From: Escherichia phage vB_Eco_Solly
DNA length: 64,000 nucleotides
Sequence record: OY720021
Reading direction: 5' to 3' (one strand)
In this document: positions 1-64,000 of the stretch, piece by piece
How positions within the stretch are numbered: position 1 is the first letter of the stretch
Layout: every line of letters begins with the position of its first letter
Made by a program: the position numbers and the translations under genes
The notes under the pieces: generated by a model
Told to the model about the DNA's origin: nothing
What the model saw: the letters and a program-made list of their open reading frames with translations, nothing else
The model's database searches: none

Positions 1-888
1 GGTATGGCTACTTCTATCGCTGAACTTCAGGAAGGTTTCAACGGTTCTACCGATAACCCATGGAATGAAATGGGCTTCCGTATCGATAAACAAGTTATCG
101 AAGCTAAATCTCGCCAGCTGAAAGCTGCTTACTCTATCGAATTAGCACAAGACCTCCGCGCTGTTCACGGTATGGATGCTGATGCTGAACTGTCTGGTAT
201 TCTGGCTACCGAAATCATGCTGGAAATCAACCGTGAAGTTGTTGATTGGATTAACTACTCAGCTCAGGTTGGTAAATCTGGTATGACCCTGACTCCGGGT
301 TCTAAAGCTGGTGTATTTGACTTCCAGGATCCGATTGATATTCGTGGTGCTCGCTGGGCGGGTGAATCCTTTAAAGCTCTGTTGTTCCAGATTGACAAAG
401 AAGCAGTTGAAATTGCTCGTCAGACCGGTCGTGGTGAAGGTAACTTCATTATCGCTTCCCGTAACGTAGTTAACGTTCTGGCTTCAGTTGATACTGGCAT
501 TTCTTATGCTGCACAGGGTCTGGCTACCGGCTTTAACACTGATACTACCAAGTCAGTATTTGCTGGTGTTCTGGGTGGTAAATACCGCGTATATATCGAC
601 CAGTATGCTAAACAGGATTATTTCACTGTAGGTTATAAAGGTCCGAACGAAATGGATGCTGGTATTTACTATGCTCCATATGTAGCTCTGACTCCGCTGC
701 GTGGTTCCGATCCGAAGAACTTCCAACCAGTAATGGGATTCAAAACTCGTTACGGTATCGGTATCAACCCATTTGCAGAATCCGCTGCTCAGGCTCCGGC
801 TTCTCGCATTCAGAGTGGTATGCCTTCTATCCTGAACAGCCTTGGTAAGAACGCTTACTTCCGCCGTGTATATGTTAAAGGTATCTAA
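1..888 (+). CDS. 23: Major capsid protein gp23, C-terminal 294 codons (5' end lies outside window)
   Basis: ORF track 4..888 in frame with window edge; shares ELAQDL / ATE(I/M) / YYAPY motifs with the downstream gp24 paralog; followed by GC hairpin and the gene 24 late promoter. Confidence 0.92.
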   Translation, partial: GMATSIAELQEGFNGSTDNPWNEMGFRIDKQVIEAKSRQLKAAYSIELAQDLRAVHGMDADAELSGILATEIMLEINREVVDWINYSAQVGKSGMTLTPGSKAGVFDFQDPIDIRGARWAGESFKALLFQIDKEAVEIARQTGRGEGNFIIASRNVVNVLASVDTGISYAAQGLATGFNTDTTKSVFAGVLGGKYRVYIDQYAKQDYFTVGYKGPNEMDAGIYYAPYVALTPLRGSDPKNFQPVMGFKTRYGIGINPFAESAAQAPASRIQSGMPSILNSLGKNAYFRRVYVKGI

Positions 889-902
889 TCTTTGACGATT
901 TA

Positions 903-932
903 AGGGACCTTCGGGTCCCTTTAGTTGTTTTT
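903..932 (+). terminator. Intrinsic terminator hairpin after gene 23
   Basis: AGGGACC-TTCG-GGTCCCT stem-loop followed by T-rich tract. Confidence 0.7.
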
Positions 933-936
933 ATGG

Positions 937-944
937 TATAAATA
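937..944 (+). promoter_or_regulatory. Late promoter TATAAATA for gene 24
   Basis: Exact TATAAATA 28 nt upstream of gene 24 ATG. Confidence 0.7.
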
Positions 945-971
945 AATCATATAAACTGAAAGGAAAGCGCA

Positions 972-2255
972 ATGGCTAAAATCAACGAACTTCTGCGCGA
1001 ATCAACCACAACGAATAGCAACTCAATCGGTCGCCCAAATCTCGTTGCTTTGACTCGCGCTACCACTAAATTAATATATTCTGACATTGTAGCAACGCAA
1101 AGAACTAATCAACCTGTTGCTGCTTTTTATGGTATCAAATACCTTAACCCAGACAATGAATTTACATTTAAAACTGGTGCTACTTACGCTGGCGAAGCTG
1201 GATATGTAGACCGAGAACAAATCACAGAATTAACAGAAGAGTCTAAATTAACTCTCAATAAAGGCGATTTATTCAAATATAATAATATCGTTTATAAAGT
1301 ATTAGAAGATACTCCATTTGCTGATATTGAAGAAAGCGACTTAGAGTTAGCTCTTCAAATTGCAATCGTTCTTTTAAAGGTTCGTCTATTTTCTGACGCA
1401 GCGTCAACAAGCAAATTTGAAAGCTCTGATAGTGAAATTGCGGATGCTAGATTCCAGATTAATAAATGGCAAACCGCAGTTAAATCTCGTAAACTTAAAA
1501 CTGGTATCACAGTTGAATTAGCGCAAGATTTAGAAGCAAATGGATTCGATGCTCCTAATTTCTTAGAAGATTTGCTTGCAACTGAAATGGCAGATGAAAT
1601 CAATAAAGATATTCTGCAGTCTTTGATTACAGTGTCAAAACGCTATAAAGTTACAGGAATTACTGATAGTGGATTCATCGATTTGAGTTATGCATCTGCA
1701 CCTGAAGCGGGTCGTTCATTATATCGAATGGTATGTGAAATGGTTTCGCATATCCAAAAAGAATCAACTTATACAGCAACGTTCTGTGTTGCTTCTGCTC
1801 GTGCCGCTGCGATTCTTGCTGCTTCAGGTTGGTTAAAACATAAACCAGAAGATGACAAATATCTTTCACAAAATGCCTACGGGTTCTTAGCTAATGGTTT
1901 ACCACTTTATTGCGATACTAACAGCCCATTAGATTATGTAATCGTTGGCGTAGTAGAAAATATCGGTGAAAAAGAAATTGTTGGATCAATTTTCTATGCT
2001 CCGTATACAGAAGGTCTTGACTTAGATGACCCTGAACATGTAGGTGCATTTAAAGTTGTGGTTGATCCAGAAAGCTTACAACCGTCTATCGGTTTATTAG
2101 TTAGATATGCTTTATCAGCAAATCCTTATACCGTAGCAAAAGATGAAAAAGAAGCAAGAATAATTGACGGTGGAGACATGGATAAAATGGCGGGTCGTTC
2201 AGATTTGTCTGTTTTATTAGGTGTTAAATTACCAAAAATTATTATTGATGAATAA
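972..2255 (+). CDS. 24: Capsid vertex protein gp24 (gp23 paralog)
   Basis: 427 aa; clear paralogy to the gp23 fragment; TATAAATA at 937..944 and SD upstream. Confidence 0.9.
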   Translation: MAKINELLRESTTTNSNSIGRPNLVALTRATTKLIYSDIVATQRTNQPVAAFYGIKYLNPDNEFTFKTGATYAGEAGYVDREQITELTEESKLTLNKGDLFKYNNIVYKVLEDTPFADIEESDLELALQIAIVLLKVRLFSDAASTSKFESSDSEIADARFQINKWQTAVKSRKLKTGITVELAQDLEANGFDAPNFLEDLLATEMADEINKDILQSLITVSKRYKVTGITDSGFIDLSYASAPEAGRSLYRMVCEMVSHIQKESTYTATFCVASARAAAILAASGWLKHKPEDDKYLSQNAYGFLANGLPLYCDTNSPLDYVIVGVVENIGEKEIVGSIFYAPYTEGLDLDDPEHVGAFKVVVDPESLQPSIGLLVRYALSANPYTVAKDEKEARIIDGGDMDKMAGRSDLSVLLGVKLPKIIIDE

Positions 2256-2257
2256 AG

Positions 2258-2282
2258 CAAAGGGACCGAAAGGTCCCTTTTT
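2258..2282. terminator. Bidirectional terminator between convergent genes 24 and rnlB
   Basis: AAAGGGACC-GAAA-GGTCCCTTT with A/T runs on both sides. Confidence 0.7.
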
Positions 2283-2284
2283 AT

Positions 2285-3289
2285 TTAGCTCACCAACTCA
2301 ATCCAAGCTGGACGAAGTACATCTTGTACCATTTTAACTAATTCCTTTTTAATCAAAGAAGGATTATCTGCTTGAGTTAGAGTAATACCTTCACGAGAAG
2401 TTTCTTCCAAAATATCTTGAACAGTTAGCCCCATCACCTTTCCAAAATCTTTAGGACCAATTTCGCCAATTTTAGAAATAACGTTATTTACTCGGTTCAG
2501 TGTAACGTAACAAGCTAAAATTCCCACCAATTTGTTATCAGCTTCTGATAGTTCAACTTTAGCTTTAATAGGCTTATCGGACTTTTTCTTTTCACTAAAT
2601 TTGGAATTCTTGCATTTAATTGCTACACGATTTCCATTACGAAGCCAAGAAGGATAACAAGGTTTCAATACATATCCTTCAGCGGTAAATACTTCGCCTT
2701 TTGCTTCGGCATTCCAAACGCATTTATTTGCATCAACTAATCCAGCATGGTCTACTGTAAAATTATAATCTTGGACGACAGAATCTAAATCATTTGGCAA
2801 TTTAATAAGCTCTTCAAATTTACCGCGACCTAAAAGTGGAGCCATTTTAAATTTAAATGTATTGCAGAATGATTCCATCATATAATCATCGACATAAGTC
2901 ACATCACCACTTTCTGTAATAACAATAATGTCAAATACATAAAAATCTTTATCACCATAATCGACATTCTTCTGAATGCCAGGTCCAGCGAATTCGCCAA
3001 AGACTTGATAAGATACAACCGCTGAAGTTTCCATAATATCTTGTACTGCTTTAATGGAATCAGCGTAATTCTTTAAAATAATTTCATACCCAAAGAAATC
3101 TTCAGCAGGAAGAATGGGGCCAGTACGTTTAGCGCAAGTCACTTTATCACGCTCAATAATCAACGAGAAATTTGTGCCGTGAATCTTTTCACGAGCTACC
3201 CATTCCCCACCAGTCAATCCCAAACTATAAAGTTTTTCAATAAATTTAGAGTTGTAATGATTTTCAAGACTGCTATACTTTTTAAACAT
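2285..3289 (-). CDS. rnlB: RNA ligase 2 (Rnl2)
   Basis: 334 aa; nucleotidyltransferase motif I KIHGTN near N-terminus; T4 rnlB position after gene 24. Confidence 0.85.
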
Positions 3290-3298
3290 AATTAATCC

Positions 3299-3577
3299 TC
3301 AAAATGTAATTTCTAACCAATCACCATCACGCTGATCACTATTGACTTTAAAGCTGAATCCTTCTTTTCTCAGCCAATCACCAATTTCTTCAGTAATCAA
3401 TTTATCACGAGCAATACAATAATAATTAAAATGTGTTTTACCTTGTTCAGCTGCTTTATTAGCAAGTTCCGAAAAATCTTTAATAAAACACTCTAGCTTA
3501 AACTGTTTACTTTTGAATGCTTTTTCGCGTAATTGATTAGCAAAAGATTCATTTTCATAAAGATCATACTGTTCCAT
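3299..3577 (-). CDS. Hypothetical protein (T4 24.2-like position)
   Basis: 92 aa ORF tightly packed between rnlB and hoc. Confidence 0.5.
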   Translation of the reverse strand: MEQYDLYENESFANQLREKAFKSKQFKLECFIKDFSELANKAAEQGKTHFNYYCIARDKLITEEIGDWLRKEGFSFKVNSDQRDGDWLEITF

Positions 3578-3779
3578 TTTTCACCTTTTTATTGATATGT
3601 CTTTTTCTATAGACAACTTTTTCTCGAGTTTCAAATTTATTCTTAGCAGTCATAGCTCGAGCCCATAATACAGCCACTTCTTTCACCTGTAAGTTTAATT
3701 CACGAGCAATTTCAATGAATGACTTTCCAGACTCATGAAGAGTAAACACCACAACCTCAGTTCTCATAATCAATCTCAT
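3564..3779 (-). CDS. Small helix-turn-helix protein (T4 24.3-like position)
   Basis: 71 aa; HTH-like segment SGKSFIEIARELNLQVKEV; true start may be an internal Met. Confidence 0.5.
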   Translation of the reverse strand: MRLIMRTEVVVFTLHESGKSFIEIARELNLQVKEVAVLWARAMTAKNKFETREKVVYRKRHINKKVKNGTV

Positions 3780-3868
3780 GTTATCGAGTTGGTGCCATTA
3801 TATACATCATTTTCTGATTGTGTTTTGTGTGCTTTCAAAATGAAGAAAGGGGCCGAAGCCCCTTATGA

Positions 3869-5287
3869 TTATGGATAGGTATAGATGATACCAGTTTCTA
3901 AAGCAGTTTTGTGAATGATGTATCCATTACGCGATTCTTGGACATCAACTTCTGGATAGTCTTTCATCATCTTCTGAAGAGTGTAACGATGCAGGTAGTA
4001 TTTACTATCTGGATCTTCAGTTTTCCAATCTTTACCTTCTTCAGTCATTTTTTGGATTTCATCCATAACCCACCAACCGCACCAGATGTAAGCTGAGCTA
4101 CGGTGTGGAAGAGGATGAACATAAGGTAATTCACCTTCTGGTTCTGGAGCAACTTTATCAGTTACCTGAACTTGACCTTCTGCCGTAATAGTTTTGCTAT
4201 CATAATCAGCAGCAGTAACAGTTGCAGTAACTTCAATAGTTTGACTTCCAATAGATGAGGTATCAACTGTATATACATTAGTTGACCCTTCTACAGGAGA
4301 AGAATCTTTCTTCCATGAATACTCAATTTGCGCTTCTTCTGGAGCATCAGTGACATTAGCAGTAAATGTAGCCGAAGCATCTTGCTGAACGTTAATAGAA
4401 GGAGGAGACAATGTAACCTGTGGATTCATTGTCTTCTTATTAACCGTTAATGATACTTCATTCGAAGTAACTTCCTTTTCATTGTAATTTTCAGCAGTTA
4501 CTTGGGCTACGCATTTAATTCTTTTTACTCCACTTGTAGTTGGAGTATAGTTAAATGTAGAGTTAGTTTCTCCACCAACTTGTGAATCATCTACATACCA
4601 CTGATACGTAGCAGATGCTCCATCAGGTTGAGAAGCTAAGGCAGCAGTAAATTGAACTGGGGTTCCGATTACTCCTGCTGGAGGACTATCAGGAGTTACT
4701 GCCAAGGTAGTTGTCTGCTCCTTTTTATTAACAGTCAGTGATACTTCATTAGAAGTAACGCTTAGTGCATCATAATCTGTCGCAGTTACTTGAGCCACAC
4801 ACTTAATTCTTTTTACCCCGCTTTCGGCAGGAGTGTAATTGAACGTAGCGTTAGTTGCTTCGCCCACAGGAGAATCATCTACATACCATTGATAAGTAGC
4901 GTTTGCGCCCGATGGCTGCGAAGCTAAAGCGGCAGTAAATTCAATAGCTGTTCCGATTACTCCAGCGTCAGGGCTATTAGGAGTTACAGCTAAGGTGGTC
5001 GTTTGTGTCTTATTTTGAACTGTGATAGTTGTAGTAGCTTCTGCTGTTTCAGCATCAGTATCTGGGACTGGGTTTGTTGCAACTACTTTAATAGTCTTTT
5101 GACCGGCAGGTCCTTTTAATACATAATTAAAAGTTGCTTCAGCTCCATCTTGTGGAACATCATCTACAGTCCAAGCATATGTAATAGGTCCATCTCCAGT
5201 TTGACCACTGGGTGTAGCAGTAAACTGCTGAGTCTGATCTATAACTCCAGTAGGTGTTTTAGGAGTTATATCAACTGTAAAAGCCAT
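3869..5287 (-). CDS. hoc: Highly immunogenic outer capsid protein Hoc with four Ig-like domains
   Basis: 472 aa; Ig-like repeats rich in T/V/S with YxW and KCVAQVTA motifs; two near-identical 96-aa tandem units; aromatic C-terminal capsid-binding region. Confidence 0.85.
   Translation of the reverse strand: MAFTVDITPKTPTGVIDQTQQFTATPSGQTGDGPITYAWTVDDVPQDGAEATFNYVLKGPAGQKTIKVVATNPVPDTDAETAEATTTITVQNKTQTTTLAVTPNSPDAGVIGTAIEFTAALASQPSGANATYQWYVDDSPVGEATNATFNYTPAESGVKRIKCVAQVTATDYDALSVTSNEVSLTVNKKEQTTTLAVTPDSPPAGVIGTPVQFTAALASQPDGASATYQWYVDDSQVGGETNSTFNYTPTTSGVKRIKCVAQVTAENYNEKEVTSNEVSLTVNKKTMNPQVTLSPPSINVQQDASATFTANVTDAPEEAQIEYSWKKDSSPVEGSTNVYTVDTSSIGSQTIEVTATVTAADYDSKTITAEGQVQVTDKVAPEPEGELPYVHPLPHRSSAYIWCGWWVMDEIQKMTEEGKDWKTEDPDSKYYLHRYTLQKMMKDYPEVDVQESRNGYIIHKTALETGIIYTYP
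4433..5008 (-). repeat. Tandem direct duplication of a 288-bp Ig-domain unit inside hoc
   Basis: Units about 4433..4720 and 4721..5008 align with mostly synonymous or conservative differences. Confidence 0.8.
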
Positions 5288-5296
5288 AAGTTATCC

Positions 5297-5977
5297 TTAT
5301 TTTAATGTTACGAAAGAAGAATTGCGTGTTTCACGAATTAAAACTGATCCGTCACGGTTAATGTAATAAATTAAGCTAAATAAAGTTTGGTGTGCTGACG
5401 CATGCTCAAAACTAGTTGGGTGAGATTTCCAATCAGGAGTTTCAGCAATCCATTGATAAATCCACCAAGGAACAGTGCAGAATCCTGGATTTTTTCCAAT
5501 CAGCTGAAGATTCGGACTAAAGTTTTCCGGAAGAGTAAATACAGACGGCTTTTCAGATTCAATAATCTCAGCTACAGCCTGTTCAAACTTTTCTTCAACA
5601 AAGGGAGTATCTTCAATCAAAACTGAGGTATTTTCAGGAATTTTATCCGTTTCTACTACTTCAATTTTAATGTCAGATTTAACCGGAGAATCAATCAGAA
5701 GTGCTGCTTCTGGATTGACTTCTTCATCGTCATATTTTAATCCCTCTGCGGCATCAGCAGCATCAATTAAGTCTTTAATAGATAACCCATCAGTCTCTGG
5801 CATAGGTTCACTAGCGAGCTTCTGGAGGGCTTCTTCAATATCAACAACGATATTATCAAAAGATTTATTCTTTTTGACCTTTATACCAAACTGTTCAGCA
5901 TATTCAGCTAATTTAGCTTTAGCTTCTTTATTATCATCAAGAGCCTTCAGCTCTGCAATATAATCTTTATCTATCAT
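5297..5977 (-). CDS. inh: Inh-like acidic protein (inhibitor of prohead protease)
   Basis: 226 aa acidic ORF between hoc and uvsW; SD GAGGAAA upstream of ATG. Confidence 0.65.
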   Translation of the reverse strand: MIDKDYIAELKALDDNKEAKAKLAEYAEQFGIKVKKNKSFDNIVVDIEEALQKLASEPMPETDGLSIKDLIDAADAAEGLKYDDEEVNPEAALLIDSPVKSDIKIEVVETDKIPENTSVLIEDTPFVEEKFEQAVAEIIESEKPSVFTLPENFSPNLQLIGKNPGFCTVPWWIYQWIAETPDWKSHPTSFEHASAHQTLFSLIYYINRDGSVLIRETRNSSFVTLK

Positions 5978-5990
5978 AATATTTCCTCAG

Positions 5991-5998
5991 TATAAATA
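5991..5998 (+). promoter_or_regulatory. Late promoter TATAAATA upstream of uvsW
   Basis: Exact TATAAATA 30 nt upstream of uvsW ATG. Confidence 0.6.
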
Positions 5999-6027
5999 TA
6001 GATATATTTATTACATGGTATTTAGAC

Positions 6028-7539
6028 ATGATTGACATTAAAGCACATTTTTATGATTTTAGTCACGTGAGAATTGACTGTGAAGAAAGTACATTTCATG
6101 AACTCCGTGATTTCTTTAGCTTTGAAGCTGATGGGTATCGTTTTAATCCGAAATACAAATATGGCCACTGGGATGGACGAATCCGTCTTTTAGATTATAA
6201 TCGTCTTCTTCCATTCGGCTTAGTCGGGCAAATTAAAAAGTTCTGTGATAACTTTGGCTATAAAGCCTGGATTGACCCGCAAATTAACGAAAAAGAAGAA
6301 TTATCAAGAAAAGATTTTGATGAATGGCTTTCTAAATTAGAAATCTATTCAGGAAATAAAAGAATTGAACCGCACTGGTATCAAAAAGATGCAGTGTTCG
6401 AAGGATTAGTTAATCGTCGTAGAATTCTTAATCTTCCAACATCCGCTGGTAAATCGTTAATTCAAGCTTTGCTTGCTCGGTATTATTTGGAAAATTATGA
6501 AGGTAAAATTCTTATCATTGTTCCAACAACTGCCTTAACAACTCAGATGGCTGATGACTTCGTCGACTATCGTCTATTCAGTCATGCAATGATAAAGAAA
6601 ATTGGTGGCGGAGCATCAAAAGATGATAAATATAAAAATGATGCACCAGTCGTTGTTGGTACATGGCAAACTGTAGTTAAACAACCAAAAGAATGGTTCT
6701 CACAGTTTGGAATGATGATGAATGATGAATGCCATCTTGCTACAGGAAAAAGTATTTCATCTATCATATCAGGTTTAAATAACTGCATGTTCAAATTCGG
6801 TTTGTCTGGTTCATTACGTGATGGCAAAGCTAATATCATGCAGTATGTTGGGATGTTTGGTGAAATATTTAAACCAGTAACGACTTCTAAATTAATGGAA
6901 GATGGACAAGTAACTGAGCTAAAAATTAATAGTATTTTTCTTCGCTATCCCGATGAGTTCACTACTAAATTAAAGGGAAAAACTTATCAAGAAGAAATAA
7001 AAATTATTACGGGGCTTAGTAAAAGAAATAAATGGATCGCTAAATTAGCTATTAAGCTTGCGCAAAAAGATGAAAACGCTTTTGTCATGTTTAAACATGT
7101 ATCACATGGTAAAGCTATTTTCGATTTAATTAAAAATGAATACGATAAAGTTTATTACGTATCAGGGGAAGTTGATACCGAAACCCGCAATATAATGAAA
7201 ACCTTAGCTGAAAATGGTAAAGGAATAATTATAGTAGCTAGTTATGGTGTATTTTCTACTGGTATTTCAGTTAAAAATCTGCATCACGTTGTTTTAGCGC
7301 ACGGTGTTAAATCAAAAATCATTGTATTACAAACAATCGGTCGTGTATTACGTAAGCATGGTTCTAAGACAATAGCAACCGTCTGGGACCTCATAGATGA
7401 TTGTGGCGTTAAGCCAAAATCTGCTAATACGAAAAAGAAATATGTTCATTTGAACTATCTTTTAAAACACGGCATTGATCGTATTCAGCGCTATGCAGAT
7501 GAAAAATTTAATTACGTAATGAAAACAGTTAATTTATAA
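6028..7539 (+). CDS. uvsW: UvsW SF2 DNA helicase, helicase core (ORF ends prematurely relative to a fused 587-aa form)
   Basis: 503 aa; Walker A PTSAGKS and DECH box; stop TAA 7537..7539 inside a stretch where the downstream frame is already open. Confidence 0.9.
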   Translation: MIDIKAHFYDFSHVRIDCEESTFHELRDFFSFEADGYRFNPKYKYGHWDGRIRLLDYNRLLPFGLVGQIKKFCDNFGYKAWIDPQINEKEELSRKDFDEWLSKLEIYSGNKRIEPHWYQKDAVFEGLVNRRRILNLPTSAGKSLIQALLARYYLENYEGKILIIVPTTALTTQMADDFVDYRLFSHAMIKKIGGGASKDDKYKNDAPVVVGTWQTVVKQPKEWFSQFGMMMNDECHLATGKSISSIISGLNNCMFKFGLSGSLRDGKANIMQYVGMFGEIFKPVTTSKLMEDGQVTELKINSIFLRYPDEFTTKLKGKTYQEEIKIITGLSKRNKWIAKLAIKLAQKDENAFVMFKHVSHGKAIFDLIKNEYDKVYYVSGEVDTETRNIMKTLAENGKGIIIVASYGVFSTGISVKNLHHVVLAHGVKSKIIVLQTIGRVLRKHGSKTIATVWDLIDDCGVKPKSANTKKKYVHLNYLLKHGIDRIQRYADEKFNYVMKTVNL

Positions 7540-7552
7540 GGGCTTCGGCCCT
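7540..7552 (+). terminator. GC hairpin at the uvsW / uvsW.1 junction
   Basis: GGGC-TTCG-GCCC then TTT; lies within the frame-break region. Confidence 0.4.
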
Positions 7553-7564
7553 TTGGAGAAAAAG

Positions 7565-7795
7565 ATGTTACTAGAATTTAAACAATTTCTTTATGAAGCT
7601 TCTATTGATGAATTTATGGGTAAAATTGCCTCTTGTCAAACATTAGAAGGTTTAGAAGAACTTGAAGCTTATTACAAGAAAAGAGTCAAAGAAACTGAAT
7701 TAAAAGATACTGATGACATCTCAGTTAGAGATGCTTTGGCAGGAAAAAGAGCTGAATTAGAAGATTCAGACGATGAAGTAGAAGAAAGCTTTTAA
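7565..7795 (+). CDS. uvsW.1: UvsW.1-like ORF = C-terminal domain of UvsW in a different frame
   Basis: Frame +1 relative to uvsW, open from 7523; ATG at 7565 preceded by GGAG; acidic C-terminus. Confidence 0.65.
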   Translation: MLLEFKQFLYEASIDEFMGKIASCQTLEGLEELEAYYKKRVKETELKDTDDISVRDALAGKRAELEDSDDEVEESF

Positions 7796-7850
7796 ATTAA
7801 AAAAGGCCCAACCAAAAAGGAAGGGCCAAAACTATAGACTAAAGGTCACA

Positions 7851-8018
7851 CTATAGCAAAAGTTGTGTTTCATTTAATTGTTCTTCCGAACTTTCTGAAA
7901 CTGGTAGTTCTTTAATGTAATTATAGCAAGGCCCAGGATGTACAGGACCTTTGTCTGTTTCAACAACCAATGCAGAATCGATTGGAGTTTTACAGACAAC
8001 ACAAATCTTATCTGACAT
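7851..8018 (-). CDS. Small Cys-containing protein (55 aa), below ORF-track threshold
   Basis: Manual translation MSDKICVVCKTPIDS...; strong SD GAGGAG 6 nt upstream of ATG. Confidence 0.35.
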   Translation of the reverse strand: MSDKICVVCKTPIDSALVVETDKGPVHPGPCYNYIKELPVSESSEEQLNETQLLL

Positions 8019-8046
8019 GATTGTCTCCTCTGAATTATATATCTAT

Positions 8047-8271
8047 TTATACAACTCTCATATGCATATCAATGCCCATATCTTTAGAATAAAAATATTC
8101 ATCAAGATATCCGGCAAATTTTCCTTTAATATAAAGGACATCTTCACCACACGGGTGGTCGGCCAGGATACGAATATCCTGACGCTTAAGATTATGCTTT
8201 TTCATTAAGAATTGAATTTCCATTTCAAATTCTTCTTCATAATTAAAAGCATCATCAATGCTATATCTCAT
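8047..8271 (-). CDS. Hypothetical protein immediately downstream of uvsY
   Basis: 74 aa ORF; its start overlaps the uvsY stop. Confidence 0.5.
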   Translation of the reverse strand: MRYSIDDAFNYEEEFEMEIQFLMKKHNLKRQDIRILADHPCGEDVLYIKGKFAGYLDEYFYSKDMGIDMHMRVV

Positions 8272-8684
8272 TATTTTCCAGCCTCAAATGCTCGCATGTC
8301 TTGAATGTGCTTAATAGCAAATCCACGTGATTTAATAGCATCAAGAGCTCCGCTACAGAAATCTAATAAAATCCCCCAATACTGCAACGAGGTATCAACC
8401 TTTAAAACATCCTTATCAGCTGATAGAACTGTTTTCATTTCTGATTTCTCGTAACGATCCATACTAAATTCATCACCATCTCCTCGTCCCGAGTAGTAGT
8501 CTAATTTAGCTTTAAGAGCAACTTTTTTCTGTGCATCAATTCTAAGCATTTCCTTTTTAATACTTGAATGCTTATTAAGCCATTTACTATATAACATCAC
8601 ATTATTAGCTGCTTCATACTGTAATTTAGTCGAATCTATAAACACATCTTTCTTCAATTCTTCTTGAAGATCTTCTAATCTCAT
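8271..8684 (-). CDS. uvsY: UvsY recombination mediator
   Basis: 137 aa, the T4 UvsY length; MotA-box middle promoter upstream. Confidence 0.9.
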   Translation of the reverse strand: MRLEDLQEELKKDVFIDSTKLQYEAANNVMLYSKWLNKHSSIKKEMLRIDAQKKVALKAKLDYYSGRGDGDEFSMDRYEKSEMKTVLSADKDVLKVDTSLQYWGILLDFCSGALDAIKSRGFAIKHIQDMRAFEAGK

Positions 8685-8724
8685 ATTGTTCTCTATTCAA
8701 TTGTTATTGGATGGACTTAGATTC

Positions 8725-8750
8725 ATTATACCACGTTTATACGTGAAGCA
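8725..8750 (-). promoter_or_regulatory. MotA-dependent middle promoter of uvsY
   Basis: Minus strand reads TGCTTCA, 13-nt spacer, TATAAT. Confidence 0.6.
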
Positions 8751-9149
8751 TTATACTCTATTACTGGAAGCCAGTTGCAGTTTTATCTGCTCAATATCAT
8801 CGGGGTTATCGATGACCGAAAAGCGTATTTCTACTATCAGAGTATAATCATCATAAACGGGTATCACATTAACTGCTAATTTATCAATACGTGGCTCATA
8901 GTTTCTTACTGCGCTTTCGATATTGCGCTCAACTGTGTCAGCAGTAAGAGGAGTCATATTTTCAAAAAGTTGGTCTGATAAATCACATCCAAATTCAGGG
9001 TCAAACGGTCTTGAACCTTTTCTTGTTGTAATAATTCCCAAAAGACTGTTTTTAATTGACCTTAATCCAAGCGATCTGGAAACGTCTTTGTTCCAATCCA
9101 TTTTCATTTCCGGGTCAATGTCAGAATAAAGCTTATTAATATTTGACAT
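8751..9149 (-). CDS. 25: Baseplate wedge protein gp25
   Basis: 132 aa; synteny 25-26-51-27-28-29-48-54 and size match T4. Confidence 0.8.
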   Translation of the reverse strand: MSNINKLYSDIDPEMKMDWNKDVSRSLGLRSIKNSLLGIITTRKGSRPFDPEFGCDLSDQLFENMTPLTADTVERNIESAVRNYEPRIDKLAVNVIPVYDDYTLIVEIRFSVIDNPDDIEQIKLQLASSNRV

Positions 9150-9775
9150 TATAGTAACTCAAAGAACTCTTTGAGGCCTCTTATTACGTGAGCATGGGTT
9201 TTTCCACACTCTGGACACTTAATTGGAACAGCCAAATAAACAGTAGGCTTTAAAAGCATATCTTTTATAGCTACAATATCTGACTCTGTGATGATAGAAT
9301 ATAAATCTTCCAGTTCTTTTTCATTTAAGTCTTCAACTGGAATGCTTTCCCCGTTAGCGTGAATCGTTTCTATACATGATACTATCATGTGGGCTATATT
9401 TTTATCATCAAAAATTTTAGGGTATCGGAATTTAATTTTAATGTCACCCAGTGTATACCAGAGGTCTTCTGGTGCATCTATTTGTGTATGTAATAGATTT
9501 ATATGGGTTGGTATTTCAGTTCCACAGGTGCACTTCCAGGAGTTTTCGTGATTAACTTCGCCGAGAGAATGTGCCCATAAATGAATCAGCAGTAGTTCTG
9601 ATTCTTGGCGGTTTAAATCTTTTGCATTTGTGCAGTCTTTGATTAGCTTTTTAACAATTACTTCTACAGAACCATTATTTTTGGCAGTAATAAGTTCTAG
9701 ATATTCTTTAAGCGTGAATGCGCGACAATTGATTATTTTAGAACCAACTCTCACATCAAATTTGTATTCATACAT
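9149..9775 (-). CDS. 26: Baseplate hub protein gp26
   Basis: 208 aa; late promoter and SD AAGGAG upstream; overlaps gene 25 start. Confidence 0.8.
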
Positions 9776-9796
9776 ATTTAGCTCCTTTATTTATCA

Positions 9797-9808
9797 TATT
9801 TATAAATA
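9797..9808. promoter_or_regulatory. Overlapping divergent late promoters for genes 26 and 51
   Basis: TATTTATAAATA reads TATAAATA on both strands (9797..9804 minus, 9801..9808 plus). Confidence 0.7.
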
Positions 9809-9825
9809 GAATAAAAGGAGCATCT

Positions 9826-10575
9826 ATGGCAAACATTATTCGTTGTAAATTACCAGATGGTGTTCATCGTTTTAAACCATTTACGGTAGAAGATTATCGA
9901 GATTTTTTGTTAGTTCGAAACGATATAGAACATCGGTCACCACAAGAACAAAAAGAAATAATTGCTGATTTAATTGCCGATTATTTTGGAGACTATCCGA
10001 AGACTTGGCAACCATTTATATTTTTGCAGGTATTTGTAGGGTCAATAGGTAAAACAAAAGTACCAGTCACATTCGTATGTCCAAAATGTAAAAAAGAAAA
10101 GACAGTTCCATTTGAAATATACCAAAAAGAATTAAAGGAACCTGTTTTTGATGTAGCTAATGTTAAAATTAAATTAAAGTTTCCTTCTGAGTTTTATGAA
10201 AATAAAGCAAAGATGATTACTGAAAATATTCATTCTGTTCAAGTAGATGAAATTTGGTATGATTGGAAGGAAATTAGCGAGTCTAGTCAAATAGAACTCG
10301 TTGACGCCATCGAGATAGAAACATTAGAACAAATTCTCGATGCAATGAATCCTATTAATTTAACTCTACATATGTCATGCTGTAATAAGTACATTAAAAA
10401 ATACACTGATATAGTAGACGTGTTTAAGCTATTAGTTAACCCAGATGAGATATTTACTTTTTATCAAATTAATCACACACTCGTAAAAAGTAATTATAGC
10501 TTAAATTCAATAATGAAAATGATTCCTGCTGAGCGCGGATTCGTATTAAAACTGATTGAGAAGGATAAACAATAA
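9826..10575 (+). CDS. 51: Baseplate hub assembly protein gp51
   Basis: 249 aa; late promoter TATAAATA 9801..9808 and SD GGAG. Confidence 0.8.
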
Positions 10576-11750
10576 TGAGTATGTTGCAACGCCCCGGATA
10601 TCCAAATCTCAGCGTTAAATTATTTGATAGCTACGACGCTTGGAGTAATAATAGATTTGTTGAATTAGCTGCTACTATTACCACATTAACTATGCGGGAT
10701 TCTCTTTATGGACGAAATGAAGGAATGCTGCAGTTTTATGATTCTAAAAATATCCACACAAAAATGGATGGAAATGAAATAATTCAAATTTCTGTAGCTA
10801 ATGCAAACGATATTAATAATGTTAAAACACGAATTTATGGATGCAAGCATTTTTCCGTGTCAGTAGATTCAAAAGGTGATAACATCATTGCTATTGAATT
10901 GGGAACTATTCATTCTATAGAAAATCTTAAATTTGGTAGACCATTTTTCCCTGATGCAGGTGAATCTATAAAAGAAATGCTTGGTGTCATTTATCAGGAT
11001 CGCACATTATTAACTCCAGCAATAAATGCTATAAATGCTTATGTTCCTGATATTCCATGGACTAGCACATTTGAAAACTATTTGTCATATGTAAGAGAAG
11101 TTGCTCTAGCTGTAGGAAGCGACAAATTTGTATTTGTATGGCAAGACATCATGGGAGTTAACATGATGGACTATGATATGATGATAAATCAAGAACCATA
11201 TCCAATGATTGTCGGTGAGCCATCTTTAATAGGTCAATTTGTCCAAGAATTAAAATATCCATTAGCATATGATTTCGTTTGGTTGACTAAATCGAATCCT
11301 CACAAACGCGACCCAATGAAAAATGCTACTATCTATGCTCATTCATTTTTAGATTCTTCACTGCCAATGATTACTACAGGAAAGGGTGAAAACTCTATTG
11401 TAGTGTCAAGGTCAGGTGCTTATTCTGAAATGACTTATAGGAATGGCTATGAAGAAGCTATTCGTCTTCAAACTATGGCGCAATACGATGGCTATGCTAA
11501 ATGTTCTACTGTCGGTAATTTTAACTTGACTCCTGGCGTTAAAATTATTTTTAATGATAGTAAAAACCAATTTAAAACAGAATTTTACGTTGATGAAGTT
11601 ATCCATGAATTATCCAATAATAATTCAGTAACTCATCTATATATGTTCACTAATGCAACGAAACTGGAAACAATAGACCCAGTTAAGGTTAAAAATGAAT
11701 TTAAATCTGATACTACCACTGAAGAAAGTAGTTCTTCCAATAAGCAATAA
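10575..11750 (+). CDS. 27: Baseplate hub protein gp27
   Basis: 391 aa; start overlaps gene 51 stop. Confidence 0.8.
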
Positions 11751-12228
11751 AGAAGTTTCTATTCCTAAAATGGGTCTTAAACACTATAACATTTTAAAAG
11801 ATGTTAAAGGTCCTGATGAAAATTTAAAACTTCTTATTGATTCTATTTGTCCGAATTTATCACCGGCAGAAGTTGATTTCGTTTCTATTCATCTATTGGA
11901 ATTTAATGGAAAGATTAAATCTCGTAAAGAAATAGATGGTTATACTTATGACATTAATGATGTTTATGTATGCCAAAGATTGGAATTTCAATACCAAGGA
12001 AATACATTTTATTTTAGACCTCCTGGAAAATTTGAACAATTTTTAACTGTAAGCGATATGTTATCCAAATGCTTGCTTAAGGTCAATGATGAAGTTAAAG
12101 AAATTAATTTTCTTGAGATGCCAGCATTCGTTTTAAAATGGGCAAATGATATTTTTACAACTTTAGCAATTCCTGGCCCTAATGGTCCAATAACCGGAAT
12201 TGGCAATATTATTGGATTATTTGAATGA
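11695..12228 (+). CDS. 28: Baseplate hub distal protein gp28
   Basis: 177 aa; overlaps the 3' end of gene 27 out of frame. Confidence 0.7.
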
Positions 12229-13997
12229 AAAAGCCACAAGAAATGCAAACGATGCGTAGAAAAGTTATTTCAGATAATAAACCAACACAGGAAGCGGCTA
12301 AATCCGCTTCCAACACTTTATCTGGACTTAACGATATATCTACGAAATTGGATGATGCTCAAGCTGCCTCTGAATTAATAGCTCAAACTGTCGAAGAAAA
12401 ATCGAATGAAATAGTTGGAGCAATTGACAACGTAGAAAGCGCAGTGAGTGATACTACCGCAGGTTCTGAGTTAATTGCCGAAACTGTTGAAATTGGCAAT
12501 AATATCAATAAAGAAATAGGCGAATCACTCGGAAGCAAATTAGATAAATTAACGAGTTTATTAGAACAAAAAATTCAGACAGCTGGAATTCAACAGACTG
12601 GAACGAGTTTAGCAGTAGTCGAAAATGCTATTCCTGTTAAAGTTGTTGAGGATGATACAGCTGAATCTGTGGGTCCTTTATTACCGGCCCCTGAAGCAGT
12701 TAATAATGATCCTGACGCTGATTTTTTCCCTACCCCTCAGCCAGTTGAACCCAAACAAGAATCGCCAGAAGAAAAACAGAAAAAAGAAGCATTTAACTTA
12801 AAATTATCTCAAGCTTTAGATAAATTAACGAAGACTGTTGATTTTGGATTTAAAAAATCCATTTCAATTACTGATAAAATATCAAGCATGCTATTTAAGT
12901 ACACCGTCAGTGCTGCTATTGAAGCTGCTAAAATGACTGCAATGATATTGGCTGTTGTTGTTGGAATAGACCTGTTGATGGTTCATTTTAAATACTGGTC
13001 AGATAAATTTTCAAAAGCCTGGGATTTATATAGTGGCAACTTTACTAAATTCTCTAGCGAAACTGGAACATGGGGTCCTTTATTACAGAGCATCTTTGAT
13101 TCTATTGATAAAATTAAACAACTTTGGGAAGCGGGAGATTGGGGTGGATTGACAACAGCTATTGTTGAAGGGCTCGGAAGTGTTCTTTTTAATTTAGGAG
13201 AGCTTATTCAATTAGGTATGGCTAAATTATCTGCAGCAATTCTTCGAGTCATTCCTGGCATGAAGGATACTGCTGATGAAGTAGAAGGAAGAGCACTGGA
13301 AAATTTCCAAAATACTACTGGAGCATCTCTCAATAAAGAAGACCAGGAAAAAGTTGCAAATTATCAAGATAAACGAATGAACGGAGACCTTGGTCCGATA
13401 GCAAAAGGATTAGATAAAATTGCTAATTGGAAAACTCGTGCATCTAATTGGATTCGTGGGGTTGATAATAAAGAAGCACTAACTACCGACGAAGAACGTG
13501 CAGCAGAAGAAGAAAAATTAAAGCAACTTTTACCTGAAGAAAGAAAAAATGCTTTAATGAAGGCTAATGAAGCCCGTGCCGCAATGATTCGCTTTGAAAA
13601 ATATGCTGATTCAGCTGATATGAGTAAAGACTCAACGGTTAAATCTGTTGAATCTGCCTATGAAGACCTTAAAAAACGGATGGATGACCAGGATTTAAAT
13701 AATTCACCGGCAGTTAAAAAAGAACTTGCTGCTAGATTTTCTAAAATTGATGCTACTTATCAAGAGCTCAAGAAAAATCAGCCTAATGCCAAACCTGAAA
13801 CTTCTGCTAAATCGCCAGAAGCAAAACAAGTCCAGGTAATAGAAAAGAACAAAGCACAGCAAGCTCCTGTTCAACAAGCATCTCCTTCAATCAACAATAC
13901 TAATAATGTTATTAAGAAAAATACTGTCGTTCATAATATGACACCTGTCACAAGCACAACTGCTCCTGGTGTATTTGATGCGACTGGGGTTAATTAA
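12225..13997 (+). CDS. 29: Tail tape-measure / baseplate hub protein gp29
   Basis: 590 aa; long Ala/Glu/Lys-rich helical regions; position. Confidence 0.8.
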   Translation: MKKPQEMQTMRRKVISDNKPTQEAAKSASNTLSGLNDISTKLDDAQAASELIAQTVEEKSNEIVGAIDNVESAVSDTTAGSELIAETVEIGNNINKEIGESLGSKLDKLTSLLEQKIQTAGIQQTGTSLAVVENAIPVKVVEDDTAESVGPLLPAPEAVNNDPDADFFPTPQPVEPKQESPEEKQKKEAFNLKLSQALDKLTKTVDFGFKKSISITDKISSMLFKYTVSAAIEAAKMTAMILAVVVGIDLLMVHFKYWSDKFSKAWDLYSGNFTKFSSETGTWGPLLQSIFDSIDKIKQLWEAGDWGGLTTAIVEGLGSVLFNLGELIQLGMAKLSAAILRVIPGMKDTADEVEGRALENFQNTTGASLNKEDQEKVANYQDKRMNGDLGPIAKGLDKIANWKTRASNWIRGVDNKEALTTDEERAAEEEKLKQLLPEERKNALMKANEARAAMIRFEKYADSADMSKDSTVKSVESAYEDLKKRMDDQDLNNSPAVKKELAARFSKIDATYQELKKNQPNAKPETSAKSPEAKQVQVIEKNKAQQAPVQQASPSINNTNNVIKKNTVVHNMTPVTSTTAPGVFDATGVN

Positions 13998-14005
13998 GGA
14001 ATAAT

Positions 14006-15100
14006 ATGGCAATTGTTAAAGAAATAACTGCTGATTTAATTAAAAAGTCCGGTGAGAAAATTTCAGCCGGACAGAGTACTAAATCAGAAGTAGGAACTAA
14101 AACATACACAGCCCAGTTTCCAACTGGGCGTGCTAGTGGTAATGACACTACAGGGGACTTCCAGGTAACAGATCTATATAAGAATGGATTATTATTTACT
14201 GCATACAATATGTCATCTAGGGATTCTGGAAGTCTTAGATCGATGAGATCTAACTACTCTTCTTCATCTTCGAGTATTTTACGTACAGCCAGAAACACTA
14301 TCAGTAATACAGTATCAAAACTGTCAAATGGATTAATATCAGATAATAATTCAGGAACAATAAGTAAAGCCCCTGTTGCAAATATTCTTTTACCAAGATC
14401 TAAATCCGATGTTGATACATCATCACATAGATTTAATGATGTTCAAGAAAGTCTTATCAGCAGAGGCGGAGGTACTGCTACTGGTGTGCTAAGTAATATT
14501 GCTTCAACTGCAGTATTTGGAGCACTGGAAAGTATAACACAAGGTATAATGGCTGATAATAATGAACAAATATACACTACGGCTCGAAGTATGTATGGTG
14601 GTGCTGAAAATAGAACTAAAGTGTTTACATGGGATTTGACTCCACGTTCAACAGAAGATTTAATGGCTATTATTAATATCTATCAATATTTTAACTATTT
14701 TTCTTATGGTGAAACTGGTAAATCTCAATATGCTGCTGAAATAAAGGGGTATTTAGATGATTGGTATCGTTCTACGTTAATTGAACCTTTATCTCCGGAA
14801 GACGCAGCTAAAAATAAAACACTATTTGAGAAAATGACATCGAGTTTAACTAACGTTCTAGTAGTTTCAAACCCGACAATTTGGATGGTGAAAAACTTTG
14901 GTGCAACATCTAAGTTTGATGGAAAAACGGAAATATTTGGCCCATGCCAAATACAAAGCATCAGATTTGATAAAACACCTAATGGTAACTTTAACGGATT
15001 AGCTATTGCTCCAAACCTCCCTAGTACATTTACTCTTGAGATTACTATGAGAGAAATTATCACGTTAAACCGTGCTTCTTTATATGCGGGGACTTTTTAA
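14006..15100 (+). CDS. 48: Baseplate tail-tube cap protein gp48
   Basis: 364 aa; synteny. Confidence 0.8.
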   Translation: MAIVKEITADLIKKSGEKISAGQSTKSEVGTKTYTAQFPTGRASGNDTTGDFQVTDLYKNGLLFTAYNMSSRDSGSLRSMRSNYSSSSSSILRTARNTISNTVSKLSNGLISDNNSGTISKAPVANILLPRSKSDVDTSSHRFNDVQESLISRGGGTATGVLSNIASTAVFGALESITQGIMADNNEQIYTTARSMYGGAENRTKVFTWDLTPRSTEDLMAIINIYQYFNYFSYGETGKSQYAAEIKGYLDDWYRSTLIEPLSPEDAAKNKTLFEKMTSSLTNVLVVSNPTIWMVKNFGATSKFDGKTEIFGPCQIQSIRFDKTPNGNFNGLAIAPNLPSTFTLEITMREIITLNRASLYAGTF

Positions 15101-16065
15101 TGTATTCTTTAGAGGAATTTAATAATCAAGCAATAAACGCAGATTTCCAACGTAATAATATGTTTAGCTGCGTTTTTGCGACAACTCCATCAACTAAAAG
15201 CTCTTCGTTGATAAGTTCAATTAGCAACTTTTCTTATAATAACTTGGGCCTAAATTCAGATTGGTTAGGATTGACTCAAGGTGATATTAATCAGGGAATT
15301 ACCACGCTAATTACTGCTGGCACACAAAAACTGATAAGAAAATCAGGGGTTAGTAAATATCTTATTGGTGCCATGAGTCAACGTACAGTTCAAAGTTTAT
15401 TAGGCTCATTTACAGTTGGTACATATTTAATTGACTTCTTTAACATGGCATATAACTCATCTGGATTGATGATATACTCTGTAAAAATGCCAGAGAATAG
15501 ATTATCCTATGAAACTGACTGGAACTATAATTCTCCTAATATTCGTATAACTGGGAGAGAATTAGACCCTTTGGTTATTTCATTTAGAATGGATTCAGAA
15601 GCTTGTAACTATCGTGCAATGCAAGACTGGGTTAACTCCGTTCAAGACCCAGTAACTGGACTGCGTGCTTTGCCACAGGATGTCGAGGCAGATATTCAGG
15701 TTAATCTTCATTCTCGTAATGGATTGCCTCATACTGCGGTGATGTTCACTGGATGCATTCCAATATCAGTGAGCGCTCCTGAGTTATCATATGATGGAGA
15801 TAACCAAATAACTACATTTGACGTTACTTTTGCGTATAGAGTGATGCAGGCTGGAGCAGTTGATAGGCAAGCTGCGCTTGAATGGCTTGAATCTGCTGCT
15901 ATAAATGGTATTCAAAGCGTTCTCGGAAATAGTGGAGGTGTTACTGGACTATCTAATTCGCTTTCACGACTCAGTAGATTAGGGGGAACTGCAGGAAGCA
16001 TTTCAAACATTAATACTATGACAGGAATTGTCAATTCGCAAAGTAAAATATTAGGAGCAATATAA
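15100..16065 (+). CDS. 54: Baseplate tail-tube initiator gp54
   Basis: 321 aa; start overlaps gene 48 stop; followed by hairpin terminator. Confidence 0.8.
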   Translation: MYSLEEFNNQAINADFQRNNMFSCVFATTPSTKSSSLISSISNFSYNNLGLNSDWLGLTQGDINQGITTLITAGTQKLIRKSGVSKYLIGAMSQRTVQSLLGSFTVGTYLIDFFNMAYNSSGLMIYSVKMPENRLSYETDWNYNSPNIRITGRELDPLVISFRMDSEACNYRAMQDWVNSVQDPVTGLRALPQDVEADIQVNLHSRNGLPHTAVMFTGCIPISVSAPELSYDGDNQITTFDVTFAYRVMQAGAVDRQAALEWLESAAINGIQSVLGNSGGVTGLSNSLSRLSRLGGTAGSISNINTMTGIVNSQSKILGAI

Positions 16066-16067
16066 CA

Positions 16068-16097
16068 ATGGGGACCTTTCGGTCCCCATATTTTTAT
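16068..16097 (+). terminator. Intrinsic terminator after gene 54
   Basis: ATGGGGACC-TTTC-GGTCCCCAT followed by ATTTTTATTT. Confidence 0.7.
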
Positions 16098-16384
16098 TTA
16101 CGGAATGAAATAAAAGCAGCAACTGAAGCAACTAAACTGTCTTCAATATAAACCTCAATTTTTACCGGAGCTTCTGACTCAAATTTACCTGTTACTACAC
16201 CTTGGAAAATACTTTCAGTCTGTTCTGGCTTTGAAAAATTTTCAGAAGGAAAAATTCCGAACTTTTTATCTGTTCCAAAAATTTTGATAAATTCATCGTA
16301 AACTGCTTCATTAAAAGCATTATCAGCAGGAATAACGCCTTCAACTACAAGTTCTTGACCCAAAAAGCGCAAAGAAGATTTCAT
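16094..16384 (-). CDS. Hypothetical protein downstream of alt
   Basis: 96 aa; early promoter and SD GAGGAAC upstream. Confidence 0.5.
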   Translation of the reverse strand: MKSSLRFLGQELVVEGVIPADNAFNEAVYDEFIKIFGTDKKFGIFPSENFSKPEQTESIFQGVVTGKFESEAPVKIEVYIEDSLVASVAAFISFRK

Positions 16385-16415
16385 TTTGTGTTCCTCATGT
16401 TATGTCAGTAAGACT

Positions 16416-16445
16416 ACTATAACACAACATGAGGGACTTGTAAAC
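16416..16445 (-). promoter_or_regulatory. Early promoter (GTTTAC -35, 18-nt spacer, TATAGT -10)
   Basis: Minus strand GTTTAC ... TATAGT; same cassette repeated at 31760..31789. Confidence 0.6.
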
Positions 16446-18502
16446 TACATTTTGAACTTTTTAGACATTCCGTTGATGTTAACCAAAGAAGCTAAGATTT
16501 GAGAAACTTCGTTTTCCTCTTCTTTTGATTCTTCTACAAGGAATTGATTAAATCCAGTCATTGGACGAACTTCACCAGTTTCCATCAAATGATCGCCATC
16601 ATATACTGATTCCTCTAATTGTTCAGAAGGAGGAACGATTGTACCTTCGATTAGATACTTGTTATAAGCAGTTTCTTTCATAAAGTAAGTACTTACTTTA
16701 TTAATCTTCAGTAAAATTCCACGTGGTAGAATAACTTCAGCTTCTGATGGAAATCCTGATAAATGACCTGGAACGATAACTTTGATTCGCTCAGCTCCTT
16801 TAATTACCATACCCACGCTAGTTTCAGCATCTTCATTAGCATATGTAGAATGACTACCCATATGCATCAAATCTTCTGCATCAATGGAACCTTCTCCTTC
16901 ACCAGAAAATACTGCGCCAGAATCATCTAGAGCCATATAGTTTTTACCATGCTCACCGAAGATATTTGGTTTAAGCGATGTGGATACGAAGTTCTTGAAA
17001 TAGAACATTTTATTTTCAATGTTATGACGCAAAGTTTTAAAGGTAACTTCTTGCCCACGATAAAGAGTAGTTCCTGGAGGAAGAACTGAACCTTTAGCAA
17101 ATGCAGAATCCAACGTCTCGATGTGTTTAATAGCTCGTTCCATATATTCTTCACGGGTAGAATCAGGTTTACCTAAAAGGAACGAGTTCATTTCAACATA
17201 TGAATCTGCACAATAATCTTCAATTACATCAGACTCAGCCTGAGTTAATCCTTTTGGAGTTACTTCAGTGCTTGCGTATTCATATGCCTGAGCGGCAGAT
17301 TCATTAATCAATTTATAAATGCCATTCATGACAAATTGAATAATAGCTGTCTTTTCATCTGGTGTAGCTTTAGAACCTTTAACTAAATCATTGATAATTT
17401 TCTTAATAACATCAAAGCTATTAGAAATATTAATGTCAGCAAGATCGCTTAAAATTTTATCAGTTTTATAATCAAAGAATTCTTTATTCTTTAAATATTC
17501 TTGAGAACCTTGATATGTTATATCGCTCTGCAACTTGATAGATGGATCACGTAAACGTGCATGGGCTAATGCAATATGATTTCGGAAACTTTCTAGTTCA
17601 TAATCGTTAGATTTAAAACGAGAAGCACTTCTCATACCACCGATAGCTCCTTTGCTAAAGTTTGAACCAATCTGAATAACGCCAGAGTTCATCGGACCTT
17701 CTGCTTTATATACCGGAACTTTAGATTCAAACTCTTGATATTTCTTAGCAGCGAAGCTATCACCCTGAAGTGAAGCATCAACAGTAGAATATTGAGCTTG
17801 TGCTGCTAATCGACGACTAATTTTAGTTTTCTGAATAACAGCTTGATCCGTGCGCTTATCATTTTCTAAAGCAATAGAAGCAGCAACAGCGACAGCTTTA
17901 GGAACAGCATTACCTGTTTTAACGTCTACATAAACATCACCAACCTTTGATTCAACTTTTGTGAATAACTCAGTTGAAATAGGAGGTACACCTGGAATGT
18001 CTTCTAAATTGGCATTTTTACGGTAAACCATAATATATGCATATTTCTTATCATAGTCCCAGATTTCCTTTAAAAGAACATATCGACCTGCTCCTTTAGT
18101 ACGTACTAAACGGTCAGCAATAACTTGCATTTGACGAGCTGCGCCATTTGTTTTACTTTTTAGTACGCGGAATAGGCATGCGTCGATTTTATACTGTTTC
18201 ATTGTTTGAAGAGCAGTATCAAAAACAGCATTAATGACGCCAATTGGATTTCCACCCAAGTTTCTAAGCTTGACTAACGATAATTTCTCATTAACACCTA
18301 TCATTACGATATGCATCATTTTGTCGCCTGGCTTAACGTTTTTATTCGTATCACCGCCAGAGGTGTATGTACAAAATCTAAATCCAGGAAGCACGCTTTC
18401 TTCACCGGCTTGAATAGCAAAAATTTGTGGTATTTTATGCTTAGGATTTAAGTTAACAACCGGCGCCGAAGCGCCGTCAAATAATTCTGTAATAAGTTCC
18501 AT
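16445..18502 (-). CDS. alt: Alt-like mono-ADP-ribosyltransferase, paralog A (packaged head protein)
   Basis: 685 aa; N-terminus MELITELFD; C-terminal ART elements YRGQ, FVSTSL, SEAEVILPRG. Confidence 0.85.
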   Translation of the reverse strand: MELITELFDGASAPVVNLNPKHKIPQIFAIQAGEESVLPGFRFCTYTSGGDTNKNVKPGDKMMHIVMIGVNEKLSLVKLRNLGGNPIGVINAVFDTALQTMKQYKIDACLFRVLKSKTNGAARQMQVIADRLVRTKGAGRYVLLKEIWDYDKKYAYIMVYRKNANLEDIPGVPPISTELFTKVESKVGDVYVDVKTGNAVPKAVAVAASIALENDKRTDQAVIQKTKISRRLAAQAQYSTVDASLQGDSFAAKKYQEFESKVPVYKAEGPMNSGVIQIGSNFSKGAIGGMRSASRFKSNDYELESFRNHIALAHARLRDPSIKLQSDITYQGSQEYLKNKEFFDYKTDKILSDLADINISNSFDVIKKIINDLVKGSKATPDEKTAIIQFVMNGIYKLINESAAQAYEYASTEVTPKGLTQAESDVIEDYCADSYVEMNSFLLGKPDSTREEYMERAIKHIETLDSAFAKGSVLPPGTTLYRGQEVTFKTLRHNIENKMFYFKNFVSTSLKPNIFGEHGKNYMALDDSGAVFSGEGEGSIDAEDLMHMGSHSTYANEDAETSVGMVIKGAERIKVIVPGHLSGFPSEAEVILPRGILLKINKVSTYFMKETAYNKYLIEGTIVPPSEQLEESVYDGDHLMETGEVRPMTGFNQFLVEESKEEENEVSQILASLVNINGMSKKFKM

Positions 18503-18505
18503 GAT

Positions 18506-20599
18506 TTATCCTTGAACGAACTTGTAAGGCATGTTTGTAATATCTATGCAAGACGCAATAATTCCAAGAGATGATTCTACTTTCTGTTTAACGTTTGATG
18601 AAACAAATGATGCAAAGTCAACTCTGTCTTCTATTTCAATATCACCTGTCATTGCAACCAATTCACCAGTTTCCATTAAATGGTCTCCGTCATAGATTAC
18701 CGATTCAGTGAGCTCTTCCGTGGTCATAACTTCAGCTTGAATGAGTTTTGTATTATTAGATGTTGTTCCGTCATTATTAGAAGCATCAGTTATTTTATTA
18801 ACTTTGACCATCAATCCACGTGGTAGAATAACTTCAGCTTCTGTTGCTATTCCGAGACTTCCTGGATATACAACATTAACTTTATGAGCTCCATCAATTG
18901 CCCATCCTATTTGAACTTTAACGTATTCAGGATTTTCTTTATACGCTCTTATTTCGTTTGGATTAATAGTTATTCCTTCTTCATTTTTATCAACTGTTAA
19001 TTCGTTGCGAGCTTCTGGTTCTAAAAGACCAATACCAGCGTGTGTAATTCCAAAACGTCCAAAAATGATAGGAGTTAAAGAAGTAGATACAAAATTTCTA
19101 AAATAGAACACTTTATTTTTAACTAACGCTTCATATATAGGAGCAGTCATACTTTGAGCACGATAAACTGTAATGCCTTCTGGTATACGGTCACCATTTT
19201 CAAAAGCTGAATCTAAGTTATTTATAGCAGATTCAATTTCTTTTTCACTCATTACATCATATCGTTCTGGATTGTAACGACCTAAAAGAAGATTATTGAT
19301 GTCAGTATATCCTGAACCGCAATATTCTCTAATGCCACGCTTTTGTGATGGAGTATATTTAGAACCATCGCGGGCAATAGTAATATCAATCATTGGACCA
19401 GCACCAATTCCAGAAAAACTGTAAATCATTCGTTTGAGGAATTTAGTTTTTGCTGCGTTCCAGGAATTTTTAGTTATTTCTTCCCAGACTTCATCTGGTT
19501 GTCCTTTACGATTTTTATTATGATTAGCAAGCCATTTATCTTTATAATCTTCAAAGAATTGATTTACAGCTGCTGCGTATTTCTCTAAACATTTTATTGA
19601 AGTAGTTGGTTCATTTTTAATTGCATTAAAAATTACTTCTTTAATTTTTTCTGAAACTTCACCGACTTGACTCATTGGAAAGAATTTATAATCATAGTGA
19701 AGTTCATCTGCCGTTCCTTCAGCAATAATTTTTGCTGCCTTTGTTTTAGAAGCTAATGAATTAATTCCAATTTTCATTTCTTCTGCTTCGGGAATTAAAG
19801 GTGCAGTAGCTGGTTTATTAAAATTAGCTGCTGTAGATTCATACTTCTGGAATAATTCACTTTCAAATCTAGAAGATTCCAATGACTGACTTTGTGCAAT
19901 TGCTCTACGGGAAATTTTAACTTTAACGATTACGGCTTGGTCAGAACGTTTATCATTTTCTTGTGCAATTGATGCTGCAATTGCCTCATTTTTAGTTACT
20001 TGGGCTCCAGTATCTTTATTGATATAAACATCACCGACTTTCGATTCAACTTTAGTAAAGAGCTCGGTACTAATTTCCGGAACTCCTGGAATGTCTTCTA
20101 GTGATACATTTTTGCGATGTATAAGAATATATGCATACTTTTTATCGTAATCCCAGAGTTCCTTAAGAAGGACGTATCTACCACCTGAACGACTACGGAT
20201 AAGTCTATCAGCAATAACTTGAATTTGTCGAGCTTGACCGGCGGTTTTAGACTTAAGAATACGAAGCATACAAGCATCAATTTTATATTGACGCATTGTT
20301 TGCATTGCAACAGTAAAAACTGAATTGATATAATTAATTGGGCTTGGACCAAGACCTTTTAATTTAGCAATTGAACCTTTAGCAGTTAATGTAAAAGGAA
20401 CAATATGCATCATTTTATCGCCCATCTTTAAATCGCGATTAGTATCACCTCCAGATGTATAGGTACATAAACGAAAGCCTGGTTGTTCAATTGCATCATC
20501 AACATGAACTGAAAAAATTTGTGGTATTTTCTTCTTTGGATTTAAGTTTGTAATCGGAAGAGTAGTATCTTCGTCAAATAATTCTGTAATGAGTTCCAT
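18506..20599 (-). CDS. Alt-like mono-ADP-ribosyltransferase, paralog B
   Basis: About 697 aa from second ATG; N-terminal 200 aa near-identical to paralog A; C-terminal VYRAQ, FVSTSL, TEAEVILPRG; late promoter 20623..20630. Confidence 0.85.
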   Translation of the reverse strand: MELITELFDEDTTLPITNLNPKKKIPQIFSVHVDDAIEQPGFRLCTYTSGGDTNRDLKMGDKMMHIVPFTLTAKGSIAKLKGLGPSPINYINSVFTVAMQTMRQYKIDACMLRILKSKTAGQARQIQVIADRLIRSRSGGRYVLLKELWDYDKKYAYILIHRKNVSLEDIPGVPEISTELFTKVESKVGDVYINKDTGAQVTKNEAIAASIAQENDKRSDQAVIVKVKISRRAIAQSQSLESSRFESELFQKYESTAANFNKPATAPLIPEAEEMKIGINSLASKTKAAKIIAEGTADELHYDYKFFPMSQVGEVSEKIKEVIFNAIKNEPTTSIKCLEKYAAAVNQFFEDYKDKWLANHNKNRKGQPDEVWEEITKNSWNAAKTKFLKRMIYSFSGIGAGPMIDITIARDGSKYTPSQKRGIREYCGSGYTDINNLLLGRYNPERYDVMSEKEIESAINNLDSAFENGDRIPEGITVYRAQSMTAPIYEALVKNKVFYFRNFVSTSLTPIIFGRFGITHAGIGLLEPEARNELTVDKNEEGITINPNEIRAYKENPEYVKVQIGWAIDGAHKVNVVYPGSLGIATEAEVILPRGLMVKVNKITDASNNDGTTSNNTKLIQAEVMTTEELTESVIYDGDHLMETGELVAMTGDIEIEDRVDFASFVSSNVKQKVESSLGIIASCIDITNMPYKFVQG

Positions 20600-20622
20600 C
20601 ATATCCTCTCTAGTGTTTATTC

Positions 20623-20630
20623 TATTTATA
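20623..20630 (-). promoter_or_regulatory. Late promoter TATAAATA for the alt paralog operon
   Basis: Plus-strand TATTTATA 24 nt upstream of alt paralog B ATG. Confidence 0.6.
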
Positions 20631-20651
20631 AAATTAAAGGCCCGAAGGCCT

Positions 20652-20840
20652 TTAATAATCTATTGGTAAGAGAGTACGATATATTTCAAACTTTGGACCT
20701 TTTTCATAGGCATCAAATGTTTCTGTGAATTTATTATAAGCATATGCATCTATAAATTCAATCATGATTTGTGATACAGAAGTAGAAACATCTCCACCTT
20801 CTTTTTGAGCCACGACAATTGTTTCTAAGTAAGCTTTCAT
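20652..20840 (-). CDS. Hypothetical small protein between ligase and alt
   Basis: 62 aa ORF; start overlaps gene 30 stop. Confidence 0.45.
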   Translation of the reverse strand: MKAYLETIVVAQKEGGDVSTSVSQIMIEFIDAYAYNKFTETFDAYEKGPKFEIYRTLLPIDY

Positions 20841-22300
20841 AAACCAGTTACCTCATGAAAATCGCCAAATACATCTTCGAACGTATTAGCTTTAGTTTTA
20901 TCTTCACGTAAACGAATCGCAATCGGAAGAAATAATTTAACGTAATCAGTGCGGCCATCAGATTTTAACCAACCGTTGCATTCGCACTCTAGAATTTTTC
21001 CAATATAATAATTTTGGTTTTCCATAATGCGAGTGCGGTCAAGTTCATGTGATTTTACGCCGGCTTTATCTTTTAAGCCTGAACCGGCATTTACCTTAAT
21101 TTTTCCACACTCTGACTCAAGAATAAATCCACCTGCTTTAGTAGGGTCTTTACGGTGAGGATAAATTCCTACAATTTTTAAATCAACATCAATTACTTCT
21201 TTAAATTTATAGAGATTTTTTGAACGAGCATTTTCCCATAATCCATCGATATTTTTGAGAATAATACCTTCAAGACCTTGGTCAATATACTTTTTATAAA
21301 TTACCTTAGCTTCATCTAGGTTATTTACTACTTGGTTTTCAATTAAAATTACTTTATCATATCCTGATGTCATTTGTTCTAATTTAGAAAAACGTACATC
21401 ATATTTTAAACGAAATGCTGGAAGACCGTATATTTCTACCAACGGAACATAATCCCAGACCTGAAACTTCATGCATTGTGCTTCTTTTTCAGAAATGGTT
21501 CCCTTTAAAGATTTATTGGCGATTCCATTAGAAGCAGTACGTGATTCAGCTACTTCGGCGAATTCTTTAGCTTTACTAATTTCAGGATAAGCATCAAAAA
21601 GAAAATCTAGGCCTTCTGGCTCCTTTTTAACTTGCTCATGGTATACCAATTCGCCATCAATTAACACACCTTCTGGATGAATCTGGCGGGCTTCAGCAGT
21701 CATTTTGATTAACTCTTCCTTAAGAAGATCTAATCCTAGATATTCATTACCAGCTCGTGATAAAAGACGAACATCATCTAATTCATCACCTCTGACTTCA
21801 GCAAAGCACCGAGCTCCATCAGCTTTTAATTGGGCAAAGGCTGGAAATTTGATATTCTTATTAATGCCTTTTTCATCATAAGAACTTGCCAGCATTTGAG
21901 GTTGTTCAGGAATTAAACCTGGCCAAACTTTGTTTGCAATAGATACTGATGCACCACATTCAAGGTCTCGCATCATCACCCGACGCAAAACTTCAACGTC
22001 ATCTTTTTTACCGTCAGCAATATATCCAGTTAATTCCTCAATTGCCGCATTTCCGGTCAATTTCCGAGTAGCTAACGTGAATTCAATGAAGTCAAGCATA
22101 TCGGTAAGAGTCAACATTCCAAAACTCTGGGTAGCAATACCAGGTTTAGGCCATTTCTTGATATAATACTGTAACCCACGAGAATAAGTCAGACGATATA
22201 CTCGTTTAAGCAATTCATTATCTTTATTCTTTTCAAGAATTGCTTGCTTCTGCTTAGTTGAACCAATAGATGCTATTTCGTTTAGAATTTTAAGAATCAT
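20837..22300 (-). CDS. 30: ATP-dependent DNA ligase gp30
   Basis: 487 aa; adenylation motif I KADGAR. Confidence 0.9.
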   Translation of the reverse strand: MILKILNEIASIGSTKQKQAILEKNKDNELLKRVYRLTYSRGLQYYIKKWPKPGIATQSFGMLTLTDMLDFIEFTLATRKLTGNAAIEELTGYIADGKKDDVEVLRRVMMRDLECGASVSIANKVWPGLIPEQPQMLASSYDEKGINKNIKFPAFAQLKADGARCFAEVRGDELDDVRLLSRAGNEYLGLDLLKEELIKMTAEARQIHPEGVLIDGELVYHEQVKKEPEGLDFLFDAYPEISKAKEFAEVAESRTASNGIANKSLKGTISEKEAQCMKFQVWDYVPLVEIYGLPAFRLKYDVRFSKLEQMTSGYDKVILIENQVVNNLDEAKVIYKKYIDQGLEGIILKNIDGLWENARSKNLYKFKEVIDVDLKIVGIYPHRKDPTKAGGFILESECGKIKVNAGSGLKDKAGVKSHELDRTRIMENQNYYIGKILECECNGWLKSDGRTDYVKLFLPIAIRLREDKTKANTFEDVFGDFHEVTGL

Positions 22301-22566
22301 TGTTCATCCTTTAGAGTTTGGTTTACAGCTCTATTATAAATCAATTCATCATTAAGCTCAGTCAAAGACCTGTGGTACGTTGTTCTAACTTTATTTCCTT
22401 GCATCCAGTGCTTGACGTAAATGAAACCTTGCTCTACACATTTTTTAAAAATTCGTTCGTCTTTTTGAGCTCGGAATTCTGGATTGCATCTAAAAAATTG
22501 ATTTACGTGACCGTAATCACGTGTAGTATTACCTTCATTTTCATAAATAGTATGAACGACAAACAT
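22297..22566 (-). CDS. Hypothetical protein (30.1-like position)
   Basis: 89 aa; stop overlaps gene 30 start. Confidence 0.5.
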   Translation of the reverse strand: MFVVHTIYENEGNTTRDYGHVNQFFRCNPEFRAQKDERIFKKCVEQGFIYVKHWMQGNKVRTTYHRSLTELNDELIYNRAVNQTLKDEQ

Positions 22567-23402
22567 TAGAATGCTCCTTGGAAAATATTATCACCACTAG
22601 TAGGTCTATTATACAAATACTCTATGCCACCGGGTTTAATATAATTCCATGTCTGAAACGGATGTGTATAATATGGATGATATGGATTATAAGGATTAAA
22701 TCCAGGAGTTCTCCAGGTAGTGTTCCAACGAAAAGAATCATTTTTAATCATCTTTTCAATTATATTTTTTATAGCTTTTTCGCTATCAAAACTTTCTTTA
22801 TTTTCCTTTGGTGAAAAAAGCTTATTTTCTACATCATTCCATGTATAAACTCGCTGAGCGGTTTTTGGAATATTGTCACGCTCTCCTCGCGCCATCCAAT
22901 AAACAGGAACATTTAATATTTCACTCGCATGGTCGCAGTGGTGAGCGAGATCGTCAATATAACAAATTACGTTATATTTCTCTTTTGCCTTTTTAAATAA
23001 CTCTTCTTTTGAAGAATCATGACCACACATCATTACTTCTGAGAAGGCACCAGGAAAAAGAGCATTCAAATTAAATTGACGATTCAGCAGAGCGTCAATA
23101 GAATCACCCAATGCTGTAACAGCTACAAAATTATAATCTTCTTTTAGTTTGTTAATTACGCACAGGGCATCTTTATATGGAGACAAGTAACGAATAAAAT
23201 CTGATCGATTGTATTTTTCAATTAACTTAACGCCAAGTTCTTCGTCACAATTAAAGAGTTTACCTGGAGAAATAAATTTCTCATCTTGGATCATTTTTAA
23301 AATATGTTCTAACGGAAGATTATATTTCTGAGCAAAATAAGGAAGACCTGATTGCCAGCTTAAACATACTCCATCAATATCAGTTAAAATAGTAGGCTTC
23401 AT
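22566..23402 (-). CDS. HAD-superfamily phosphatase-like protein (30.2-like position)
   Basis: 278 aa; N-terminal HAD motif I LTDIDGV. Confidence 0.6.
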   Translation of the reverse strand: MKPTILTDIDGVCLSWQSGLPYFAQKYNLPLEHILKMIQDEKFISPGKLFNCDEELGVKLIEKYNRSDFIRYLSPYKDALCVINKLKEDYNFVAVTALGDSIDALLNRQFNLNALFPGAFSEVMMCGHDSSKEELFKKAKEKYNVICYIDDLAHHCDHASEILNVPVYWMARGERDNIPKTAQRVYTWNDVENKLFSPKENKESFDSEKAIKNIIEKMIKNDSFRWNTTWRTPGFNPYNPYHPYYTHPFQTWNYIKPGGIEYLYNRPTSGDNIFQGAF

Positions 23403-23863
23403 AGAGAGTCTCTTAATAGGTTTAACACATCAATAAATTCAGCTTCGGTTAGTATTGTATCATCTTTTGTTAGACCACTAGCCATGCTGTGCTTCAAAAC
23501 TTTTCCTTTCGAGGCTTGTAATGCATCACGAAAGCCCCTGTTTTGGATCGCTGCTTCAAAATATGCATTTGTGTATAATTCTTTCCATGCTTCGGAATAT
23601 CTTGAAAACGGAACTCCAAGCCAGAAGAGGGTCCCACGGTCCTGAGCTCTAGCATAAGACCTTCCAGCTTGTTGGGCGGCAAGCCCGGATAACCCAAATA
23701 TACGACGTTGTTGTTCAACATTTTTCACCTTACATCCTTGGAGGAATCCTTCGAGACCTCCGAATTGAATACCATCCATGACGAAAGGCCATTGGGCGAA
23801 ATTACTTAATGCGCATGATGGCCATCTAAAATTGCTTCTTATCTCTAACTCAGACATTTTCAA
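23399..23863 (-). CDS. NADAR / YbiA-like protein (30.3-like position)
   Basis: 154 aa; LSNFAQWPFVMDG resembles the YbiA FSNFAAWPIKVDG core as recalled. Confidence 0.7.
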   Translation of the reverse strand: MKMSELEIRSNFRWPSCALSNFAQWPFVMDGIQFGGLEGFLQGCKVKNVEQQRRIFGLSGLAAQQAGRSYARAQDRGTLFWLGVPFSRYSEAWKELYTNAYFEAAIQNRGFRDALQASKGKVLKHSMASGLTKDDTILTEAEFIDVLNLLRDSL

Positions 23864-24056
23864 TACTTATAATTTCAACATCAGCCCAATGACCATAGCA
23901 AGGAAGACGAAATTCAACTGGCCAGTTAGGATCCTTTTCTAATATAATAGACTGAACTTGTGGCTCTTCATGTTCATCGGTATACGGACCTTTATACGTT
24001 ACTTTATATGTAACCTTAATGTACTGAATTCCAAAAATCTTATTAATTATATTCAT
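23850..24056 (-). CDS. Hypothetical small protein
   Basis: 68 aa ORF in tightly overlapped early block. Confidence 0.45.
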   Translation of the reverse strand: MNIINKIFGIQYIKVTYKVTYKGPYTDEHEEPQVQSIILEKDPNWPVEFRLPCYGHWADVEIISIENV

Positions 24057-24250
24057 ATTAATTCCTTTAATCCGTAAATAGGAGATAATTCATCACCCAT
24101 ACGAAGGTCTTCATTTCCATCTACCCAGGAAACAATATAAGCCTCTTTTATTTGAATACCACTCCATTTAAATGGAGGTAGAACCTTAGAAATTAATCCA
24201 GGTATACCAACCCCCTTTAATTCAACAGTTTGACCTAAAAAGAATTTCAT
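24053..24250 (-). CDS. Hypothetical small protein
   Basis: 65 aa ORF; overlaps neighbours by 4 nt. Confidence 0.45.
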   Translation of the reverse strand: MKFFLGQTVELKGVGIPGLISKVLPPFKWSGIQIKEAYIVSWVDGNEDLRMGDELSPIYGLKELI

Positions 24251-24537
24251 TAGAACCTCATCTGAAAACCATGCGATTTAACATTACCGCCGCCGATATC
24301 AGAAATGTTAATTTCGCGCGCGATTGAAGGGTCAATGTCAATTTCACGGTTGAGTTTAGTGATAGCTAGAGTATCACGCCCATTTACAGTACGGAACTCT
24401 AAAGGACATACTACATTAACATAGTTTTTAATCGATTCACTGGTAGGCTGCAAATGAGCAGGAAGGTCTTTAGGCGCCTTAGAGAAAACTACTTCGCAGA
24501 AGTTTTTACGAGTATCAAAATAAGTAGTCATAAACAT
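24250..24537 (-). CDS. Hypothetical protein
   Basis: 95 aa ORF. Confidence 0.5.
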   Translation of the reverse strand: MFMTTYFDTRKNFCEVVFSKAPKDLPAHLQPTSESIKNYVNVVCPLEFRTVNGRDTLAITKLNREIDIDPSIAREINISDIGGGNVKSHGFQMRF

Positions 24538-24578
24538 AGTATTTTCCTCAGTAAGGGGCCGAAGCCCCTTATTTTATT

Positions 24579-24944
24579 TTAAATATCAAATTCGTTAAGA
24601 ACTACATCAAAGATTGCTTCAAGATGCTCAGGTTTAGCTCTGTTACTCAGAATATGACGAATCCAAGTTTTAACCAGAAGCTTACGATTAACGCCATTCC
24701 AGCAAGGATGAGTCCCTAAATCACGTTGACGGAAATCATCATCCAAAGCGATTTTAAAAGAAGAACCTTCTTTCGTGATTGAAACCGTAATGCCATTTTC
24801 AAATCGCATATAAACGTAGTTAGGAGTCATATACTGTTCAATTTCGCATACTGATCCATTTTGATGTTTCCAAAGGCAAATAGTATCAATAGAACCTGCA
24901 ATACCGTTAGAAACATATTTACGTTCAAAGTTGATGTAGTTCAT
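24579..24944 (-). CDS. Hypothetical protein
   Basis: 121 aa ORF; early promoter-like element at 24950..25010. Confidence 0.5.
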   Translation of the reverse strand: MNYINFERKYVSNGIAGSIDTICLWKHQNGSVCEIEQYMTPNYVYMRFENGITVSITKEGSSFKIALDDDFRQRDLGTHPCWNGVNRKLLVKTWIRHILSNRAKPEHLEAIFDVVLNEFDI

Positions 24945-25012
24945 TTTTATTCTCCGAGATGTTTAATTGTGGTACAGGTATATAATATCATGTCCTGTAC
25001 CAAAGTAAACAA

Positions 25013-25345
25013 TTATTTTACTACTTTCCAATGCTTCATGTCAAGTTTACCAACTTTTTTCATCTTCTCAATTAAGCGTTCGGCACGTTGGCGAGCTGTA
25101 ACATAATGCCATTCGCCTAATTCATTTTGTTCAATTTTTCCAACGATTACTGTATTCAATTCATAAATCCAACCAGTAAAGAAATTATGAACTTGAATTG
25201 TAAAGGTGAAATCTGTTCCCATACCTTCTGTTGTTTCTACTTCAATAATATCACCTTCAACTGCCATTAAGAACCACATAGTTTCATCATATTTACCATT
25301 GAAGCATTTAGTTTTAACTGCAGCGTTCAGATTAATCGTTTTCAT
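25013..25345 (-). CDS. Hypothetical protein
   Basis: 110 aa ORF; early promoter-like element at 25350..25400. Confidence 0.5.
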   Translation of the reverse strand: MKTINLNAAVKTKCFNGKYDETMWFLMAVEGDIIEVETTEGMGTDFTFTIQVHNFFTGWIYELNTVIVGKIEQNELGEWHYVTARQRAERLIEKMKKVGKLDMKHWKVVK

Positions 25346-25455
25346 TTTATTCTCCTTTGTTTGTGTAAGATAATACTATCACAAAGGAACTATACTGTAA
25401 ACAACTTTATGCAATCTTTGGAAAATAAAAAAGGACTCCCGAAGGAGTCCTCAAC

Positions 25456-25632
25456 TTATGCTTTCTGCTTACCAAAACGAGAAGCATCATCTCGAAGAAC
25501 CGCACGTGCTCGACGCATGATCTTCTCAACAGTTTGATTGATACGAGAGTTCGACACACGCTTGTAGCCAGCGCGTTTAGAATCACCAACTTTCTTTTCA
25601 ACTGCTTTCTTTGCTTTAACTTGTTTTGCCAT
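25456..25632 (-). CDS. Small highly basic Lys/Arg-rich protein (58 aa), possible nucleic-acid binder
   Basis: MAKQVKAKKAVEKK...; start taken at ATG 25632 rather than the track start at 25674. Confidence 0.45.
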   Translation of the reverse strand: MAKQVKAKKAVEKKVGDSKRAGYKRVSNSRINQTVEKIMRRARAVLRDDASRFGKQKA

Positions 25633-25921
25633 TATAAATTCTCTTTTAAATGAAAATGCAGGACTTATTGACATTGCCTGCGCAAGCCCTCAAGGGGAAC
25701 ATAGGTTTTTGGATATTTAACGACCAGGATAACCATAAACCCGTCATCATACCACCAAGACTTACACAGATAACACTTTTCTGACGCATGATAGTAACAT
25801 TCAAGAGGTACACCGTAAAACTGTCGGGGTCTTAAAACTATAATGATTCGCAAATCATTAATCAGACAGTTCGACGGCTCCTCGTTTTAACTTCACACTA
25901 AGGCAGTGACTCTCCAATAAA

Positions 25922-26170
25922 TTATTTCAGTGTTACCACAAAGTGACGAACTGCTTTTCGTGCAGCAGAAGCCAGAGGCTTAGCATACTTAAGTTCATCT
26001 TTTTCCTGAAGCTCAGCAGCTAATGCAGTTTGAGCAGGATTCAGATGTTTGAAATAACGCAGGATTTCAAGAGCTTCGGCTTCAACATCAATAGATGCGC
26101 CATAGTTTTCGTGACCATTATTCCATGCGTTTCGTTGCAGTTCAAGAGCGTGTTGTAATTGTTTAATCAT
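25922..26170 (-). CDS. rIII: rIII-like lysis-inhibition accessory protein
   Basis: 82 aa immediately downstream of gene 31, the T4 rIII size and position; late promoter at 26310..26317. Confidence 0.6.
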   Translation of the reverse strand: MIKQLQHALELQRNAWNNGHENYGASIDVEAEALEILRYFKHLNPAQTALAAELQEKDELKYAKPLASAARKAVRHFVVTLK

Positions 26171-26309
26171 TTAAAAATTCTCGTTAGAGATTAAAACTCG
26201 GTAGTCACGTTCTTCTGAATTTCATCTTCTTTCGACAGATCTCTCAGTTGTAGACTACCACATAGAATTGTTCGGTTAACTTATTATTCCGACACCCAAT
26301 TCATATTAT

Positions 26310-26317
26310 TATTTATA
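26310..26317 (-). promoter_or_regulatory. Late promoter TATAAATA upstream of rIII
   Basis: Plus-strand TATTTATA between gene 31 stop and rIII start. Confidence 0.5.
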
Positions 26318-26653
26318 TCACTTATAAAGACACGGAATAGCTTTATAGTGACAGGTAACGAATTTTTGTTTAATTTCTTTTGGCTGCTTAAGACCCAGAG
26401 CTACAAAAGGATGCGGAACGTTTCGAATTTGACCAACTGGAAGAGAAGTCAAATCACCAACTTCGCAGAAACCTTCAGGAACATCAGGACCAACAGAGTG
26501 AACTACACACAGTTCAGGAACTTCACCTTGAACACGTTTACCGATAATAAGTCCTGATTCTGTAACTTCTTCATCACCGGCTTGTGCAGGTTCAGAAACT
26601 AAAATAACATATTCACCGACAGCACGAATTGGTAGCTGTTGTACTTCAGACAT
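26318..26653 (-). CDS. 31: Co-chaperonin gp31 (GroES-like)
   Basis: 111 aa, the T4 gp31 length; position between 30 block and cd. Confidence 0.8.
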
Positions 26654-26709
26654 CGTTTTTCCTTTTTGTTAACAGATGAGTTAATAATAACAAATAATTC
26701 TTAAAGCAT

Positions 26710-27018
26710 TTATTTACCAATAAATTGAAGCAAATGCTCAACTTTCATACCATTAACGGAAATCAATTTGTCAATAGAAAAGCCTCGCCATGCACCAAGC
26801 TCAACATCAAATACTGGAATCATATCAATAGATTCTTTCCGAGTAGATTCAGTCAATTTACCGGTTTGCATAGTTGGCATAAAGTCAGCATCACGAGTGC
26901 CTTTCATAGTACGAATAGTACCATCAGACTTTTCAAAAACCACGTTTGAAATACCCATGGACAATTTAGTTTTCAAAATTTCACGAATTGCTTGCTTCTG
27001 CTTAGTTGTCAGTTTCAT
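26710..27018 (-). CDS. Hypothetical protein (31.1-like position)
   Basis: 102 aa ORF. Confidence 0.5.
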   Translation of the reverse strand: MKLTTKQKQAIREILKTKLSMGISNVVFEKSDGTIRTMKGTRDADFMPTMQTGKLTESTRKESIDMIPVFDVELGAWRGFSIDKLISVNGMKVEHLLQFIGK

Positions 27019-27255
27019 TTATTTACCTATTACAGTTTTAATATGGGTTGTTCCACGTTCTTTAAGAGTGGAAAGCAATTTTTGGCATTTTTCTAAATCA
27101 GATTTCCAACTATATGGTCTATCAATACAAACCCATTCTGACTTATAATACTGCTTCCATTTAGAGAAAAAATATTTCTTATACTCTACAGCAAATGAAA
27201 TGTTCTCATTAGAATAAGAACTAATTGCTGTGAGTTGTACCAAACGAAATTTCAT
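27019..27255 (-). CDS. Hypothetical protein (31.2-like position)
   Basis: 78 aa ORF. Confidence 0.5.
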   Translation of the reverse strand: MKFRLVQLTAISSYSNENISFAVEYKKYFFSKWKQYYKSEWVCIDRPYSWKSDLEKCQKLLSTLKERGTTHIKTVIGK

Positions 27256-27836
27256 TATTCACCACAGAATTCGTTGATATTTTCCCAATTTAACTTATTC
27301 AAGTTTTTCTTAGGAACATTAAACACTTCAATACCTGCATTTCGCAGAATATCATCCCAGCCAGGTTTATTCTTATCGTATGTTTCGCAATAAACCAGCT
27401 TTTTAATTCCAGATTGAGCTATCGCTTTTGCACAATCTGGGCAAGGAGAAAGTGTTACATACATAGTAGCACCTTCAATTGAAGAACCGTTTCGCGCAGC
27501 AAACAAAATTGCATTTAGCTCAGCATGAATTTCATTTTTAGACGACCATTCAGAGTGAGCGCCGCGATGTTCTTTCGCCAAAACAAAACGATCAGTTGAA
27601 CCAAACGATACACATTCGGGCTTATGACCTTGAATGATAGTATGTTTAGGTTTATTCAGCAACCAACCTTGCTCAGCAGCATAATCACAACAGTTCACAC
27701 CGCCTGCGGGCGAACCATTATACCCAGTAGAAATAATACGTCCATTCTTTTCAATTACTGCTCCTACCTTCCAGGAGCAACATTTGGATTCTTGTGATAC
27801 TAAATATGCAATTTGAAGTACTGTACTCGCTTTCAT
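27255..27836 (-). CDS. cd: dCMP deaminase
   Basis: 193 aa; zinc-binding HAELNAI and PCPDCA motifs. Confidence 0.9.
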   Translation of the reverse strand: MKASTVLQIAYLVSQESKCCSWKVGAVIEKNGRIISTGYNGSPAGGVNCCDYAAEQGWLLNKPKHTIIQGHKPECVSFGSTDRFVLAKEHRGAHSEWSSKNEIHAELNAILFAARNGSSIEGATMYVTLSPCPDCAKAIAQSGIKKLVYCETYDKNKPGWDDILRNAGIEVFNVPKKNLNKLNWENINEFCGE

Positions 27837-28171
27837 TTCATAATCACCAGATAAGCAGATTTAGCAGTTTCAACACGATAAATTTCATGACGAAGTTTAG
27901 TTATACTTTTAATAACAGAACTAATTATATTCTGCCCATCTTTAAAGCGGTTTTTCTTATCAATGAAAATTGCACCAGCCATCTTTTTGTGAAGCTCAAC
28001 TGGATACTTCGTCACAATAATAGCATCATACACAGAAGGATGAATACTATTCACTAGAGTATCGTTCATTAAAGTTATTCTAATGAACTGTGCTGTTTCA
28101 GAATCAAGCGCTCTATGATCGCCAGTATCATTTTCAAGACAATTATCAATTATATCAGTTAAATTCATCAT
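27833..28171 (-). CDS. Hypothetical protein (cd.1-like)
   Basis: 112 aa; 4-nt overlap with cd. Confidence 0.5.
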   Translation of the reverse strand: MMNLTDIIDNCLENDTGDHRALDSETAQFIRITLMNDTLVNSIHPSVYDAIIVTKYPVELHKKMAGAIFIDKKNRFKDGQNIISSVIKSITKLRHEIYRVETAKSAYLVIMK

Positions 28172-28404
28172 AGTACGCCATACACCCTTTGTGCTTCAAC
28201 TAATCCATCAAAATCCAATTTGAGATGTGTTATTTGGTCACCATCGCCTGGATTCACAATTACTAATACTGAACGAGGAGTTTCGGTAATAACACGAACC
28301 GATGTTTCAGGAAATCGTTCAGAAACCTTATTTACCAATTCCTGAGCAAATAGTTTAACTTTTTCTTGGAATTCTTTAACAGTAATTGGTTTTTCACTTA
28401 GCAT
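28168..28404 (-). CDS. Hypothetical protein (cd.2-like)
   Basis: 78 aa; early promoter-like element 28410..28470. Confidence 0.5.
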   Translation of the reverse strand: MLSEKPITVKEFQEKVKLFAQELVNKVSERFPETSVRVITETPRSVLVIVNPGDGDQITHLKLDFDGLVEAQRVYGVL

Positions 28405-28466
28405 TTCAATTTCCTCATTTATTTTGGTAGAGCTATAATATCACAACTCTACCGTAAAGTAAACTA

Positions 28467-28742
28467 TTAAATTGCTTTGAATTCTGATGTCTGCGATTCA
28501 AAACGAATATCGCCTTTAATGACTAGCTCAGCATCAAGACCGAATACGACAATGATATGCGCGGAACCTGGATACAGCGTAATGGCGATAGAATCAACCT
28601 GGTCTGGAAGCAAAGTGTTCAATACATGAGTCACTTGAGCATGAATTCGAAGCTCAGCTGCGTTATCAAGCTTTTCAAACATATTATTAGCGATAATTTG
28701 GCTAAACACTACTTCTACGATTTTAGAATAAGTCGGAAACAT
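28467..28742 (-). CDS. Hypothetical protein (cd.3-like)
   Basis: 91 aa ORF. Confidence 0.5.
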   Translation of the reverse strand: MFPTYSKIVEVVFSQIIANNMFEKLDNAAELRIHAQVTHVLNTLLPDQVDSIAITLYPGSAHIIVVFGLDAELVIKGDIRFESQTSEFKAI

Positions 28743-28744
28743 AT

Positions 28745-28937
28745 TTACCTCACATAATTTTCTTCAAGCCAATCAATAACATCCAACGCATTATCAAAAG
28801 TTGAACCATCTACTTTTTCTTCTGTTTCATAATCAAGAACATCTAAGCCTACTCTTCCATCAACAATAGGCCATAAACAAAATAGATATTTCTTTTCTTT
28901 TTCAATCTTATCGCAAAGACGATAAATCTTTTCTAGG

Positions 28938-28945
<8 letters not shown>
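28745..28945 (-). CDS. Hypothetical protein (cd.4-like)
   Basis: 66 aa ORF. Confidence 0.45.
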
Positions 28946-30360
<1,415 letters not shown>

Positions 30361-30594
30361 TTATTTTTTCTCAACCAATGATTGAATATAATCATGCAGG
30401 TCTTTAGATGCTTTACCCCACTTATTTTGATATTCATTTTTGAGATTAGCGCGTGATTGAGCTAATAAAACATCATTAGTTGGAGGTAAAGATTCTAATC
30501 GCTGAATCTGGCGTCCATAAATCATTGCAGCCATCTCGGATTCATAAATCAATCCTTTAAGATGTTCAAATTGATGCCATGAAATCATTTGCAT
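30361..30594 (-). CDS. Hypothetical protein
   Basis: 77 aa ORF. Confidence 0.45.
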   Translation of the reverse strand: MQMISWHQFEHLKGLIYESEMAAMIYGRQIQRLESLPPTNDVLLAQSRANLKNEYQNKWGKASKDLHDYIQSLVEKK

Positions 30595-30884
30595 TTATCC
30601 TCTTTTAACTCTTGACGATAATAACATATCATAGTTTTCTGGTCATGTACATATCGTTTTACATCATTAAGCCAAATACGAAATTCCTGGGAATCTTCAA
30701 ATGGCATACCGACCCAAGCTTTACCATCAATAACTTTAACTTGCCAAGATAGTTTAGCTTCATCATATGACTTTATCTGCACAGGCCAATTAGGATGAAC
30801 TGTTTCTTTCTTTACTTCTAGAGGCTTTGTCGAACAACCAACTAGAAGACCAATAGATAATATTACTGCTGATAGTCTAATCAT
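30585..30884 (-). CDS. Outer-membrane lipoprotein, o-spanin (Rz1-like)
   Basis: 99 aa; signal peptide with lipobox LLVGC; overlaps the upstream i-spanin ORF by 4 nt. Confidence 0.7.
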   Translation of the reverse strand: MIRLSAVILSIGLLVGCSTKPLEVKKETVHPNWPVQIKSYDEAKLSWQVKVIDGKAWVGMPFEDSQEFRIWLNDVKRYVHDQKTMICYYRQELKEDKCK

Positions 30885-31234
30885 TTAGAAAGGTCCTGGA
30901 TGTCTTCTGCGAACTTGTTGAAGGAGTTATTGATTTGTTTTTCAACCAATCCTGGCTTATGAGCCACCACATCCGCCTTCTTTGCGTCTTTGCGCAGTTT
31001 TTCATTTTCACGCTCAATAGCAGCAATTGCCTCACGATTTTTAGTATTCATCGCATCAATATAATTATACTGAATTCGCAAATTATTTAATGCTAAGGCG
31101 TTTTCATTGGCTGTTTTTGTAATTTCAGTAACTGATGTTTCTAATCTTTCTACCTTATTTTTTAAAATAATAGATGTTCCGCCAAATGCTATTACAAGTA
31201 ATAGCAATCCAGCTGTTGTATTACTTAATTGCAT
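30881..31234 (-). CDS. Inner-membrane i-spanin (Rz-like)
   Basis: 117 aa; N-terminal transmembrane helix then charged coiled-coil; directly upstream of lipoprotein ORF. Confidence 0.7.
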   Translation of the reverse strand: MQLSNTTAGLLLLVIAFGGTSIILKNKVERLETSVTEITKTANENALALNNLRIQYNYIDAMNTKNREAIAAIERENEKLRKDAKKADVVAHKPGLVEKQINNSFNKFAEDIQDLSK

Positions 31235-31731
31235 AAAGTTTTAATAACCTCTATAATATCGTCTTGAGAAAGACCGTTAATTAAAATATGATGTTCAGCT
31301 GGAGATTTAGAAATTTTAAAGCATGCCTCAACATCTTCTGCCATATCCGATGCACTACGATTTGGATTACTAATTCCAAGACGATGTTTTCCCGTTAAAG
31401 GATTAACGATGATATAGCATTTGCAGCTATTGATATGAACATTAGGTTGAGTCTGATTAATGAACACTTCACAATCATACTTAGCGAGTTGATTTTCTAA
31501 AAAGACTTTCATCTCTTCAACCGCATCAGGAAGCATATCACGGGCTTGCTCAAGACGACGATTTCGATATTCTTTAATGGTCGTTTTCCGCTTGACTTGC
31601 TTAGCTAAATCTTTCTTAAGATCGGTGATATATCCAACTCGACGATTTCCTTTGAATACAGAAATCCCATCTGTAGTATCACCGTATGCTTCAACGACCA
31701 TTTCAGTAGTAATAAGCTGCAAATCCATCAT
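31225..31731 (-). CDS. alc: Alc-like protein (inhibitor of transcription on cytosine-containing DNA)
   Basis: 168 aa at the T4 alc position; early promoter 31760..31789 directly upstream. Confidence 0.7.
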   Translation of the reverse strand: MMDLQLITTEMVVEAYGDTTDGISVFKGNRRVGYITDLKKDLAKQVKRKTTIKEYRNRRLEQARDMLPDAVEEMKVFLENQLAKYDCEVFINQTQPNVHINSCKCYIIVNPLTGKHRLGISNPNRSASDMAEDVEACFKISKSPAEHHILINGLSQDDIIEVIKTLCN

Positions 31732-31759
31732 AAAGTCCTCATGTTATGTCAGTAAGACT

Positions 31760-31789
31760 ACTATAACACAACACGAGGGACTTGTAAAC
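31760..31789 (-). promoter_or_regulatory. Early promoter upstream of alc
   Basis: Near-identical copy of the 16416..16445 promoter and leader. Confidence 0.6.
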
Positions 31790-31792
31790 AGC

Positions 31793-33380
<1,588 letters not shown>

Positions 33381-33407
33381 AATAAAATGGGCCTTACGGC
33401 CCACTCC

Positions 33408-34586
33408 TTAAAAGTATTTTTTAAAACTCATCATAACTTTATCATCAACATCATTATCAATCTGTGCAACAAGATAAGATGACAGTTCTACTTCTTGTGG
33501 CGCGGATTGAACATTATCAGAATTAAGATATTCACGAATCCAAGGATATGGATGTTTAACCGGAGCATCGGTAATTGGGTATGGAAGACCACACTGTTTC
33601 ATACGAGATACAGTTAAGTAATCAATAAAGCTCCACATGCTATTTGTATTTAATCCAGGAACATCGCCATCTTTAAATAAATGAACTGCCCAATCTTTTT
33701 CTTGGCGGTTAACTTCCATGAAAATATCAACTGCTTCTTGTTCACACTCTTGAGCAATTTTAACCCATTCATCGCCGTCAGTGCCAAGTTGAAGTTGACG
33801 AATAATATATTGGGTGCCTTTAAGATGAAGCTGCTCATCACGTGCAATGAACTTCATAATCTTGGCATTACCTTCCATGATTTCCATGTTCTTATGGAAG
33901 TTAAAGGTACATGCGAAAGATACATAAAAACGAATAGCTTCCAATGCGTTGATTACATGCAAGCAGAGGTAAAGACATTTCATTAAAGCACGTTTAGCTT
34001 CGACTTCTTGTTTAATAGCTCGGTTTAAACGAAAGTCGGCATCGGGAGATTCTTTAGCTAGTTCTACAAATTCTTTAGCATTTTCCCATTCACGGGTTTT
34101 AGTCAGAACATCATCATAATAGCGTCCAATAGATTCGGCTCGTTTCATGATTGCTTCATCTAATACAATCTCATCAAATACCTTCGATGGATCAGTATAA
34201 AGATTTCGCATGATATGTGTATATGAACGACTGTGAATAGTTTCACTAAAAGTCCATGTAGCAACCCATGTATCAAGACTTGGGTCTGAAATTAACGACA
34301 TAAGTACAGCAGACGGTGCACGACCCTGAATGCTATCTAGAAGTGATTGATACTTCAGGTTATTAGTAAAAATATCTTGCTGATATTGAGGAAGCTTGTT
34401 AAATTGCGCAGCATCCATCATTAAGTTTACTTCTTCAGGACGCCAGAAAAATGACAACTGCTTTTCGGTTAAATCTTCAAAAACTTTATGACGTTGAATA
34501 TCATAACGCGCAATACCAAGACCTGAACCAAAAAACATAGGTTCTTTTAAAACATCAACTGGATTTGTATTAAAAACTGTGCTCAT
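33408..34586 (-). CDS. nrdB: Ribonucleotide reductase small subunit, uninterrupted
   Basis: 392 aa continuous ORF; no intron. Confidence 0.9.
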   Translation of the reverse strand: MSTVFNTNPVDVLKEPMFFGSGLGIARYDIQRHKVFEDLTEKQLSFFWRPEEVNLMMDAAQFNKLPQYQQDIFTNNLKYQSLLDSIQGRAPSAVLMSLISDPSLDTWVATWTFSETIHSRSYTHIMRNLYTDPSKVFDEIVLDEAIMKRAESIGRYYDDVLTKTREWENAKEFVELAKESPDADFRLNRAIKQEVEAKRALMKCLYLCLHVINALEAIRFYVSFACTFNFHKNMEIMEGNAKIMKFIARDEQLHLKGTQYIIRQLQLGTDGDEWVKIAQECEQEAVDIFMEVNRQEKDWAVHLFKDGDVPGLNTNSMWSFIDYLTVSRMKQCGLPYPITDAPVKHPYPWIREYLNSDNVQSAPQEVELSSYLVAQIDNDVDDKVMMSFKKYF

Positions 34587-34637
34587 AAATTTTCCACTTA
34601 GTTAATAGATAGTGACTCGTCCATGAGTCAAATTATA

Positions 34638-36902
34638 TCATAATTTACAGGATGAACAATCTTCAGCTTTTGGAGTTTCTATTTCATAATCATCAGTACC
34701 AGAACCATCGCGGGTATTATGATAATAGAAATTTTTTCCGCCAAAATACCAAAAATACAAAAGGTCATCAATCATTATTGACATTGGAACCTTTCCTTTT
34801 GGAAAAATCTGTGGGTCATAATATGTATTCGCCGAAGCTGATTGACAAACCCATTTCAGCATAATAGCTACCTGCGTAAGATAAGGTTTATTACCTTTCT
34901 TAGCTAATTTCCATGTATAATCATAGAGGTCTATGTTATGCTCAATATTGGGCACGACTTGATTAAAGGAGCCCTCTTTTGATTCTTTAACAGAGACTGG
35001 TCCACGTGGAGGCTCGATACCGTTTGTACTGTTAGAAACTTGGGAAGATGACTCACATGGCATAAGTGCTGATAATGTGCTATTACGGATGCCAAAGAGC
35101 TTAAGGTCTTCCCGCAGCGACGACCAGTCACAAACGTATTTTGGAGCTGCGATTTGGTCAATCTTTTTATTGTACCAGTCGATAGGTAATTCGCCTCGAG
35201 ACCAACGAGTGTCTGAATAATATTCGCAAGGTCCTTTTTCTTTGGCGAGCTTAATGGATGCTTTAATGAGTCCATACTGTAATCTCTCAAATAGTTCATG
35301 TGTTAAATCGTTAGCATCTTCATAAGAAGCAAAGTTACTTGCCAGCCAAGCTGCATAGTTAGTAACACCTACACCAAGGTTTCGACGCTTTTTAGCTTTT
35401 TCTGCTTCAGGAACTGGATATCCTTGGTAATCCAAAAGATTATCAAGAGCACGAACTTGAACTTCTGCCAATTCATTAATTTTATCTTGGTCTTGCCAAT
35501 CGAAGTTATCCAGCACAAATGCAGATAACGTGCACAATCCAATTTCAGCATCGGGGCTATTCACATCATTTGTTGGAATAGCAATTTCACAGCACAAGTT
35601 ACTCTGACGAATAGGTGCCTTTTCACGAATAAACGGAGTATAGTTATTCGTATTATCAATGAACTGTACATAAATCCTTGCTGTTCCTGAACGTTCAGTC
35701 ATGAGCAATTCAAATAGTTCACGGGCTTTAATACGCTTTTTACGAATATTAGGGTCTTTTTCTGCGGCTTCGTATAATTCACGGAAACGGTCTTGGTCTT
35801 TAAAATAAGAATAATAAAGCTCGCCACCCATTTCATGCGGACTGAACAAAGTAATGTAATCGTTCTTTCCGAATCGTTCCATCATCAAATCATTCAGCTG
35901 AACACCATAATCCATATGACGAATGCGGTTTTCTTCTACGCCTTTGTTATTTTTCAAAACGAGAAGATTTTCAACTTCCAAATGCCAAATAGGATAATAA
36001 GCAGTAGCAGCGCCGCCACGAATTCCACCCTGTGAACATGATTTAACTGCAGTCTGAAAATGTTTCCAAAAAGGAATAACACCAGTATGACGTACTTCAC
36101 CCATGCCAATCTTAGAACCTTCAGCACGAATCATACCAACATTAATACCAATTCCAGCGCGTTTAGAGATATATTCAACAATTGAAGCGGAAGCCTTATT
36201 GATAGACTTCAATGAATCACCTGCCTCAATAACAACACATGAACTAAACTGTCGAGTTGGAGTACGGCAACCAGCCATAATAGGAGTCGGCAATGAAATC
36301 TGTCGAGTAGATACTGCTTCATAAAAACGAATAACATGTTTTAATCTATCAACAGGTTCATCTTGATGCAGTGCCATTCCAATAGTCATAAATGCAAACT
36401 GCGGAGTTTCATAAATTTGACCAGTGGTTTTATCTTTAACTAGATATTTTTCTTTTAATTGCATCGCCCCGGAATAAGTAAATTCCATATCCCGTTCGTG
36501 CTTAATTTTTGATTCTAAAAATGTAATTTCTTCTGCTGAATATTTTGACAATAATTCAGGGTCATATTTACCTGCATTTACACAGTAAGAAATATGGTCA
36601 ATAAATGAACGCGGTTCATACTGCCCATAAACATGCTTACGAAGAGCAAACATTAAACAGCGTGCAGCTACATATTGATAATCAGGTTCTTCAACCGAAA
36701 TAGAATTCGCAGCAGCCTTAATGACAATAGTCTGAATATCATCAGTTGTCATTCCATCACGGAGATAAGATTTAATATTTTCATATAATTCATAAGGATC
36801 TACTGATGTTCCCTCAGCTGCCCAAGATAAAACTTTAATAATTTTTTGTGGGTCAAAGCTCTGAGAAACACCACTACTTTTGATAACATTAATTAATTGC
36901 AT
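34638..36902 (-). CDS. nrdA: Ribonucleotide reductase large subunit
   Basis: 754 aa; only 51 bp separates it from nrdB. Confidence 0.9.
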   Translation of the reverse strand: MQLINVIKSSGVSQSFDPQKIIKVLSWAAEGTSVDPYELYENIKSYLRDGMTTDDIQTIVIKAAANSISVEEPDYQYVAARCLMFALRKHVYGQYEPRSFIDHISYCVNAGKYDPELLSKYSAEEITFLESKIKHERDMEFTYSGAMQLKEKYLVKDKTTGQIYETPQFAFMTIGMALHQDEPVDRLKHVIRFYEAVSTRQISLPTPIMAGCRTPTRQFSSCVVIEAGDSLKSINKASASIVEYISKRAGIGINVGMIRAEGSKIGMGEVRHTGVIPFWKHFQTAVKSCSQGGIRGGAATAYYPIWHLEVENLLVLKNNKGVEENRIRHMDYGVQLNDLMMERFGKNDYITLFSPHEMGGELYYSYFKDQDRFRELYEAAEKDPNIRKKRIKARELFELLMTERSGTARIYVQFIDNTNNYTPFIREKAPIRQSNLCCEIAIPTNDVNSPDAEIGLCTLSAFVLDNFDWQDQDKINELAEVQVRALDNLLDYQGYPVPEAEKAKKRRNLGVGVTNYAAWLASNFASYEDANDLTHELFERLQYGLIKASIKLAKEKGPCEYYSDTRWSRGELPIDWYNKKIDQIAAPKYVCDWSSLREDLKLFGIRNSTLSALMPCESSSQVSNSTNGIEPPRGPVSVKESKEGSFNQVVPNIEHNIDLYDYTWKLAKKGNKPYLTQVAIMLKWVCQSASANTYYDPQIFPKGKVPMSIMIDDLLYFWYFGGKNFYYHNTRDGSGTDDYEIETPKAEDCSSCKL

Positions 36903-37219
36903 AAGTCCTCAACTTGAAAATCGTCTTTAAACAATCGGTTAACTATATGAGCTATTATATCACCATGACACGGCTTTGGTTTACATGTGCATCCTAGCCT
37001 CATTCCACGTAAAGGCTCTAAATGTGCTTTAGTTATTTCTCCGGATTTAATTCGACGTATAAAATCTTTTTTGAATAATTCAATGGCAGCCTCCCGGCTG
37101 CCAGCATCTTTACCGACGTAATTTCCCCAAAATGTACCACGGTGAATATTAACATCAAAGTCGGATTTATATTTATTCACTACCCGGCATAGACGGCCCG
37201 CGCGGTGATAATTCGTCAT
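36893..37219 (-). CDS. Hypothetical Cys/His-motif protein (nrdA.1-like)
   Basis: 108 aa; [12 protein letters not shown] motif. Confidence 0.5.
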
Positions 37220-37436
37220 ATTGTTTTTCCGTTAATACAGTAATATCATAGTAACAATCGGAAGAAGTTTTAACTGTGGAAATTTTATTATCAAAATACT
37301 CACGAGTCATTTTATGAGTATAGTATTTTTTACCATAAATGGTAATAGGCTGTTCTGGTCCTGGAACTTCTAACTCGCTTGGGTTAGGAAGTGTAAAAAG
37401 AACAACGCCAGAAGTATCTTTAAATCGTAAAATCAT
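37173..37436 (-). CDS. Hypothetical protein (nrdA.2-like)
   Basis: 87 aa; stop overlaps td start. Confidence 0.5.
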
Positions 37437-38293
37437 ATTGCCATTTTCCCTTTAATTGCCGGATGCGATTCATAATTTTCAAGGATAAAATCTTTCGGTT
37501 TCATGTATTCAGTTAACCAGTAAAGCTGTGTTTCGGTGTCACAATTTCCAAACTCTATAGGCCAATCAATTTTAAGTTCACACAGTTCTTTAGGCTCACG
37601 ACGTAAAATTTCTTTACATTGTTCTACGTGATTCATATAGATATGAGTATTACCACCAGAAAATATCAAATCTCCTGGGATAAGATTACACATCTTAGCC
37701 ATAATATGCGTCAAGGCAGCGTACGAGGCAATGTTGAATGGCAAGCCCAAGAAAACATCTACACTTCTTTGGTACCACTGTAAATCAAGATAACCATTAC
37801 GCACATTAAACTGATAGAACATATGACAGGGTGGTAATGCCATTTGATTGATTTCAGCTGGATTCCATGCTGAAACGATTTGACGTCGATCAGTTGGTAA
37901 TTTTTTAATACGATCAATAGTTTCAACTAATTGATCCACACCACCGAAATCACGCCATTGTTTACCATATATAGGACCCAGTTCACCACTATGATATCCT
38001 AGGTCTTTAGCTTGGTTTTCATAATTGTCATCCCAGATAGTTTTACCTTGAATAAGACTACCGTGAGTAAGAAGACGTAAATCATTAACATTGGTAGAAC
38101 CGGAAATAAACCATAAAAGCTCAGCAATGCATGCATTCCAGGCGAGCTTCTTAGTTGTTACTGCAGGAAAACCTTTACTTAAATCCCAGCGTAATTTAGT
38201 ACCGAACAAAGCAATTGTTCCTGTGCCCGTTCGGTCATCGGTTTCATAGCCATTTTCAAAAATGTCTTTAATTAAATCTTGGTATTGTTTCAT
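37433..38293 (-). CDS. td: Thymidylate synthase, uninterrupted
   Basis: 286 aa continuous ORF; active-site [12 protein letters not shown]; no group I intron. Confidence 0.95.
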
Positions 38294-38338
38294 TTAGTAC
38301 CTTATATAAATTATAATACATTTTATGAAGCTAAATAA

Positions 38339-38686
38339 TCAATACGGTTTAGCATCAAATTTTCTCTCAATTTCAGGCGTGAAATATAATTCTTTACCGC
38401 GTTTGGAAAAGCGACCAATAATATGATAATTATTCTCATCAAACGTGATATTACCAATATCCATAGCTTTCAACCAAATATCGATATTTCTATCCAACTT
38501 TATGTCAAAATTCCAATACGGAGAACTATTACCGAAAATACTGCAAGCGGATTCAGTAAAACAACTACTATAAATCTTATCTTTAGGAACTACTAATTGA
38601 TAGACACCTTTAATAAACTGAGGACCCTGCCATTTTGGTTGTTTCGTGTCTTTTTCTAATAGAATAGGGTAATAATTAAAATTCAT
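38339..38686 (-). CDS. Hypothetical protein inserted between frd and td
   Basis: 115 aa ORF, 19 bp downstream of frd stop and 45 bp upstream of td start; weak SD. Confidence 0.55.
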   Translation of the reverse strand: MNFNYYPILLEKDTKQPKWQGPQFIKGVYQLVVPKDKIYSSCFTESACSIFGNSSPYWNFDIKLDRNIDIWLKAMDIGNITFDENNYHIIGRFSKRGKELYFTPEIERKFDAKPY

Positions 38687-38705
38687 ATTTCCGCCACGCG
38701 TTATT

Positions 38706-39532
<827 letters not shown>

Positions 39533-39542
39533 ATTATTTTCC

Positions 39543-39785
39543 TTAAACAGACTTTTTCACATTTTTCCAATCAGCTTTAAACTGCTCGACGTCAGAATGG
39601 TAAATCCAAAATCCTGCGCTTTCTCCATCCTCATAAAGAGGGCATCCATCACATTCATCTTCCCATCCCATATCACGTAAAAGTTGTTCAGCTTTTTCAA
39701 CAAGTTCAGAATCTTTACCGATGATATTAAAATACCATTTACCTTTAACTTCTGAATCTTTGATGCTCTGGCGTTGTAATCTCAT
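39543..39785 (-). CDS. Hypothetical protein (frd.2-like)
   Basis: 80 aa; early promoter at 39790..39840. Confidence 0.5.
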   Translation of the reverse strand: MRLQRQSIKDSEVKGKWYFNIIGKDSELVEKAEQLLRDMGWEDECDGCPLYEDGESAGFWIYHSDVEQFKADWKNVKKSV

Positions 39786-39839
39786 TTTATTCTCCTTAGT
39801 TGATAGGGTAATAGTATCACACTACTACCCTGATGTAAA

Positions 39840-40205
39840 CTACTTTTTGAAAGTTTTTCGCAAAAGTTCAATAATTTCATCTACATTGTTTTCGTCAACA
39901 ATGCAGTGAATTTTCGTTACGCCGGAAACCTTGTCTTCGACTTCATCTTCTTCAGAAGTCGATTCTTTATACTCACGAAAACAATGAAATTCGTCTTCAC
40001 AAACGTTAAAGTAAAAATGCTTTCCATTTGCGCATTCAATGTGTTTTATTACTCTAAATCCATCAGCAGAGAAAGCTTCTTTAACTTCAAACCATCCGCC
40101 ATTTTCTTGAATAATTTTAACTATTGCTGAATTAGAACGTGGGCGATAATTAATAAATGTATCAATAAGTCTTGGAACAAGTTCATACTTTTTACCGATA
40201 TACAT
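39840..40205 (-). CDS. Hypothetical protein (frd.3-like)
   Basis: 121 aa ORF. Confidence 0.5.
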   Translation of the reverse strand: MYIGKKYELVPRLIDTFINYRPRSNSAIVKIIQENGGWFEVKEAFSADGFRVIKHIECANGKHFYFNVCEDEFHCFREYKESTSEEDEVEDKVSGVTKIHCIVDENNVDEIIELLRKTFKK

Positions 40206-40249
40206 TTTCTTTTCCTCATTTTAATAGGGGCTTGATAGCCCCTTGATAA

Positions 40250-40501
40250 TTACTGTTCAATAAATCCTGTGTAAAATTCTACATCTTCAGCATCCATACC
40301 GTCGCAGTATTCATTAACCATAAACTGTTTAAGACGATCTAAAGGACCTTCAATAACAACTGAAACATTACAATTAGGATCATCTAATGCGCTTATGATA
40401 CTAAGTTCAGGATAACGATTACGAATAATTTCTTCAATATATTCAAAATCAACAACATCAATATCAATTTTAGCCATATTATTTTCCTCTTTAATTATCA
40501 A
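40250..40501 (-). CDS. Hypothetical acidic protein
   Basis: 83 aa; preceded by repeated early-promoter cassette 40517..40607. Confidence 0.5.
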
Positions 40502-40520
40502 CAGTATTGCCGATAATTGT

Positions 40521-40582
40521 ATAGTACCACAGTATGCTTTGGTTGTAAACCGTTTTGTGAAAAAATTTTTGAAATAAAAAAG
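40521..40582 (-). promoter_or_regulatory. Early promoter with A/T-rich UP element
   Basis: Minus strand GTTTAC, 18-nt spacer, TACTAT; A/T tract upstream; identical copy at 57846..57908. Confidence 0.6.
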
Positions 40583-40622
40583 GGGACCCTAGAGGTCCCC
40601 AATTAATTAGTAATATAATCTG

Positions 40623-41531
40623 TTAAAGGTCATTCAAAAGGTCATCCAGGTCCGTGTCATCAGCACTAGATGAACTGCCAGAGCTTGAGCTCATAAAATC
40701 ATCTTCAGTTTTTGTTTTGAAGTCATCAACATTGAATGCATCCAAATCATCAGCAACTTTATCAGCTTTCTTAGCGGCAGTTGCTGCGGCACCACCCATA
40801 GCAGCAGTTCCCATAACTTGACTGAACTTAGTGCTCAGTTCTTCAAATGATTTGAATTTATCTTTAGAAGTCATTTCAGAAAGGTCAACCATTTGTTCGA
40901 ACAGTTCTTTCTGGAAAGATTCATCGTCAATGTTTGGAATCGCAGATTGATTCAGGAATTTAGATTCGTCGTAGTTACTAAATCCAGAAACTTGTTTAAC
41001 TTTTAGTACAAAGTTAGCACCTTCCCACGGACAAGTTACATCAACCGGAGTTTCACCCATTTCAACATCAACCGCAATCATTGCATTGATTTTATCCCAG
41101 ATTTTCTTACCGAAACGGTATTTAAATACTTTACCTTCATTTTCTGGAGCAGCTGGGTCTTTTACTACAAGAATGTTAGCCCAGTAAGAAGTTTTACGTT
41201 TAACAAGACTGTACTCTTTATTGTCAGTGTTGTACAGATCATTTTTACTAATGTATTGACATACTGGGCAAGAATCGTAATCACCGTGGGTAGATGAACA
41301 ATTTTCGATATACCATTTACCATTTTTCTTGAAACCGTGATTTACAAGAATTGCGAATGGTGCTTGTTCATCATTTTTAGACGGAAGAAAACGAATTACT
41401 GCTTGACCGTTACCCGCATTGTCGAGTTTCAGTTTCCACTCGCCTTTATCTTCAGAAGAAAAACCACCTTTATTTCCAGCCAGTTTAGCCATTTGCGCAG
41501 CGAGTTCAGCAGTAGATTTACGTTTAAACAT
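40623..41531 (-). CDS. 32: Single-stranded DNA-binding protein gp32
   Basis: 302 aa; acidic Ser/Asp-rich C-terminus; conserved leader upstream. Confidence 0.9.
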
Positions 41532-41630
41532 TTTTATTTCCTTTTTAATTTAATTAACAGTTGGTGCTATGACGATGTATGACCTCATAGCTGGTCAGTG
41601 AGATAATTATAATCTATTTATAATAAGCAA
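41532..41630 (-). promoter_or_regulatory. Gene 32 leader: A/U-rich translational operator with upstream structured element
   Basis: Minus strand ends UUAAAUUAAAAAGGAAAUAAAAAUG, preceded by self-complementary segment and TATAAATA. Confidence 0.6.
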
Positions 41631-42284
41631 TTAATACTTGCAAGATTTCACAGTTTCAATGAAAACATTTTTAGCTTTCTGCGAATCAATATTTAAAATT
41701 TTTCTATAAGCCTTTAACTTTATAGAATAATTATTCCAGACTAAATTATCAGTCTGTTCATCATGTTTATCAATTATATTTAAAAATGAATCAAGCAAGA
41801 TAAACGTCTCAAACGAAATTATATTCGATTGAAGTAGTTTAAAAATATAGCTTGATTGAACCTTTGGATTATACTCAAAGATTTCTTTAAAAGCAGAAAC
41901 TTCAACTTTTTTACTAAAATAATAAATGTTGCGAATATCTTCTTCAAACTTAAATTTAATTTGTTTTAAGCGTCCGATATATTCACGATAAAACACAAGT
42001 GCATCAGCGTCAGAGATGTCACCAATCCAAGCATCTTGGTTAGCAACCAAATTACTTATAAAGATTAAAGCAAGTTCCTTTAATTTATATTTTTCTGATA
42101 ACTTCTGGAAAAAATACTTATCCCTTCGCTTTTGATAAGCGGCATCAGACACCCGCATGCACCAATTATACTTAATTACATCATACTTTCCATTCATGTG
42201 TTGTTTTATCATTAAGTATAATTTATAAACTGATTTACCATCAATGTATCTTTCACCACCAGCAGGCATGCGGAGTTTAATCAT
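41631..42284 (-). CDS. 59: Helicase loader gp59
   Basis: 217 aa basic protein between 33 and 32. Confidence 0.8.
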   Translation of the reverse strand: MIKLRMPAGGERYIDGKSVYKLYLMIKQHMNGKYDVIKYNWCMRVSDAAYQKRRDKYFFQKLSEKYKLKELALIFISNLVANQDAWIGDISDADALVFYREYIGRLKQIKFKFEEDIRNIYYFSKKVEVSAFKEIFEYNPKVQSSYIFKLLQSNIISFETFILLDSFLNIIDKHDEQTDNLVWNNYSIKLKAYRKILNIDSQKAKNVFIETVKSCKY

Positions 42285-42619
42285 AGTAGAAAATCTAATG
42301 TATTAGTTTTTTCACAACGAACAACAGAAGGACGTAAAAGATTTTCGTCAATAGCTTCTGACTGAATTTTTTCAATTATACCCGAAGGAATAAATTTAGC
42401 AAATTGAGTTTCAGGAATAGAATTTTCTTCCAAGAATGCTGTCGTAGCTTCAAGATAACTCATTCCAAACTCTTCTACCATTTTTTCAATAATAAATCCA
42501 TTTTCTTGACGATCAAGAAGCTTTGCTATTTCATCCTTTTCTTTCTTGATTGAAAGTTCTTTTTCTGAAAGACCGGTCTCATCGACCGGACGAATATCAT
42601 TTAGAGAAAACTGTGTCAT
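42281..42619 (-). CDS. 33: Late transcription co-activator gp33
   Basis: 112 aa from ATG 42619 (MTQFSLN...); overlaps gene 59 start by 4 nt. Confidence 0.75.
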   Translation of the reverse strand: MTQFSLNDIRPVDETGLSEKELSIKKEKDEIAKLLDRQENGFIIEKMVEEFGMSYLEATTAFLEENSIPETQFAKFIPSGIIEKIQSEAIDENLLRPSVVRCEKTNTLDFLL

Positions 42620-42866
42620 AAAGTTCAACTACCTCTTCAGTTTCAGCTTCAAACACATCACGGTTATCTTTATGATACAAAGCTAATAGACGATTAAACA
42701 TCTTGCCATCAACACCAAGTTCATCTTTAGCACGAATTCGAATATCTTTAATCAGTTCATTATAACCGGAAATTTTCAGTTTATGATCAGATGCTTCTTT
42801 AATAAATTTAGCCAAGTCTTCGCCATGGATAGCTTCATCAAATTCAACCATTTCTTTTTTAGCCAT
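42597..42866 (-). CDS. dsbA: Double-stranded DNA-binding protein DsbA
   Basis: 89 aa ORF between rnh and 33. Confidence 0.7.
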   Translation of the reverse strand: MAKKEMVEFDEAIHGEDLAKFIKEASDHKLKISGYNELIKDIRIRAKDELGVDGKMFNRLLALYHKDNRDVFEAETEEVVELYDTVFSK

Positions 42867-42874
42867 TATTCACC

Positions 42875-43792
42875 TCAAAATTCATTAATGCTATTAGTTA
42901 ATTTAGAAAGACCCGCTTTTACAAAATATGAATAAATTTTGCCACGCGGTGGTAATTTATATGAATTATAGTAATTCACAATGTTTGAAGCAATATTATC
43001 AGGAATATAATCAAAATCAATTAGAACTAAATTTTCTTTATAACGATTATATTCAGATTCTGTGAGAAGCACCTTAGCTTGCTCACGGTCATTAGCAATG
43101 GCTTCAACGATTGAAGTTTTCATTGAAGGAGTTCGTTCACCTTCAACTCTGGTAAACCAAAAGTCAGATCGTACTTTAACTGAAGCAACGTTATCCTTTT
43201 TGTCGCCTTTAAGGATTTTAGTCATACAGTCAATTTCAGCAGAACCGCTTTTAATTTTAACCCATTTCTTATGCATCGGCGACCATTGCTTGACATTTGG
43301 ATATTTGTGAAGCTGCGTAAAGTCACCATCCGACGAAATGATTAAAATCTTATGTCCTTCTAAAGAGAACTTTTTAACAAGAACGGCAATATGGTCATCT
43401 GCTTCATACTTATCAATATCCATAACAATGTATGGCATATAAGCTTTCAATTCATCTATAACTTTATGGCTGGATTCAAAATAACCTTCCCAGTCCCAAG
43501 TCGATTCTTCTCGTGCTTTTCCACGGTTTTTCTTATAATAATACGCGAAATCACGACGCCAGTATCCAGATTTCGCGTTATCAATACACAGTACAATTTT
43601 AGTGTATCCAAGCGTTTTTGCTTTTTTGACATTAAACTTAATTGAGTTCAATATCAAATGACGAACCATTGATAAATTAATTTTTTCTTTATCTGGGAAG
43701 TTTACTAAAGCAGTTGAAAGCGCAATTTGACTAAAGTCAATAAAGCAAATTCCTTCTTTGTAATCTTCATCCAGCATCATTTCTAAATCCAT
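42875..43792 (-). CDS. rnh: RNase H / 5'-3' flap exonuclease
   Basis: 305 aa from ATG 43792 (MDLEMM...) with GAGG SD. Confidence 0.85.
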   Translation of the reverse strand: MDLEMMLDEDYKEGICFIDFSQIALSTALVNFPDKEKINLSMVRHLILNSIKFNVKKAKTLGYTKIVLCIDNAKSGYWRRDFAYYYKKNRGKAREESTWDWEGYFESSHKVIDELKAYMPYIVMDIDKYEADDHIAVLVKKFSLEGHKILIISSDGDFTQLHKYPNVKQWSPMHKKWVKIKSGSAEIDCMTKILKGDKKDNVASVKVRSDFWFTRVEGERTPSMKTSIVEAIANDREQAKVLLTESEYNRYKENLVLIDFDYIPDNIASNIVNYYNSYKLPPRGKIYSYFVKAGLSKLTNSINEF

Positions 43793-43854
43793 ATGAACCT
43801 CGTTCAATTAGTGAGATTTCTATTATATACCATCCAAATCTTAAAGTAAACAAG

Positions 43855-43862
43855 TATAAATA
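43855..43862 (+). promoter_or_regulatory. Late promoter TATAAATA for tail fibre gene 34
   Basis: Exact TATAAATA 35 nt upstream of gene 34 ATG. Confidence 0.7.
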
Positions 43863-43896
43863 CTTATTATTGAAAACACAATAGGAGCCCGGGAGA

Positions 43897-46800
43897 ATGG
43901 CCGAGATTAAAAGAAAGTTCAGAGCAGAAGACGGTCTGGACGCAGGTGGCGATAAAATAATCAACGTAGCTTTAGCTGATCGTACCGTAGGAACTGACGG
44001 TGTTAACGTTGATTACTTAATTCAAGAAAACACAGTTCAACAATACGATCCAACTCGTGGATATTTAAAAGATTTTGTAATCATTTATGATAACCGCTTT
44101 TGGGCTGCTATAAATGATATTCCAAAACCAGCAGGAGCTTTTAATAGCGGACGCTGGAGAGCATTACGTACCGATGCTAACTGGATTACGGTTTCATCTG
44201 GTTCATATCAATTAAAATCCGGTGAAGCTATTTCGGTTAACACTGCAGCTGGAAATGACATCACGTTTACTTTACCATCTACTCCAATTGATGGTGATAC
44301 TATCGTTCTCCAAGATATTGGAGGAAAACCTGGAGTTAACCAAGTTTTAATTGTAGCTCCAGTGCAAAGTATTGTAAACTTTAGAGGTGAACAAGTACGT
44401 TCAGTACTAATGACTCATCCAAAGTCACAGCTAGTTTTAATTTTTAGTAATCGTCTGTGGCAAATGTATGTAGCTGATTATAGTAGAGAAGCTGTAGTTG
44501 TAACACCAGCGAATACTTATCAAGCGCAATCTAATGATTTTATCGTACGTAGATTTACTTCTGCTGCACCAATTAATGTCAAACTTCCAAGATTTGCTAA
44601 TCATGGCGATATTATTAATTTCGTCGATTTAGATAAACTAAATCCACTTTATCATACAATTGTTACTACATACGATGAAACGACTTCAGTACAAGAAGTT
44701 GGAACTCATTCCATTGAAGGCCGTACATCGATTGACGGTTTCTTGATGTTTGATGATAATGAGAAATTGTGGAGATTGTTTGACGGGGATAGTAAAGCAC
44801 GTTTACGCATTATAACGACTAATTCTAATATTCGTCCAAACGAAGAAGTTATGGTATTTGGTGCGAATAACGGAACAACTCAAACAATTGAGCTTCAGCT
44901 TCCTACTGATATCTCTGTTGGTGATACTGTTAAAATTTCCATGAATTACATGAGAAAAGGACAAACAGTTAAAATCAAAGCTGCCGGTGAAGATAAAATT
45001 GCTTCTTCAGTTCAATTGCTGCAATTCCCAAAACGTTCAGAATATCCGCCTGAAACTAAATGGGTAACTGTTCAAGAATTAGTTTTTAACGGTGAAACTA
45101 ATTATGTTCCAGTTTTACAGCTTGCTTATATAGAAGATTCTGATGGAAAATACTGGGTTGTACAGCAAAACGTTCCAACTGTAGAAAGAGTAGATTCTTT
45201 AAATGATTCTACTAGAGCAAGATTAGGCGTAATTGCTTTAGCTACACAGGCTCAAGCTAACGTCGATTTAGAAAATTCTCCACAAAAAGAATTAGCAATT
45301 ACTCCAGAAACATTAGCTAACCGTACTGCTACAGAAACTCGTAGAGGTATCGCAAGAATAGCAACTACTGCTCAAGTGAATCAGAACACCACATTCTCTT
45401 TTGCAGATGACCTTATCATTACTCCTAAAAAGCTGAATGAAAGAACTGCTACAGAAACTCGCAGAGGTGTTGCAGAAATTGCTACTCAGCAAGAAACAAA
45501 CGCAGGAACAGATGATACAACCATCATTACTCCTAAAAAGCTTCAAGCTCGTCAAGGTTCTGAATCATTATCCGGTATTGTAACTTTTGTATCTACCGCG
45601 GGAGCTACTCCAGCTTCTAGTCGTGAATTAAATGGTACAAACGTTTATAATAAAAACACTAATAATTTAGTTGTTTCGCCTAAAGCTCTAGATCAGTATA
45701 AAGCTACTCCAACGCAACAAGGTGCAGTAATTTTAGCAGTTGAAAGTGAAGTAATTGCTGGTCAAAGTCAAGAAGGATGGGCAAATGCTGTTGTAACGCC
45801 AGAAACGTTACACAAAAAGACATCAACTGATGGAAGAATTGGTTTAATTGAAATTGCTACGCAAAGTGAAGTTAATACAGGAACTGATTATACTCGTGCA
45901 GTCACTCCTAAAACTTTAAATGACCGTAGAGCAACTGAAAGTTTAAGTGGTATAGCTGAAATTGCTACGCAAGTTGAATTCGACGCAGGCGTCGACGATA
46001 CTCGTATCTCTACACCATTAAAAATTAAAACCAGATTTAATAGTACTGATCGTACTTCTGTTGTTGCTCTATCTGGATTAGTTGAATCAGGAACTCTCTG
46101 GGACCATTATACCCTTAATATTCTTGAAGCAAATGAGACACAGCGTGGTACACTTCGTGTAGCTACACAGGTTGAAGCTGCTGCAGGAACATTAGATAAT
46201 GTTTTAATAACTCCTAAAAAGCTTTTAGGTACTAAATCTACCGAATCGCAGGAAGGTGTTATTAAAGTTGCAACTCAGTCTGAAACTGTGACTGGAACGT
46301 CAGCAAATACTGCTGTATCTCCAAAAAATTTAAAATGGATTGTGCAGAGTGAACCTACCTGGGCAGCTACTACTGCGGTAAGAGGTTTTGTTAAAACTTC
46401 ATCTGGTTCAATTACGTTCGTTGGTAATGATACAGTCGGTTCTACCCAAGATTTAGAACTGTATGAGAAAAATAGCTATGCAATATCACCATATGAATTA
46501 AACCGTGTATTAGCAAATTATTTGCCATTAAAAGCAAAAGCTGCTGATACAAATTTATTGGATGGTCTAGATTCATCTCAATTCATTCGTAGGGATATTG
46601 CACAGACGGTTAATGGTTCACTAACCTTAACCCAACAAACGAATCTGAGTGCCCCTCTTGTATCATCTAGTACTGCTACGTTTGGTGGATCAGTTTCGGC
46701 AAATAGTACATTAACTATTTCTAATACTGGAACGGCAACTCGTCTGATTTTTGAGAAAGGACCTCAAACTGGAACTAACCCAGCGCAGACGATGACTATC

Positions 46801-47766
46801 AGAGTTTGGGGAAATCAGTTTGGTGGTGGATCAGATACAACACGTTCTACTGTATTTGAAGTTGGTGATGAAACATCTAATCACTTTTATTCTCAACGTA
46901 ATAAAGCTGGTAATATTACGTTTAGCATTAATGGTACTGTGATGCCAATAAATGTTAACGCTTCCGGTTCATTGAATGCGAATGGCGTTGCAACATTTGG
47001 TAGTTCAGTTACTGCTAATGGTGAATTCATCAGCAAGTCTGCAAATGCTTTCAGAGCAATAAACGGTGATTATGGATTCTTTATTCGCAACGATGCTGCT
47101 AACACCTATTTCATGCTTACTGCATCGGGTGATCAGACTGGCGGATTTAATGGATTACGTCCTTTAGCTATTAACAATCAGTCCGGTCAAGTAACGATTG
47201 GTGAAAGCTTAATCATTGCCAAAGGTGCTACTATAAATTCAGGTGGTTTAACTGTTAACTCGAGAATTCGTTCTCAGGGTACTAAAACCGCTGATTTATA
47301 CACCCGTGCACCGACATCTGATACTGTAGGATTCTGGTCAATCGATATTAATGATTCAGCTACTTATAACCAATTCCCGGGTTATTTTAAAATGGTTGAA
47401 AAAACTAATGAAGTGACTGGACTTCCATACTTAGAACGTGGCGAAGAAGTTAAATCTCCTGGTACATTGACTCAGTTTGGTAACACACTTGATTCGCTTT
47501 ACCAAGATTGGATTACTTATCCAACGACTCCAGAAGCACGTACCACTCGCTGGACACGTACATGGCAGAAAACCAAAAATTCTTGGTCGAGTTTTGTTCA
47601 GGTATTTGATGGAGGTAACCCTCCTCAGCCGTCTGATATCGGTGCTTTGCCATCTGATAATGCTACAATGGGGAATCTTACTATTCGTGATTTCTTACGA
47701 ATTGGTAATGTTCGCATTATTCCTGACCCAGTGAATAAATCTGTTAAATTTGAATGGATTGAATAA
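43897..47766 (+). CDS. 34: Long tail fibre proximal subunit gp34
   Basis: 1289 aa; internal ~37-aa repeats; late promoter at 43855..43862. Confidence 0.85.
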   Translation: MAEIKRKFRAEDGLDAGGDKIINVALADRTVGTDGVNVDYLIQENTVQQYDPTRGYLKDFVIIYDNRFWAAINDIPKPAGAFNSGRWRALRTDANWITVSSGSYQLKSGEAISVNTAAGNDITFTLPSTPIDGDTIVLQDIGGKPGVNQVLIVAPVQSIVNFRGEQVRSVLMTHPKSQLVLIFSNRLWQMYVADYSREAVVVTPANTYQAQSNDFIVRRFTSAAPINVKLPRFANHGDIINFVDLDKLNPLYHTIVTTYDETTSVQEVGTHSIEGRTSIDGFLMFDDNEKLWRLFDGDSKARLRIITTNSNIRPNEEVMVFGANNGTTQTIELQLPTDISVGDTVKISMNYMRKGQTVKIKAAGEDKIASSVQLLQFPKRSEYPPETKWVTVQELVFNGETNYVPVLQLAYIEDSDGKYWVVQQNVPTVERVDSLNDSTRARLGVIALATQAQANVDLENSPQKELAITPETLANRTATETRRGIARIATTAQVNQNTTFSFADDLIITPKKLNERTATETRRGVAEIATQQETNAGTDDTTIITPKKLQARQGSESLSGIVTFVSTAGATPASSRELNGTNVYNKNTNNLVVSPKALDQYKATPTQQGAVILAVESEVIAGQSQEGWANAVVTPETLHKKTSTDGRIGLIEIATQSEVNTGTDYTRAVTPKTLNDRRATESLSGIAEIATQVEFDAGVDDTRISTPLKIKTRFNSTDRTSVVALSGLVESGTLWDHYTLNILEANETQRGTLRVATQVEAAAGTLDNVLITPKKLLGTKSTESQEGVIKVATQSETVTGTSANTAVSPKNLKWIVQSEPTWAATTAVRGFVKTSSGSITFVGNDTVGSTQDLELYEKNSYAISPYELNRVLANYLPLKAKAADTNLLDGLDSSQFIRRDIAQTVNGSLTLTQQTNLSAPLVSSSTATFGGSVSANSTLTISNTGTATRLIFEKGPQTGTNPAQTMTIRVWGNQFGGGSDTTRSTVFEVGDETSNHFYSQRNKAGNITFSINGTVMPINVNASGSLNANGVATFGSSVTANGEFISKSANAFRAINGDYGFFIRNDAANTYFMLTASGDQTGGFNGLRPLAINNQSGQVTIGESLIIAKGATINSGGLTVNSRIRSQGTKTADLYTRAPTSDTVGFWSIDINDSATYNQFPGYFKMVEKTNEVTGLPYLERGEEVKSPGTLTQFGNTLDSLYQDWITYPTTPEARTTRWTRTWQKTKNSWSSFVQVFDGGNPPQPSDIGALPSDNATMGNLTIRDFLRIGNVRIIPDPVNKSVKFEWIE
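45200..46320 (+). repeat. Array of ~111-bp (37-codon) repeats inside gene 34
   Basis: Recurrent TPxxLxxRTATE(T/S)xRG(I/V)AxIATQ motif, at least 8 copies. Confidence 0.7.
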
Positions 47767-47774
47767 GAGGTATT

Positions 47775-48890
47775 ATGGAAAAATTTATGGCAGAGTTTGG
47801 ACAAGGATATGTCCAAACGCCATTTTTATCGGAAAGTAATTCAGTAAGATACAAAATAAGTATAGCGGGTTCTTGCCCGCTTTCTACTGCAGGACCATAC
47901 GTTAAATTTCAAGATAATCCTGTTGGAAGTCAAACATTTAGCGCAGGTCTTCATCTAAGAGTTTTTGACCCTTCTACAGGAGCATTAGTTGATAGTAAGT
48001 CATATGCTTTTTCGACTTCAAATGATACTACATCAGCTGCTTTTGTTAGTTTCATGAATTCTTTGACGAATAATCGAATTGTTGCTATATTAACTAACGG
48101 AAAGGTTAATTTTCCTCCTGAAGTAGTATCTTGGTTAAGAACCTCCGGAACGTCTGCTTTTCCATCTGACTCTATATTGTCGAGATTTGATGTATCATAT
48201 GCTGCTTTTTATACTTCTTCTAAAAGAGCTATCGCATTAGAACATGTTAAATTAAGTAACAGAAAAAGCACAGATGATTATCAAACTGTATTAGATGTAG
48301 TATTTGATAGTTTAGAAGATGTTGGAGCGACAGGATTTCCTAAAAGAACATACGAAAGCGTTGAGCAATTTATGTCAGCTGTTGGTGGAACTAATAACGA
48401 AATTGCGCGTTTACCGACTTCATCAGCGATAAGTAAACTATCTGACTACAATTTAATTCCTGGCGATGTTCTTTATCTTAAAGCACAACTATATGCTGAT
48501 GCCGATTTACTTGCGCTTGGAACTACAAATATATCTATCCGTTTTTATAATGCATCGAATGGATATATTTCCTCGACACAAGCTGAGTTTACTGGGCAAG
48601 CTGGGTCATGGGAATTAAAGGAAGATTATGTAGTTGTTCCAGAAAATGCAGTTGGATTTACGATATATGCACAAAGAACTGCTAAAGCTGGCCAAGGTGG
48701 CATGAGAAATTTAAGCTTTTCTGAAGTATCAAGAAACGGCGGAATTTCAAAACCTGCTGAATTTGGCGTCAATGGTATTCGAGTTAATTATGTCTGTGAA
48801 TCTGCTTCACCTCCGGATATAATGGTACTTCCTACACAAGCATCGTCTAAAACTGGTAAAGTGTTTGGGCAAGAATTTAGAGAAGTATAA
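47775..48890 (+). CDS. 35: Long tail fibre hinge protein gp35
   Basis: 371 aa; immediately after gene 34. Confidence 0.8.
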   Translation: MEKFMAEFGQGYVQTPFLSESNSVRYKISIAGSCPLSTAGPYVKFQDNPVGSQTFSAGLHLRVFDPSTGALVDSKSYAFSTSNDTTSAAFVSFMNSLTNNRIVAILTNGKVNFPPEVVSWLRTSGTSAFPSDSILSRFDVSYAAFYTSSKRAIALEHVKLSNRKSTDDYQTVLDVVFDSLEDVGATGFPKRTYESVEQFMSAVGGTNNEIARLPTSSAISKLSDYNLIPGDVLYLKAQLYADADLLALGTTNISIRFYNASNGYISSTQAEFTGQAGSWELKEDYVVVPENAVGFTIYAQRTAKAGQGGMRNLSFSEVSRNGGISKPAEFGVNGIRVNYVCESASPPDIMVLPTQASSKTGKVFGQEFREV

Positions 48891-48893
48891 ATT

Positions 48894-48920
48894 GAGGGAG
48901 CCTTCGGGTTCCCTTTTTCT
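48894..48920 (+). terminator. Intrinsic terminator after gene 35
   Basis: GAGGGAGCC-TTCG-GGTTCCC followed by TTTTTCTTT. Confidence 0.7.
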
Positions 48921-48921
48921 T

Positions 48922-48929
48922 TATAAATA
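48922..48929 (+). promoter_or_regulatory. Late promoter TATAAATA for gene 36
   Basis: Exact TATAAATA 24 nt upstream of gene 36 ATG, downstream of hairpin. Confidence 0.7.
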
Positions 48930-48952
48930 CTATTAAAATAAAGGGGCATACA

Positions 48953-49615
48953 ATGGCTGATTTAAAAGTAGGTTCAACAACCGGAGGCTCTGTCATTTGG
49001 CATCAAGGAAATTTTCCATTGAATCCAGCCGGTGACGATGTACTCTATAAATCATTTAAAATATATTCAGAATATAATAAACCACAAGCTGCTGATAACG
49101 ATTTCGTTTCTAAAGCTAATGGTGGTACTTACGCCGCGACTGTTCGATTTAATGGAGGAGTACATGTTCCTACTATAGGTAGTAGTCAACAGTGCGGTGT
49201 TTATCCGGGTAACGGTGATGCAGCTACTTTTGCTATGGCAAATATTGACATCGTTTCGTGGAATGGTATTGGTTTTAAATCATCACAAGGTTCAGCAGAC
49301 CGAACTGTTGTAATTAATGCACGTAATGGTGATATTAGTACAAAAGGCGTTGTGACAGCAGTAGGTCAAATAAGAAGTAATGCAGTTTCTCCTGTATCAG
49401 CAAATGACCTTACTAGAAAGGACTATGTTGATGGAGCAATAAATACTGTTACGGCAAATGCGAACTCTAGAGTGTTACGATCTGGTGACACTATGACGGG
49501 AAACTTAACCGCACCAAACTTTTTTTCGCAGAATCCTGCATCTCAACCTTCACACGTTCCACGATTTGACCAAATCGTAATTAAGGATTCTGTTCAAGAT
49601 TTCGGCTATTATTAA
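48953..49615 (+). CDS. 36: Long tail fibre distal connector gp36
   Basis: 220 aa; late promoter 48922..48929. Confidence 0.8.
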
Positions 49616-49623
49616 GAGGACTT

Positions 49624-52600
49624 ATGGCTACTTTAAAACAAATACAATTTAAAAGAAGCAAAACCGCAGGTGCACGTCCTGCTGCTTCAGTATTAGCCGA
49701 AGGCGAATTGGCTATAAACTTAAAAGATAGAACAATTTTTACTAAAGATGATTCAGGAAATATCATTGATTTAAGCATTTCCGCTGGCGGTAATATCAGT
49801 GGAAATATCACACAAACTGGAGATTATTTACAGAACGGTACATACAATCTCAATGGAAATCAGTTTGTTTATGCAGGAAAATATATTGAATTTTTACCTA
49901 AAACAGCTGGTAATGGTGCGTGGGCAAATCAACACCTAAATAAAGCTCCTATCTTTACAGATTTAAGTTCAACTACTTCTATTTCAGAATATCATCCACT
50001 CATTAAGCAACGCTATAAAGATGGAACTTTTTCAGCGGGTACATTGGTTGCTGAAGGAAGTTTTAAGATTCATTACATCAATGAATCTGGGGATTCGAAA
50101 TATTGGACTTTTAATCGTAATGGTAATTTCCAAGTTGACACAGGCGATTTATTTGTCAGCAAAGGTAATATTTCCGCTTCAGGCAATATTAATTCAGCTA
50201 CTGGAATAGTTTCTGCTCCACAGATTAATACAAAAACCATAGTTTTTGATACAAAGGCATTCGGACAATACGATTCGCAGTCATTAGTTCAATATGTTTA
50301 TCCTGGAACAGGTGAAGAAAATGGTATAAACTATCTTCGTAAAGTTCGAGCTAAATCAGGCGGAACTATTTATCATGAAATCGCTTCAGCTCAAACTGGT
50401 AAGAATGATGAAATTTCTTGGTGGACCGGAAATACACTTACTACTAAATTAATGGGTCTTCGTAATGATGGAGCAATGGTATTACGTCGTTCACTTGCTA
50501 TTGGCACAATTACTGCTGACGAAAATACTAACAACTATGGTTCTCCTACTCCAATGGGAGAAAGATATATTGCTTTGGGCGATGCCGCCACTGGTTTAAA
50601 ATACGTCAAGCAGGGTGTTTATGATTTAGTAGGTAATTGGAATTCTGTTGCTTCTATCACTCCTGACAGTTTCCGTAGTACTCGTAAAGGTATATTTGGT
50701 CGTTCCGAGGACCAAGGCGCAACTTGGATAATGCCTGGTACAAATGCTGCTCTCTTGTCTGTTCAAACCCAAGCTGATAATAACAATGCTGGAGACGGAC
50801 AAACCCATATCGGGTACAATGCTGGCGGTAAAATGAACCACTATTTCCGTGGTACAGGTCAGATGAATATCAATACCCAACAAGGTATGGAAATTAACCC
50901 GGGTATTTTAAAATTGGTAACTGGCTCTAATAAAGTACAGTTTTATGCTGACGGCGGTATTACATCTGTTAAGCAGCTTTCAATATATAATGGCGTATAT
51001 TTAGCAGCTAATAATTCTACTGCTGGGCTAACATTCGCTCCAACTACTACAGTTGATGGCACTAAGCAAATTTTGTGGGAAGGTGGTACTCGTGCTGGGC
51101 AGAATAAAAGCTACGTAACTGTTAAAGCATGGGGTAATTCATTTAACGCATCCGGCGATCGTACTCGTGAAACTGTATTTGAAGTTAGTGACGGGCAAGG
51201 ATATTATTTTTATTCACAGCGTTTGGCTCCAAGTGGCTCTGAAACTACTGGGCCTGTTGTAACCCAGTTCAATGGACAAGTTAATGCTAGAGGGAGCATT
51301 ATCACCGATGGAAGTCTTAGAGTTAATGGATTAAGTACATTATCCGGACAAGTTACTATGGATAACGGGCTTGTTTTATCCGGCGGTGGTTCTATTACCG
51401 GTCAAGTTAAAATTGGTAATACCGTAGATGCTTTCCGTATTTACAATGCTGAATATGGAGCTATTTTCCGTCGTTCTGAAGCGTCTTTGCATATTATACC
51501 TACACTTAAAGATGCAGGTGAAAGTGGCGGTATTTCTAACCTTCGCCCATTGAGCATCTCACTTAACAATGGTATGGTTCAAATGCGCCATTCTGTTACG
51601 TTAGGTGATGATGGTGCAGGCGGTAATATGGTGACGGTTGATAATGATTCTAAAGTTATGGTAATGACGACTAATAGCCGTATTAGTCCTAACTTCCGTA
51701 TGCAAATTGGACAGTCGTCTTATATTGATGTGGAATGTACTGATGCTGTGAGACCTGCTGGAGCCGGTTCTTTTGCTTCACAAAATAATGAAAATGTACG
51801 TGCGCCGTTCTATATGAATATTGATAGAACTGATACTAGTACATATGTTCCTATTGTGAAACAAAGATACGTTCAAAATAATAGTTGCTATTCTATTGGT
51901 ACTTTAATTAATGGTGGTAACTTTAGAGTTCATTATCACGAAGGTGGTGACGGCGTTTCTACTGGCGCAATTATAAAGGATTTAGGTTGGGAATTTAATA
52001 AAAACGGTGATTTTTATTCTCCTGGTAAATTAGGCGCTGGTAATGTTCGTATTGGTACGGATGGTAATATCACTGGCGGTTCATTACCTAACTTTGCTAA
52101 CTTGAACTTGACATTAGACCGTAAAGTCAATACCCGAATGGTTTCTTATTCAGGTACTGGCGGTTGGTATAAATTAGCCACTGTAACAATGCCACAATCC
52201 ACTTCAACCGTCACATTCGAAATTGCTGGTGGTAATGGATATAATATCAACATCCCACACCAATGCGTTACTTCGAAAATCGTTTTAAGAACTTCGAACA
52301 ATAACCCGAAAGGTATTAACGCTGTTGTTTGGTCGATGGATACCGATCAGGGTATTAAGAATGTTGCAACGGTTAATACATCAGGCGATGTTTATGACAT
52401 CTATGTAAACGTTGGTACTTATGCTCAGGCGTTAGCAGTTTCTTATTATGCTACTCCTAATGCTACCATTAATCAGATATTTGCAACGGACCAACCGGGT
52501 GCAACAGAAACTGCGGTTGAACTTCCTGAGACGGCTATTCAAGGACAGGTTGCTAGTGTTCTGAACAACTTGGCTCCTACCCCTAACGGTGTGAAGCGTT

Positions 52601-53571
52601 ATGAAGCCGATTCTGAAATAGCTATTAATAGCCAAACCGGTATTCGTATCAGAAGCAATGCCGATAAAACTGGTTCTGTGGCTACAATGTTACGAAATGA
52701 CGGCGGTAGTTTTTATATTCTGTTTACAGATAAAAATGACACCGATGGCGCAGCAACTGTTAATGGTGATTGGAATAGTAAACGTCCTTTCGCAATTAAC
52801 TTAACAACCGGCGAAGTGATGATGAATAATGGCATAGCTGTTCGCAGCGCTGCTTTATTCTATAATAGCATAAACGTCAAAGATAATGGTTCTATTAACT
52901 TTGATAAATCAGGTGCTAACCCGAGAAATATGAGAATATTTCATGCTGGCGATGCTTCTCGCGGTAACCGTATTGAAATTGCCGATGAAACTAACTATAT
53001 TGCTTACTTTGAAAAGACTCCAGGTGGAGCTAACCGCTTTGTAGTAAATAATGCTACTGTAGCTGGTGTTAACCAAATGAATTCATTTGGTATTAATATC
53101 AATAACGCACTTGGTGGAAATAGTATAGCATTTGGTGATAATGATACCGGAATTAAACAATCCGCTGACGGAGTTCTTGATATCATTACTAATGCCGCAC
53201 GCCGAATGAGATTCCGAACGGGTGACACTTATTCTGACATGAATATAAATGCCCCAAACGTTTATATTCGTTCTGATATTCGTTTGAAATCTAATTTCAG
53301 ACCTATTGAAAATGCTCTTGAAAAGGTTGAACAGCTTGATGGTTTAATCTATGATAAAGCTGACTATATAGGCGGTGAAATTGTTCAAACTGAAGCGGGT
53401 ATTGTGGCTCAAACACTGCAAGATGTTTTACCAGAAGCAGTTCGTGAAGTTGAAGATATTAAGGGTAATAAAATACTCACTGTTTCTTCTCAATCCCAGA
53501 TTGCTCTTCTGGTTGAAGCTGTGAAAACACTTTCTTCTCGTGTAAAAGAACTTGAATCTAAACTTATGTAA
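49624..53571 (+). CDS. 37: Long tail fibre distal subunit gp37 with C-terminal intramolecular-chaperone-like domain
   Basis: 1315 aa; shares motifs with gp34; C-terminal ~99 aa begin SDIRLK and end in a heptad-like coiled-coil segment. Confidence 0.85.
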
Positions 53572-53572
53572 A

Positions 53573-53600
53573 AGAGGGCTTCGGCCCTCTAAGGATTTTT
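53573..53600 (+). terminator. Hairpin between genes 37 and 38
   Basis: AGAGGGC-TTCG-GCCCTCT directly after gene 37 stop; weak T-tract. Confidence 0.5.
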
Positions 53601-53601
53601 A

Positions 53602-54387
53602 ATGGCAATTGTAGGTGTTCCTGGCTGGATTGGCGAATCTGCCGTGAATGAAACTGGACAACGTTGGATGGATGCTGCGATGAGAGCAGTTCGTGTTTCA
53701 GTTCCCGGTTGGATGAGTTCAATGGCTGGGCAATCTAAAGAAGTATATTATAGCATTGGTGCTAGTAATTCTTATAATAAAGATACATTAATAAACTGGA
53801 TAAAAGCACAAGGGTCCACGCCTGTTGTTATTACTATTACAGGAAATATTGTTTCTCAATCTACTGGTGTTCCATGCTTAGATTTTCCTAGCTCATTAAC
53901 TAATGCATACGTGACACTTAATATCAATTCAGGCGTGCACGTTTGGGGCCGTGGCGGGAATGGCGGAAATAACTCTGCCGGTGGAGCAGGAGGAACTGCA
54001 ATAAATAATGGAATTGGAACTAGATTGCGTATTAACAACAATGGTGTTATCGCAGGAGGCGGTGGAGGCGGTGGAGGCGGATATTATTCTCCTTTTTCAC
54101 AAATGAGATTAACCTTTGGCGGCGGTGGTGGGCGTCCGTTTGGTGCTGCCGGTGGGTCTGCTAATATGGAACAGGGTGCTACTGCTGGTACTATTTCTGC
54201 ACCAGGTAAAGGGTCTGTCAACGGTATCTATAATGGCGGGAATGGTGGTGATGCCGGAGCCGCAGGAGGTAAATGTAATATTCGCGGTCAAGGATCAGAA
54301 TATAACGGCGGTGCGGCCGGTAAAGCTGTTACTGGTAATGCTCCAACTTGGACTAAGGTTGGTACAATATACGGTTCAAGAGTATAA
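53602..54387 (+). CDS. 38: Receptor-recognising adhesin gp38, T2-type with glycine-rich motifs
   Basis: 261 aa; N-terminal attachment region then poly-Gly blocks separated by variable segments. Confidence 0.85.
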   Translation: MAIVGVPGWIGESAVNETGQRWMDAAMRAVRVSVPGWMSSMAGQSKEVYYSIGASNSYNKDTLINWIKAQGSTPVVITITGNIVSQSTGVPCLDFPSSLTNAYVTLNINSGVHVWGRGGNGGNNSAGGAGGTAINNGIGTRLRINNNGVIAGGGGGGGGGYYSPFSQMRLTFGGGGGRPFGAAGGSANMEQGATAGTISAPGKGSVNGIYNGGNGGDAGAAGGKCNIRGQGSEYNGGAAGKAVTGNAPTWTKVGTIYGSRV

Positions 54388-54419
54388 TTTTTGAATAAAT
54401 ATCCTTAAAAGGAGGGTCT

Positions 54420-55076
54420 ATGGCAGCACCTAGAATATCATTTTCGCCCTCTGATATTCTATTTGGTGTTCTAGATCGCTTGTTCAAAGATAACGCTACC
54501 GGGAAAGTTCTTGCTTCCCGGGTAGCTGTCGTAATTCTTTTATTTATGATGGCGATTGTTTGGTATAGGGGAGATAGTTTCTTTGAGTACTATAAGCAAT
54601 CAAAGTATGAAACATACAGTGAAATTATTGAAAAGGAAAGAAATGCACGCTTTGAATCTGTCGCCCTGGAACAACTCCAGATAGTTCATATATCATCTGA
54701 GGCAGACTTTAGTGCGGTGTATTCTTTCCGCCCTAAAAACTTAAACTATTTTGTTGATATTATAGCATACGAAGGAAGATTACCTTCAACAATAACTGAA
54801 AAATCACTTGGAGGATATCCTGTTGATAAAACTATGGATGAATATATAGTTCATTTAAATGGACGTCATTATTATTCTGACTCAAAATTTGCTTTTTTAC
54901 CAACTAAAAAGCCTACTCCCGAAATAAACTACATGTACAGTTGTCCATATTTTAATTTGGATAATATCTATGCTGGAACGATAACCATGTACTGGTATAG
55001 AAATGATCATATAAGTAATGACCGCCTTGAATCAATATGCGCTCAGGCGGCCAGAATATTAGGAAGGGCTAAATAA
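54420..55076 (+). CDS. t: Holin T
   Basis: 218 aa; single N-terminal TM segment (VAVVILLFMMAIVWY) and large periplasmic domain. Confidence 0.85.
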   Translation: MAAPRISFSPSDILFGVLDRLFKDNATGKVLASRVAVVILLFMMAIVWYRGDSFFEYYKQSKYETYSEIIEKERNARFESVALEQLQIVHISSEADFSAVYSFRPKNLNYFVDIIAYEGRLPSTITEKSLGGYPVDKTMDEYIVHLNGRHYYSDSKFAFLPTKKPTPEINYMYSCPYFNLDNIYAGTITMYWYRNDHISNDRLESICAQAARILGRAK

Positions 55077-55349
55077 TTATTTGTTCGTATACATCTCTAG
55101 ATATCGATATACACCCTCAAAACCCTCGTTGAATTCGTCGATGAGGGTTTTCTTATCTTCTTGAGTTAATTCAGAAACAATTTTACGGAATGAATTCTGA
55201 TTTAATTTTCTACCTTCATGCGTTACTCCAATCTCATTCAGAAATGCAATAAAATTAGCACGATTCTCAACAATATCTTCTCTGGAAAATTTAATCAAAA
55301 TAGACGCAACAGTAATAATTTCACGAACTGTATCAATGTTTTTATTCAT
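55077..55349 (-). CDS. asiA: Anti-sigma-70 factor AsiA
   Basis: 90 aa convergent with t. Confidence 0.85.
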   Translation of the reverse strand: MNKNIDTVREIITVASILIKFSREDIVENRANFIAFLNEIGVTHEGRKLNQNSFRKIVSELTQEDKKTLIDEFNEGFEGVYRYLEMYTNK

Positions 55350-55361
55350 TAACTATACCAC

Positions 55362-55514
55362 TCAATTAGTTGACTTTGTTATAATATCATCAGACGCTTG
55401 ATTTGTAAACTGGTCTGTGTTATTTTCTTCAAAAATTTTTTCTACGAATTCCTTGAACGACTTACGTTCCTGAGCTACATTATGCTCGATTACTTTTTCA
55501 AGATTATGACTCAT
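55362..55514 (-). CDS. Small ORF (about 50 aa) between arn and asiA, below ORF-track threshold
   Basis: Manual translation MSHNLEKVIEHNVAQ...; ATG overlaps arn stop; contains the asiA early promoter. Confidence 0.3.
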   Translation of the reverse strand: MSHNLEKVIEHNVAQERKSFKEFVEKIFEENNTDQFTNQASDDIITKSTN

Positions 55515-55789
55515 TCGAAATAATCTTCAATTTCATAATCATGGACGTAAATCATTATAGTTTTTAATACATCATCAATACTTTTTCCTGGAGCTGGAAT
55601 TACGTAGAAATATCCTGCTTTTGAGAGGTCTTTATAAGTTCCAATCAAGAAATCATTATTCTCAAGATGTAGTTCTTCAACTAATTCATTAACAATTGAA
55701 TGGTATAGGTTTGGTAGAAACTTATATAGCTTTTCTAGAATATCAATTTTGATTGTGTATTGAACCACGGATTGAGAATCAATAATCAT
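55511..55789 (-). CDS. arn: Arn-like acidic protein (candidate anti-restriction DNA mimic)
   Basis: 92 aa acidic protein adjacent to asiA. Confidence 0.6.
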   Translation of the reverse strand: MIIDSQSVVQYTIKIDILEKLYKFLPNLYHSIVNELVEELHLENNDFLIGTYKDLSKAGYFYVIPAPGKSIDDVLKTIMIYVHDYEIEDYFE

Positions 55790-55872
55790 AGACCTTCCCC
55801 TTATGTTTCTGTTTGCGATTAGATTCTTTAAACGCTTTCTTCTTATCCTTATGAACAGAAGCTTTATTAAAA

Positions 55873-56091
55873 TTATGTTTTGCGACTAAATTGTTCATAG
55901 TGCTGAATTACCTCTCTTAAACATTTGCATGTGAATGAAAACTTTTTAGCTACACCACATTCAAATATATGTTCTCTTAAATCACGTGTATCGGTATATC
56001 CCATCTCAACGATAAAATGCCGTATTAGATTTTTATCTTTATCATTGAGAGAATTAAAATAATCGGATTTTGAATTAATTTCCCTGGCCAA
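55873..56091 (-). CDS. Hypothetical protein
   Basis: 72 aa ORF. Confidence 0.45.
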   Translation of the reverse strand: MAREINSKSDYFNSLNDKDKNLIRHFIVEMGYTDTRDLREHIFECGVAKKFSFTCKCLREVIQHYEQFSRKT

Positions 56092-56371
56092 ATTGAATCA
56101 CCTTCAGTTGACGTTTTAATTCTTTTATCATCTCTTCGTTCATCGCAATATAAAGATCGCGTAAAGCAGGTTTTAGCATGTCATTTATTATAGAACTAAA
56201 TGGACATACATAATCTTTTCCTACGAGCTTTTTGGTGAATTCCATATCACAGAACTTAAATCCCGGCTCATTGGTATAAATTCCCCAATTAGTTGACATC
56301 ATTTTATTGGCATGTTCTAGTGCCTGGATTTGATTCATAATTCCATCAATTTGAAACTTTTTAATATTCAT
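56075..56371 (-). CDS. Hypothetical protein
   Basis: 98 aa ORF. Confidence 0.45.
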   Translation of the reverse strand: MNIKKFQIDGIMNQIQALEHANKMMSTNWGIYTNEPGFKFCDMEFTKKLVGKDYVCPFSSIINDMLKPALRDLYIAMNEEMIKELKRQLKVIQFGQGN

Positions 56372-56832
56372 TAGTAAAGGTCCTCAGAGTAAAGTTCTTT
56401 TTCACTACCACCACGTTCAATACGTACTTGTCCAGCGTAAGTTGCAATAATCATTGCTTCTTCACGTGTCCAATAATTACTATATTGGTCAATAAACCCT
56501 TGGTCATCATTACAAACTTGTTGAGTAACTAATTGAGGTTTAACTACATCTAAAACTTCTGCCATATCTTTAGAATAATGACGAGCACCTGGAATAATAA
56601 GAGTTCGTCCATCTTTTAATTTAAAACGGTTGGCTGCACAAACAATTCGTCGTTGATACTTTTGGTTTTCATCCCAATACGCAGTCTGCCAACAGATTTC
56701 AGGAACTTCTTTCAGAATATCTTCTTCTGTGCATTTATAACCATGCGCTTTAAATTTTTCAACAAGACTTTCTGGAGTCTCACGAGATAAAGGAACATTC
56801 AGCATTTTTAAACGATTAATAAATGGGTTCAT
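56371..56832 (-). CDS. Hypothetical protein
   Basis: 153 aa ORF. Confidence 0.5.
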
Positions 56833-57158
56833 TTAAACCATCCTTTAATACGCTGCCACAAAGTTTTCTGCTGAGCTTTGTTAACACCAATTGAGCGAAT
56901 AACCGGTTGAGATTCCTGGAATTCTTTATAATCATCAAGGTAAATTTCGTAAGCTGCATCTGTAAATGAACTTATTGCTGCCATAAAATTATTGCGAATA
57001 CCTACTGGAGCATCTTTACTTTCACGAATAATCATGTATTTACCAGTCTTAATCTTTACGATAGTTCCAAGATAAGCTCCATGGTACCAGATGTCCCAAC
57101 CCTCTTGAGTAGGTTCTGCGCAACGACGAAGTTCATTAACAATTTCTAACTTGTTCAT
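56829..57158 (-). CDS. Hypothetical protein
   Basis: 109 aa ORF. Confidence 0.5.
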
Positions 57159-57168
57159 TATTTATTCC

Positions 57169-57804
57169 TCACAGTTCAGATGCTACAGTGATTACAGCTT
57201 CAATGTTTTCTGCCGAGCGTTTAATGTCAAGATACACATTACCGTTTTTAGCGATTTTACATGACATTCCGATGTCAGTAAATTTCTGAATATGATGTTC
57301 CATCATTTTGTATCCAAAAATTCGCATATTTCCGTTGTTGTTAATTTCAAAATTACGAATTCCGTGAGTGCGTTTTTCTAAAATAGCGAGATAGTTACTG
57401 CGATAAGTTTCAACCTTTTTAAGAACAAATCCATTTTCATCTAAAAGTTTTAACATGAGGTCTTTATCTTCTTCCATATCTGAAGTAATCTCGCGAGCTT
57501 TACGAGTTGCTCGTTTTTTCAGTAGTTCCGGAGCATTTTCCTGTGCATATAAAGTTGCTGCATTTGAAATAATATCCTGAGCTTCACCTGTAATGATTAA
57601 TCCATCACCAGATTTCTCCACTAGGCCTTTTTTAATCAATACCCCAATATTACTATTAACTACTGCGTTACCTAAATCTGGATGTACCTCACGAACTTCT
57701 GCAGCTGTAATGAAATCTTTCTTAGCAATAGTAATTAAAATCGCAGCAGTTTTTTCATTCAGAACATCGTTAGAAGCTTTGATGATGTAAGTTACTTTAG
57801 ACAT
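57169..57804 (-). CDS. motA: Middle-transcription activator MotA
   Basis: 211 aa; preceded by early promoter cassette 57846..57908. Confidence 0.85.
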   Translation of the reverse strand: MSKVTYIIKASNDVLNEKTAAILITIAKKDFITAAEVREVHPDLGNAVVNSNIGVLIKKGLVEKSGDGLIITGEAQDIISNAATLYAQENAPELLKKRATRKAREITSDMEEDKDLMLKLLDENGFVLKKVETYRSNYLAILEKRTHGIRNFEINNNGNMRIFGYKMMEHHIQKFTDIGMSCKIAKNGNVYLDIKRSAENIEAVITVASEL

Positions 57805-57845
57805 TTTCTAATCTCCGTAATTCTGTATCAGTAGTTGATAGTTGT

Positions 57846-57908
57846 ATAGTACCACAGTATGCTTTGGTTGTAAACCGTTTTGTGAAAAAATTTTTGAAAT
57901 AAAAAAAA
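57846..57908 (-). promoter_or_regulatory. Early promoter with A/T-rich UP element upstream of motA
   Basis: About 66 bp identical to 40517..40582. Confidence 0.6.
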
Positions 57909-57933
57909 GGGAGAGCCTCGGCTCTCCCTAAAA

Positions 57934-58083
57934 TTACTGCATGACTGTGATAACTGTCATGATAACACGTTGAATTCCGAACGCAAGAAGACCTCCTGCT
58001 ACGGCAGGAACAACACCTAACCCCGCCAGTAAAATGCCACCGGATACTAATGCGGCGCTTGTAATACCAATGAATGGACTCAT
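57934..58083 (-). CDS. Small hydrophobic membrane protein (49 aa), below ORF-track threshold
   Basis: Manual translation MSPFIGITSAALVSGGILLAGLGVVPAVAGG...; ATG overlaps gene 52 stop. Confidence 0.35.
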   Translation of the reverse strand: MSPFIGITSAALVSGGILLAGLGVVPAVAGGLLAFGIQRVIMTVITVMQ

Positions 58084-59408
58084 TTGATTTCCTCTAAATC
58101 TTTAGTGTATTCGGTAACTACATCAGTAGTTTTCCAATATTCGTTTTCTTCTTTTTTGGCTTTAGCTTCTTCAGCAAGTTTCTTTGCTTCGTCGGAAGTC
58201 ATATGAAAAATGTTCATTCCAACTAGTTTATCAACATAAGAAGAATACATATCAATTTTAGAAAGTTCTTCTGTCAGCTCTTTACGAGTTTTACCTTGTA
58301 CAACAATTTCACCTGAAATTACTTTCTTAATGAAATGTGCCTTGGCAAAAGCTAAACGAAATGCTGATTCAGTTTCTTTGATTTTGTTATCAATTCGTTT
58401 TTGGACATAAGTTTTACGAACTTCAACGAAGTCTTTGATTAAATCAACTACGTTATCGTAAACTTGCAGCTTTCCTTTCTCATTAATGACGGTAATATTC
58501 TGGGAACGACGCTCAATCAAGCCGAAGTCTTTCATAATTTTTGCATGGCGTTCTTCTTCGTTATCACTCAAAGAGTATTCTTTACGGAATTTAACTTTGA
58601 AGCCAAAACCATGCTCACCGCAAGCATCATCCCACGTAATGAAGCCTTTATCTTCAAGCGGGTCTAAGATTTTACTCACATAAGTTTCACGATCATACTT
58701 ATACGGAATCTCAGTGATATTCATTTGAGTTCGTGAAGTAAACTTGTACGTTCCACGAATTTCATATTGACCGTCAATTTCAACGACTTCACCACGAAAT
58801 TCTGGGAATTCTACCTTCGGTTTAGTTACTTTCTTTCCTTGAAGAGCTTGCAGTACAGCTTTCTTGACAGAAGAAACGCTATGAGGAAGAATGTAAGTTG
58901 CATAACCAGTTGCAATACCGGAAACACCATTAAGAAGAACAGTAGGAATAATAGGCAAATAGAAAGCAGGCGGAATGTGTTCTTTATCTTGATGTACCGG
59001 AGCATATTCAGTATCTTTATATACATTATAGAAATTTTTACTTACACGAGCAAAAATATAACGACTTGCCGCTGCTTTTTGAACGGTACGAGAACCAAAG
59101 TTTCCTTGACCATCTAACAAAGGAAAGTTATTATTCCAAGTGTTAGCCATCAAAGCACCTGCGTCTTGTGCAGAGTTTTCACCATGATGATATCCAAGGT
59201 CTGCTACACCACCTGCAATAGAAGCGAGTTTGTGAAACTTATCTTTATTTCCTCGTGCCAAATCAAGAGCTCGAGCAATAACAAATCGTTGAACTGGCTT
59301 AAATCCATCAATCATATTTGGGATAGCACGATTTTCAACCGTGTACATAGCATAAGCCAATGCTTCATTATCAATGATACTTTTTAAATCGCGATTATTC
59401 AGTTGCAT
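58080..59408 (-). CDS. 52: DNA topoisomerase II medium subunit gp52
   Basis: 442 aa, the T4 gp52 length; position between motA and ac. Confidence 0.85.
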   Translation of the reverse strand: MQLNNRDLKSIIDNEALAYAMYTVENRAIPNMIDGFKPVQRFVIARALDLARGNKDKFHKLASIAGGVADLGYHHGENSAQDAGALMANTWNNNFPLLDGQGNFGSRTVQKAAASRYIFARVSKNFYNVYKDTEYAPVHQDKEHIPPAFYLPIIPTVLLNGVSGIATGYATYILPHSVSSVKKAVLQALQGKKVTKPKVEFPEFRGEVVEIDGQYEIRGTYKFTSRTQMNITEIPYKYDRETYVSKILDPLEDKGFITWDDACGEHGFGFKVKFRKEYSLSDNEEERHAKIMKDFGLIERRSQNITVINEKGKLQVYDNVVDLIKDFVEVRKTYVQKRIDNKIKETESAFRLAFAKAHFIKKVISGEIVVQGKTRKELTEELSKIDMYSSYVDKLVGMNIFHMTSDEAKKLAEEAKAKKEENEYWKTTDVVTEYTKDLEEIK

Positions 59409-59545
59409 AAATTTACCATACTAGTGAATGTAGTGCCATAATAACATCAGAAATGAAAAGCACGACTTGAATTAATCCGAACATTACTCCATAATATAGT
59501 GCTACCAATAAAGTAGCAAGGGCTAATGAATAGCCCAAGATTTTC

Positions 59546-59704
59546 TTAATCATTAGTAGATAACAACACAAATGTTAAATATGCACACATACCCTGGGCT
59601 AAAGCTTGTGAAAACACACTGCTAGCATCGATACAGATAGTTAAAACACATGCTACTATCCAACAAACAAATGAAATAACTCCTAATAATTTTGCGATAT
59701 TCAT
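59546..59704 (-). CDS. ac: Ac-like small membrane protein (acridine sensitivity)
   Basis: Manual translation, 52 aa hydrophobic MNIAKLLGVISFVCWIVACVLTICID... Confidence 0.6.
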   Translation of the reverse strand: MNIAKLLGVISFVCWIVACVLTICIDASSVFSQALAQGMCAYLTFVLLSTND

Positions 59705-59711
59705 ATTTTCC

Positions 59712-59792
59712 TCACTGGCGTCCGAAGACGCCTTTGGTTTTAAGATTGTTACGATAGAACTGCATCACATGTTCGTTATGGAAATTACTCAT
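59712..59792 (-). CDS. stp: Stp peptide (26 aa)
   Basis: Manual translation gives [26 protein letters not shown], the T4 Stp peptide as recalled. Confidence 0.8.
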
Positions 59793-59958
59793 ACACACCA
59801 CACATTTTGCATAAACGTTCAAAACAGATAAATCCGCCACCTACACACATCACGACAGCCACATTATCATTAAGAGGTAGACCTAAAGCCGTAAAGATTC
59901 CAGTCAATGTGAATAAGGCTAAAACTAATAGGTAACCCATTACAAATAGAGCTTTCAT
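59785..59958 (-). CDS. Small hydrophobic membrane protein (57 aa), below ORF-track threshold
   Basis: Manual translation [22 protein letters not shown]...; ATG overlaps ndd stop. Confidence 0.35.
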
Positions 59959-60416
59959 TAGTATGCCTGCAAAACAAATTTAAAGTTATCAGCTAACATA
60001 CGGTTCATTTCTTCAAGTGTTTGATACTCAGAATGATGATTACGAGTAAACGCTAAAGCTAACTGTCCTTTTCCAAATCCCGTCGTCAGAGGTTTCATCT
60101 TAGAAGCAGGCAGATAAAATACTGTGTATACCATATTGTTATTTGCAATAGTACGTGCAAGCTGAGACCGACGTTGACGAATATGACTTAGAACTGCACT
60201 GAATCCTTGCTTAGAACGCTGATTACCTACATAAAATCGTGCAGACACACATGGATTACTAAATGGACGACCATCTAATTTACTTACTAAAAAGTAAAAT
60301 CCAGGTTTAGATAAAATATCTTTATGCGGAGTTCCCAAAAACCACTCACCACCCTTGATTGTACCAATAACAGTTGCGCCTGCATTATTCAGATCAGTAA
60401 CAGTCATATATTTCAT
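59958..60416 (-). CDS. ndd: Nucleoid disruption protein Ndd
   Basis: 152 aa from ATG 60416 (MKYMTVTDL...) with SD GAGGAAA; track start is an upstream extension. Confidence 0.8.
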
Positions 60417-60476
60417 ATTAATTTCCTCTAAATTATTTTCTACTCCAAGGCCGCATGAATACACGCGGCCATTAAA

Positions 60477-60692
60477 TTAATCGTCGCAGTCGACGCTCAA
60501 TTCCCAAAACTCTTCTACGGTATAAGTTTCAGTATCATTTTCAATACAAAAACGTTCATTACTGTTATTTGCTAAAGTAGCATTAACTGTCGGTTTCTCG
60601 CTAGTGCTCTTAAGAGGTGAAATGCGAATTAACTGATCACCGTTATCTAAACAGAAAATTTCACCAACTTTTACATCTTTAAAACTTTTCAT
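60477..60692 (-). CDS. Hypothetical protein
   Basis: 71 aa ORF. Confidence 0.45.
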   Translation of the reverse strand: MKSFKDVKVGEIFCLDNGDQLIRISPLKSTSEKPTVNATLANNSNERFCIENDTETYTVEEFWELSVDCDD

Positions 60693-60807
60693 AATTCACC
60701 TCAAGGAGTATAAAATCCAAATGCAGTTGTTGACCATCCCATCCAATATGGAAAATTTGCACCAATGTAAAACATAAGAATATAAAACCAAATGTTTAGT
60801 AAATTCA

Positions 60808-61026
60808 TTATTTTACACCATTCCAAATTGTTTCAACTACAGATTTTAAGCCATTTTGATGAATGTCCATTCCGACTACCGCCATCAAATAGATTCCAAC
60901 TACAACTGAACCTAAGGCAAAAATCAGCATGAAAATGAATAAAGCCGGAAAAATATTATCGAAAAACCATTCAATAAATGTAAAAGCACTACGCTTACGT
61001 TTCATATTTTCCTCACATAAATCCAA
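60808..61026 (-). CDS. Small membrane protein
   Basis: 72 aa ORF with hydrophobic core FPALFIFMLIFALGSVVVGIYLMAVVG. Confidence 0.4.
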   Translation of the reverse strand: MDLCEENMKRKRSAFTFIEWFFDNIFPALFIFMLIFALGSVVVGIYLMAVVGMDIHQNGLKSVVETIWNGVK

Positions 61027-61126
61027 AATAAGCGTTTAACATATCAATCATTAAAACGATTGGGAATATACTCAAAACTATTAGTATTATAACTACATTC
61101 CATATAGCTTTAACAATCTTTTTCAT
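61013..61126 (-). CDS. Small membrane protein (37 aa from internal ATG)
   Basis: MKKIVKAIWNVVIILIVLSIFPIVLM...; strong SD GGAGGAA; early promoter 61155..61184. Confidence 0.4.
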   Translation of the reverse strand: MKKIVKAIWNVVIILIVLSIFPIVLMIDMLNAYFGFM

Positions 61127-61154
61127 TTTCTGTTCCTCCGTAGTTGATAGGGTA

Positions 61155-61184
61155 ATAGTACCACGGAAGAACAGTCCTGTAAAC
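61155..61184 (-). promoter_or_regulatory. Early promoter
   Basis: Minus strand GTTTAC, 18-nt spacer, TACTAT, then GGAGGAA SD. Confidence 0.55.
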
Positions 61185-61368
61185 AACTTTTTAAAAATAT
61201 TCGTAATAAATGTGAATACCAACTACTACCGCTGAAACCTGTGCAACCCACCACGCACAAGCAATAAGTACAGAATTCAAAATTTTCATAATAACCTCAT
61301 CACAAAAGTAAATGTTAAACAAATTACTGGAATACTAATTAACCAAACAAAACACCACCATAATGAAC

Positions 61369-61632
61369 TCATAGTTCAATCTCAATGATTTCAAGATTAT
61401 TTTCTTTAATAGCTTTCTTTAAATCATCGTAAATAAGAACTTCCCAAGAATTGTTTAAATCACCATTCAACAAACGCTCTTGTTGCAATTTATCAGTAAG
61501 ATACGGTTGATCTGATTCATATTTAGACAATCCCAATGAAATAAATGATGTTGCATCGTCAATTTCAGAATATTGTACATGAACAAATTCACCTGTGATT
61601 TTATGTTTAACATAAAAGAATTTAAATTTCAT
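61369..61632 (-). CDS. Hypothetical protein
   Basis: 87 aa; SD GGAGGAG; early promoter 61661..61690. Confidence 0.5.
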   Translation of the reverse strand: MKFKFFYVKHKITGEFVHVQYSEIDDATSFISLGLSKYESDQPYLTDKLQQERLLNGDLNNSWEVLIYDDLKKAIKENNLEIIEIEL

Positions 61633-61660
61633 TTTCCGCTCCTCCGTAGTTGATAGTTGT

Positions 61661-61690
61661 ATAGTACCACGGTCCTTGTGGTATGTAAAC
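61661..61690 (-). promoter_or_regulatory. Early promoter
   Basis: Minus strand GTTTAC, 18-nt spacer, TACTAT, then GGAGGAG SD. Confidence 0.55.
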
Positions 61691-61706
61691 TAGTTTATGA
61701 AAATTT

Positions 61707-62264
61707 TTAGATGGAAAGATACCAGCCGTTGTAGTTGCTTTTTCTTACAACCTTACGAAGGTCTTCTCTATCACCAATGAACTTCGGAGTGTACTGGATG
61801 ACACCTGGATGAATTTCTTTAGTGTTGAATATAATTATACAGTCCGCGACCTGGTGATTTAGAATGGGCCCTAGATTTATTCCAGAACCATATGGATACT
61901 CTCCGCTGCATCCCGTTGTTACCGAAATCCAACGCGAGTCAGTTTGATGTGTCTTAACTTCTACACGGAGCCCACAGTATTTTGGATGCGCCAAAACATC
62001 CCATGCATACGTGTACGGATCATCGACATCTTCTTGACCTTTGTTAACATATCCACTCAACCAATCTGCTACCACATACTCGGCATACACAGCAATACGG
62101 CATCTTTCGATAACTTCTGCCTTATCCTGATTTGGGTTTTGTTTTAAAGAGTATCTTGCAGTATCAGCAATTTTGACCTTCATTTCACTAGTCAAGTCAC
62201 TGTTCGATAGGGTAAATGTCGGAATCTGAAATAGTCTCTGTAGCCCCGGATTCGTTTTCTGCAT
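61707..62264 (-). CDS. denB: Endonuclease IV
   Basis: 185 aa, the T4 DenB length; position next to rIIB. Confidence 0.7.
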   Translation of the reverse strand: MQKTNPGLQRLFQIPTFTLSNSDLTSEMKVKIADTARYSLKQNPNQDKAEVIERCRIAVYAEYVVADWLSGYVNKGQEDVDDPYTYAWDVLAHPKYCGLRVEVKTHQTDSRWISVTTGCSGEYPYGSGINLGPILNHQVADCIIIFNTKEIHPGVIQYTPKFIGDREDLRKVVRKSNYNGWYLSI

Positions 62265-62526
62265 TTAAACTTTCCTTTTTACCGCTGAGATAAGCGTTAT
62301 ACACTTTAAGAGTACCGTAGTAAATTCGGTCATTTTCATCTAAAGACACACGGTCAAGTTCATCAAGTTCCTTTTTATCCATGACTATAACATCATTGCA
62401 ATAAAGAAACCCAAGTTTTTCGTGACCAAACTCAAATTTATTACAGTACACAATATTAGCGTGATGATTTCCGTGCAGTTTAATCTCTTTTATGTCGGAA
62501 TCACCGATATTCATACAATAAATCAT
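62197..62526 (-). CDS. Hypothetical protein (denB.1-like)
   Basis: 109 aa ORF overlapping denB 5' end. Confidence 0.45.
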   Translation of the reverse strand: MIYCMNIGDSDIKEIKLHGNHHANIVYCNKFEFGHEKLGFLYCNDVIVMDKKELDELDRVSLDENDRIYYGTLKVYNAYLSGKKESLNAENESGATETISDSDIYPIEQ

Positions 62527-62564
62527 AATTTTTCCTTAAAACAAAAGGGCCGAAGCCCTTTATT

Positions 62565-62759
62565 TTACTTGAATTGTGCAATTCTTTTCTCTAGACATTC
62601 AGCATAAGATTTCATTGAGATGAACTGTGAAAGCAGCAGTTCTTGCTCAACTGCACTAACCGTTAGAAACTTTGTGCTTTCTAAAAATTTGCTCAGTGCA
62701 TTAATTTTGAGCATTAATTGATCGTATTCTTCTTTTACTCGTGCTTGATAACCTAACAT
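62565..62759 (-). CDS. Hypothetical small protein
   Basis: 64 aa ORF flanked by GC hairpins. Confidence 0.45.
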   Translation of the reverse strand: MLGYQARVKEEYDQLMLKINALSKFLESTKFLTVSAVEQELLLSQFISMKSYAECLEKRIAQFK

Positions 62760-62787
62760 AATTTTCCTTAGTTAAGGGCCGAAGCCC

Positions 62788-63726
62788 TTATTTAAATTGC
62801 TCAGTAACGTCTTCAACTACTTCGTATTGGCAAGTACGCATTTTAGCATCGTTGTAATCAATCGGAATTGATACTACATCACGCGGATGTACTTTAACTT
62901 TTACAACTCGGCTAGTTGAACTACCAAAGTGACGAATATAAGATTTAGAACACACATGCAGACCACGAGAACAAGTTTGTGTATCATCGTCGTTCACACG
63001 AGTACGTGGCATTTTAACTACTTTACCAGGACTGTTATCAAAGGTATTTGAGTGACAATCAAAGTAATTGCTACGAACTACTTTCCAAGCATAGAAGTAA
63101 CCATCTTCTGTAATTTCAATATCGTTTGCTACCAAGAAATCAAAGAGTCGAGATACCGCTTTTTGGCTTGGGTTTTCCAGCAGATTTTCCAAGAACGGAA
63201 AATAAAATTCAAAGTTTTCACCTTTTTCCATCGAATCGAGAATACGATCAACTAAACCAGACCGTAATTCGATATTTTGATAGAACAAGCTTCCGCCTTC
63301 AATTCGAACATCGCCGGAAATATATTTTTCAACAGCGCGACGAACATTAATTTTTTGTGCAGCTTCTTCCAGCTTATCCGCTACAAGCAGATTAAGAATT
63401 TCCTGGAAGTTTGAATGAGTATTAGGTGTTGCGTTATAAGTTACACCGTCGACAGTAATTGAAATGAATTTTTTAGATGCATTCCAAATAATGTCAGATT
63501 TAGCAACTGGAGCAATAACTGCATCGCTATTAACTTTAACTGTAATATCACCGCTAATAGTAACTTTAGAGCGTTTAGCTTCTTCAGCATTTTTCAAAAC
63601 ACGACGGATTGTGTCAACCGATACATCCTTCCAATAAGCCAATTCCTGTTGGGTGTAATTACCGCTTGAATACAGTTTAACAATTTCAGCTTGTTCGTTT
63701 TTGGTCAGGCATTTAATATTGTACAT
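62788..63726 (-). CDS. rIIB: rIIB protein
   Basis: 312 aa, the T4 rIIB length; adjacent to rIIA. Confidence 0.85.
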   Translation of the reverse strand: MYNIKCLTKNEQAEIVKLYSSGNYTQQELAYWKDVSVDTIRRVLKNAEEAKRSKVTISGDITVKVNSDAVIAPVAKSDIIWNASKKFISITVDGVTYNATPNTHSNFQEILNLLVADKLEEAAQKINVRRAVEKYISGDVRIEGGSLFYQNIELRSGLVDRILDSMEKGENFEFYFPFLENLLENPSQKAVSRLFDFLVANDIEITEDGYFYAWKVVRSNYFDCHSNTFDNSPGKVVKMPRTRVNDDDTQTCSRGLHVCSKSYIRHFGSSTSRVVKVKVHPRDVVSIPIDYNDAKMRTCQYEVVEDVTEQFK

Positions 63727-63737
63727 AATTTTCCTTA

Positions 63738-64000
63738 TTAGGCCGCAAGGGCCTTCATAGTTTTAGCGATTTGGGAAACTTCATCATCACTTAAAGAGTT
63801 GCGATAACCGATGAAGTCGGAAACAATACGGAATTTCTTGGTAAACTCAGCAACCATTTTATCACTGTTTTTTGAAGCATTATTTGATAATACATCAAAA
63901 AGATTAGTTACTGTCCAGATGTCATGACCAATGGTATCTTTTCCACCATTAAAATATACACCGCGCAATGAACTAACTATATTAGCGAGTCGTGTATATT
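63738..64000 (-). CDS. rIIA: rIIA protein, C-terminal part (5' end outside window)
   Basis: ORF open to window edge on minus strand, ends 11 bp upstream of rIIB start. Confidence 0.7.

Follow-up and report, generated by a model that had tools for sequence, protein, structure and literature searches.

Two diverged tandem domain-2 cassettes in the hoc gene of Escherichia phage vB_Eco_Solly point to an old and common allele class

The hoc locus and its neighbourhood

The DNA analysed here, referred to below as the window, is a stretch of 64,000 nucleotides from Escherichia phage vB_Eco_Solly (sequence record OY720021). It belongs to a Tequatrovirus genome and is approximately 97.5% identical over 25 kb to QOTSP, PhiZZ23, FriedrichZschokke, JK1 and teqskov. 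On its minus strand lies a homologue of hoc (Table 1), for which a phmmer search against PDB sequences returned T4 Hoc (5vf3_Z, 376 aa) as the match, with an E-value of 1.7e-218 and in two stretches, query residues 1-113 corresponding to T4 residues 1-113 and query residues 191-472 to T4 residues 95-376. This alignment sets the surplus over T4 Hoc at exactly 96 aa, which is one module of the domain 2 (D2) type. A sequence-only reading of the same DNA had earlier given the protein as 472 aa long compared with about 376 aa in T4, and both the list of open reading frames and the alignment with T4 Hoc agree with this.

When the open reading frames of the window are set against the T4 annotation, hoc is found in a late-gene neighbourhood of the T4 type. 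It is flanked by a homologue of inh on one side and by homologues of 24.3, 24.2 and rnlB on the other, with uvsW on the far side of inh, and the order uvsW/inh/hoc/24.3/24.2/rnlB is that of T4. The gene is bracketed by a Shine-Dalgarno-like motif and a hairpin resembling an intrinsic terminator. The T4 late-promoter motif TATAAATA is absent from the minus strand between positions 3700 and 6100; sigma-70-like matches near hoc were no more frequent than in shuffled sequences, and a hoc promoter was not found in the upstream region that was scanned.

Table 1. Features of the hoc locus, in positions of the window
Feature	Positions	Strand	Description
rnlB	2285-3289		Homologue of T4 rnlB
24.2	3299-3577		Homologue of T4 24.2
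24.3	3564-3779		Homologue of T4 24.3
Intrinsic-terminator-like hairpin	3847-3864	minus	A few bases past the hoc stop; AAGGGGCTTCGGCCCCTT and then a T-rich tail; 7-pair stem with 5 G-C pairs
hoc CDS	3869-5287	minus	472 aa, four Ig-like modules and a capsid-binding domain; from the ORF list and the phmmer match to T4 Hoc
C-terminal capsid-binding domain, aa 377-472, and stop codon	3869-4159	minus	94/96 identical to T4 residues 281-376 (98%)
Ig-like domain 3 (D3, T4 numbering), aa 286-376	4160-4432	minus	Fourth Ig module here; 79/91 identical to T4 residues 190-280 (87%)
D2-type cassette B, aa 190-285	4433-4720	minus	Second tandem unit; 86/96 aa identical to T4 D2
D2-type cassette A, aa 94-189	4721-5008	minus	First tandem unit; 82/96 aa identical to T4 D2
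Ig-like domain 1 (D1), aa 1-93	5009-5287	minus	77/93 identical to T4 D1 (83%); beta-sandwich, pLDDT about 81-93 per 10-residue block
Shine-Dalgarno-like AAGGA	5294-5298	minus	Lies 7-11 nt before the hoc ATG and overlaps the stop codon of inh; read from the sequence
inh	5297-5977		Homologue of T4 inh
uvsW	6028-7539		On the far side of inh

Domain organisation of Hoc

The Pfam models PKD, PKD_4, PKD_3 and Ig_2 scored above their cutoffs, with PKD/Ig-type matches covering A and B in two stretches, and matches to Ig_3 and I-set fell at residues 289-373, in Ig-like domain 3. An AlphaFold2 model of the 472-aa protein, which rested on 39 homologues, comprises four beta-sandwich modules over residues 1-370, with a pLDDT of about 81-95 per 10-residue block. 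The model is poor in the C-terminal domain (pLDDT 31-64), probably as a consequence of an alignment made up of close homologues only, and the structure of this domain is taken from sequence identity with T4 only. The PDB chains that Foldseek ranked highest each have four Ig domains in a row (Dscam1 Ig1-4, Sidekick Ig1-4 and ICAM-5 D1-D4), and RB49 Hoc (3shs) was matched with an E-value of 5e-10. The TM-scores were low (0.17-0.34) because inter-domain angles differ, and no more than the type of match was taken from this search. Domain prediction, which the sequence-only reading had proposed as a check, thus shows the N-terminal string of Ig-like (PKD/I-set-like) domains that is typical of Hoc.

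Relationship between the tandem units

Tandem Repeats Finder reported a single array, at positions 4433-4996, with a period of 288, 2.0 copies, 76% matches and a score of 662, and a repeat search paired positions 4433-4720 with 4721-5008 at 74% identity. Units A and B are both in frame and 288 nt each, and are identical at 214 of 288 nucleotides (74%) and, in protein, at 76 of 96 residues (79%; residues 94-189 against 190-285). In 500 codon-shuffled versions of the coding sequence the best identity at an offset of 288 was 100 +/- 5 with a maximum of 117, and the repeat of A and B is therefore no chance match. The earlier description of homologous tandem copies encoded by related 288-bp units was thus correct, and its figure of about 85% protein identity was too high.

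Since mis-assembly is possible for tandem repeats, we considered whether the assembler could have collapsed or expanded the repeat. The two units differ at 74 of 288 positions (26%) and so cannot represent one read set placed twice; the ORF is intact, and a 1419-nt gene is also present in the independently sequenced RefSeq genomes of RB27 and phiD1, as well as in teqskov, GADU22 and others. An artefact of this kind is, in our judgement, practically excluded by the divergence and by the many independent assemblies. Neither of the two outcomes that would have undone the original observation, a lack of homology between the units or a duplication made by assembly, was therefore encountered.

The remaining Ig modules of the same Hoc share only 30-41% identity with A or B and with one another; A and B are therefore the most recently formed pair in a longer-standing series of module duplications. 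Fourteen of the 20 amino-acid differences between A and B lie outside the predicted strands (Fisher p = 0.02), and the two modules should therefore have a common core but differ in their loops.

Distribution of cassette numbers

The frequency of this architecture was estimated in 60 records spread evenly over the ranking of 656 matching GenBank phage records, which are a sample and not a census. Size class was read from the length spanned within each record; a query coverage of at least 80% does not separate the classes, since both query units align to the one D2 of a single-copy subject and the pieces are joined. A gene of about 1419 nt, aligned in one piece, was found in 18 of the 60 records, RB27, phiD1, BF15, Sf21 and Hafnia phage IsaacDaniel among them, and a T4-like gene of about 1131 nt in 33. 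Among the best 120 protein clusters from a search of 5.8 billion proteins, 80 were of 376 aa, 29 of 472 aa and eight of 568 or 570 aa, the last of which have three cassettes. The allelic series of 376, 472 and 568 aa rises in steps of 96 aa, that is, by whole multiples of the repeat, as in a copy-number polymorphism. Phage Killian and the three-copy alleles have a third cassette type (C), and the second unit of P0051 is only 56% identical to its own first unit.

The hoc gene of teqskov is 98.5% identical in nucleotide sequence to that of the window, and the GenBank record of moskry already carries a repeat_region annotated within hoc. On these comparisons the two-cassette hoc of the window is a common, ordinary allele, sharing 94-98.5% identity with many deposited phages. 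Variation in the number of Ig domains in Hoc has already been published (PMC10385173, PMC11853027), and the allele itself has been deposited many times and annotated as Hoc. The window does have one module more than T4, as the sequence-only reading had stated, but the form is widespread among relatives, which have one, two or three cassettes.

Related size classes are seen in another hoc lineage, that of Dhakavirus IME341 (L005) and its relatives, with genes of 849, 1134 and 1419 nt; SP18, an example of the 849-nt gene, is a Gaprivervirus. The hoc gene of L006 carries a tandem pair of the D3-type module, 80% identical in protein. Ig modules have therefore been duplicated in tandem and lost more than once in hoc.

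Age of the split between A and B

Codon-based comparisons were made on 25 usable hoc genes: 12 two-copy genes from GenBank or IMG/VR together with that of the window, nine single-copy genes (including T4, RB18 and RB59) and three three-copy genes. The IMG/VR protein scan gave 21 loci only, of which just four were close relatives, and GenBank loci were taken individually for the gene set. The hoc genes of PST, FriedrichZschokke and T2, which are frameshifted or fragmented, were left out of the codon analyses.

The 74 differences between A and B in the window are distributed over the three codon positions as 17, 12 and 45. By the Nei-Gojobori method pS is 0.62 and dS about 1.3, which is near saturation, with a dN of 0.155 and a dN/dS of about 0.12. 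Across the 13 two-copy phages the within-phage pS between A and B ranges from 0.43 to 0.66 (median 0.58), with a median dS of about 1.1. The median dS between orthologous segments of different phages is lowest in the C-terminal domain (0.16) and rises through D1 (0.25), B (0.31) and D3 (0.34) to A (0.46), and the A-B dS of the window is therefore 2.5-7 times the median orthologous values (0.16-0.46) among these 13 phages.

Clustering of the units gave a consistent result. In a UPGMA tree of 45 units from the 25 genes, an A-type group, containing nearly all of the first-position units, is set apart from a B-type group; units of one phage do not group together, and it is the type and not the phage that sets the clusters, across two genera. 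At 17 diagnostic sites, all located at nucleotides 93-216 of the unit, nearly all first units are of type A and nearly all last units of type B. Unit A of the window has the A-type base at 16 of the 17 sites, the remaining site fitting neither type, and unit B has the B-type base at all 17. Unit A is 100% identical to the first unit of teqskov and 97% identical to those of moskry and GADU22, and unit B is 92-95% identical to unit B of teqskov, GADU22 and moskry.

The sequence-only reading had attributed the second unit to a recent in-gene duplication, by which a module would have been added to a T4-like three-Ig Hoc in the lineage of this phage itself. It is true that A and B are adjacent, in frame, equal in length (288 nt) and clearly homologous, and that T4 has one such unit only. 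A recent event should however have left nearly identical copies, confined to one shallow lineage and closer to each other than to their orthologues, whereas DNA identity is 74%, synonymous sites are near saturation and the divergence of A from B exceeds all of the sampled orthologous divergence between phages. Moreover, the positions of the A and B types agree across 13 two-copy phages (RB27, phiD1 and a Mosigvirus among them), and the architecture is common to about 30% of the sampled relatives. A recent origin is thus refuted, and this part of the earlier claim is not upheld. The synonymous divergence between the units, considered together with their clustering by type, indicates instead that A and B separated long before any of the sampled hoc alleles of present-day Tequatrovirus and Mosigvirus phages diverged from one another, and the substitution pattern indicates that both cassettes are maintained under purifying selection.

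Proposed recombination and history of the cassettes

We consider it probable that hoc in the window represents an old and common allele class, composed of D1, A, B, D3 and the capsid-binding domain, in which domain 2 occurs twice, as tandem cassettes that have diverged. In the mechanism that we propose, cassettes would recombine unequally, by homologous exchange out of register in the course of replication or co-infection, and so change in number, and the whole hoc gene would also be exchanged between phages. Misaligned pairing of A with B, with the loss of one period, would give chimeras with an A head and a B tail; the products could be A-only, B-only or A-head/B-tail single-copy alleles and three-copy alleles of the form A-x-B.

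Several features of the sampled alleles bear on this mechanism. Pure A single-copy alleles are found in RB18 and IMGVR_2938479101, and B-type single-copy alleles in T4, RB59 and mar005P1, the T4 unit being of type B with a patch of 14 A-type sites near its 3' end. Two single units begin as one type and end as the other, that of FL08 with 24 consecutive A-sites followed by B-sites and that of IMGVR_2974787500 with 13 A-sites followed by B-sites, although ordinary allelic recombination between A and B could also yield these. The three-copy alleles have mosaic middle units. Cassette number varies even among genomes that share 97.4% identity with the window across 25 kb, and FriedrichZschokke has one unit between flanks almost identical to those of the window. 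In the Mosigvirus moskry, hoc is 95% identical to that of the window and the flanking genes only about 65-80%.

Some of the 376-aa alleles have the appearance of a two-copy allele from which a unit has been deleted. This qualifies the earlier notion of an extra Ig domain arising by tandem duplication within the gene: there is one more D2-type module than in T4, and it is an in-frame tandem copy, but to call it extra is to take T4 as the standard. In terms of direction, a two-copy ancestor losing a unit and a one-copy ancestor gaining one would both be compatible with the chimeras. In the window allele, uninterrupted in-register identity of A with B extends over 17 nt at most, and intragenic unequal recombination or spontaneous deletion should therefore be rare in this allele.

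A different history would have A and B diverge first as single-copy domain-2 alleles in separate phages, to be joined later by an out-of-register crossover of co-infecting genomes, so that the array would be younger than the split and the single-copy state ancestral. The existence of pure A and pure B single-copy alleles is in keeping with this, as is the movement of hoc between genera as a cassette, and the ends of the unit (nucleotides 1-92 and 217-288), which have no type-diagnostic sites, could have given the homology for out-of-register pairing. Against it, the A-B order is found in 11 of the 13 sampled two-copy alleles (the second unit of Killian and the first unit of PuKrdSF3 fall in the third type), which fits a single origin although it gives no date; the FL08 and IMGVR_2974787500 chimeras, with their differing breakpoints, are products expected of deletions in an A-B array; and the independent tandem duplications of another module in Dhakavirus-related hoc genes suggest that duplication in cis is frequent in hoc. 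Taking these points together we regard a fusion of alleles as unlikely, and retain the old two-cassette allele class, with loss and gain of units by unequal recombination, as the preferred explanation.

A broader reading is offered more tentatively. It is possible that the domain-2 region of hoc in Tequatrovirus and Mosigvirus is a long-lived shuffling array, with at least three anciently diverged cassette types (A, B and C, and a fourth, very divergent one in P0051) that have distinct loop-encoding cores and occur in one to three copies and in varied order as a result of unequal recombination and of whole-gene transfer between genera. The three-Ig Hoc of T4 might then be a derived state, partly a product of deletion or conversion, within a balanced polymorphism through which fibre length and glycan specificity are tuned.

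Capsid binding and possible function

The C-terminal domain, homologous to T4 residues 281-376, has kept the aromatic and basic contact residues of T4 Hoc. All seven positions checked are conserved: Y389, H391, H395, R396, W402, W405 and W406 correspond to T4 Y293, H295, H299, R300, W306, W309 and W310. In the available text of PMC10385173, Y293, H295, W309, W310 and R300 are listed as conserved and at or near the interface between Hoc and gp23, H299 and R300 are placed in charge interactions with gp23, and W306 figures in an analysis of steric clashes. Given 94/96 identity and the retention of these residues, it is very likely that the Hoc of the window binds at the centres of gp23 hexamers as T4 Hoc does. 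The protein has a pI of 4.39 and T4 Hoc one of 4.74, both acidic, as Hoc homologues are described in the same source.

The four-domain fibre of T4 Hoc measures 180 Å (PMC10385173, available text). If this length divides evenly among the four domains, the fibre in the window would be longer by one Ig module (about 45 Å) and would reach about 225 Å. Both cassettes end in an S-L-T motif, at residues 183-185 and 279-281, and in the D2 of PNJ-9 Hoc contact with MUC2/fucose has been mapped to S183-L184-T185 (Fu et al. 2024, PMC11853027). We infer that the window Hoc presents two non-identical D2 surfaces with the motif in each. Together with the longer predicted fibre, these surfaces make it plausible that the protein has a longer reach, or a higher avidity for glycans through the predicted doubling of the S-L-T site, and that its antigenicity is altered; the changes in mucus adherence and antigenicity suggested by the sequence-only reading would thus be plausible. 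A search of the literature found no functional assay for any 472-aa Hoc.

Hoc is the model for how phages adhere to mucus and is in wide use as a display platform, with the three-Ig form of T4 as the reference. That about one third of close relatives have two D2 cassettes, and some have three, bears on the extrapolation of T4 binding and immunogenicity results to therapeutic T4-like phages. The natural variants with one, two and three cassettes are suited to the study of fibre length and module identity in mucin binding.

Comparison with known Hoc proteins

The literature was searched for an explicit duplication of hoc D2 or a series of D2 cassettes in Tequatrovirus; none was found, and the available texts of PMC10385173 and PMC11853027 offer general statements on variable Ig number. 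The first of these (Fokine et al. 2023) describes 650 Hoc homologues with strings of one to ten Ig-like domains and great variability even in close relatives of T4.

T4 Hoc is the product of the same gene at the same inh-hoc-24.3 locus, with D1 83%, D3 87% and the capsid-binding domain 98% identical to those of the window. It differs in having one D2 cassette, of type B with a small A patch, whereas the window has A followed by B and is 96 aa longer. The 472-aa Hoc proteins of teqskov, GADU22, RB27 and phiD1 (Tequatrovirus) and of moskry (Mosigvirus) have an architecture and cassette order identical to those of the window, and differ from it at points only, the differences from teqskov being concentrated in cassette B. 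The 568-570-aa Hoc proteins (UGKSEcP1, UGKSEcP2 and a contig of GCA_050537045.1) share D1, D3, the C-terminal domain and the 96-aa cassette period, but have three cassettes, including one of the type C that is also present in Killian.

More distantly, RB49 Hoc (PDB 3SHS, the N-terminal three Ig domains) and the family described in PMC10385173 likewise consist, in the available text, of Ig-like domains strung in a line on a capsid-binding domain that is conserved, with RB49 Hoc only about 22% identical to T4 Hoc. The variant Hoc of PNJ-9, whose gene has only about 65% DNA identity to T4 hoc, is also a T4-like variant in domain number, but of the loss type, having two Ig domains and lacking D3 (PMC11853027). 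The S-L-T motif of its D2 recurs at the end of both cassettes of the window.

Relationships of the hoc gene

The hoc gene of vB_Eco_Solly and that of the Mosigvirus phage moskry (MN850651.1) are about 95% identical, while the flanks, comprising inh, uvsW and the region from 24.3 to rnlB, carry 13-42 mismatches per 100 nt. Since the high-identity tract coincides with the gene itself, it appears from these alignments that Mosigvirus and Tequatrovirus have exchanged hoc in its entirety. In T4, in Yersinia phage PST and in the contig of GCA_050537045.1, inh is separated from uvsW by segE, a homing-endonuclease gene, and in some relatives such a mobile endonuclease adjacent to hoc could favour local gene conversion. 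The segE gene is missing from the inh-uvsW gap of the window, where the two genes are separated by about 50 nt.

Coordinates of features discussed in the text
Feature	Sequence	Position	Strand
hoc	OY720021	3869-5287	-
Cassette A (288-nt Ig unit)	OY720021	4721-5008	
Cassette B (288-nt Ig unit)	OY720021	4433-4720	
inh-uvsW gap	OY720021	5978-6027	
Hoc-like ORF	IMGVR_UViG_2706796453_000001	31-3150	

Exchange on a smaller scale is also suggested. Few differences separate the window hoc from that of phage teqskov, and 14 of these fall within 300 nt spanning cassette B, with cassette A identical in both; this clustering suggests that cassette B contains a small recombination or conversion patch.

Several deposited phages carry a disrupted hoc. 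In FriedrichZschokke the annotated length is 278 aa, in PST the gene is frameshifted (match of 1420 nt, with an internal start codon used for the annotated CDS), and in one T2 record it is broken into three fragments. These disruptions are consistent with hoc being dispensable in the laboratory. One 472-aa Hoc cluster (P0010, 58 members) bears the NCBI name 'endonuclease [Shigella sonnei]', which is probably a mis-annotated phage sequence within a bacterial assembly.

Module number in Hoc-like proteins

A separate hoc lineage is represented by Dhakavirus IME341 (loci L005 and L046), Gaprivervirus SP18 (L047) and two further loci, L006 and L011, and has its own domain-number series of 282, about 377 and 471-472 aa. 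In L006 the D3-type module forms a tandem pair whose copies are identical at 72 of 90 aa, and the pair is a module duplication of independent origin. The IMG/VR contig encodes a 1039-aa ORF, its putative start taken as the first ATG past the preceding stop, reading upstream, and its C-terminal end is a Hoc-type capsid-binding domain. The predicted product would be a Hoc-like protein of giant size, rich in Ig-like repeats, and, given that start, comparable to the Hoc of Muldoon, for which PMC10385173 gives 1174 aa.

Follow-up and report, generated by a model that had tools for sequence, protein, structure and literature searches.

The stretch of DNA analysed here, called the window throughout, comprises 64,000 nt of Escherichia phage vB_Eco_Solly (sequence record OY720021). 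The locus under study holds uvsW, which encodes a helicase, and, directly 3′ of it, uvsW.1, which encodes a small acidic protein. The two genes and the signals around them are laid out as follows.

5991..5998, plus strand: TATAAATA, an exact match to the T4 late-promoter consensus, 30 nt 5′ of the uvsW ATG (putative promoter)
6028..7539, plus strand: uvsW, complete SF2 DNA/RNA-DNA helicase; ATG at 6028, TAA at 7537..7539; 503 aa, 57.9 kDa, pI 9.3
7538..7553, plus strand: intercistronic hairpin AAGGGC(UUCG)GCCCUU, −9.3 kcal/mol, z = −2.3; shares two bases (7538..7539) with the end of the uvsW stop codon
7555..7558, plus strand: GGAG, Shine-Dalgarno sequence of uvsW.1 as read from the sequence, 6 nt before the ATG at 7565
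7565..7795, plus strand: uvsW.1, separate acidic protein; 76 aa, 8.8 kDa, pI 4.2; acidic tail with a terminal Phe
7805..7827, no strand assigned: hairpin between the convergent uvsW.1 and uvsY.-2; −12.6 kcal/mol on the plus strand, −14.8 kcal/mol on the minus strand

The uvsW frame closes at its TAA, while the +1 frame, whose last preceding stop is a TGA at 7520..7522, can be read from 7523 through to a TAA that ends at 7795; the two frames thus share 14 nt (7523..7536), and a 25-nt spacer lies between the uvsW stop and the uvsW.1 ATG. Two homopolymers, an A4 run (7522..7525) and a T3 run (7533..7535), are present near the end of uvsW, and deleting one base from either in silico yields a single open frame of 588 aa. 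A preliminary description of this DNA had reported the same stop, the same open +1 frame and a fusion of about 587 aa; on recomputation every coordinate proved exact, and the fusion differs from that estimate by one residue. The description had gone on to propose (i) that a single-base change would restore a full-length helicase of the corrected T4 length, and (ii) that either the phage divides UvsW into a core and a separate protein or the assembly contains a homopolymer indel.

The 503-aa product was compared with the crystallised T4 UvsW (PDB 2OCA), whose residues 1-502 align with residues 2-503 of the vB_Eco_Solly protein (E=0), the alignment extending to the final native residue of the crystallised chain, ...KTVNL. 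All of its Pfam domains score above their cut-offs, with UvsW_N (PF21241, 143.7 bits) at the N-terminus, followed by the two SF2 motor domains, matched by ResIII/DEAD (PF04851, 61.7 bits; PF00270, 48.6 bits) and Helicase_C (PF00271, 32.6 bits), and phage RB18 carries the same 503-aa gene. Judged by this alignment, the 503-aa UvsW is already a full-length helicase, and there is nothing for a single-base change to "restore". T4 UvsW has helicase, branch-migration and R-loop unwinding activities; it unwinds R-loops at replication origins as well as branched DNA, and it promotes fork regression (PMC3016281). We assume the same helicase, branch-migration and R-loop unwinding activities for the vB_Eco_Solly protein because its sequence is nearly identical to that of T4 UvsW.

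The +1-frame ORF is not a chance ORF, because it has its own GGAG and ATG (7565), it encodes a PF11637 (UvsW-1) domain scoring 105.5 bits against a cut-off of 25, and its product is identical to a T4 protein of solved structure. In the NMR structure of T4 UvsW.1 (PDB 2JPN), residues 4-79 match UvsW.1 at 76 of 76 positions, the construct starting with three extra residues and then the Met that it shares with the UvsW.1 start. Homologues in a database of 5.8 billion proteins are uniformly short, all 75 being 52-96 aa long. One of them, the 96-aa UvsW.1 of phage vB_EcoM_IME339, has ~20 aa duplicated internally (CQTLEGLEELEAYYKKRVK) in comparison with the vB_Eco_Solly protein. In every homologue examined, the C-terminus (7751..7792 in the window) is an acidic tail with an invariant last Phe (...EESF, ...EEDF or ...EEKF), which resembles SSB-type C-terminal tails. 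In a survey from 2021, UvsW.1 is presented as a trihelical protein and a potential DNA-binding partner of UvsW (PMC7824862).

The boundaries of the two ORFs are therefore the ends of two separately expressed and solved proteins (2OCA and 2JPN), which supports two genes. Against this, a recent pseudogenisation in vB_Eco_Solly would leave the downstream ORF as a decaying remnant, a reading that the look of a broken frame would by itself suggest. However, 29 columns of UvsW.1 are invariant across 19 diverse homologues, the start signals of uvsW.1 are kept in every genus examined, and its folded structure has been solved, so that we regard such decay as next to inconceivable.

We then asked how the junction reads in other phages. 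A 70-nt query spanning it (7505..7574) found 446 phage records that match at ≥99% identity, a T2 record and a T4-derived strain among them, and 47 of 60 evenly spaced rows among the matches listed were identical over 70/70 nt, corresponding to ~390 records. The only record with a net missing base at the junction, among the matches listed, was the T4 record AF158101.6. Since hundreds of genomes sequenced independently of one another share an identical junction, this comparison excludes a homopolymer error confined to this assembly. A one-base homopolymer insertion near 7522..7535, with a single helicase of ~588 aa as the true gene, would find some encouragement in the uninterrupted 588-aa frame that a one-base deletion gives and in the 587-aa ORF of the deposited T4 record. 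Yet that record, a documented error, differs at the hairpin rather than at the homopolymers, the solved structures stop and start exactly at the two ORF boundaries, and other genera have another frame relation, so that no single-base fix exists there. We consider this explanation exceedingly improbable, and an assembly indel was rejected on the identity of the junction across phage genomes together with the solved structures. A gapped pattern for one-base-shorter junctions returned two contigs from IMG/VR, both with the full-length junction, which is too few to weigh.

The fused reading has a history of its own in T4. In GenBank AF158101.6, uvsW is annotated as a gene of 1764 nt encoding 587 aa (AAD42668.1), and the record carries its own note of sequence discrepancies found in this section. 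Where vB_Eco_Solly, RB18, Sf21 and F31 read TTTATAAGGGCTTCGGCCC, AF158101.6 reads TTTAATAAGCTTCGGCCC; the aligned junction is ...GTTAATTTA-ATAAGCTTCGGCCC... in AF158101.6 versus ...GTTAATTTATAAGGGCTTCGGCCC... in vB_Eco_Solly, RB18, Sf21 and Mosigvirus F31. At the GGGC(TTCG)GCCC hairpin, the record thus has one extra A and a G in place of GGG, a net change of −1 base, and its product reads ...NL-ISFGPLEKK-MLLEF... through the fused linker. The 587-aa UvsW of the original T4 sequence is fictitious, a sequencing error, and we infer that the misread arose by gel compression at a very stable hairpin. Nolan et al. (2006) reported that the uvsW.1 stretch had formerly been taken as the C-terminal 76 aa of UvsW, that two ORFs are present in all five T4-like genomes that they studied, that the crystallised T4 protein does not contain this region, and that resequencing of T4 confirmed the two ORFs (PMC1524935); the single T4 uvsW gene has likewise been called a likely sequencing error (PMC6486255).

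These records reverse the statement in the preliminary description that ~587 aa is the corrected T4 length, since 587 aa is the uncorrected length in AF158101.6. They also shift the site at which an error was expected, from the A4 or T3 run to the GGGCTTCGGCCC hairpin, where the historical T4 error lies. Of the comparison with T-even uvsW sequences that it had recommended, the outcome was that the two-ORF state was found, whereas the fused form occurs only in the old T4 record.

Further features of these database entries are worth recording. At 7399..7404, the encoded products differ, with DSAGV in AF158101.6, DDCGV in vB_Eco_Solly and DDAGV in the T4 protein that was crystallised, and the uvsW sequence of AF158101.6 may contain errors besides that at the hairpin. 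The labels "DNA helicase" and "ATP-dependent DNA helicase UvsW" are widespread on the 76-aa UvsW.1 in GenBank, in PHROG 1143 and as the molecule name of PDB 2JPN; the label "DNA helicase" is wrong for this protein and goes back to the T4 ORF in its fused form. The Sf21 record states that its UvsW "lacks 86 C-terminal amino acid residues" and has no annotation for uvsW.1.

As a test of one gene versus two, the junction was compared at 17 loci, which represent at least 13 genera. In all 17, the UvsW stop follows a homologous residue, and the C-terminus conforms to Y-x-x-K-x-[VI]-x-[LI]-stop. In contrast, the frame of uvsW.1 relative to uvsW is +1 at six loci, +2 at eight and 0 at three, and the gap between the genes ranges from −4 to +55 nt, including the overlaps ATGA and GTGA as well as TAATG. 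Any one-base fusion near the uvsW stop is barred in F31, RB49 and PM2, whose spacers contain a stop in the frame of uvsW.1 (a TAG in Mosigvirus F31). The spacer of Shigella phage SF2-1 has A6 instead of A5, the one extra A giving a +2 relation without harm.

In T6, a homing-endonuclease-like ORF of 230 aa with NUMOD3 and HNH motifs (1926..2618 of the T6 locus) sits between uvsW and uvsW.1 as a 0.7-kb insertion. Its boundary is the equivalent of position 7522, and at its 3′ end a duplicate of the final uvsW codons (...RKTVNL) is followed by the hairpin as in vB_Eco_Solly. Short-query matches suggest a T6-like insertion between the two genes in BF15, EC121, F26, AV121 and PYPS2T also. The T6 record itself divides uvsW into uvsW and uvsW-B. 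In Salmonella phage S16 (1..2493 of the locus), uvsW is annotated as gp114, gp114.1 and gp115, which suggests that the S16 helicase gene holds an insertion, and a normal uvsW.1 follows 7 nt after uvsW. Since any frame relation and a 0.7-kb insertion are tolerated between them, uvsW and uvsW.1 are therefore separate genes.

The same comparison bears on a programmed +1 frameshift in the overlap (7523..7536), by which a minor UvsW-UvsW.1 fusion would be made beside the two separate proteins. Such a shift is favored in Tequatrovirus by a +1 frame that opens 14 nt before the uvsW stop and by the stable hairpin after it, and an engineered fusion made by Nelson and Benkovic in 2007 is said to act like the complex of the two proteins. 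However, the frame relation varies (+1, +2 and 0) and is shifted by one base in SF2-1; the close relative Mosigvirus has the spacer TAG in the uvsW.1 frame; by inspection, AAU UUA UAA G contains no +1 slippery site, UUA having to re-pair with UAU; downstream hairpins stimulate −1 rather than +1 shifts, and a −1 shift would miss the uvsW.1 frame; and uvsW.1 has its own GGAG and ATG. We consider it very unlikely that a programmed shift is used here, and it was rejected because the uvsW/uvsW.1 frame relation is not conserved across the 17 loci.

Further, natural fusions were sought with a profile of 19 diverse UvsW.1 sequences against 1.84 billion representative proteins, which gave 36 hits: stand-alone proteins of 40-145 aa, and a group of 260-301 aa that carry the domain N-terminally. 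Two weak hits fell in long proteins, each matching in several separate stretches. No helicase with a UvsW.1 domain at its C-terminus was found among these 1.84 billion representatives, a search that covers one representative per 50%-identity cluster and would thus let a rare fused variant within a cluster escape. A member of the longer group, from Vibrio phage EniLVp02 (2450..3337 of the locus), is a 295-aa protein in which residues 25-77 form the UvsW.1 domain and the part after them matches PHROGs with a cytidyltransferase annotation; its gene lies between a DUF6267 gene and a primase gene, away from uvsW. About 13 representatives of 260-301 aa in the profile search share the layout of the EniLVp02 protein.

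Nelson and Benkovic reportedly found, also in 2007, that UvsW.1 forms a complex with UvsW by binding near the UvsW C-terminus, and that it inhibits or dampens the strand-annealing activity of UvsW.

The intercistronic hairpin is the same in Mosigvirus F31 despite different flanks, and stable hairpins of unrelated sequence occupy the equivalent place in Krischvirus RB49 and Mosugukvirus PM2. Wherever the spacer is at least 25 nt long, a stable hairpin stands right after the uvsW stop, in three sequences from four genera (2464..2481 in locus L006 and the spacer of locus L019 among them), whereas, among the 17 loci, none was found in lineages with short or overlapping junctions. When the 71 nt around the junction were folded, the global structure was not significant (z = −0.84), and only the local hairpin stood out. 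Rfam gave zero matches over 5900..8100, the hairpin included. A consensus terminator scan called neither this hairpin nor that downstream of uvsW.1, because the plus strand has no U-tract after either; at 7805..7827, a U-tract follows only the minus-strand reading. The equivalent of 7805..7827 is annotated as a terminator in T4 record M77695.1, and a conserved bidirectional terminator 3′ of uvsW.1 has been described (PMC1524935). The intercistronic hairpin could be an RNA 3′-end barrier, a weak terminator or a translation uncoupler.

The late-promoter consensus, one match to which lies upstream of uvsW, occurs 12 times in the whole window versus 9.2 matches expected, which alone is not above chance. 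Nevertheless, uvsW is expressed from a late promoter, and the position of TATAAATA fits the published one (PMC3016281).

Together, these data place uvsW and uvsW.1 in the following scheme. uvsW encodes a complete 503-aa SF2 helicase ending at the TAA at 7537..7539; the 25-nt spacer then supplies a stable C(UUCG)G hairpin and the GGAG ribosome-binding site, and ribosomes most probably initiate independently at the ATG at 7565 to make the 76-aa UvsW.1, a small helical protein with an acidic tail. Both genes would probably be carried on one late transcript starting near TATAAATA. Fusability by one base is accidental, stemming from the 25-nt spacer of this lineage, and the same accident allowed a hairpin misread to produce the fictitious 587-aa T4 UvsW.

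We are nearly certain that uvsW-uvsW.1 is an ordinary two-gene unit of a T-even phage (Tequatrovirus, closest to RB18 and T2), and nothing was found in the vB_Eco_Solly sequence against two genes. This two-gene state is already known, conserved and experimentally established in T4 and its relatives, and it is not an assembly error. Thus, of the two options put forward in the preliminary description, a helicase core and a separate protein do exist as two proteins, though not as something peculiar to vB_Eco_Solly, being the conserved state of T4 and its relatives, whereas the assembly homopolymer indel finds no place beside a junction that is the same in hundreds of independently sequenced genomes and protein ends that match solved structures. 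As a further and rather doubtful possibility, uvsW.1 might have remained a detachable cistron to let its dose be set apart from that of UvsW, with the post-stop hairpin of all long-spacer lineages serving as a partial terminator or RNA-stability barrier and the invariant ...EESF tail (compare the SSB and gp32 tails) competing with the gp32 tail on UvsW; if true, such competition would switch UvsW between annealing and unwinding.

The surroundings of the unit differ in other ways from those of related phages. T4 and T6 have segE between inh and uvsW, whereas vB_Eco_Solly lacks it (region 5978..6166). Compared with T4, uvsW-uvsW.1 has 76 substitutions, of which 37 fall within 6033..6166, at the 5′ end of uvsW and the reported SegE target; this cluster looks like the footprint of homing-endonuclease-driven exchange. 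Further away, the hoc ORF (3869..5287, minus strand) encodes 472 aa, whereas RB18 Hoc has 376 aa, and a 288-nt unit occurs twice at 4433..4996 with 76% identity, which equals one additional Ig-like domain.

Publications dating from 2004-2007 already cover the two-gene arrangement, the structures of both proteins and the sequencing error in T4, and there is little here that is new for phage biology. The value of the analysis lies mainly in annotation: the fused ORF of AF158101.6, the main GenBank record for T4, still misleads readers, UvsW.1 is mislabelled in hundreds of genomes, and this junction should not be flagged as a frameshift or an assembly defect in scans.

Among known systems, T4 itself is the closest match. 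T4 UvsW (PDB 2OCA and 1RIF) is near-identical to the vB_Eco_Solly protein across 502 residues, shares its set of UvsW_N and two SF2 RecA-like domains, and has the same C-terminus, ...KTVNL; the genes uvsW.1, uvsY.-2 and uvsY neighbor uvsW in both phages. The vB_Eco_Solly protein differs by one extra residue after the initiator Met (MIDIK versus MDIK in T4) and by a few substitutions, for example DDCGV versus DDAGV, and T4 carries segE immediately upstream of uvsW, where vB_Eco_Solly has none. T4 UvsW.1 (PDB 2JPN; PF11637) starts at the same codon and is likewise encoded directly 3′ of uvsW, with zero differences at the protein level. The 587-aa "UvsW" of AAD42668.1, in turn, spans the same stretch of DNA and corresponds to the fusion put together in the preliminary description, but its fused frame depends on the net −1 base at the hairpin, unlike the vB_Eco_Solly sequence.

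Follow-up and report, generated by a model that had tools for sequence, protein, structure and literature searches.

The early promoters (Pe) of bacteriophage T4 combine a GTTTAC −35 element, a TGn motif, a TAnnnT −10 element, A/T-rich upstream DNA, and an A at position +1. They are reportedly catalogued in the work of Liebig and Rueger from 1989, Wilkens and Rueger from 1994, and Miller and colleagues from 2003.

Two kinds of element described in T4-like phages are relevant here. The promoter-early stem-loop (PeSL) cassettes (Arbiol et al. 2010, PMC2839356; Comeau et al. 2014, PMC4122927) pack a strong sigma-70-type early promoter, a stem-loop, a Shine-Dalgarno sequence (SD), and a start codon between two genes. 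Five positions of the stem-loop have been distinguished: in the upstream A/T region, over the −35 element, between the −35 and −10 elements, over the −10 element, and just before the start site (PMC2839356). Relative to the promoter, the stem-loop of the published PeSL subclasses lies upstream, inside, or immediately downstream, and pairing with the SD has not been described for any of them. The role proposed for PeSLs is termination and the shuffling of ORFans in hyperplastic regions.

The second kind of element is the SD-sequestering hairpin of the T4 genes e, soc, 49, and I-TevI (reviewed in PMC3014915). Long RNA begun upstream of these genes folds the SD and/or the AUG into a helix, and an internal promoter gives rise to a shorter, translatable RNA that lacks the 5′ arm. 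The internal promoters are late promoters (TATAAATA), and translation is delayed to late infection.

Here we describe a cassette that occurs twice in a 64,000-nucleotide stretch of DNA from Escherichia phage vB_Eco_Solly (sequence record OY720021; hereafter, the window). It has in common with T4 Pe the GTTTAC, the TGn motif, and the TAnnnT −10 element, with a predicted A at +1, and it is closest to the PeSLs and to the hairpins of e, soc, 49, and I-TevI, yet distinct from both. As in PeSLs, the parts are packed between two genes, and copies are repeated within one genome and apparently exchanged between loci. The loop of the hairpin holds the −10 element, so that the stem-loop could arguably be counted as overlapping the −10 element, one of the five PeSL positions, but its 3′ arm spans +5 to +17 and takes in the SD; moreover, the cassette has no terminator signature, and its loci lie in conserved gene orders. 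As with e, soc, 49, and I-TevI, long RNA begun upstream is predicted to fold the SD into a helix, and the geometry implies that the internal promoter yields a shorter RNA without the 5′ arm. In contrast to those genes, the cassette has an early sigma-70 promoter inside the hairpin, which would confine translation to the immediate-early period; the late-promoter motif TATAAATA is absent from both copies. The effect of the hairpin has been demonstrated experimentally for e and I-TevI (PMC3014915), whereas that of the cassette is predicted.

The repeated promoter and leader block

The window is Tequatrovirus DNA, with 97%–99.7% identity to hundreds of T4-like genomes. The original prediction was that a module of about 55 bp recurs at two sites, and alignment of these sites delimited a block of 54 nt in which 53 positions are identical, at 16392–16445 (copy A) and 31736–31789 (copy B). 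The genes lie on the minus strand, on which the block reads GTTTACAAGTCCCTCRTGTTGTGTTATAGTAGTCTTACTGACATAACATGAGGA. The sole mismatch is an A in copy A (16430) and a G in copy B (31774). The two loci and their promoter parts are as follows:

16392..16445, minus strand: copy A of the cassette (54 nt), flanked by the stop codon of the alt-like gene and by the 96-aa alt.-3 homologue
16094..16384, minus strand: 96-aa ORF that copy A serves, homologous to alt.-3 of T4 (Pfam DUF5498)
16445..18502, minus strand: alt-like ADP-ribosyltransferase gene, 685 aa, upstream of copy A
16068..16089, no single strand: bidirectional terminator-like hairpin after the 96-aa ORF
16439..16444, minus strand: −35 element TTTACA of copy A
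16416..16424, minus strand: extended −10 element of copy A, TGT plus TATAGT
16409, minus strand: predicted transcription start of copy A, an A 7 nt past the −10 element, placed by geometry
31736..31789, minus strand: copy B of the cassette (54 nt), flanked by the stop codon of rnlA (31793–31795) and by alc
31225..31731, minus strand: alc, the gene that copy B serves (Pfam ALC; PHROG "inhibitor of host transcription")
31793..32917, minus strand: rnlA (T4 RNA ligase 1), source of read-through transcripts into copy B
31783..31788, minus strand: −35 element TTTACA of copy B
31760..31768, minus strand: extended −10 element of copy B, TGT plus TATAGT
31753, minus strand: predicted transcription start of copy B, an A 7 nt past the −10 element, placed by geometry

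Identity begins at the G of GTTTAC, which in copy A (G 16445) also ends the upstream stop codon TAG (16445–16447), and it runs to the SD GAGGA, which is 7 nt from the ATG in copy A and 4 nt from it in copy B. All of the elements that had been named for the module were found: GTTTAC, TATAGT 18 nt beyond GTTTAC, and AACATGAGGA. The 18-nt spacing, which is counted from GTTTAC, is the same geometry as TTTACA-17-TATAGT with an extended −10 TGn. The ranges given for the module contained the block but were slightly too wide, in that 16386–16391 (6 nt) and 31732–31735 (4 nt) lie outside the identity; the leader tails beyond the block differ (ACACAAA in copy A, CTTT in copy B). The downstream genes had been assigned correctly, as a 96-aa ORF that follows alt and as alc, with domain matches to DUF5498 and ALC, respectively.

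The identity is not confined to the two hexamers and, as predicted, continues past the promoter into the leader. A search of the window that allowed up to three mismatches returned just the two copies, and no extra copy of either half of the block occurs elsewhere in the window. As the identity spans the spacer, the −10 element, the initially transcribed region, and the leader, the comparison supports the view, already put forward in the original prediction, that the two copies are a duplicated module and did not arise by convergence on hexamers. It is scarcely credible that they are two independent strong promoters that merely look alike. An extended consensus is indeed common to all T4-type early promoters (PMC2988021), but the other ten early-promoter cassettes of the window have only the hexamers and this loose consensus in common, and the 53/54 identity covers spacer and leader sites that vary freely among those ten; there were no matches in 100 dinucleotide shuffles, and the alignment by itself refutes convergence.

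Both copies consist of TTTACA, a 17-nt spacer, TGT, and TATAGT, which match the sigma-70 consensus at 10 of 12 positions with an extended −10 element, and both show the GTTTAC(A/T), ~17-nt spacer, TGn, and TAnnnT of T4-type early promoters. The 60 nt upstream of the −35 element are 70%–75% A+T, compared with 64% for the window; this is coding DNA, and it differs between the copies. The positions in T4 (AF158101) that are equivalent to the predicted start sites are 136300 (alc, corresponding to 31753) and 123057 (alt.-3, corresponding to 16409), and in phage fPS-65 the corresponding position had been independently annotated as a predicted early promoter. In a T4 time-course omics study (PMC9697503), alt.-3 and alc were classed as early for both RNA and protein. 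The T4 genes just upstream were classed as middle (alt.-1/alt.-2), late (alt), or early RNA and late protein (rnlA) (PMC9697503). The switch in expression class thus coincides exactly with the cassettes, which is the pattern that an active early promoter would give.

Both copies are present in T4 itself, one before alt.-3 and one before alc, and approximately 500 Tequatrovirus records have exactly two cassette sites each. Each cassette fills a gap of ~60 nt between two genes on the same strand. A terminator scan of the window found no terminator-like site between the upstream genes (alt-like and rnlA) and the cassettes. The hairpin at 16068–16089 is the first terminator-like site open to transcripts of the alt region, and because there is no terminator before 16089, transcripts of the alt-like gene must cross copy A.

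The alt-like gene is one of two tandem, full-length alt-type ADP-ribosyltransferase genes on the minus strand (16445–18502, 685 aa, and 18506–20602, 698 aa), which have ~72%–80% nucleotide identity (repeat families D3, D8, D12, and D17). T4 has a single alt, with the remnants alt.-1/alt.-2 in place of a second copy, and the annotated alt.-2 CDS of T4 extends into the promoter cassette. At the other locus, the mechanically called rnlA ORF (31793–32953) begins at a GTG that is 12 codons 5′ of the likely ATG, and the 374-aa version of the protein gives an end-to-end match to both T4 Rnl1 Pfam domains.

The window contains other repeats. Near-identical terminator-like hairpins (GGGGCCGAAGCCCC followed by a T-run) are found at 3847–3890, 24541–24596, 62532–62587, and 62761–62798 (families D6/D7), and 4433–5008 consists of two tandem 288-nt units with 74% identity (repeat family D1), which presumably reflect a duplication inside a structural gene. 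A second early-promoter pair (40512–40581 and 57837–57906) is 99% identical over 70 nt, which span the A/T-rich upstream region, the −35 element, the spacer, the −10 element, and the sequence to ~+8 but not the leader. Its two copies precede ORFs of 75 aa and 211 aa, the latter matching MotA in size, and it is probably the "first" repeated module that had been reported alongside the one analyzed here.

Predicted pairing of the promoter spacer with the Shine-Dalgarno sequence

The cassette is an inverted repeat, which the original prediction had not included: the promoter spacer CCTCRTGTTGTGT pairs with the leader and SD ACATAACATGAGG. The 13 spacer nucleotides right after the −35 element are complementary to the 13 leader nucleotides that end in the SD, and the −10 element and the predicted start site sit inside the hairpin loop. 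The arms are located as follows:

16422..16434, minus strand: 5′ arm of copy A, CCTCATGTTGTGT, in the promoter spacer and present only in RNA begun upstream
16393..16405, minus strand: 3′ arm of copy A, ACATAACATGAGG, with the SD GAGG at 16393–16396
31766..31778, minus strand: 5′ arm of copy B, CCTCGTGTTGTGT
31737..31749, minus strand: 3′ arm of copy B, ACATAACATGAGG, with the SD GAGG at 31737–31740

The 5′ arm contains the segment GTGTTGTGT and the 3′ arm the segment ACATAACAT. The single A/G mismatch between the copies gives an A-U pair in copy A and a G.U pair in copy B (31774), so that both retain pairing. Read-through RNA is predicted to fold with energies of −23.7 kcal/mol (copy A) and −27.3 kcal/mol (copy B), at z scores of −4.4 and −3.9, respectively, and RNA from the predicted start site is predicted to be unstructured. 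In partition-function calculations, the cost of opening the SD was 11.2 kcal/mol (alt.-3) and 7.0 kcal/mol (alc) in read-through RNA and 1.0 kcal/mol (alt.-3) and 1.3 kcal/mol (alc) in the cassette's own transcript.

These thermodynamic predictions, together with the comparative pattern described below, lead us to infer translational gating: we propose, with moderate confidence, that the element is a duplicated early-promoter cassette with a hairpin that leaves the SD usable solely on promoter-proximal transcripts. In each copy, GTTTAC(A) and a 17-nt spacer are followed by TGn-TATAGT, an A predicted to be +1, a leader of ~25 nt that is predicted to be unstructured, GAGGA, and the ATG. RNA from its own promoter would lack the 5′ arm and leave the SD open. 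RNA begun upstream, such as rnlA transcripts that run into alc or middle and late transcripts of the alt region that run into the alt.-3 homologue, would contain both arms and bury the SD in a stem of at least 13 bp. Alc and the 96-aa protein would then likely be made mainly from the immediate-early, promoter-proximal transcript, and they would be poorly made from the long read-through transcripts that persist past early-promoter shut-off.

Two other assignments of the stem were considered. An intrinsic terminator was rejected, as there is no U-run (the stems are followed by ACUUUAUGAUG and ACACAAAAUG) and the terminator scan was silent at both sites. An RNase III substrate was set aside, the stems in other genera being just 9–15 bp long. 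The covariance models of Rfam 15 gave sub-threshold chance matches around copy A and none around copy B.

The Tequatrovirus stems contain two to three G.U pairs, each of which is an A.C mismatch on the opposite strand, and the Tequatrovirus alc cassette folds at −24.4 kcal/mol in the sense direction versus −15.4 kcal/mol in the antisense direction. Stronger sense folds are as expected for a structure at the RNA level, in Tequatrovirus only; the stems of other genera are mostly pure Watson-Crick, and the G.U/A.C strand asymmetry is uninformative there. Among the Tequatrovirus loci sampled, no change is seen in the 3′ arm, alc and alt.-3 are each polymorphic at the A/G position, and most natural changes in the 5′ arm preserve pairing through G.U; one alt.-3 lineage carries two C-to-T changes that do so. 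Two alt.-3 variants (L096 and REP4) have a pair-breaking change.

The same data bear on whether the inverted repeat might act in DNA, either as a cruciform or hairpin in promoter opening or shut-off or as the site of a structure-specific protein. It would suit such an element that the −10 always lies inside the loop, that most stems outside Tequatrovirus are perfect Watson-Crick helices with antisense folds about equally stable, and that the mechanism of early-promoter shut-off has been described as not understood (PMC3014915). We nevertheless regard a DNA-level function as very unlikely, because the Tequatrovirus stems contain G.U pairs and fold so much less stably in the antisense direction, and because the natural 5′-arm variants are mostly transitions that preserve G.U pairing. 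A sequence-specific binding protein is also unlikely, since the stem sequences vary between promoters.

The window contains 12 GTTTAC/TGn/−10 cassettes with a downstream SD and ORF, all on the minus strand, and eight of them have an inverted repeat that flanks the −10 element. These eight fall into two groups, in which the numbers give the window positions of the −35 elements:

Minus strand, 3′ arm includes the SD: cassettes 61183 (a 14-bp helix with two G.U pairs, upstream of a 37-aa ORF), alc, alt.-3, and 25401
Minus strand, 3′ arm at ~+2 to +10, SD free: cassettes 28463, 25009, 39839, and 43850

Among the window cassettes, cognate pairing exceeds noncognate pairing (p = 1e-5). The predicted folds suggest that read-through-only hairpins are common in these cassettes and that masking of the SD is one variant. 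The −10-flanking hairpins of four other cassettes miss the SD, and some broader role of read-through-specific hairpins, such as attenuation or RNA stability, may be primary.

Comparison across genera and between loci

For comparison at alc, upstream regions from genera across the Straboviridae were taken from the GenBank phage collection. Protein-anchored scans of IMG/VR (alc and alt.-3) gave five to six near-identical loci, and GenBank was therefore used for the cross-genus sampling; a scan of IMG/VR with a 15-mer gave 87 stretches, of which the majority seem to be unrelated and only ~10 contain the full cassette.

Eight further genera share the alc architecture: Gelderlandvirus, Jiaodavirus, Dhakavirus, Karamvirus, Bragavirus, Winklervirus, Roskildevirus, and Moonvirus. 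In all eight, the gap between rnlA and alc is ~60 nt, GTTTACA is followed directly by the 5′ arm, the loop consists of TGn and the −10 element, and the 3′ arm ends on the SD, which lies 3–7 nt before the ATG of alc. The helices are uninterrupted, measure 9–15 bp, and extend from cassette position 7–12 to the SD; their inner sequences vary between genera, as in these examples:

Gelderlandvirus: 5′ arm TCTCCGTTTAGTT, 3′ arm AACTAAACGGAGA
Jiaodavirus: 5′ arm TCCTCATCAG, 3′ arm CTGATGAGGA
Winklervirus: 5′ arm TCCTCATTTCGTTG, 3′ arm TAACGAAATGAGGA
Bragavirus: 5′ arm AACCTCTCATTTTTA, 3′ arm TGAAAATGAGAGGTT

When spacers and leaders were swapped among the nine genera, cognate combinations paired at −15 to −23 kcal/mol, compared with a mean of −9.7 kcal/mol for noncognate combinations (permutation p < 1e-5, for nine genera that are of common ancestry and are not nine independent trials). 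The cognate pair ranked first in its row and column for all nine, save for the near-identical Karamvirus/Moonvirus pair, and shuffled spacers gave P ≤ 0.016 for each genus. For the alc cassettes aligned with MAFFT, RNAalifold predicted no pairs, since such alignments leave the 3′ arms out of register. The predicted cost of opening the SD in read-through RNA is 7–12 kcal/mol in Tequatrovirus and nine other genera, and in the cassettes' own transcripts it is 0.5–2.5 kcal/mol across genera. The pairing between spacer and SD is the feature most likely to be under selection.

Other arrangements were also found. In Gualtarvirus, the SD and AUG are masked by another hairpin, whose 5′ arm begins in the −10 element, and Acinetobacter, Aeromonas, and Cronobacter phages have different arrangements upstream of alc. 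The order of rnlA, a ~60-nt gap, and alc is kept in 9 of the 11 genera that have a GTTTAC-type cassette. Gaprivervirus VR25 has an additional ORF between rnlA and alc (L102 90–400), which encodes 77 aa and resembles a partial tandem duplicate of the Alc N terminus; before it lies a terminator-like hairpin, AAGGGGTGTACAAGCCCCTT, with a −35-like TGTACA in the loop, which amounts to a PeSL with its stem-loop over the −35 element.

In Mosigvirus, the pairing at alc has been lost. The Mosigvirus alc leader is still a perfect complement of the Tequatrovirus 5′ arm (−20.6 kcal/mol), and the sequence comparison suggests that the promoter half of the cassette was replaced. The loss at Mosigvirus alc and the pair-breaking change in L096 and REP4 indicate that the structure is dispensable in some lineages. 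In one Mosigvirus, Shf125875, the region upstream of alc (L101 344–406) retains the old leader and has a spacer of the generic CACCAAGGATGGTG type; in the record, the alc CDS has been given an N-terminal extension, which overlaps the promoter.

The alt.-3 locus differs from alc in its distribution. The order alt, alt.-3, gene 54 is conserved in all six loci that were fetched (five genera), and Gaprivervirus, Dhakavirus, Mosigvirus, Marfavirus, and Karamvirus all have an early promoter in the same gap between alt and alt.-3. The alt.-3 promoter of these five genera is a different, generic early promoter, the spacer of which forms just a small internal hairpin (CCACAAGGATGTGG type), and its SD is predicted to be weakly masked or open (1–5 kcal/mol). 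The SD-masking architecture is thus old at alc, and at alt.-3 it is seen only in Tequatrovirus, which has an almost exact copy of the alc cassette there. Because the architecture is present in nine genera at alc and a generic promoter is present at alt.-3 elsewhere, the alc cassette probably came first, and the alt.-3 copy is probably a replacement or conversion from it. The simplest history that we envisage is that in the Tequatrovirus stem lineage the alc cassette overwrote an ordinary alt.-3 promoter by recombination or gene conversion, and that the junctions would have lain in sequences common to both cassettes, GTTTACA on the left and ATGAGGA on the right.

Exchange of half cassettes seems to have taken place at other loci too. 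The ndd.1 cassette of Mosigvirus JS09 (L002 1487–1543) has a 3′ half, TATAGTAGTCCTACTGAAACATGAGGAACACAAAATG, that is shared with the T4-type alt.-3 cassette at 86% identity, native tail included. Its spacer pairs with another leader segment (GGTAGGA/TCCTACT).

Alternative readings and significance

One alternative is a PeSL-like function. In such a reading, the stem-loop attenuates or terminates upstream transcription, the cassette is mainly a portable recombination site, and its pairing with the SD is incidental. The PeSLs of RB49 and phi1 do have stem-loops between the −35 and −10 elements or over the −10 element, and one such stem-loop cut expression of a downstream lacZ like a strong terminator (PMC2839356). 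The −10-flanking inverted repeats in 8 of the 12 window cassettes, four of which stop short of the SD, would fit the same function, as would the apparent half exchanges, with the 5′ half replaced at Mosigvirus alc and the 3′ half shared by JS09 ndd.1. We consider this reading unlikely, however. The stem has no U-tract and went undetected as a terminator at both sites, and at alc the helix ends on the SD in 9 of 9 genera. Furthermore, both loci lie in gene orders that are conserved across most of the genera sampled and not in hyperplastic ORFan regions, and the copies, 15.3 kb apart, flank the essential genes 30 and 31, so that excision between them would be lethal.

The position of the upstream stop codon, just 10–15 nt before the stem, raises another point about translational gating: terminating ribosomes may partly open the stem, and the outcome may be translational coupling rather than silencing. 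In a strict form of coupling, the SD would stay closed until the base of the stem was melted by a ribosome at the end of rnlA or of the alt-like gene, and the downstream gene would be translated in step with the upstream one. We judge this to be quite improbable. The stop codon overlaps GTTTAC or lies 0–5 nt before it in all genera, and it is the outermost pairs of the stem that hold the SD, which would suit coupling; but a ribosome at the stop codon would reach only ~0–3 bp of the 9–15 bp helix, as estimated from ribosome footprints, and the T4 protein classes differ across both junctions (RnlA late and Alc early, Alt late and Alt.-3 early), unlike what is expected of tight coupling.

We favor the reading in which the hairpin confines use of the SD to promoter-proximal transcripts. 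The literature searched, which took in only some of the older T4 papers and none of the classical promoter catalogues, yielded no description of a hairpin that joins an early promoter to the SD. The cassette belongs to a broad class of elements already known in the most intensively studied phage, to which it adds a conserved, covarying pairing between spacer and SD.

It is possible, although we advance the idea only tentatively, that placing an early promoter within a hairpin formed only in read-through RNA is a general design rule of T4-like phages. To our knowledge, such a rule has not been described for early promoters. If it holds, then wherever the 3′ arm is the SD, immediate-early cistrons would be insulated from translation on long middle-mode and late transcripts, and this would contribute to the poorly explained rapid drop in early-protein synthesis after early-promoter shut-off.

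The history of the two loci would be that of a regulatory cassette copied from one locus to another, from alc to alt.-3 in Tequatrovirus, with a half replacement of the reverse type at Mosigvirus alc. If the gating is real, a single cistron would have two fates, translated or silent, set by the origin of transcription alone and without a protein factor. The mechanism of four late-expressed T4 genes would then extend to immediate-early genes, including alc, and PeSL-type cassettes, which so far have been treated as promoter-terminator and recombination modules, would gain a translational function.

Follow-up and report, generated by a model that had tools for sequence, protein, structure and literature searches.

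Alt of phage T4 (gpAlt, NP_049811) is a packaged NAD+:arginine mono-ADP-ribosyltransferase (ART) that modifies Arg265 of the host RNA polymerase alpha subunit and whose catalytic glutamate motif has the arginine-specific form, E-x-E as opposed to Q-x-E. The alpha subunit and MazF are its described targets (PMC5512222, PMC9697503). The alt mRNA and protein appear late in infection, following gp33/45/55 (PMC9697503), and the gp21 protease cleaves the protein at ITE-6 and LTE-619 (PMC5694885). A Glu-to-Ala change within E-x-E, published as 'E577A', abolishes the activity (PMC11404850); in the RefSeq protein we count the residues as E574-M-E576, one off from that numbering. Duplication of alt has likewise been described: alt.-1/alt.-2 were recognised as a paralogous duplicate of alt, and Aeromonas phage 44RR was found to carry a full-length Alt duplicate (Nolan et al. 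2006, PMC1524935). At the corresponding locus (alt.1/ligase to alt.-3/gene 54) Dhakavirus QL01 carries a tandem of three Alt copies, as compared with two in the phage studied here, arranged as full-length paralogues head to tail and 3 bp apart.

Here we examine the alt locus of Escherichia phage vB_Eco_Solly (sequence record OY720021) within a stretch of 64,000 nucleotides, referred to below as the window. The window belongs to a Tequatrovirus that is 99% identical to phage PhiZZ23, and the 5 kb around alt match dozens of Tequatrovirus genomes at 97.5-99% identity. The genes are ordered 54 / alt.-3 / two ART genes / alt.1 / ligase, and the annotations of T4, T2 and T6 agree with this identification of the locus, which is almost certainly the common two-gene form of the Tequatrovirus alt locus, known and widespread. 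A first-pass annotation made from the sequence had recognised two ORFs of 685 and 697 aa, 3 bp apart on the same strand, as Alt-family ADP-ribosyltransferase genes, and both points hold: the ORFs occupy 16445-18502 and 18506-20599 on the minus strand, match PF03496 with 72 and 130 bits, respectively, and are covered end to end by phrog_802. The genes concerned are:

18506..20599, minus strand: upstream copy (alt), 697 aa, orthologous by position to T4 alt
16445..18502, minus strand: Alt2, second Alt paralogue, 685 aa, from ORF and homology
16094..16384, minus strand: alt.-3, 96 aa with DUF5498, closing the cluster, from ORF and domain match

The first ATG of the upstream ORF (18506-20602) would give 698 aa and the second, at 20599, 697 aa; the second is the likelier start because it is preceded by a GAGG at a distance of 5 nt and because the Alt proteins of T4, T2 and T6 all begin MELITE. 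The upstream gene shares with T4 alt the alt.1/ligase genes upstream, the late promoter and the MELITE start. C-terminal extensions of T4 alt.-3 allow escape from the CmdTAC defence (PMC11618068).

The signals surrounding these genes are as follows:

20630-20623, minus strand: T4-type late promoter motif TATAAATA, 21-24 nt 5' of the alt start
20636..20653, minus strand: hairpin resembling a terminator, aaaggccttcgggccttt with a T run, at the end of alt.1, read from the sequence
18513-18509, minus strand: AAGGA Shine-Dalgarno sequence of Alt2, 6 nt ahead of its start codon (ATG at 18502) and still within the final alt codons
16390..16437, minus strand: stable RNA hairpin between Alt2 and alt.-3 (-23.4 kcal/mol, z = -4.1)
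16068..16089, both strands: bidirectional terminator hairpin between alt.-3 (minus) and gene 54 (plus), 9-bp stem with 6 GC pairs

The TATAAATA motif before alt keeps its position in T2, T6 and T4, and the hairpin immediately 5' of it (20653-20636), which has an identical sequence in the same three phages, is a putative terminator that divides the early unit (gene 30/alt.1) from the late one (alt). Across the whole window the motif occurs 12 times against 9.2 +/- 3.1 expected by chance, a count not above expectation, so that it is the position and not the motif match that carries weight. The first-pass annotation had placed a late promoter only before the distal copy; the motif is indeed there, and a motif scan of the window found none directly before the downstream copy, but a second TATAAATA, kept in T2 and T6, lies within the upstream gene at 19226-19219. 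Its view that one late promoter probably serves both genes is supported by the position of the motif. The intergenic spacer is exactly 3 nt (TAA-atc-ATG, 18508-18500) and the Alt2 ribosome-binding site lies inside the last codons of alt, which suggests that the two genes are probably translationally coupled. Further downstream, the hairpin at 16390..16437 is predicted to pair the GAGG ribosome-binding site of alt.-3 (16396-16393), and it overlaps a T4-early-like promoter, GTTTACA-17-TATAGT, at 16445-16416.

Both proteins have the same layout: a 6-residue N-terminal propeptide ending in I-T-E, a conserved N-terminal domain (alpha/beta, about 230 residues), a helical linker that varies in sequence and spans about 180 residues, an ART domain of the C3/VIP2 type with the arginine-specific E-x-E, and an L-x-E cleavage site followed by a C-terminal propeptide. 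Overall they are 41% identical (BLASTP, E = 3e-164), with the similarity very unevenly distributed. The strings MELITELFD, CTYTSGGDTN, KIDAC, GRYVLLKE, EDIPGVP and STELFTKVESKVGDVY, quoted earlier as common to the two, are found in both; the N-termini are thus similar, but 'nearly identical' overstates the case, as residues 1-238 are only 68% identical (50-83% per 30-residue window). The central regions, from about 240 to 430, have diverged to 10-23% identity, as had been proposed. The ART domains are 35% identical to each other, with 30-56% across their core, and between the copies no relationship is left in the linker or in the S-T-S to E-x-E loop (10-16%). Comparison of the window with T2 and T6 gives dN/dS ratios of 0.03-0.05 for Alt2 and 0.05-0.07 for Alt, at dS of 0.08-0.17; judged by these ratios both genes are under strong purifying selection, and from sequence both look functional.

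The catalytic equipment is complete in each copy. PF03496 (ADPrib_exo_Tox) matches Alt with 129.9 and Alt2 with 72 bits, both above the gathering cutoff of 23.4, over positions 2-195 and 13-191 of the 196-position profile, and phrog_802 ('Alt-like RNA polymerase ADP-ribosyltransferase') is spanned by both proteins from 2 to 674 of 674 positions with 854 and 910 bits. The R / S-T-S / E-x-E elements noticed in the first reading lie in register with T4 Alt, ModA and ModB in an alignment: Y479-R480, S505-T-S507 and E587-A-E589 in Alt (697-aa numbering) and Y481-R482, S507-T-S509 and E587-A-E589 in Alt2. The arginine, the first serine and both glutamates do not vary among these proteins, and R, S and E-x-E are invariant in an alignment of 20 family members. 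Loss of catalytic residues from one copy, an outcome that the alignment could have revealed, has befallen neither. By analogy with the experiments on T4 Alt, both window proteins are probably arginine ADP-ribosyltransferases.

An AF2 model was made of Alt2 alone. The pLDDT is 72.5 for the whole model and about 80-90 within the ART core, with a poorly defined stretch between S-T-S and E-x-E (below 50 at 514-537). Its modelled ART domain matches Vis (4xzk), Certhrax, C3bot, CDTa and VIP2 best (Foldseek E = 8e-8 to 4e-5, probability 1.00; target-normalised TM 0.55-0.68 against the single-domain toxins). The model thus appears to share its catalytic fold and motif set with the C3 / VIP2 / iota / CDTa / Vis group of R-S-E toxins despite a sequence identity of just 14-21%; delivery would differ, by phage capsid ejection here, if T4 Alt is a guide, and by secretion or a binary toxin pore in the toxins. 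The weaker Pfam score of Alt2, about half that of Alt (72 vs 130 bits), and the low model confidence in its ART loop region could be taken to mean that Alt2 is built into virions as a structural or head-core protein, with its enzyme dead or serving as a binding decoy, and owes its conservation to what it does in the capsid or during ejection. Conservation between the paralogues is in fact strongest in the N-terminal domain and at both propeptide sites, and Alt has been described as a core/structural component apart from its catalysis (PMC11404850). We nevertheless consider a purely structural Alt2 improbable: R482, S507-T-S509 and E587-A-E589 are intact and family-invariant, dN/dS is 0.03-0.05 over the whole gene with the ART domain included, and the predicted ART fold is recovered at full probability against solved R-S-E toxins.

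The shared I-T-E N-terminus had been read as a prohead-protease site, and it coincides with the published gp21 site of T4 Alt (PMC5694885), kept in both proteins. Each starts MELITE/LFD, where the stroke marks the cleavage, and E6 does not vary among the 20 family members aligned. At the other end an L-x-E site (LTE-632 in Alt, LEE-631 in Alt2) precedes the YDGDHLMETGE propeptide, and E631, Y634 and D635-G-D637 are again invariant across the family. Carrying over the experiments on T4 Alt, we infer late expression, packaging and gp21 processing for the window proteins. Our literature search for virion proteomics of T4-like phages with mention of Alt returned nothing on the second copy, we came across no direct evidence of its presence in virions, its cleavage or its enzymatic activity, and T4 ARTs need no packaging, as ModA and ModB show (PMC5512222); Alt2 might therefore be expressed and remain unpackaged, acting late inside the producing cell as ModA and ModB act early. 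This we think unlikely, because Alt2 keeps exactly the first nine residues of Alt with their ITE-6 gp21 site, together with the C-terminal L-x-E site and the conserved propeptide, signals that are relevant only within the prohead, and because it retains a 230-residue N-terminal domain of a kind that ModA and ModB are without. That both proteins are packaged, injected and active is, on the strength of the T4 parallel, somewhat more likely than not.

The relationship to T4 is not one of simple identity. Window Alt carries R / S-T-S / E-x-E, ITE-6 and LTE sites matching those of T4 Alt and is 71% identical to it overall, about 100% over residues 1-240 and more than 90% over the last 80; between these conserved ends identity falls to 13-73%. 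It is thus a different allele in the part presumed to confer specificity, with the centre at 13-40%, the ART domain at 66% and the loop from S-T-S to E-x-E at about 23%. Alt2 shares the architecture of T4 Alt at 41% identity. As the linker and specificity loop of T4 Alt differ from those of both window proteins, its targets are not simply transferable to either.

In T4 itself the counterpart of the second gene is a remnant, alt.-1/alt.-2, that aligns with the first ~350 nt and the last ~20 nt of Alt2, and the PHROG families derived from these T4 remnants give Alt2 higher scores than Alt (138/129 vs 78/70 bits). By alignment, the downstream gene of the window is the full-length form of this remnant. 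The DNA alignment resolves the loss in T4-type genomes into a 1,699-bp deletion between two 9-bp direct repeats, plus a 1-nt frameshift:

18155..18163, minus strand: CTAAAAAGT copy 1, 9-bp direct repeat at the 5' deletion breakpoint
16456..16464, minus strand: CTAAAAAGT copy 2, at the 3' breakpoint of the 1,699-bp T4-type deletion

The alignment indicates that the single alt of T4 is a derived state, arising by deletion in T4 and not by insertion elsewhere. T4 does have one full-length alt, as the first-pass annotation had stated, but this is a derived deletion state common to 91 records. The deletion junction in these 91 records is present in natural and laboratory genomes, so that Alt2 is dispensable, at least on some hosts. 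The T4 record annotates the remnant as an 'old duplication of the first part of alt'.

The presence of two full-length copies had been taken as unusual, with the reservation that their uniform occurrence in reference T-even genomes would speak against this. Such an occurrence is essentially what we found. T2 and T6 have the 685 and 697 aa pair, about 400 records are alike, and RB14, RB32, RB51, RB18, RB68 and wV7 carry it as well. The C-terminal 446 aa specific to Alt2 occur at at least 95% identity in 401 phage records, and Alt2 is 97-99.8% identical over hundreds of records. Alt2 corresponds to alt.-2 of T2, T6, RB14, RB32 and RB51 and shows no material difference from them, its length in T2 and T6 being 685 aa at a matching position. 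Other T-even genomes call it alt.-2, alt.-1 or 'Alt-like RNA polymerase ADP-ribosyltransferase', and the pair appears as alt plus alt.-2 or as 'Alt-like ... (x2)'. Annotations also disagree with one another, T2 having 'hypothetical protein / alt.-1' and T6 an 'apparent insertion in alt.-2'. The gene pair is a real, known and ordinary feature, annotated in hundreds of genomes, its duplication already pointed out by the T4 record and by Nolan et al. (2006).

Tandem genes on one strand, 3 bp apart and with similar N-termini, invite the interpretation that the pair arose by a recent duplication in situ and is now diverging, which would place this genome at an unusual evolutionary stage. Synonymous divergence between the N-terminal regions is, however, saturated (pS 0.70, dS about 2.1), which makes the paralogy old, and their longest identical run is just 18 nt; the pair is fixed at at least 95% identity in about 400 genomes, and each ART domain is closer to that of another genus than to its neighbour's. 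A recent origin is refuted by the saturated dS, the breadth of distribution and the cross-genus relatives of the ART domains, and we regard it as extremely improbable. The ART domain of window Alt is 95% identical to that of QL01 copy 1, and that of Alt2 59% identical to QL01 copy 3, far above the value between the window copies. The N-terminal domains are 42-47% identical across genera, 67-89% within QL01 and 68% within the window. N-terminal domains therefore group by phage genome and ART domains by position across genera; on these identities the paralogy of alt is modular.

The likeliest course of events is the following. The late promoter TATAAATA at 20630-20623 would drive alt, then the coupled Alt2, then alt.-3 up to the bidirectional terminator; both Alt proteins would be made late, incorporated into the prohead core, trimmed at both ends by gp21 and ejected along with the DNA, and within seconds of infection they would use NAD+ to mono-ADP-ribosylate arginines of host proteins. 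Different substrate sets are to be expected of the two, given the unrelated linkers and S-T-S to E-x-E loops; our literature search found no experimental work on the targets of the second enzyme or on the second copy, and we give different targets, as pure inference, an even chance. The explanation as a whole (a standard locus, both proteins injected and active, differing targets) appears likely to us, a grade that blends these three levels.

More tentatively, and with somewhat less than even expectation, the T-even alt locus could be an array of interchangeable injected-effector cassettes in which the target set of Alt2 is unlike that of Alt. A genome-specific N-terminal capsid-loading domain may be joined to ART 'warhead' modules that are independently kept, swapped or lost, and the target of Alt2 may possibly be a defence or toxin-antitoxin component, not RNA polymerase. 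The grouping of N-terminal domains by genome and of ART domains by position, together with the unrelated specificity loops, is compatible with such an array; full-length alt numbers one copy in T4, two in T2, T6 and the window, and three in QL01.

As a discovery the pair carries little weight. Its significance lies in the fact that knowledge of injected phage ARTs comes nearly entirely from T4, which is atypical in being without the second enzyme and in having an Alt allele unlike that of T2, T6 and the window. By analogy with T4 Alt, T2 and T6 probably inject two arginine ARTs, which matters when T2, T4 and T6 are compared against bacterial defence systems.

The two ADP-ribosyltransferase (ART) genes belong to a compact gene unit that runs along the minus strand from 20,840 to 16,060. 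The coordinates, ORF sizes, spacing and peptide strings reported in the first-pass annotation all proved correct, and the principal features of the region are as follows.

Features of the alt locus
20837-22300, minus strand: gene 30 (DNA ligase), ORF
20652-20840, minus strand: alt.1, 62 aa; full-length match to Pfam PF24647 'Phage blade protein' (Phage_blade), 100 bits
20653-20631, minus strand: hairpin and T-run at the end of gene 30/alt.1
20630-20623, minus strand: late promoter motif TATAAATA, directly after the hairpin and T-run
20599-18506, minus strand: alt, the first ART ORF, 697 aa from the second ATG
18502-16445, minus strand: Alt2 gene, the downstream paralogue, 685 aa
18155-18163 and 16456-16464: the two copies of the 9-bp direct repeat CTAAAAAGT within the Alt2 gene, exact deletion breakpoints
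16094-16384, minus strand: alt.-3, DUF5498
16068-16089: bidirectional terminator after alt.-3, facing gene 54

The late promoter motif is followed by GAGG and two adjacent ATG codons, the second of which has proper Shine–Dalgarno spacing and is the start used in T4, T2 and T6. The stop codon of alt (TAA) and the Alt2 start are separated by three bases (atc), with AAGGA located within the 3' end of alt, 6 nt ahead of the Alt2 ATG. The small alt.1 gene and the end of the ligase gene share 4 nt. A second exact TATAAATA is found within the coding sequence of alt (19226-19219, minus strand), over the codons A-I-N-N and 715 nt ahead of the Alt2 gene; it is kept in T2 and T6 and absent from the T4 allele. 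The motif shows no enrichment in the window, and the internal copy could be an internal late promoter for the Alt2 gene or a chance match.

Between the Alt2 gene and alt.-3 lies a sequence resembling T4 early promoters (16445-16416, minus strand), comprising GTTTACA, a 17-nt spacer and TG-n-TATAGT. It overlaps a stable hairpin (16437-16390, minus strand; -23.4 kcal/mol, z = -4.1) in which the GAGG ribosome-binding site of alt.-3 is paired. In a late transcript reading through from upstream this site would be hidden, whereas one initiated near 16409 would be without the 5' arm of the hairpin and leave the site exposed; this arrangement suggests that translation of alt.-3 draws mainly on an early transcript of its own. 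The hairpin is also kept in T4, where an A-U pair has become G-U, and C-terminal extensions of T4 alt.-3 escape the CmdTAC defence (PMC11618068).

Both proteins are members of the Alt family: PHROG 802 ('Alt-like RNA polymerase ADP-ribosyltransferase') matches each of them end to end, and the Pfam ADPrib_exo_Tox model scores 130 bits on Alt and 72 bits on Alt2 (cutoff 23.4). A local Pfam scan of the Alt proteins (E<=0.01) returned PF03496 as the only family, and the protein database lists PF26846 as a second, precomputed Pfam family for them; NCBIfam gave zero family matches for the three proteins searched. Alignment with T4 Alt, ModA and ModB revealed that neither copy has lost its catalytic residues: the catalytic arginine, the first serine of S-T-S and both glutamates of E-x-E are invariant, as they also are in 20 family members. 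A PDB sequence search with the 685-aa Alt2 gave no match at E<=0.01. The C-terminal domain of its AlphaFold model (pLDDT 72.5) matches Vis, C3, VIP2, CDTa and Certhrax (Foldseek probability 1.00), and the shared N-terminal domain modelled alone is confident (pLDDT 85.8).

Alt and Alt2 are 41% identical overall, and this identity is unevenly spread: 68% over residues 1-238, 10-23% in the helical centre, 30-56% in the ART core and 10-16% in the loop from S-T-S to E-x-E, with a YDGDHLMETGE block common to both near the C-terminus. The N-termini had been described as nearly identical, which in view of these regional values is too strong, while the general picture is right. Neither recent duplication nor gene conversion explains the N-terminal similarity: synonymous sites there are saturated (pS 0.70, dS about 2.1, dN/dS about 0.14), and the longest stretch of identity measures 18 nt.

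The gene order in T4 is 30, alt.1, alt, alt.-1, alt.-2, alt.-3 and then the convergent gene 54, which identifies the upstream gene of the window as alt (71% identity to T4 Alt). In T4, the position of the Alt2 gene is taken up by a pair of short ORFs, alt.-1 (61 aa) and alt.-2 (67 aa). This T4 remnant follows the first ~350 nt of the Alt2 gene base for base, bar a single 1-nt deletion that splits it into the two ORFs, and then resumes at the last ~20 nt of the gene and the shared downstream sequence. The junction falls within CTAAAAAGT, found in the intact Alt2 gene at nt 340 and again at nt 2039; a repeat-mediated deletion of 1,699 bp has thus created alt.-1/alt.-2 in T4. The PHROG families derived from the T4 remnants give higher scores for the Alt2 protein than for Alt.

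The deletion junction is shared by 91 phage records comprising laboratory T4 lines and natural isolates, the latter including slur03, vB_EcoM_112 and Salmonella phage SG1, and hence represents a circulating allele rather than a laboratory artefact. The intact arrangement is widespread. Many Tequatrovirus genomes match the 5-kb region at 97.5-99% identity, and of 544 records with a match, 368 span at least 80% of its length. The C-terminal 446 residues that set Alt2 apart are found in 401 phage records at >=95% identity, and T2 and T6 carry exactly the same pair of 685 and 697 aa. In RefSeq, the annotation 'Alt-like RNA polymerase ADP-ribosyltransferase (x2)' is given for PhiZZ23, RB14, RB51, RB18, RB68, wV7 and others. 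The T4 GenBank note describes alt.-1/alt.-2 as a duplicated paralogue of alt, as do Nolan et al. (2006), who also reported a full-length duplicate in phage 44RR. Reference T-even genomes thus essentially carry the same two paralogues, the very finding that the first-pass annotation had named as its refutation. The pair is the ordinary, already annotated state of these phages with T4 as the outlier, and it appeared novel because T4 was used as the reference.

T4 also differs in alt itself. The window Alt resembles those of T2 and T6 in length and sequence (dN 0.011-0.012). Against T4 Alt, its identity is ~100% for residues 1-240 and >90% for the final 80, but only 13-40% in the centre and 66% in the ART domain (13-73% across centre and ART domain overall), falling to about 23% in the loop from S-T-S to E-x-E. 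Judged by this pattern, the window Alt (18506-20599) and T4 Alt (NC_000866 123454-125502; 5455-7503 of the T4 locus L001) are mosaic alleles. About 1,200 Straboviridae records carry Alt. In the phage collection Alt separates into identity bands, with 292 records at >=95% and 212 at 60-80%; Alt2, by contrast, is nearly invariant. The published catalytic-dead mutant of T4 Alt is named E577A (PMC11404850); in the RefSeq translation (L001 5455-7503) E-x-E corresponds to E574-M-E576 and valine stands at position 577, so the published numbering appears shifted by one.

Among the window, T2 and T6, dN/dS is 0.03-0.05 for Alt2 and 0.05-0.07 for alt (dS 0.08-0.17), and by this measure neither gene is decaying. 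T4 heads carry about 40 copies of Alt each. In T4, alt is expressed late (PMC9697503) and the prohead protease gp21 cuts Alt at ITE-6 and LTE-619, removing 6 N-terminal and 63 C-terminal residues (Ali et al. 2017; PMC5694885). Both window proteins begin with MELITE|LFD and carry an L-x-E site just ahead of the conserved S-x-YDGD block (LTE-632 in Alt, LEE-631 in Alt2), the glutamate and YDGD being invariant in the family. It is thus reasonable to expect that both are packaged, processed and injected. Our literature searches found no demonstration of this for Alt2 and no published test of its activity or targets; on the function of alt.-2 or a second Alt, Nolan et al. (2006) was the only find. 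Reading the pair as two active ARTs, both probably packaged and served by a single late promoter, is reasonable.

The same locus of Dhakavirus QL01 (KT176190; 1096-7356 of the QL01 locus L005) holds three tandem Alt-like genes of 694, 681 and 707 aa, with 3 bp between neighbours. The third copy (QL01_199) has S-A-S in place of S-T-S, and with the strict pattern E.E[VW][IM] no E-x-E was picked up in it. N-terminal domains cluster by genome, with 68% identity within the window, 67-89% within QL01 and 42-47% across the two. ART domains cluster by position across the genera: Alt2 is 59% identical to QL01 copy 3, compared with 35% between Alt and Alt2, and Alt matches QL01 copy 1 at 95% (79% at the nucleotide level), while the N-terminal domains of that pair share only 47%. 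Recent horizontal transfer would account for the 95% match but is only partly supported, as the nucleotide identity of 79% compares with 68-71% in flanking genes; the match thus owes most to strong constraint, to which an old exchange may have added. As a lead from this one cross-genus comparison, the contrasting clustering suggests that the alt locus behaves as a modular array, in which a lineage-specific loading domain is combined with enzyme modules that have separate histories.

Follow-up and report, generated by a model that had tools for sequence, protein, structure and literature searches.

Two overlapping genes lie upstream of the DNA ligase gene of Escherichia phage vB_Eco_Solly. Does the first of them code for a counter-defence enzyme against DarT-type toxins, and is the second its partner in this task? 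The question was raised by a preliminary description of the window (the whole stretch of 64,000 nucleotides of record OY720021 that was analyzed), in which a NADAR/YbiA-like protein and a HAD-motif protein had been recognized side by side. On the sequence evidence, we consider it very probable that the first gene is the adfN orthologue of a T4-like phage and that the second codes for a HAD phosphatase that is not the required partner of AdfN. Thus, a true counter-defence gene can be recovered from a raw reading of the sequence. The analysis presented here corrects the start codon of this gene and removes the tempting idea that the neighboring phosphatase works with it.

Gene 30.3 within the chain of overlapping genes

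The source of the window is a T4-like Tequatrovirus. The best-matching genomes of this genus were 96.8-98.3% identical to the window, and the T4 gene order (alt, alt.1, 30, 30.1, 30.2, 30.3, 30.4) was kept. Eight genes, from 30.6 to alt.1, form a chain linked by seven overlaps of 1, 4 or 8 nt (Table 1). The two ORFs described previously within 22566-23863 were both found on the minus strand, one at 23399-23863 (154 aa from a TTG codon) and the other corresponding to gene 30.2, together with the 4-nt overlap reported between them. However, the start of the first one had to be moved. The ATG at 23857, two codons downstream of the TTG at 23863, is the start annotated in T4, and we have taken it as such because no other start yields E36 and K43 as they are numbered in the literature. 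The ORF is therefore real, but it codes for 152 aa and not for 154. The stop of 30.4 overlaps this start in ATGTCTGA (23850-23857).

Table 1. Features of the 30.x region, in coordinates of the window.
Feature	Position	Strand	Description and basis
Gene 30, ATP-dependent DNA ligase	20837-22300	(-)	Downstream, same chain; Pfam and T4 annotation
Gene 30.1, DUF3045	22297-22566	(-)	Downstream, same chain; Pfam and T4 annotation
Gene 30.2, 278 aa	22566-23402	(-)	Predicted HAD-superfamily phosphatase
HAD motif IV, D150-D151	22950-22955	(-)	Mg2+-binding acidic pair; invariant in 39 relatives
HAD motif I, D8-I-D10-G-V	23367-23381	(-)	Nucleophile Asp and acid/base Asp; D8, D10 and G11 invariant in 39 relatives
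ATGA overlap, 30.3 stop / 30.2 start	23399-23402	(-)	4 nt; one of the seven chain overlaps
Gene 30.3 (adfN), 152 aa	23399-23857	(-)	Phage-type NADAR, guanine-ADP-ribose DNA glycohydrolase by orthology; PF08010, T4 annotation
H123, in LKHSM	23489-23491	(-)	Invariant in 44 relatives
Catalytic stretch, E36 to K43	23729-23752	(-)	E-x-F-x-Q-x-x-K; E36 at 23750-23752, K43 at 23729-23731
NADAR core motif LSNFAQWPFVMDG, residues 17-29	23771-23809	(-)	Aligned to YbiA FSNFAAWPIKVDG
Gene 30.4, 68 aa	23850-24056	(-)	Directly upstream of 30.3; ORF and T4 annotation

We also scanned positions 20500-26500 for sigma-70 promoters and terminators. The 24 sites detected were no excess over shuffled sequence (20.6 ± 4.3), so that no boundary of a transcription unit can be claimed from them. 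It is plausible that 30.3 and 30.2 are co-transcribed and translationally coupled within the long early-gene chain.

The product of 30.3 was identical to T4 gp30.3 in 149 of the 152 residues (98%), aligned end to end over the full length. The three substitutions (P89E, K106R and I125M) are conservative or located at the surface, and none affects a known catalytic position. The protein matched Pfam PF08010 (Phage_30_3) with an E-value of 3e-69 (cutoff 36 bits). No match to the Pfam NADAR family, PF08719, was found for it at E <= 0.1, and its assignment to the NADARs comes from the fold, from the profile and from transitive evidence. PF08719 was matched by 19 of 44 relatives, with a best E-value of 1.5e-7. 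When the profile of the 30.3 family was compared with the PDB, the sole significant match was E. coli YbiA (E = 0.0019), spanning exactly the NADAR motif. The AlphaFold model (pLDDT 94.2, pTM 0.89) has the helical core flanked by small sheets that is typical of the YbiA-like fold. A Foldseek search of the model against the PDB, the kind of structural check that the preliminary description had proposed, put three NADARs on top (YbiA, 2b3w; the Phytophthora protein, 8bau; the Geobacter protein, 8bat), the fourth match having an E-value above 1. The YbiA/NADAR core claimed for this ORF, with its motif LSNFAQWPFVMDG, is thus supported by the profile, by the relatives and by the fold. Single-sequence searches of the 30.3 and 30.2 products against PDB sequences gave nothing useful, and neither product had a match in NCBIfam.

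The residues expected of a working enzyme are in place. Among the 44 relatives L17, S18, N19, F20 and F25 were invariant, as was E36, while K43 was conserved in at least 90%; these last two residues align to the SEHYFQAQK stretch of YbiA. H123 sits where other NADARs have their third catalytic, acidic residue. In phage NADARs a His in the last strand replaces the catalytic Glu of the YbiA family or the Asp of the BC4488 / DarG1 family (PMC12945103, PMC11125620). The model also includes a helix at residues 138-151, so the C-terminal helix is intact, unlike in the truncated RB69 protein.

Function of AdfN and a possible second substrate

In the DarTG1 defence system, the toxin DarT1 uses NAD+ to attach ADP-ribose to guanines of phage DNA, at their N2 amino group (PMC11543638), a modification that, in the work with T4, stops phage DNA replication. 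Johannesman et al. (Nat Commun 2025, PMC11825919) identified T4 gp30.3 as the anti-DarT factor NADAR (AdfN), which is necessary and sufficient against DarTG1. It is a minimal NADAR consisting of the core fold only (PMC11825919), and it cleaves the N-glycosidic bond of guanine-ADP-ribose, so that ADP-ribose is freed, guanine is restored and replication continues. T4 AdfN is an orphan antitoxin, without a toxin gene alongside and without binding to DarT1. The genetic and biochemical evidence comes from the same study: adfN deletion mutants of T4 and T2 formed no plaques on DarTG1 hosts, ectopic AdfN rescued RB69 (whose own allele is truncated), and the purified protein cleared DarT1-modified DNA of ADP-ribose, something that the E36A mutant did not do. 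Both E36A and K43A weakened T4 AdfN in the assays, the two residues taking part in catalysis, and AdfN had no effect on DarTG2, its target being the guanine-modifying DarT1 and not the thymidine-modifying DarT2 (PMC11825919). The activity of AdfN in vitro was specific for guanine-ADP-ribose (Cihlova et al. 2024, PMC11125620; PMC12945103). In an independent T4 transposon screen of 2025, 30.3 insertions were strongly depleted on DarTG1 (log2FC -7.25 in the part of the table covering genes 26 to rnlA), while the gene was dispensable on E. coli K-12 and became essential only with DarTG1. In these same rows, insertions in 30.4 were mildly depleted on DarTG1 (log2FC -1.79, adjusted p 0.014), most likely through polarity on 30.3.

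Given 98% identity over the full length, conservation of the key residues and the same gene order, the function of T4 AdfN can be transferred to the protein of the window. By orthology, this protein would be a guanine-ADP-ribose glycohydrolase that removes the ADP-ribose placed by DarT1 on phage DNA, as in T4, and it would protect the phage from DarTG1. The preliminary description had suggested exactly this counter-defence role, which has been demonstrated for the T4 orthologue (PMC11825919, PMC11125620), and the three checks that it recommended (structure, de-ADP-ribosylation assay and plating of a deletion mutant on DarTG hosts) had all been published for T4 AdfN. The finding is real but ordinary and already known, 30.3 being a near-identical allele of an AdfN characterized genetically, structurally and biochemically in 2024-2025.

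Another possibility, to which we attach a small probability, is that proteins of the gp30.3 family also act physiologically on ADP-ribosylated RNA, notably tRNA, the repair of DarT1-modified DNA being only one of their roles. Outside the close relatives of T4, the NADAR gene is found in tRNA arrays far more often than beside the HAD gene. In 19 of 66 distant loci of the family the NADAR gene had a tRNA gene at a distance of 1.5 kb or less, and in 13 of the 66 there were tRNA genes at both sides and on the same strand, in contigs ranging from fragments of ~10 kb to 317 kb. NADAR genes embedded among tRNAs were also seen in Klebsiella phage ValerieMcCarty05, Salmonella S16 and Ralstonia phage RSP15 (Ackermannviridae). 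Besides, representatives of all NADAR families strip ADP-ribose from guanosine in RNA in vitro (PMC12945103). However, no tRNA gene was present near 30.3 in the window or in the close T4 relatives (0/14), the tRNA-linked loci are often related to each other and do not represent independent events, and the screen comparisons covered report no phenotype of 30.3 beyond DarTG1. In large phages, accessory genes are known to accumulate in tRNA arrays, so that the linkage may reflect nothing but position.

Gene 30.2 and its association with the ligase gene

The second gene had been described as coding for an adjacent HAD-motif protein of 278 aa, and our analysis agrees. In the structural model, residues 1 to ~197 make up a HAD core of Rossmann-like fold with a helical C1 cap, and residues ~198-278 a tail rich in proline and aromatic residues, mostly modeled with low confidence. 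All four HAD motifs were present, with D8/D10, K132 and D150/D151 invariant in 39 relatives and T96 conserved in at least 90% of them. Pfam gave no match for gp30.2 itself; its relatives matched NT5C (7/39) and Hydrolase (12/39), and the family profile pointed to the 5'(3')-deoxyribonucleotidase 2jao (E 0.016). In the BFVD library of viral folds we found only homologues and phage proteins automatically named 5' nucleotidases. Searching the literature for gp30.2, or for 30.2 together with T4 and HAD terms, we found no functional study and no published assay. Judging by its motifs and fold, gp30.2 is, most likely, an active HAD phosphatase that depends on Mg2+ and acts on a small phosphorylated substrate. 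Our best guess for this substrate is a (deoxy)nucleoside monophosphate, in view of the C1 cap and of the relationship with 5'(3')-deoxyribonucleotidases, the nearest relatives.

In other phages, the ligase gene was found downstream of the HAD gene in seven GenBank Straboviridae genomes and in the related phage F48, as well as in 20 IMG/VR loci (those with a strong HAD match and room downstream). The conserved partner of 30.2 is the DNA ligase gene. The NADAR gene moves across phages, often into tRNA arrays, while 30.2 stays by the ligase.

This bears on the idea that 30.3 and 30.2 make up a two-enzyme anti-DarT module, in which the HAD protein would process a product, or that 30.2 is the helper postulated for AdfN. 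T4 AdfN failed to protect uninfected E. coli against DarT1 and gave only a weak rescue of T5 and Bas25, and for these reasons a helper factor of T-even phages has been postulated (PMC11825919). With such a factor postulated, the mechanism described for AdfN may be incomplete. The two genes are co-oriented and overlap, both are found in ~1,500 phage records and are spread over the genera in almost the same way, and their adjacency was kept in 13 of 14 close T4 relatives, the locus of the 14th being incomplete. The postulated helper has to exist in Mosigvirus, to which RB69 belongs, and 30.2 does occur there. But co-occurrence in so many records was rejected as evidence of coupling, because both are near-core genes of the Straboviridae, and similar overlaps run through the whole chain of eight genes (30.6 to alt.1). 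Among the 66 distant loci of the gp30.3 family, only eight had a 30.2-type HAD gene within 6 kb, directly adjacent in just one, and in Marfavirus F48 the 30.2 and 30.3 genes are 58 kb apart. In the rows of the T4 screen cited above, 30.2 insertions (71 TA sites) were neutral on DarTG1 (log2FC -0.12, p 0.61). We have rejected 30.2 as the helper of AdfN on the basis of these published rows and of synteny, and we consider the two-enzyme module improbable as well. Transposon fitness in one condition may still be compatible with a redundant or quantitative helper role. The co-expression that the preliminary description had read from the overlap is plausible, while the functional coupling it implied finds no support in the neutral insertions of those rows, in an overlap that is generic along the chain, or in the 8/66 distant loci.

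There is also a pair of side leads, which we regard as unlikely when taken together. NADARs of the gp30.3 family may repair ADP-ribosylated RNA or tRNA, and gp30.2 may be a nucleotide or DNA-end phosphatase associated with the ligase, whose conserved C-terminal GIEY..PT peptide could serve to dock it to a partner in replication or repair. Neither of them alters the identity of 30.3 as AdfN.

Comparison with known systems

Among known proteins, gp30.2 comes closest to the 5'(3')-deoxyribonucleotidases (NT5C PF06941; PDB 3bwv, 2jao and 6g2n), with which it shares the HAD core with a helical C1 cap. The DxDGV followed by [WF]xSG of dNT-1 is also present in gp30.2. On the other hand, the identity is at most 21%, gp30.2 has no NT5C match of its own, and it carries an additional C-terminal tail of ~80 aa with the conserved peptide GIEY[LWY]xx[RQ]PT.

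Regarding 30.3, the best fold match was YbiA, the founding member of NADAR / DUF1768 (Foldseek E 3.4e-5, TM 0.67), and the two proteins have in common the motif SNFAxWP..DG...sE..fQ..K, although they are only 18% identical. This similarity, together with an alt gene that codes for an ADP-ribosyltransferase just ~2.8 kb downstream, could suggest that 30.3 is a YbiA-like N-glycosidase of riboflavin-pathway intermediates or, as the preliminary description had offered for the second case, an editor of the ADP-ribosylation carried out by the phage's own Alt, ModA or ModB. The Alt and Mod enzymes, however, modify proteins, at arginine and not at guanine. Both readings are very improbable, as in the 30.3 family an invariant His takes the place of the defining Glu of the YbiA family (PMC11125620), the NADAR gene lies outside the alt-ligase block in most lineages, and in the two T4 comparisons covered 30.3 was non-essential on K-12, with a phenotype on DarTG1 and no change in the other. 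YbiA is known for its action on riboflavin intermediates and gave no protection from DarT1 in vivo (PMC11125620).

DarG1 (E. coli C7; Geobacter lovleyi, PDB 8bat; Schuller et al., Mol Cell 2023, PMC11543638) has the same NADAR core fold and hydrolyzes guanine-N2-ADP-ribose on DNA, the activity found in the AdfN of T4. Unlike 30.3, whose motif starts at residue 17, DarG1 has an N-terminal extension forming a positively charged DNA-binding groove (PMC11825919, PMC11543638, PMC12945103). The third catalytic residue is Asp in DarG1 and His in 30.3, and AdfN could not replace DarG1 in uninfected cells (PMC11825919, PMC11125620). DarG1 is encoded beside darT1, whereas the neighbors of 30.3 are 30.4 and 30.2, in neither of which Pfam detected an ADP-ribosyltransferase; the nearest one is the product of alt, which acts on proteins. 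With no adjacent darT1 and no N-terminal extension, we rejected 30.3 as the DarG1 antitoxin of a DarTG1 system.

The comparison with T4 AdfN leads to a different result. The two proteins share their length (152 aa), the slot between 30.4 and 30.2, PF08010, the residues E36, K43 and H123, and the C-terminal helix. P89E, K106R and I125M are the only differences, as corresponds to sister phages with one and the same gene.

AdfN identity of gene 30.3

The 30.3 gene of the window is already known, as AdfN. Its protein is identical to T4 gp30.3 at 149 of 152 positions, and the T4 gene was renamed adfN by Johannesman et al., Nat Commun 2025 (PMC11825919). In their work, T2 and T4 adfN deletion mutants formed no plaques on hosts carrying DarTG1, the toxin-antitoxin defence whose DarT1 toxin puts ADP-ribose on guanine in phage DNA, and ectopic AdfN fully rescued RB69, whose own adfN copy has a frameshift and is short of the final 15 residues (PMC11825919). 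Purified AdfN took ADP-ribose off DarT1-modified DNA, AdfN did not bind DarT1, the E36A and K43A mutants were impaired, and the thymidine-modifying DarTG2 was not countered (PMC11825919). In agreement with this, Cihlova et al., Toxins 2024 (PMC11125620), had already shown that T4 gp30.3 removes ADP-ribose specifically from guanine in vitro, and the DarT1 chemistry is described by Schuller et al., Mol Cell 2023 (PMC11543638). Besides, in an independent T4 transposon screen (bioRxiv 10.1101/2025.11.20.689424), 30.3 was non-essential on K-12, and in its DarTG1 rows for genes 26 to rnlA the insertions in 30.3 were lost (log2FC -7.25).

The preliminary description had interpreted this ORF as an anti-DarT NADAR, and it was right, the published AdfN being the T4 orthologue. 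The studies that it proposed are already in the literature with positive results: the structural comparison of 30.3 with NADARs, the in vitro de-ADP-ribosylation assay (for the T4 protein) and the plating of a deletion mutant on DarTG hosts (for T4-type phages). Judged by sequence, the window 30.3 is the AdfN orthologue, with a full-length allele and every key residue, so that the function is taken over by orthology from T4. The ORF had been given as 154 aa; it is indeed present, but this length is a mechanical count from a TTG. The T4-annotated start, an ATG two codons downstream at 23857, gives 152 aa, and only with this start do E36 and K43 bear their published numbers.

Gene order and overlaps

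The window region belongs to a T4-like Tequatrovirus: with a query of 1.9 kb around it, 674 phage records matched, the best being Escherichia phage ECO07P2 (98.3%). The minus-strand ORFs follow the T4 annotation, in the order alt, alt.1, 30, 30.1, 30.2, 30.3, 30.4, 30.5 and 30.6.

Features of the 30.x region in the window
Feature	Coordinates	Strand	Remarks
alt	18506-20602	-	ORF, order compared with T4 annotation
alt.1		-	ORF between alt and gene 30, order as T4
30, ATP-dependent DNA ligase	20837-22300	-	ORF, order as T4
30.1, DUF3045 protein	22297-22566	-	ORF, order as T4
30.2, HAD	22566-23402	-	278 aa, order as T4
30.3	23399-23857 (ATG) or 23399-23863 (TTG)	-	ORF, order as T4
30.4	23850-24056	-	68 aa, stop overlaps 30.3 start, order as T4
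30.5 and 30.6		-	ORFs beyond 30.4, order as T4
Gene chain 30.6 to alt.1	20652-24537	-	Eight genes
30.2/30.3 overlap	23399-23402		ATGA
30.2 to ligase	20837-23402	-	HAD-ligase locus of the window
gp30.2 tail	22566-22811	-	Residues about 198-278
ORF inside 30.3	23494-23721	-	75 aa
Hairpin	24550-24573		Between 30.7 and 30.6

Genes 30.6 to alt.1, eight in all, follow one another with no intergenic space. Their starts and stops overlap by 1, 4 or 8 nt (ATGA, TAATG, ATGTCTGA), as is usual in T4 early clusters, so that translational coupling belongs to the block as a whole. The 4-nt overlap reported earlier between 30.3 and 30.2 is one of them.

The only intergenic gap upstream of this chain, 41 nt between 30.7 and 30.6, contains a perfect GC-rich hairpin (AGTAAGGGGCC-GAAG-CCCCTTATT) that may act as a terminator or serve in RNA processing or stability. 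The alt ORF has 698 aa versus 682 annotated in T4 (2049 nt), so the length of the Alt ADP-ribosyltransferase differs from the T4 reference. The intact 75-aa ORF inside 30.3, in another reading frame, is the counterpart of the T4-annotated 30.3' ("internal translation, in a different reading frame").

The HAD neighbour 30.2

The 30.2 protein, 97% identical to T4 gp30.2, had no match of its own in Pfam or NCBIfam. The HAD-type motif DIDGV is found at residues 8-12, and all four HAD motifs are kept in its 39-member family, with D8, D10, K132 and D150-D151 invariant and T96 in at least 90% of the members. The AlphaFold model is confident over a core spanning residues 1 to about 197, where a helical stretch inserted behind motif I is equivalent to a C1 cap. 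Motifs and model together make the HAD assignment solid; the substrate class is putative, with an NT5C-like nucleotidase as the leading candidate. Confidence is low over most of the C-terminal tail (pLDDT below 50 at residues 225-235 and 240-278), with a helix modelled at 207-220. This tail is rich in proline and aromatic residues, and 11 of the 39 otherwise divergent relatives share in it the peptide G-I-E-Y-[LWY]-x-x-[RQ]-P-T (GIEYLYNRPT, residues 259-268, in the window), which may be a docking motif.

A functional link with 30.3, implied by the earlier suggestion of co-expression, is not supported, on three lines of evidence. In the DarTG1 rows covering genes 26 to rnlA, 30.2 (71 TA sites) had a log2FC of -0.12 (p 0.61), versus -7.25 for 30.3 (bioRxiv 10.1101/2025.11.20.689424). 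The ATGA overlap does not indicate a specific pairing, as the same kind of overlap links all eight genes. As for synteny, we analyzed 80 IMG/VR loci with a gp30.3-family protein, 14 close (at least 84% identity) and 66 distant (below 50%). The 30.2 gene was directly downstream of 30.3 in 13 of the close loci, the 14th being cut off; a 30.2-type HAD was found within 6 kb in 8 of the distant ones and directly adjacent in one of those. Among GenBank genomes, the NADAR and 30.2-type genes adjoin in Acinetobacter phage Konradin, have small ORFs between them in RB43 and Aeromonas PX29 and are 58 kb from each other in Klebsiella phage F48; in ValerieMcCarty05, S16 and Vibrio PC-Liy1, no 30.2 match was within 4 kb of the NADAR gene. 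Both genes appear in about 1,500 phage records each, with matching genus counts, but this co-occurrence reflects their near-core status in T4-like phages rather than coupling.

T4 AdfN did not protect uninfected E. coli against DarT1, its rescue of T5 and Bas25 was weak, and the authors of that work therefore postulated a further T-even factor (PMC11825919). Within the DarTG1 rows for genes 26 to rnlA, the transposon data speak against 30.2 in this role; the only significant gene besides 30.3 was 30.4, mildly depleted (log2FC -1.79, adjusted p 0.014) (bioRxiv 10.1101/2025.11.20.689424). The simplest and probable explanation is polarity on 30.3; 30.4 could also be a candidate AdfN-potentiating factor.

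The constant neighbour of 30.2 is the ligase. We compared seven Straboviridae genomes from GenBank, the related phage F48 and those 20 IMG/VR loci in which the HAD match was strong and left room downstream (with the window, L001-L004, L011-L014, L015-L029, L044-L048, L062 and L092-L093). In every one the 30.2-type HAD was just upstream of an ATP-dependent DNA ligase gene, with at most four small ORFs between. In most of the GenBank genomes, and likewise in the loci nearest to T4, the ligase was followed by alt; in the others it was not.

The gp30.3 family among NADARs

Many distant family members are found near tRNA genes. The observation covers IMG/VR loci L028-L094, each with its NADAR gene near 6001-6450, and GenBank loci L005, L006 and L010. 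A tRNA gene was within 1.5 kb of the NADAR gene in 19 of the 66 distant IMG/VR loci (below 50% identity to the window 30.3), and in 13 of the 66 the NADAR gene lay between tRNA genes of the same strand; these loci are phylogenetically non-independent. ValerieMcCarty05, S16 and Ralstonia RSP15 also have tRNA-embedded NADAR genes. Contig sizes run from about 10 kb (fragments) up to 317 kb, one case is an Ackermannviridae phage, and the 14 close relatives of T4 all lack the arrangement. Phage tRNA arrays are common sites of accessory-gene build-up. Representatives of all NADAR families strip guanosine-ADP-ribose from RNA in vitro (PMC12945103), so an RNA-directed role may apply to the gp30.3 family.

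The window 30.3 protein matched PF08010 (Phage_30_3, E 3e-69) and alone did not reach the Pfam NADAR family PF08719, which was matched by 19 of its 44 relatives (best E 1.5e-7). The NADAR-like motif noticed earlier, LSNFAQWPFVMDG, is located at residues 17-29, and the alignment of the family profile with E. coli YbiA in the PDB (E 0.0019) spans it and the following E...K stretch. The AlphaFold model (44-sequence alignment, pLDDT 94.2) had three NADARs as its top PDB matches, YbiA 2b3w, Phytophthora 8bau and Geobacter 8bat, all the remaining ones being at E > 1. Across the 44 relatives E36 and H123 are invariant and K43 is kept in at least 90%. This histidine is the mark of phage NADARs (PMC11125620), whereas the YbiA-type enzymes have glutamate at the same position and the DarG1-type enzymes aspartate.
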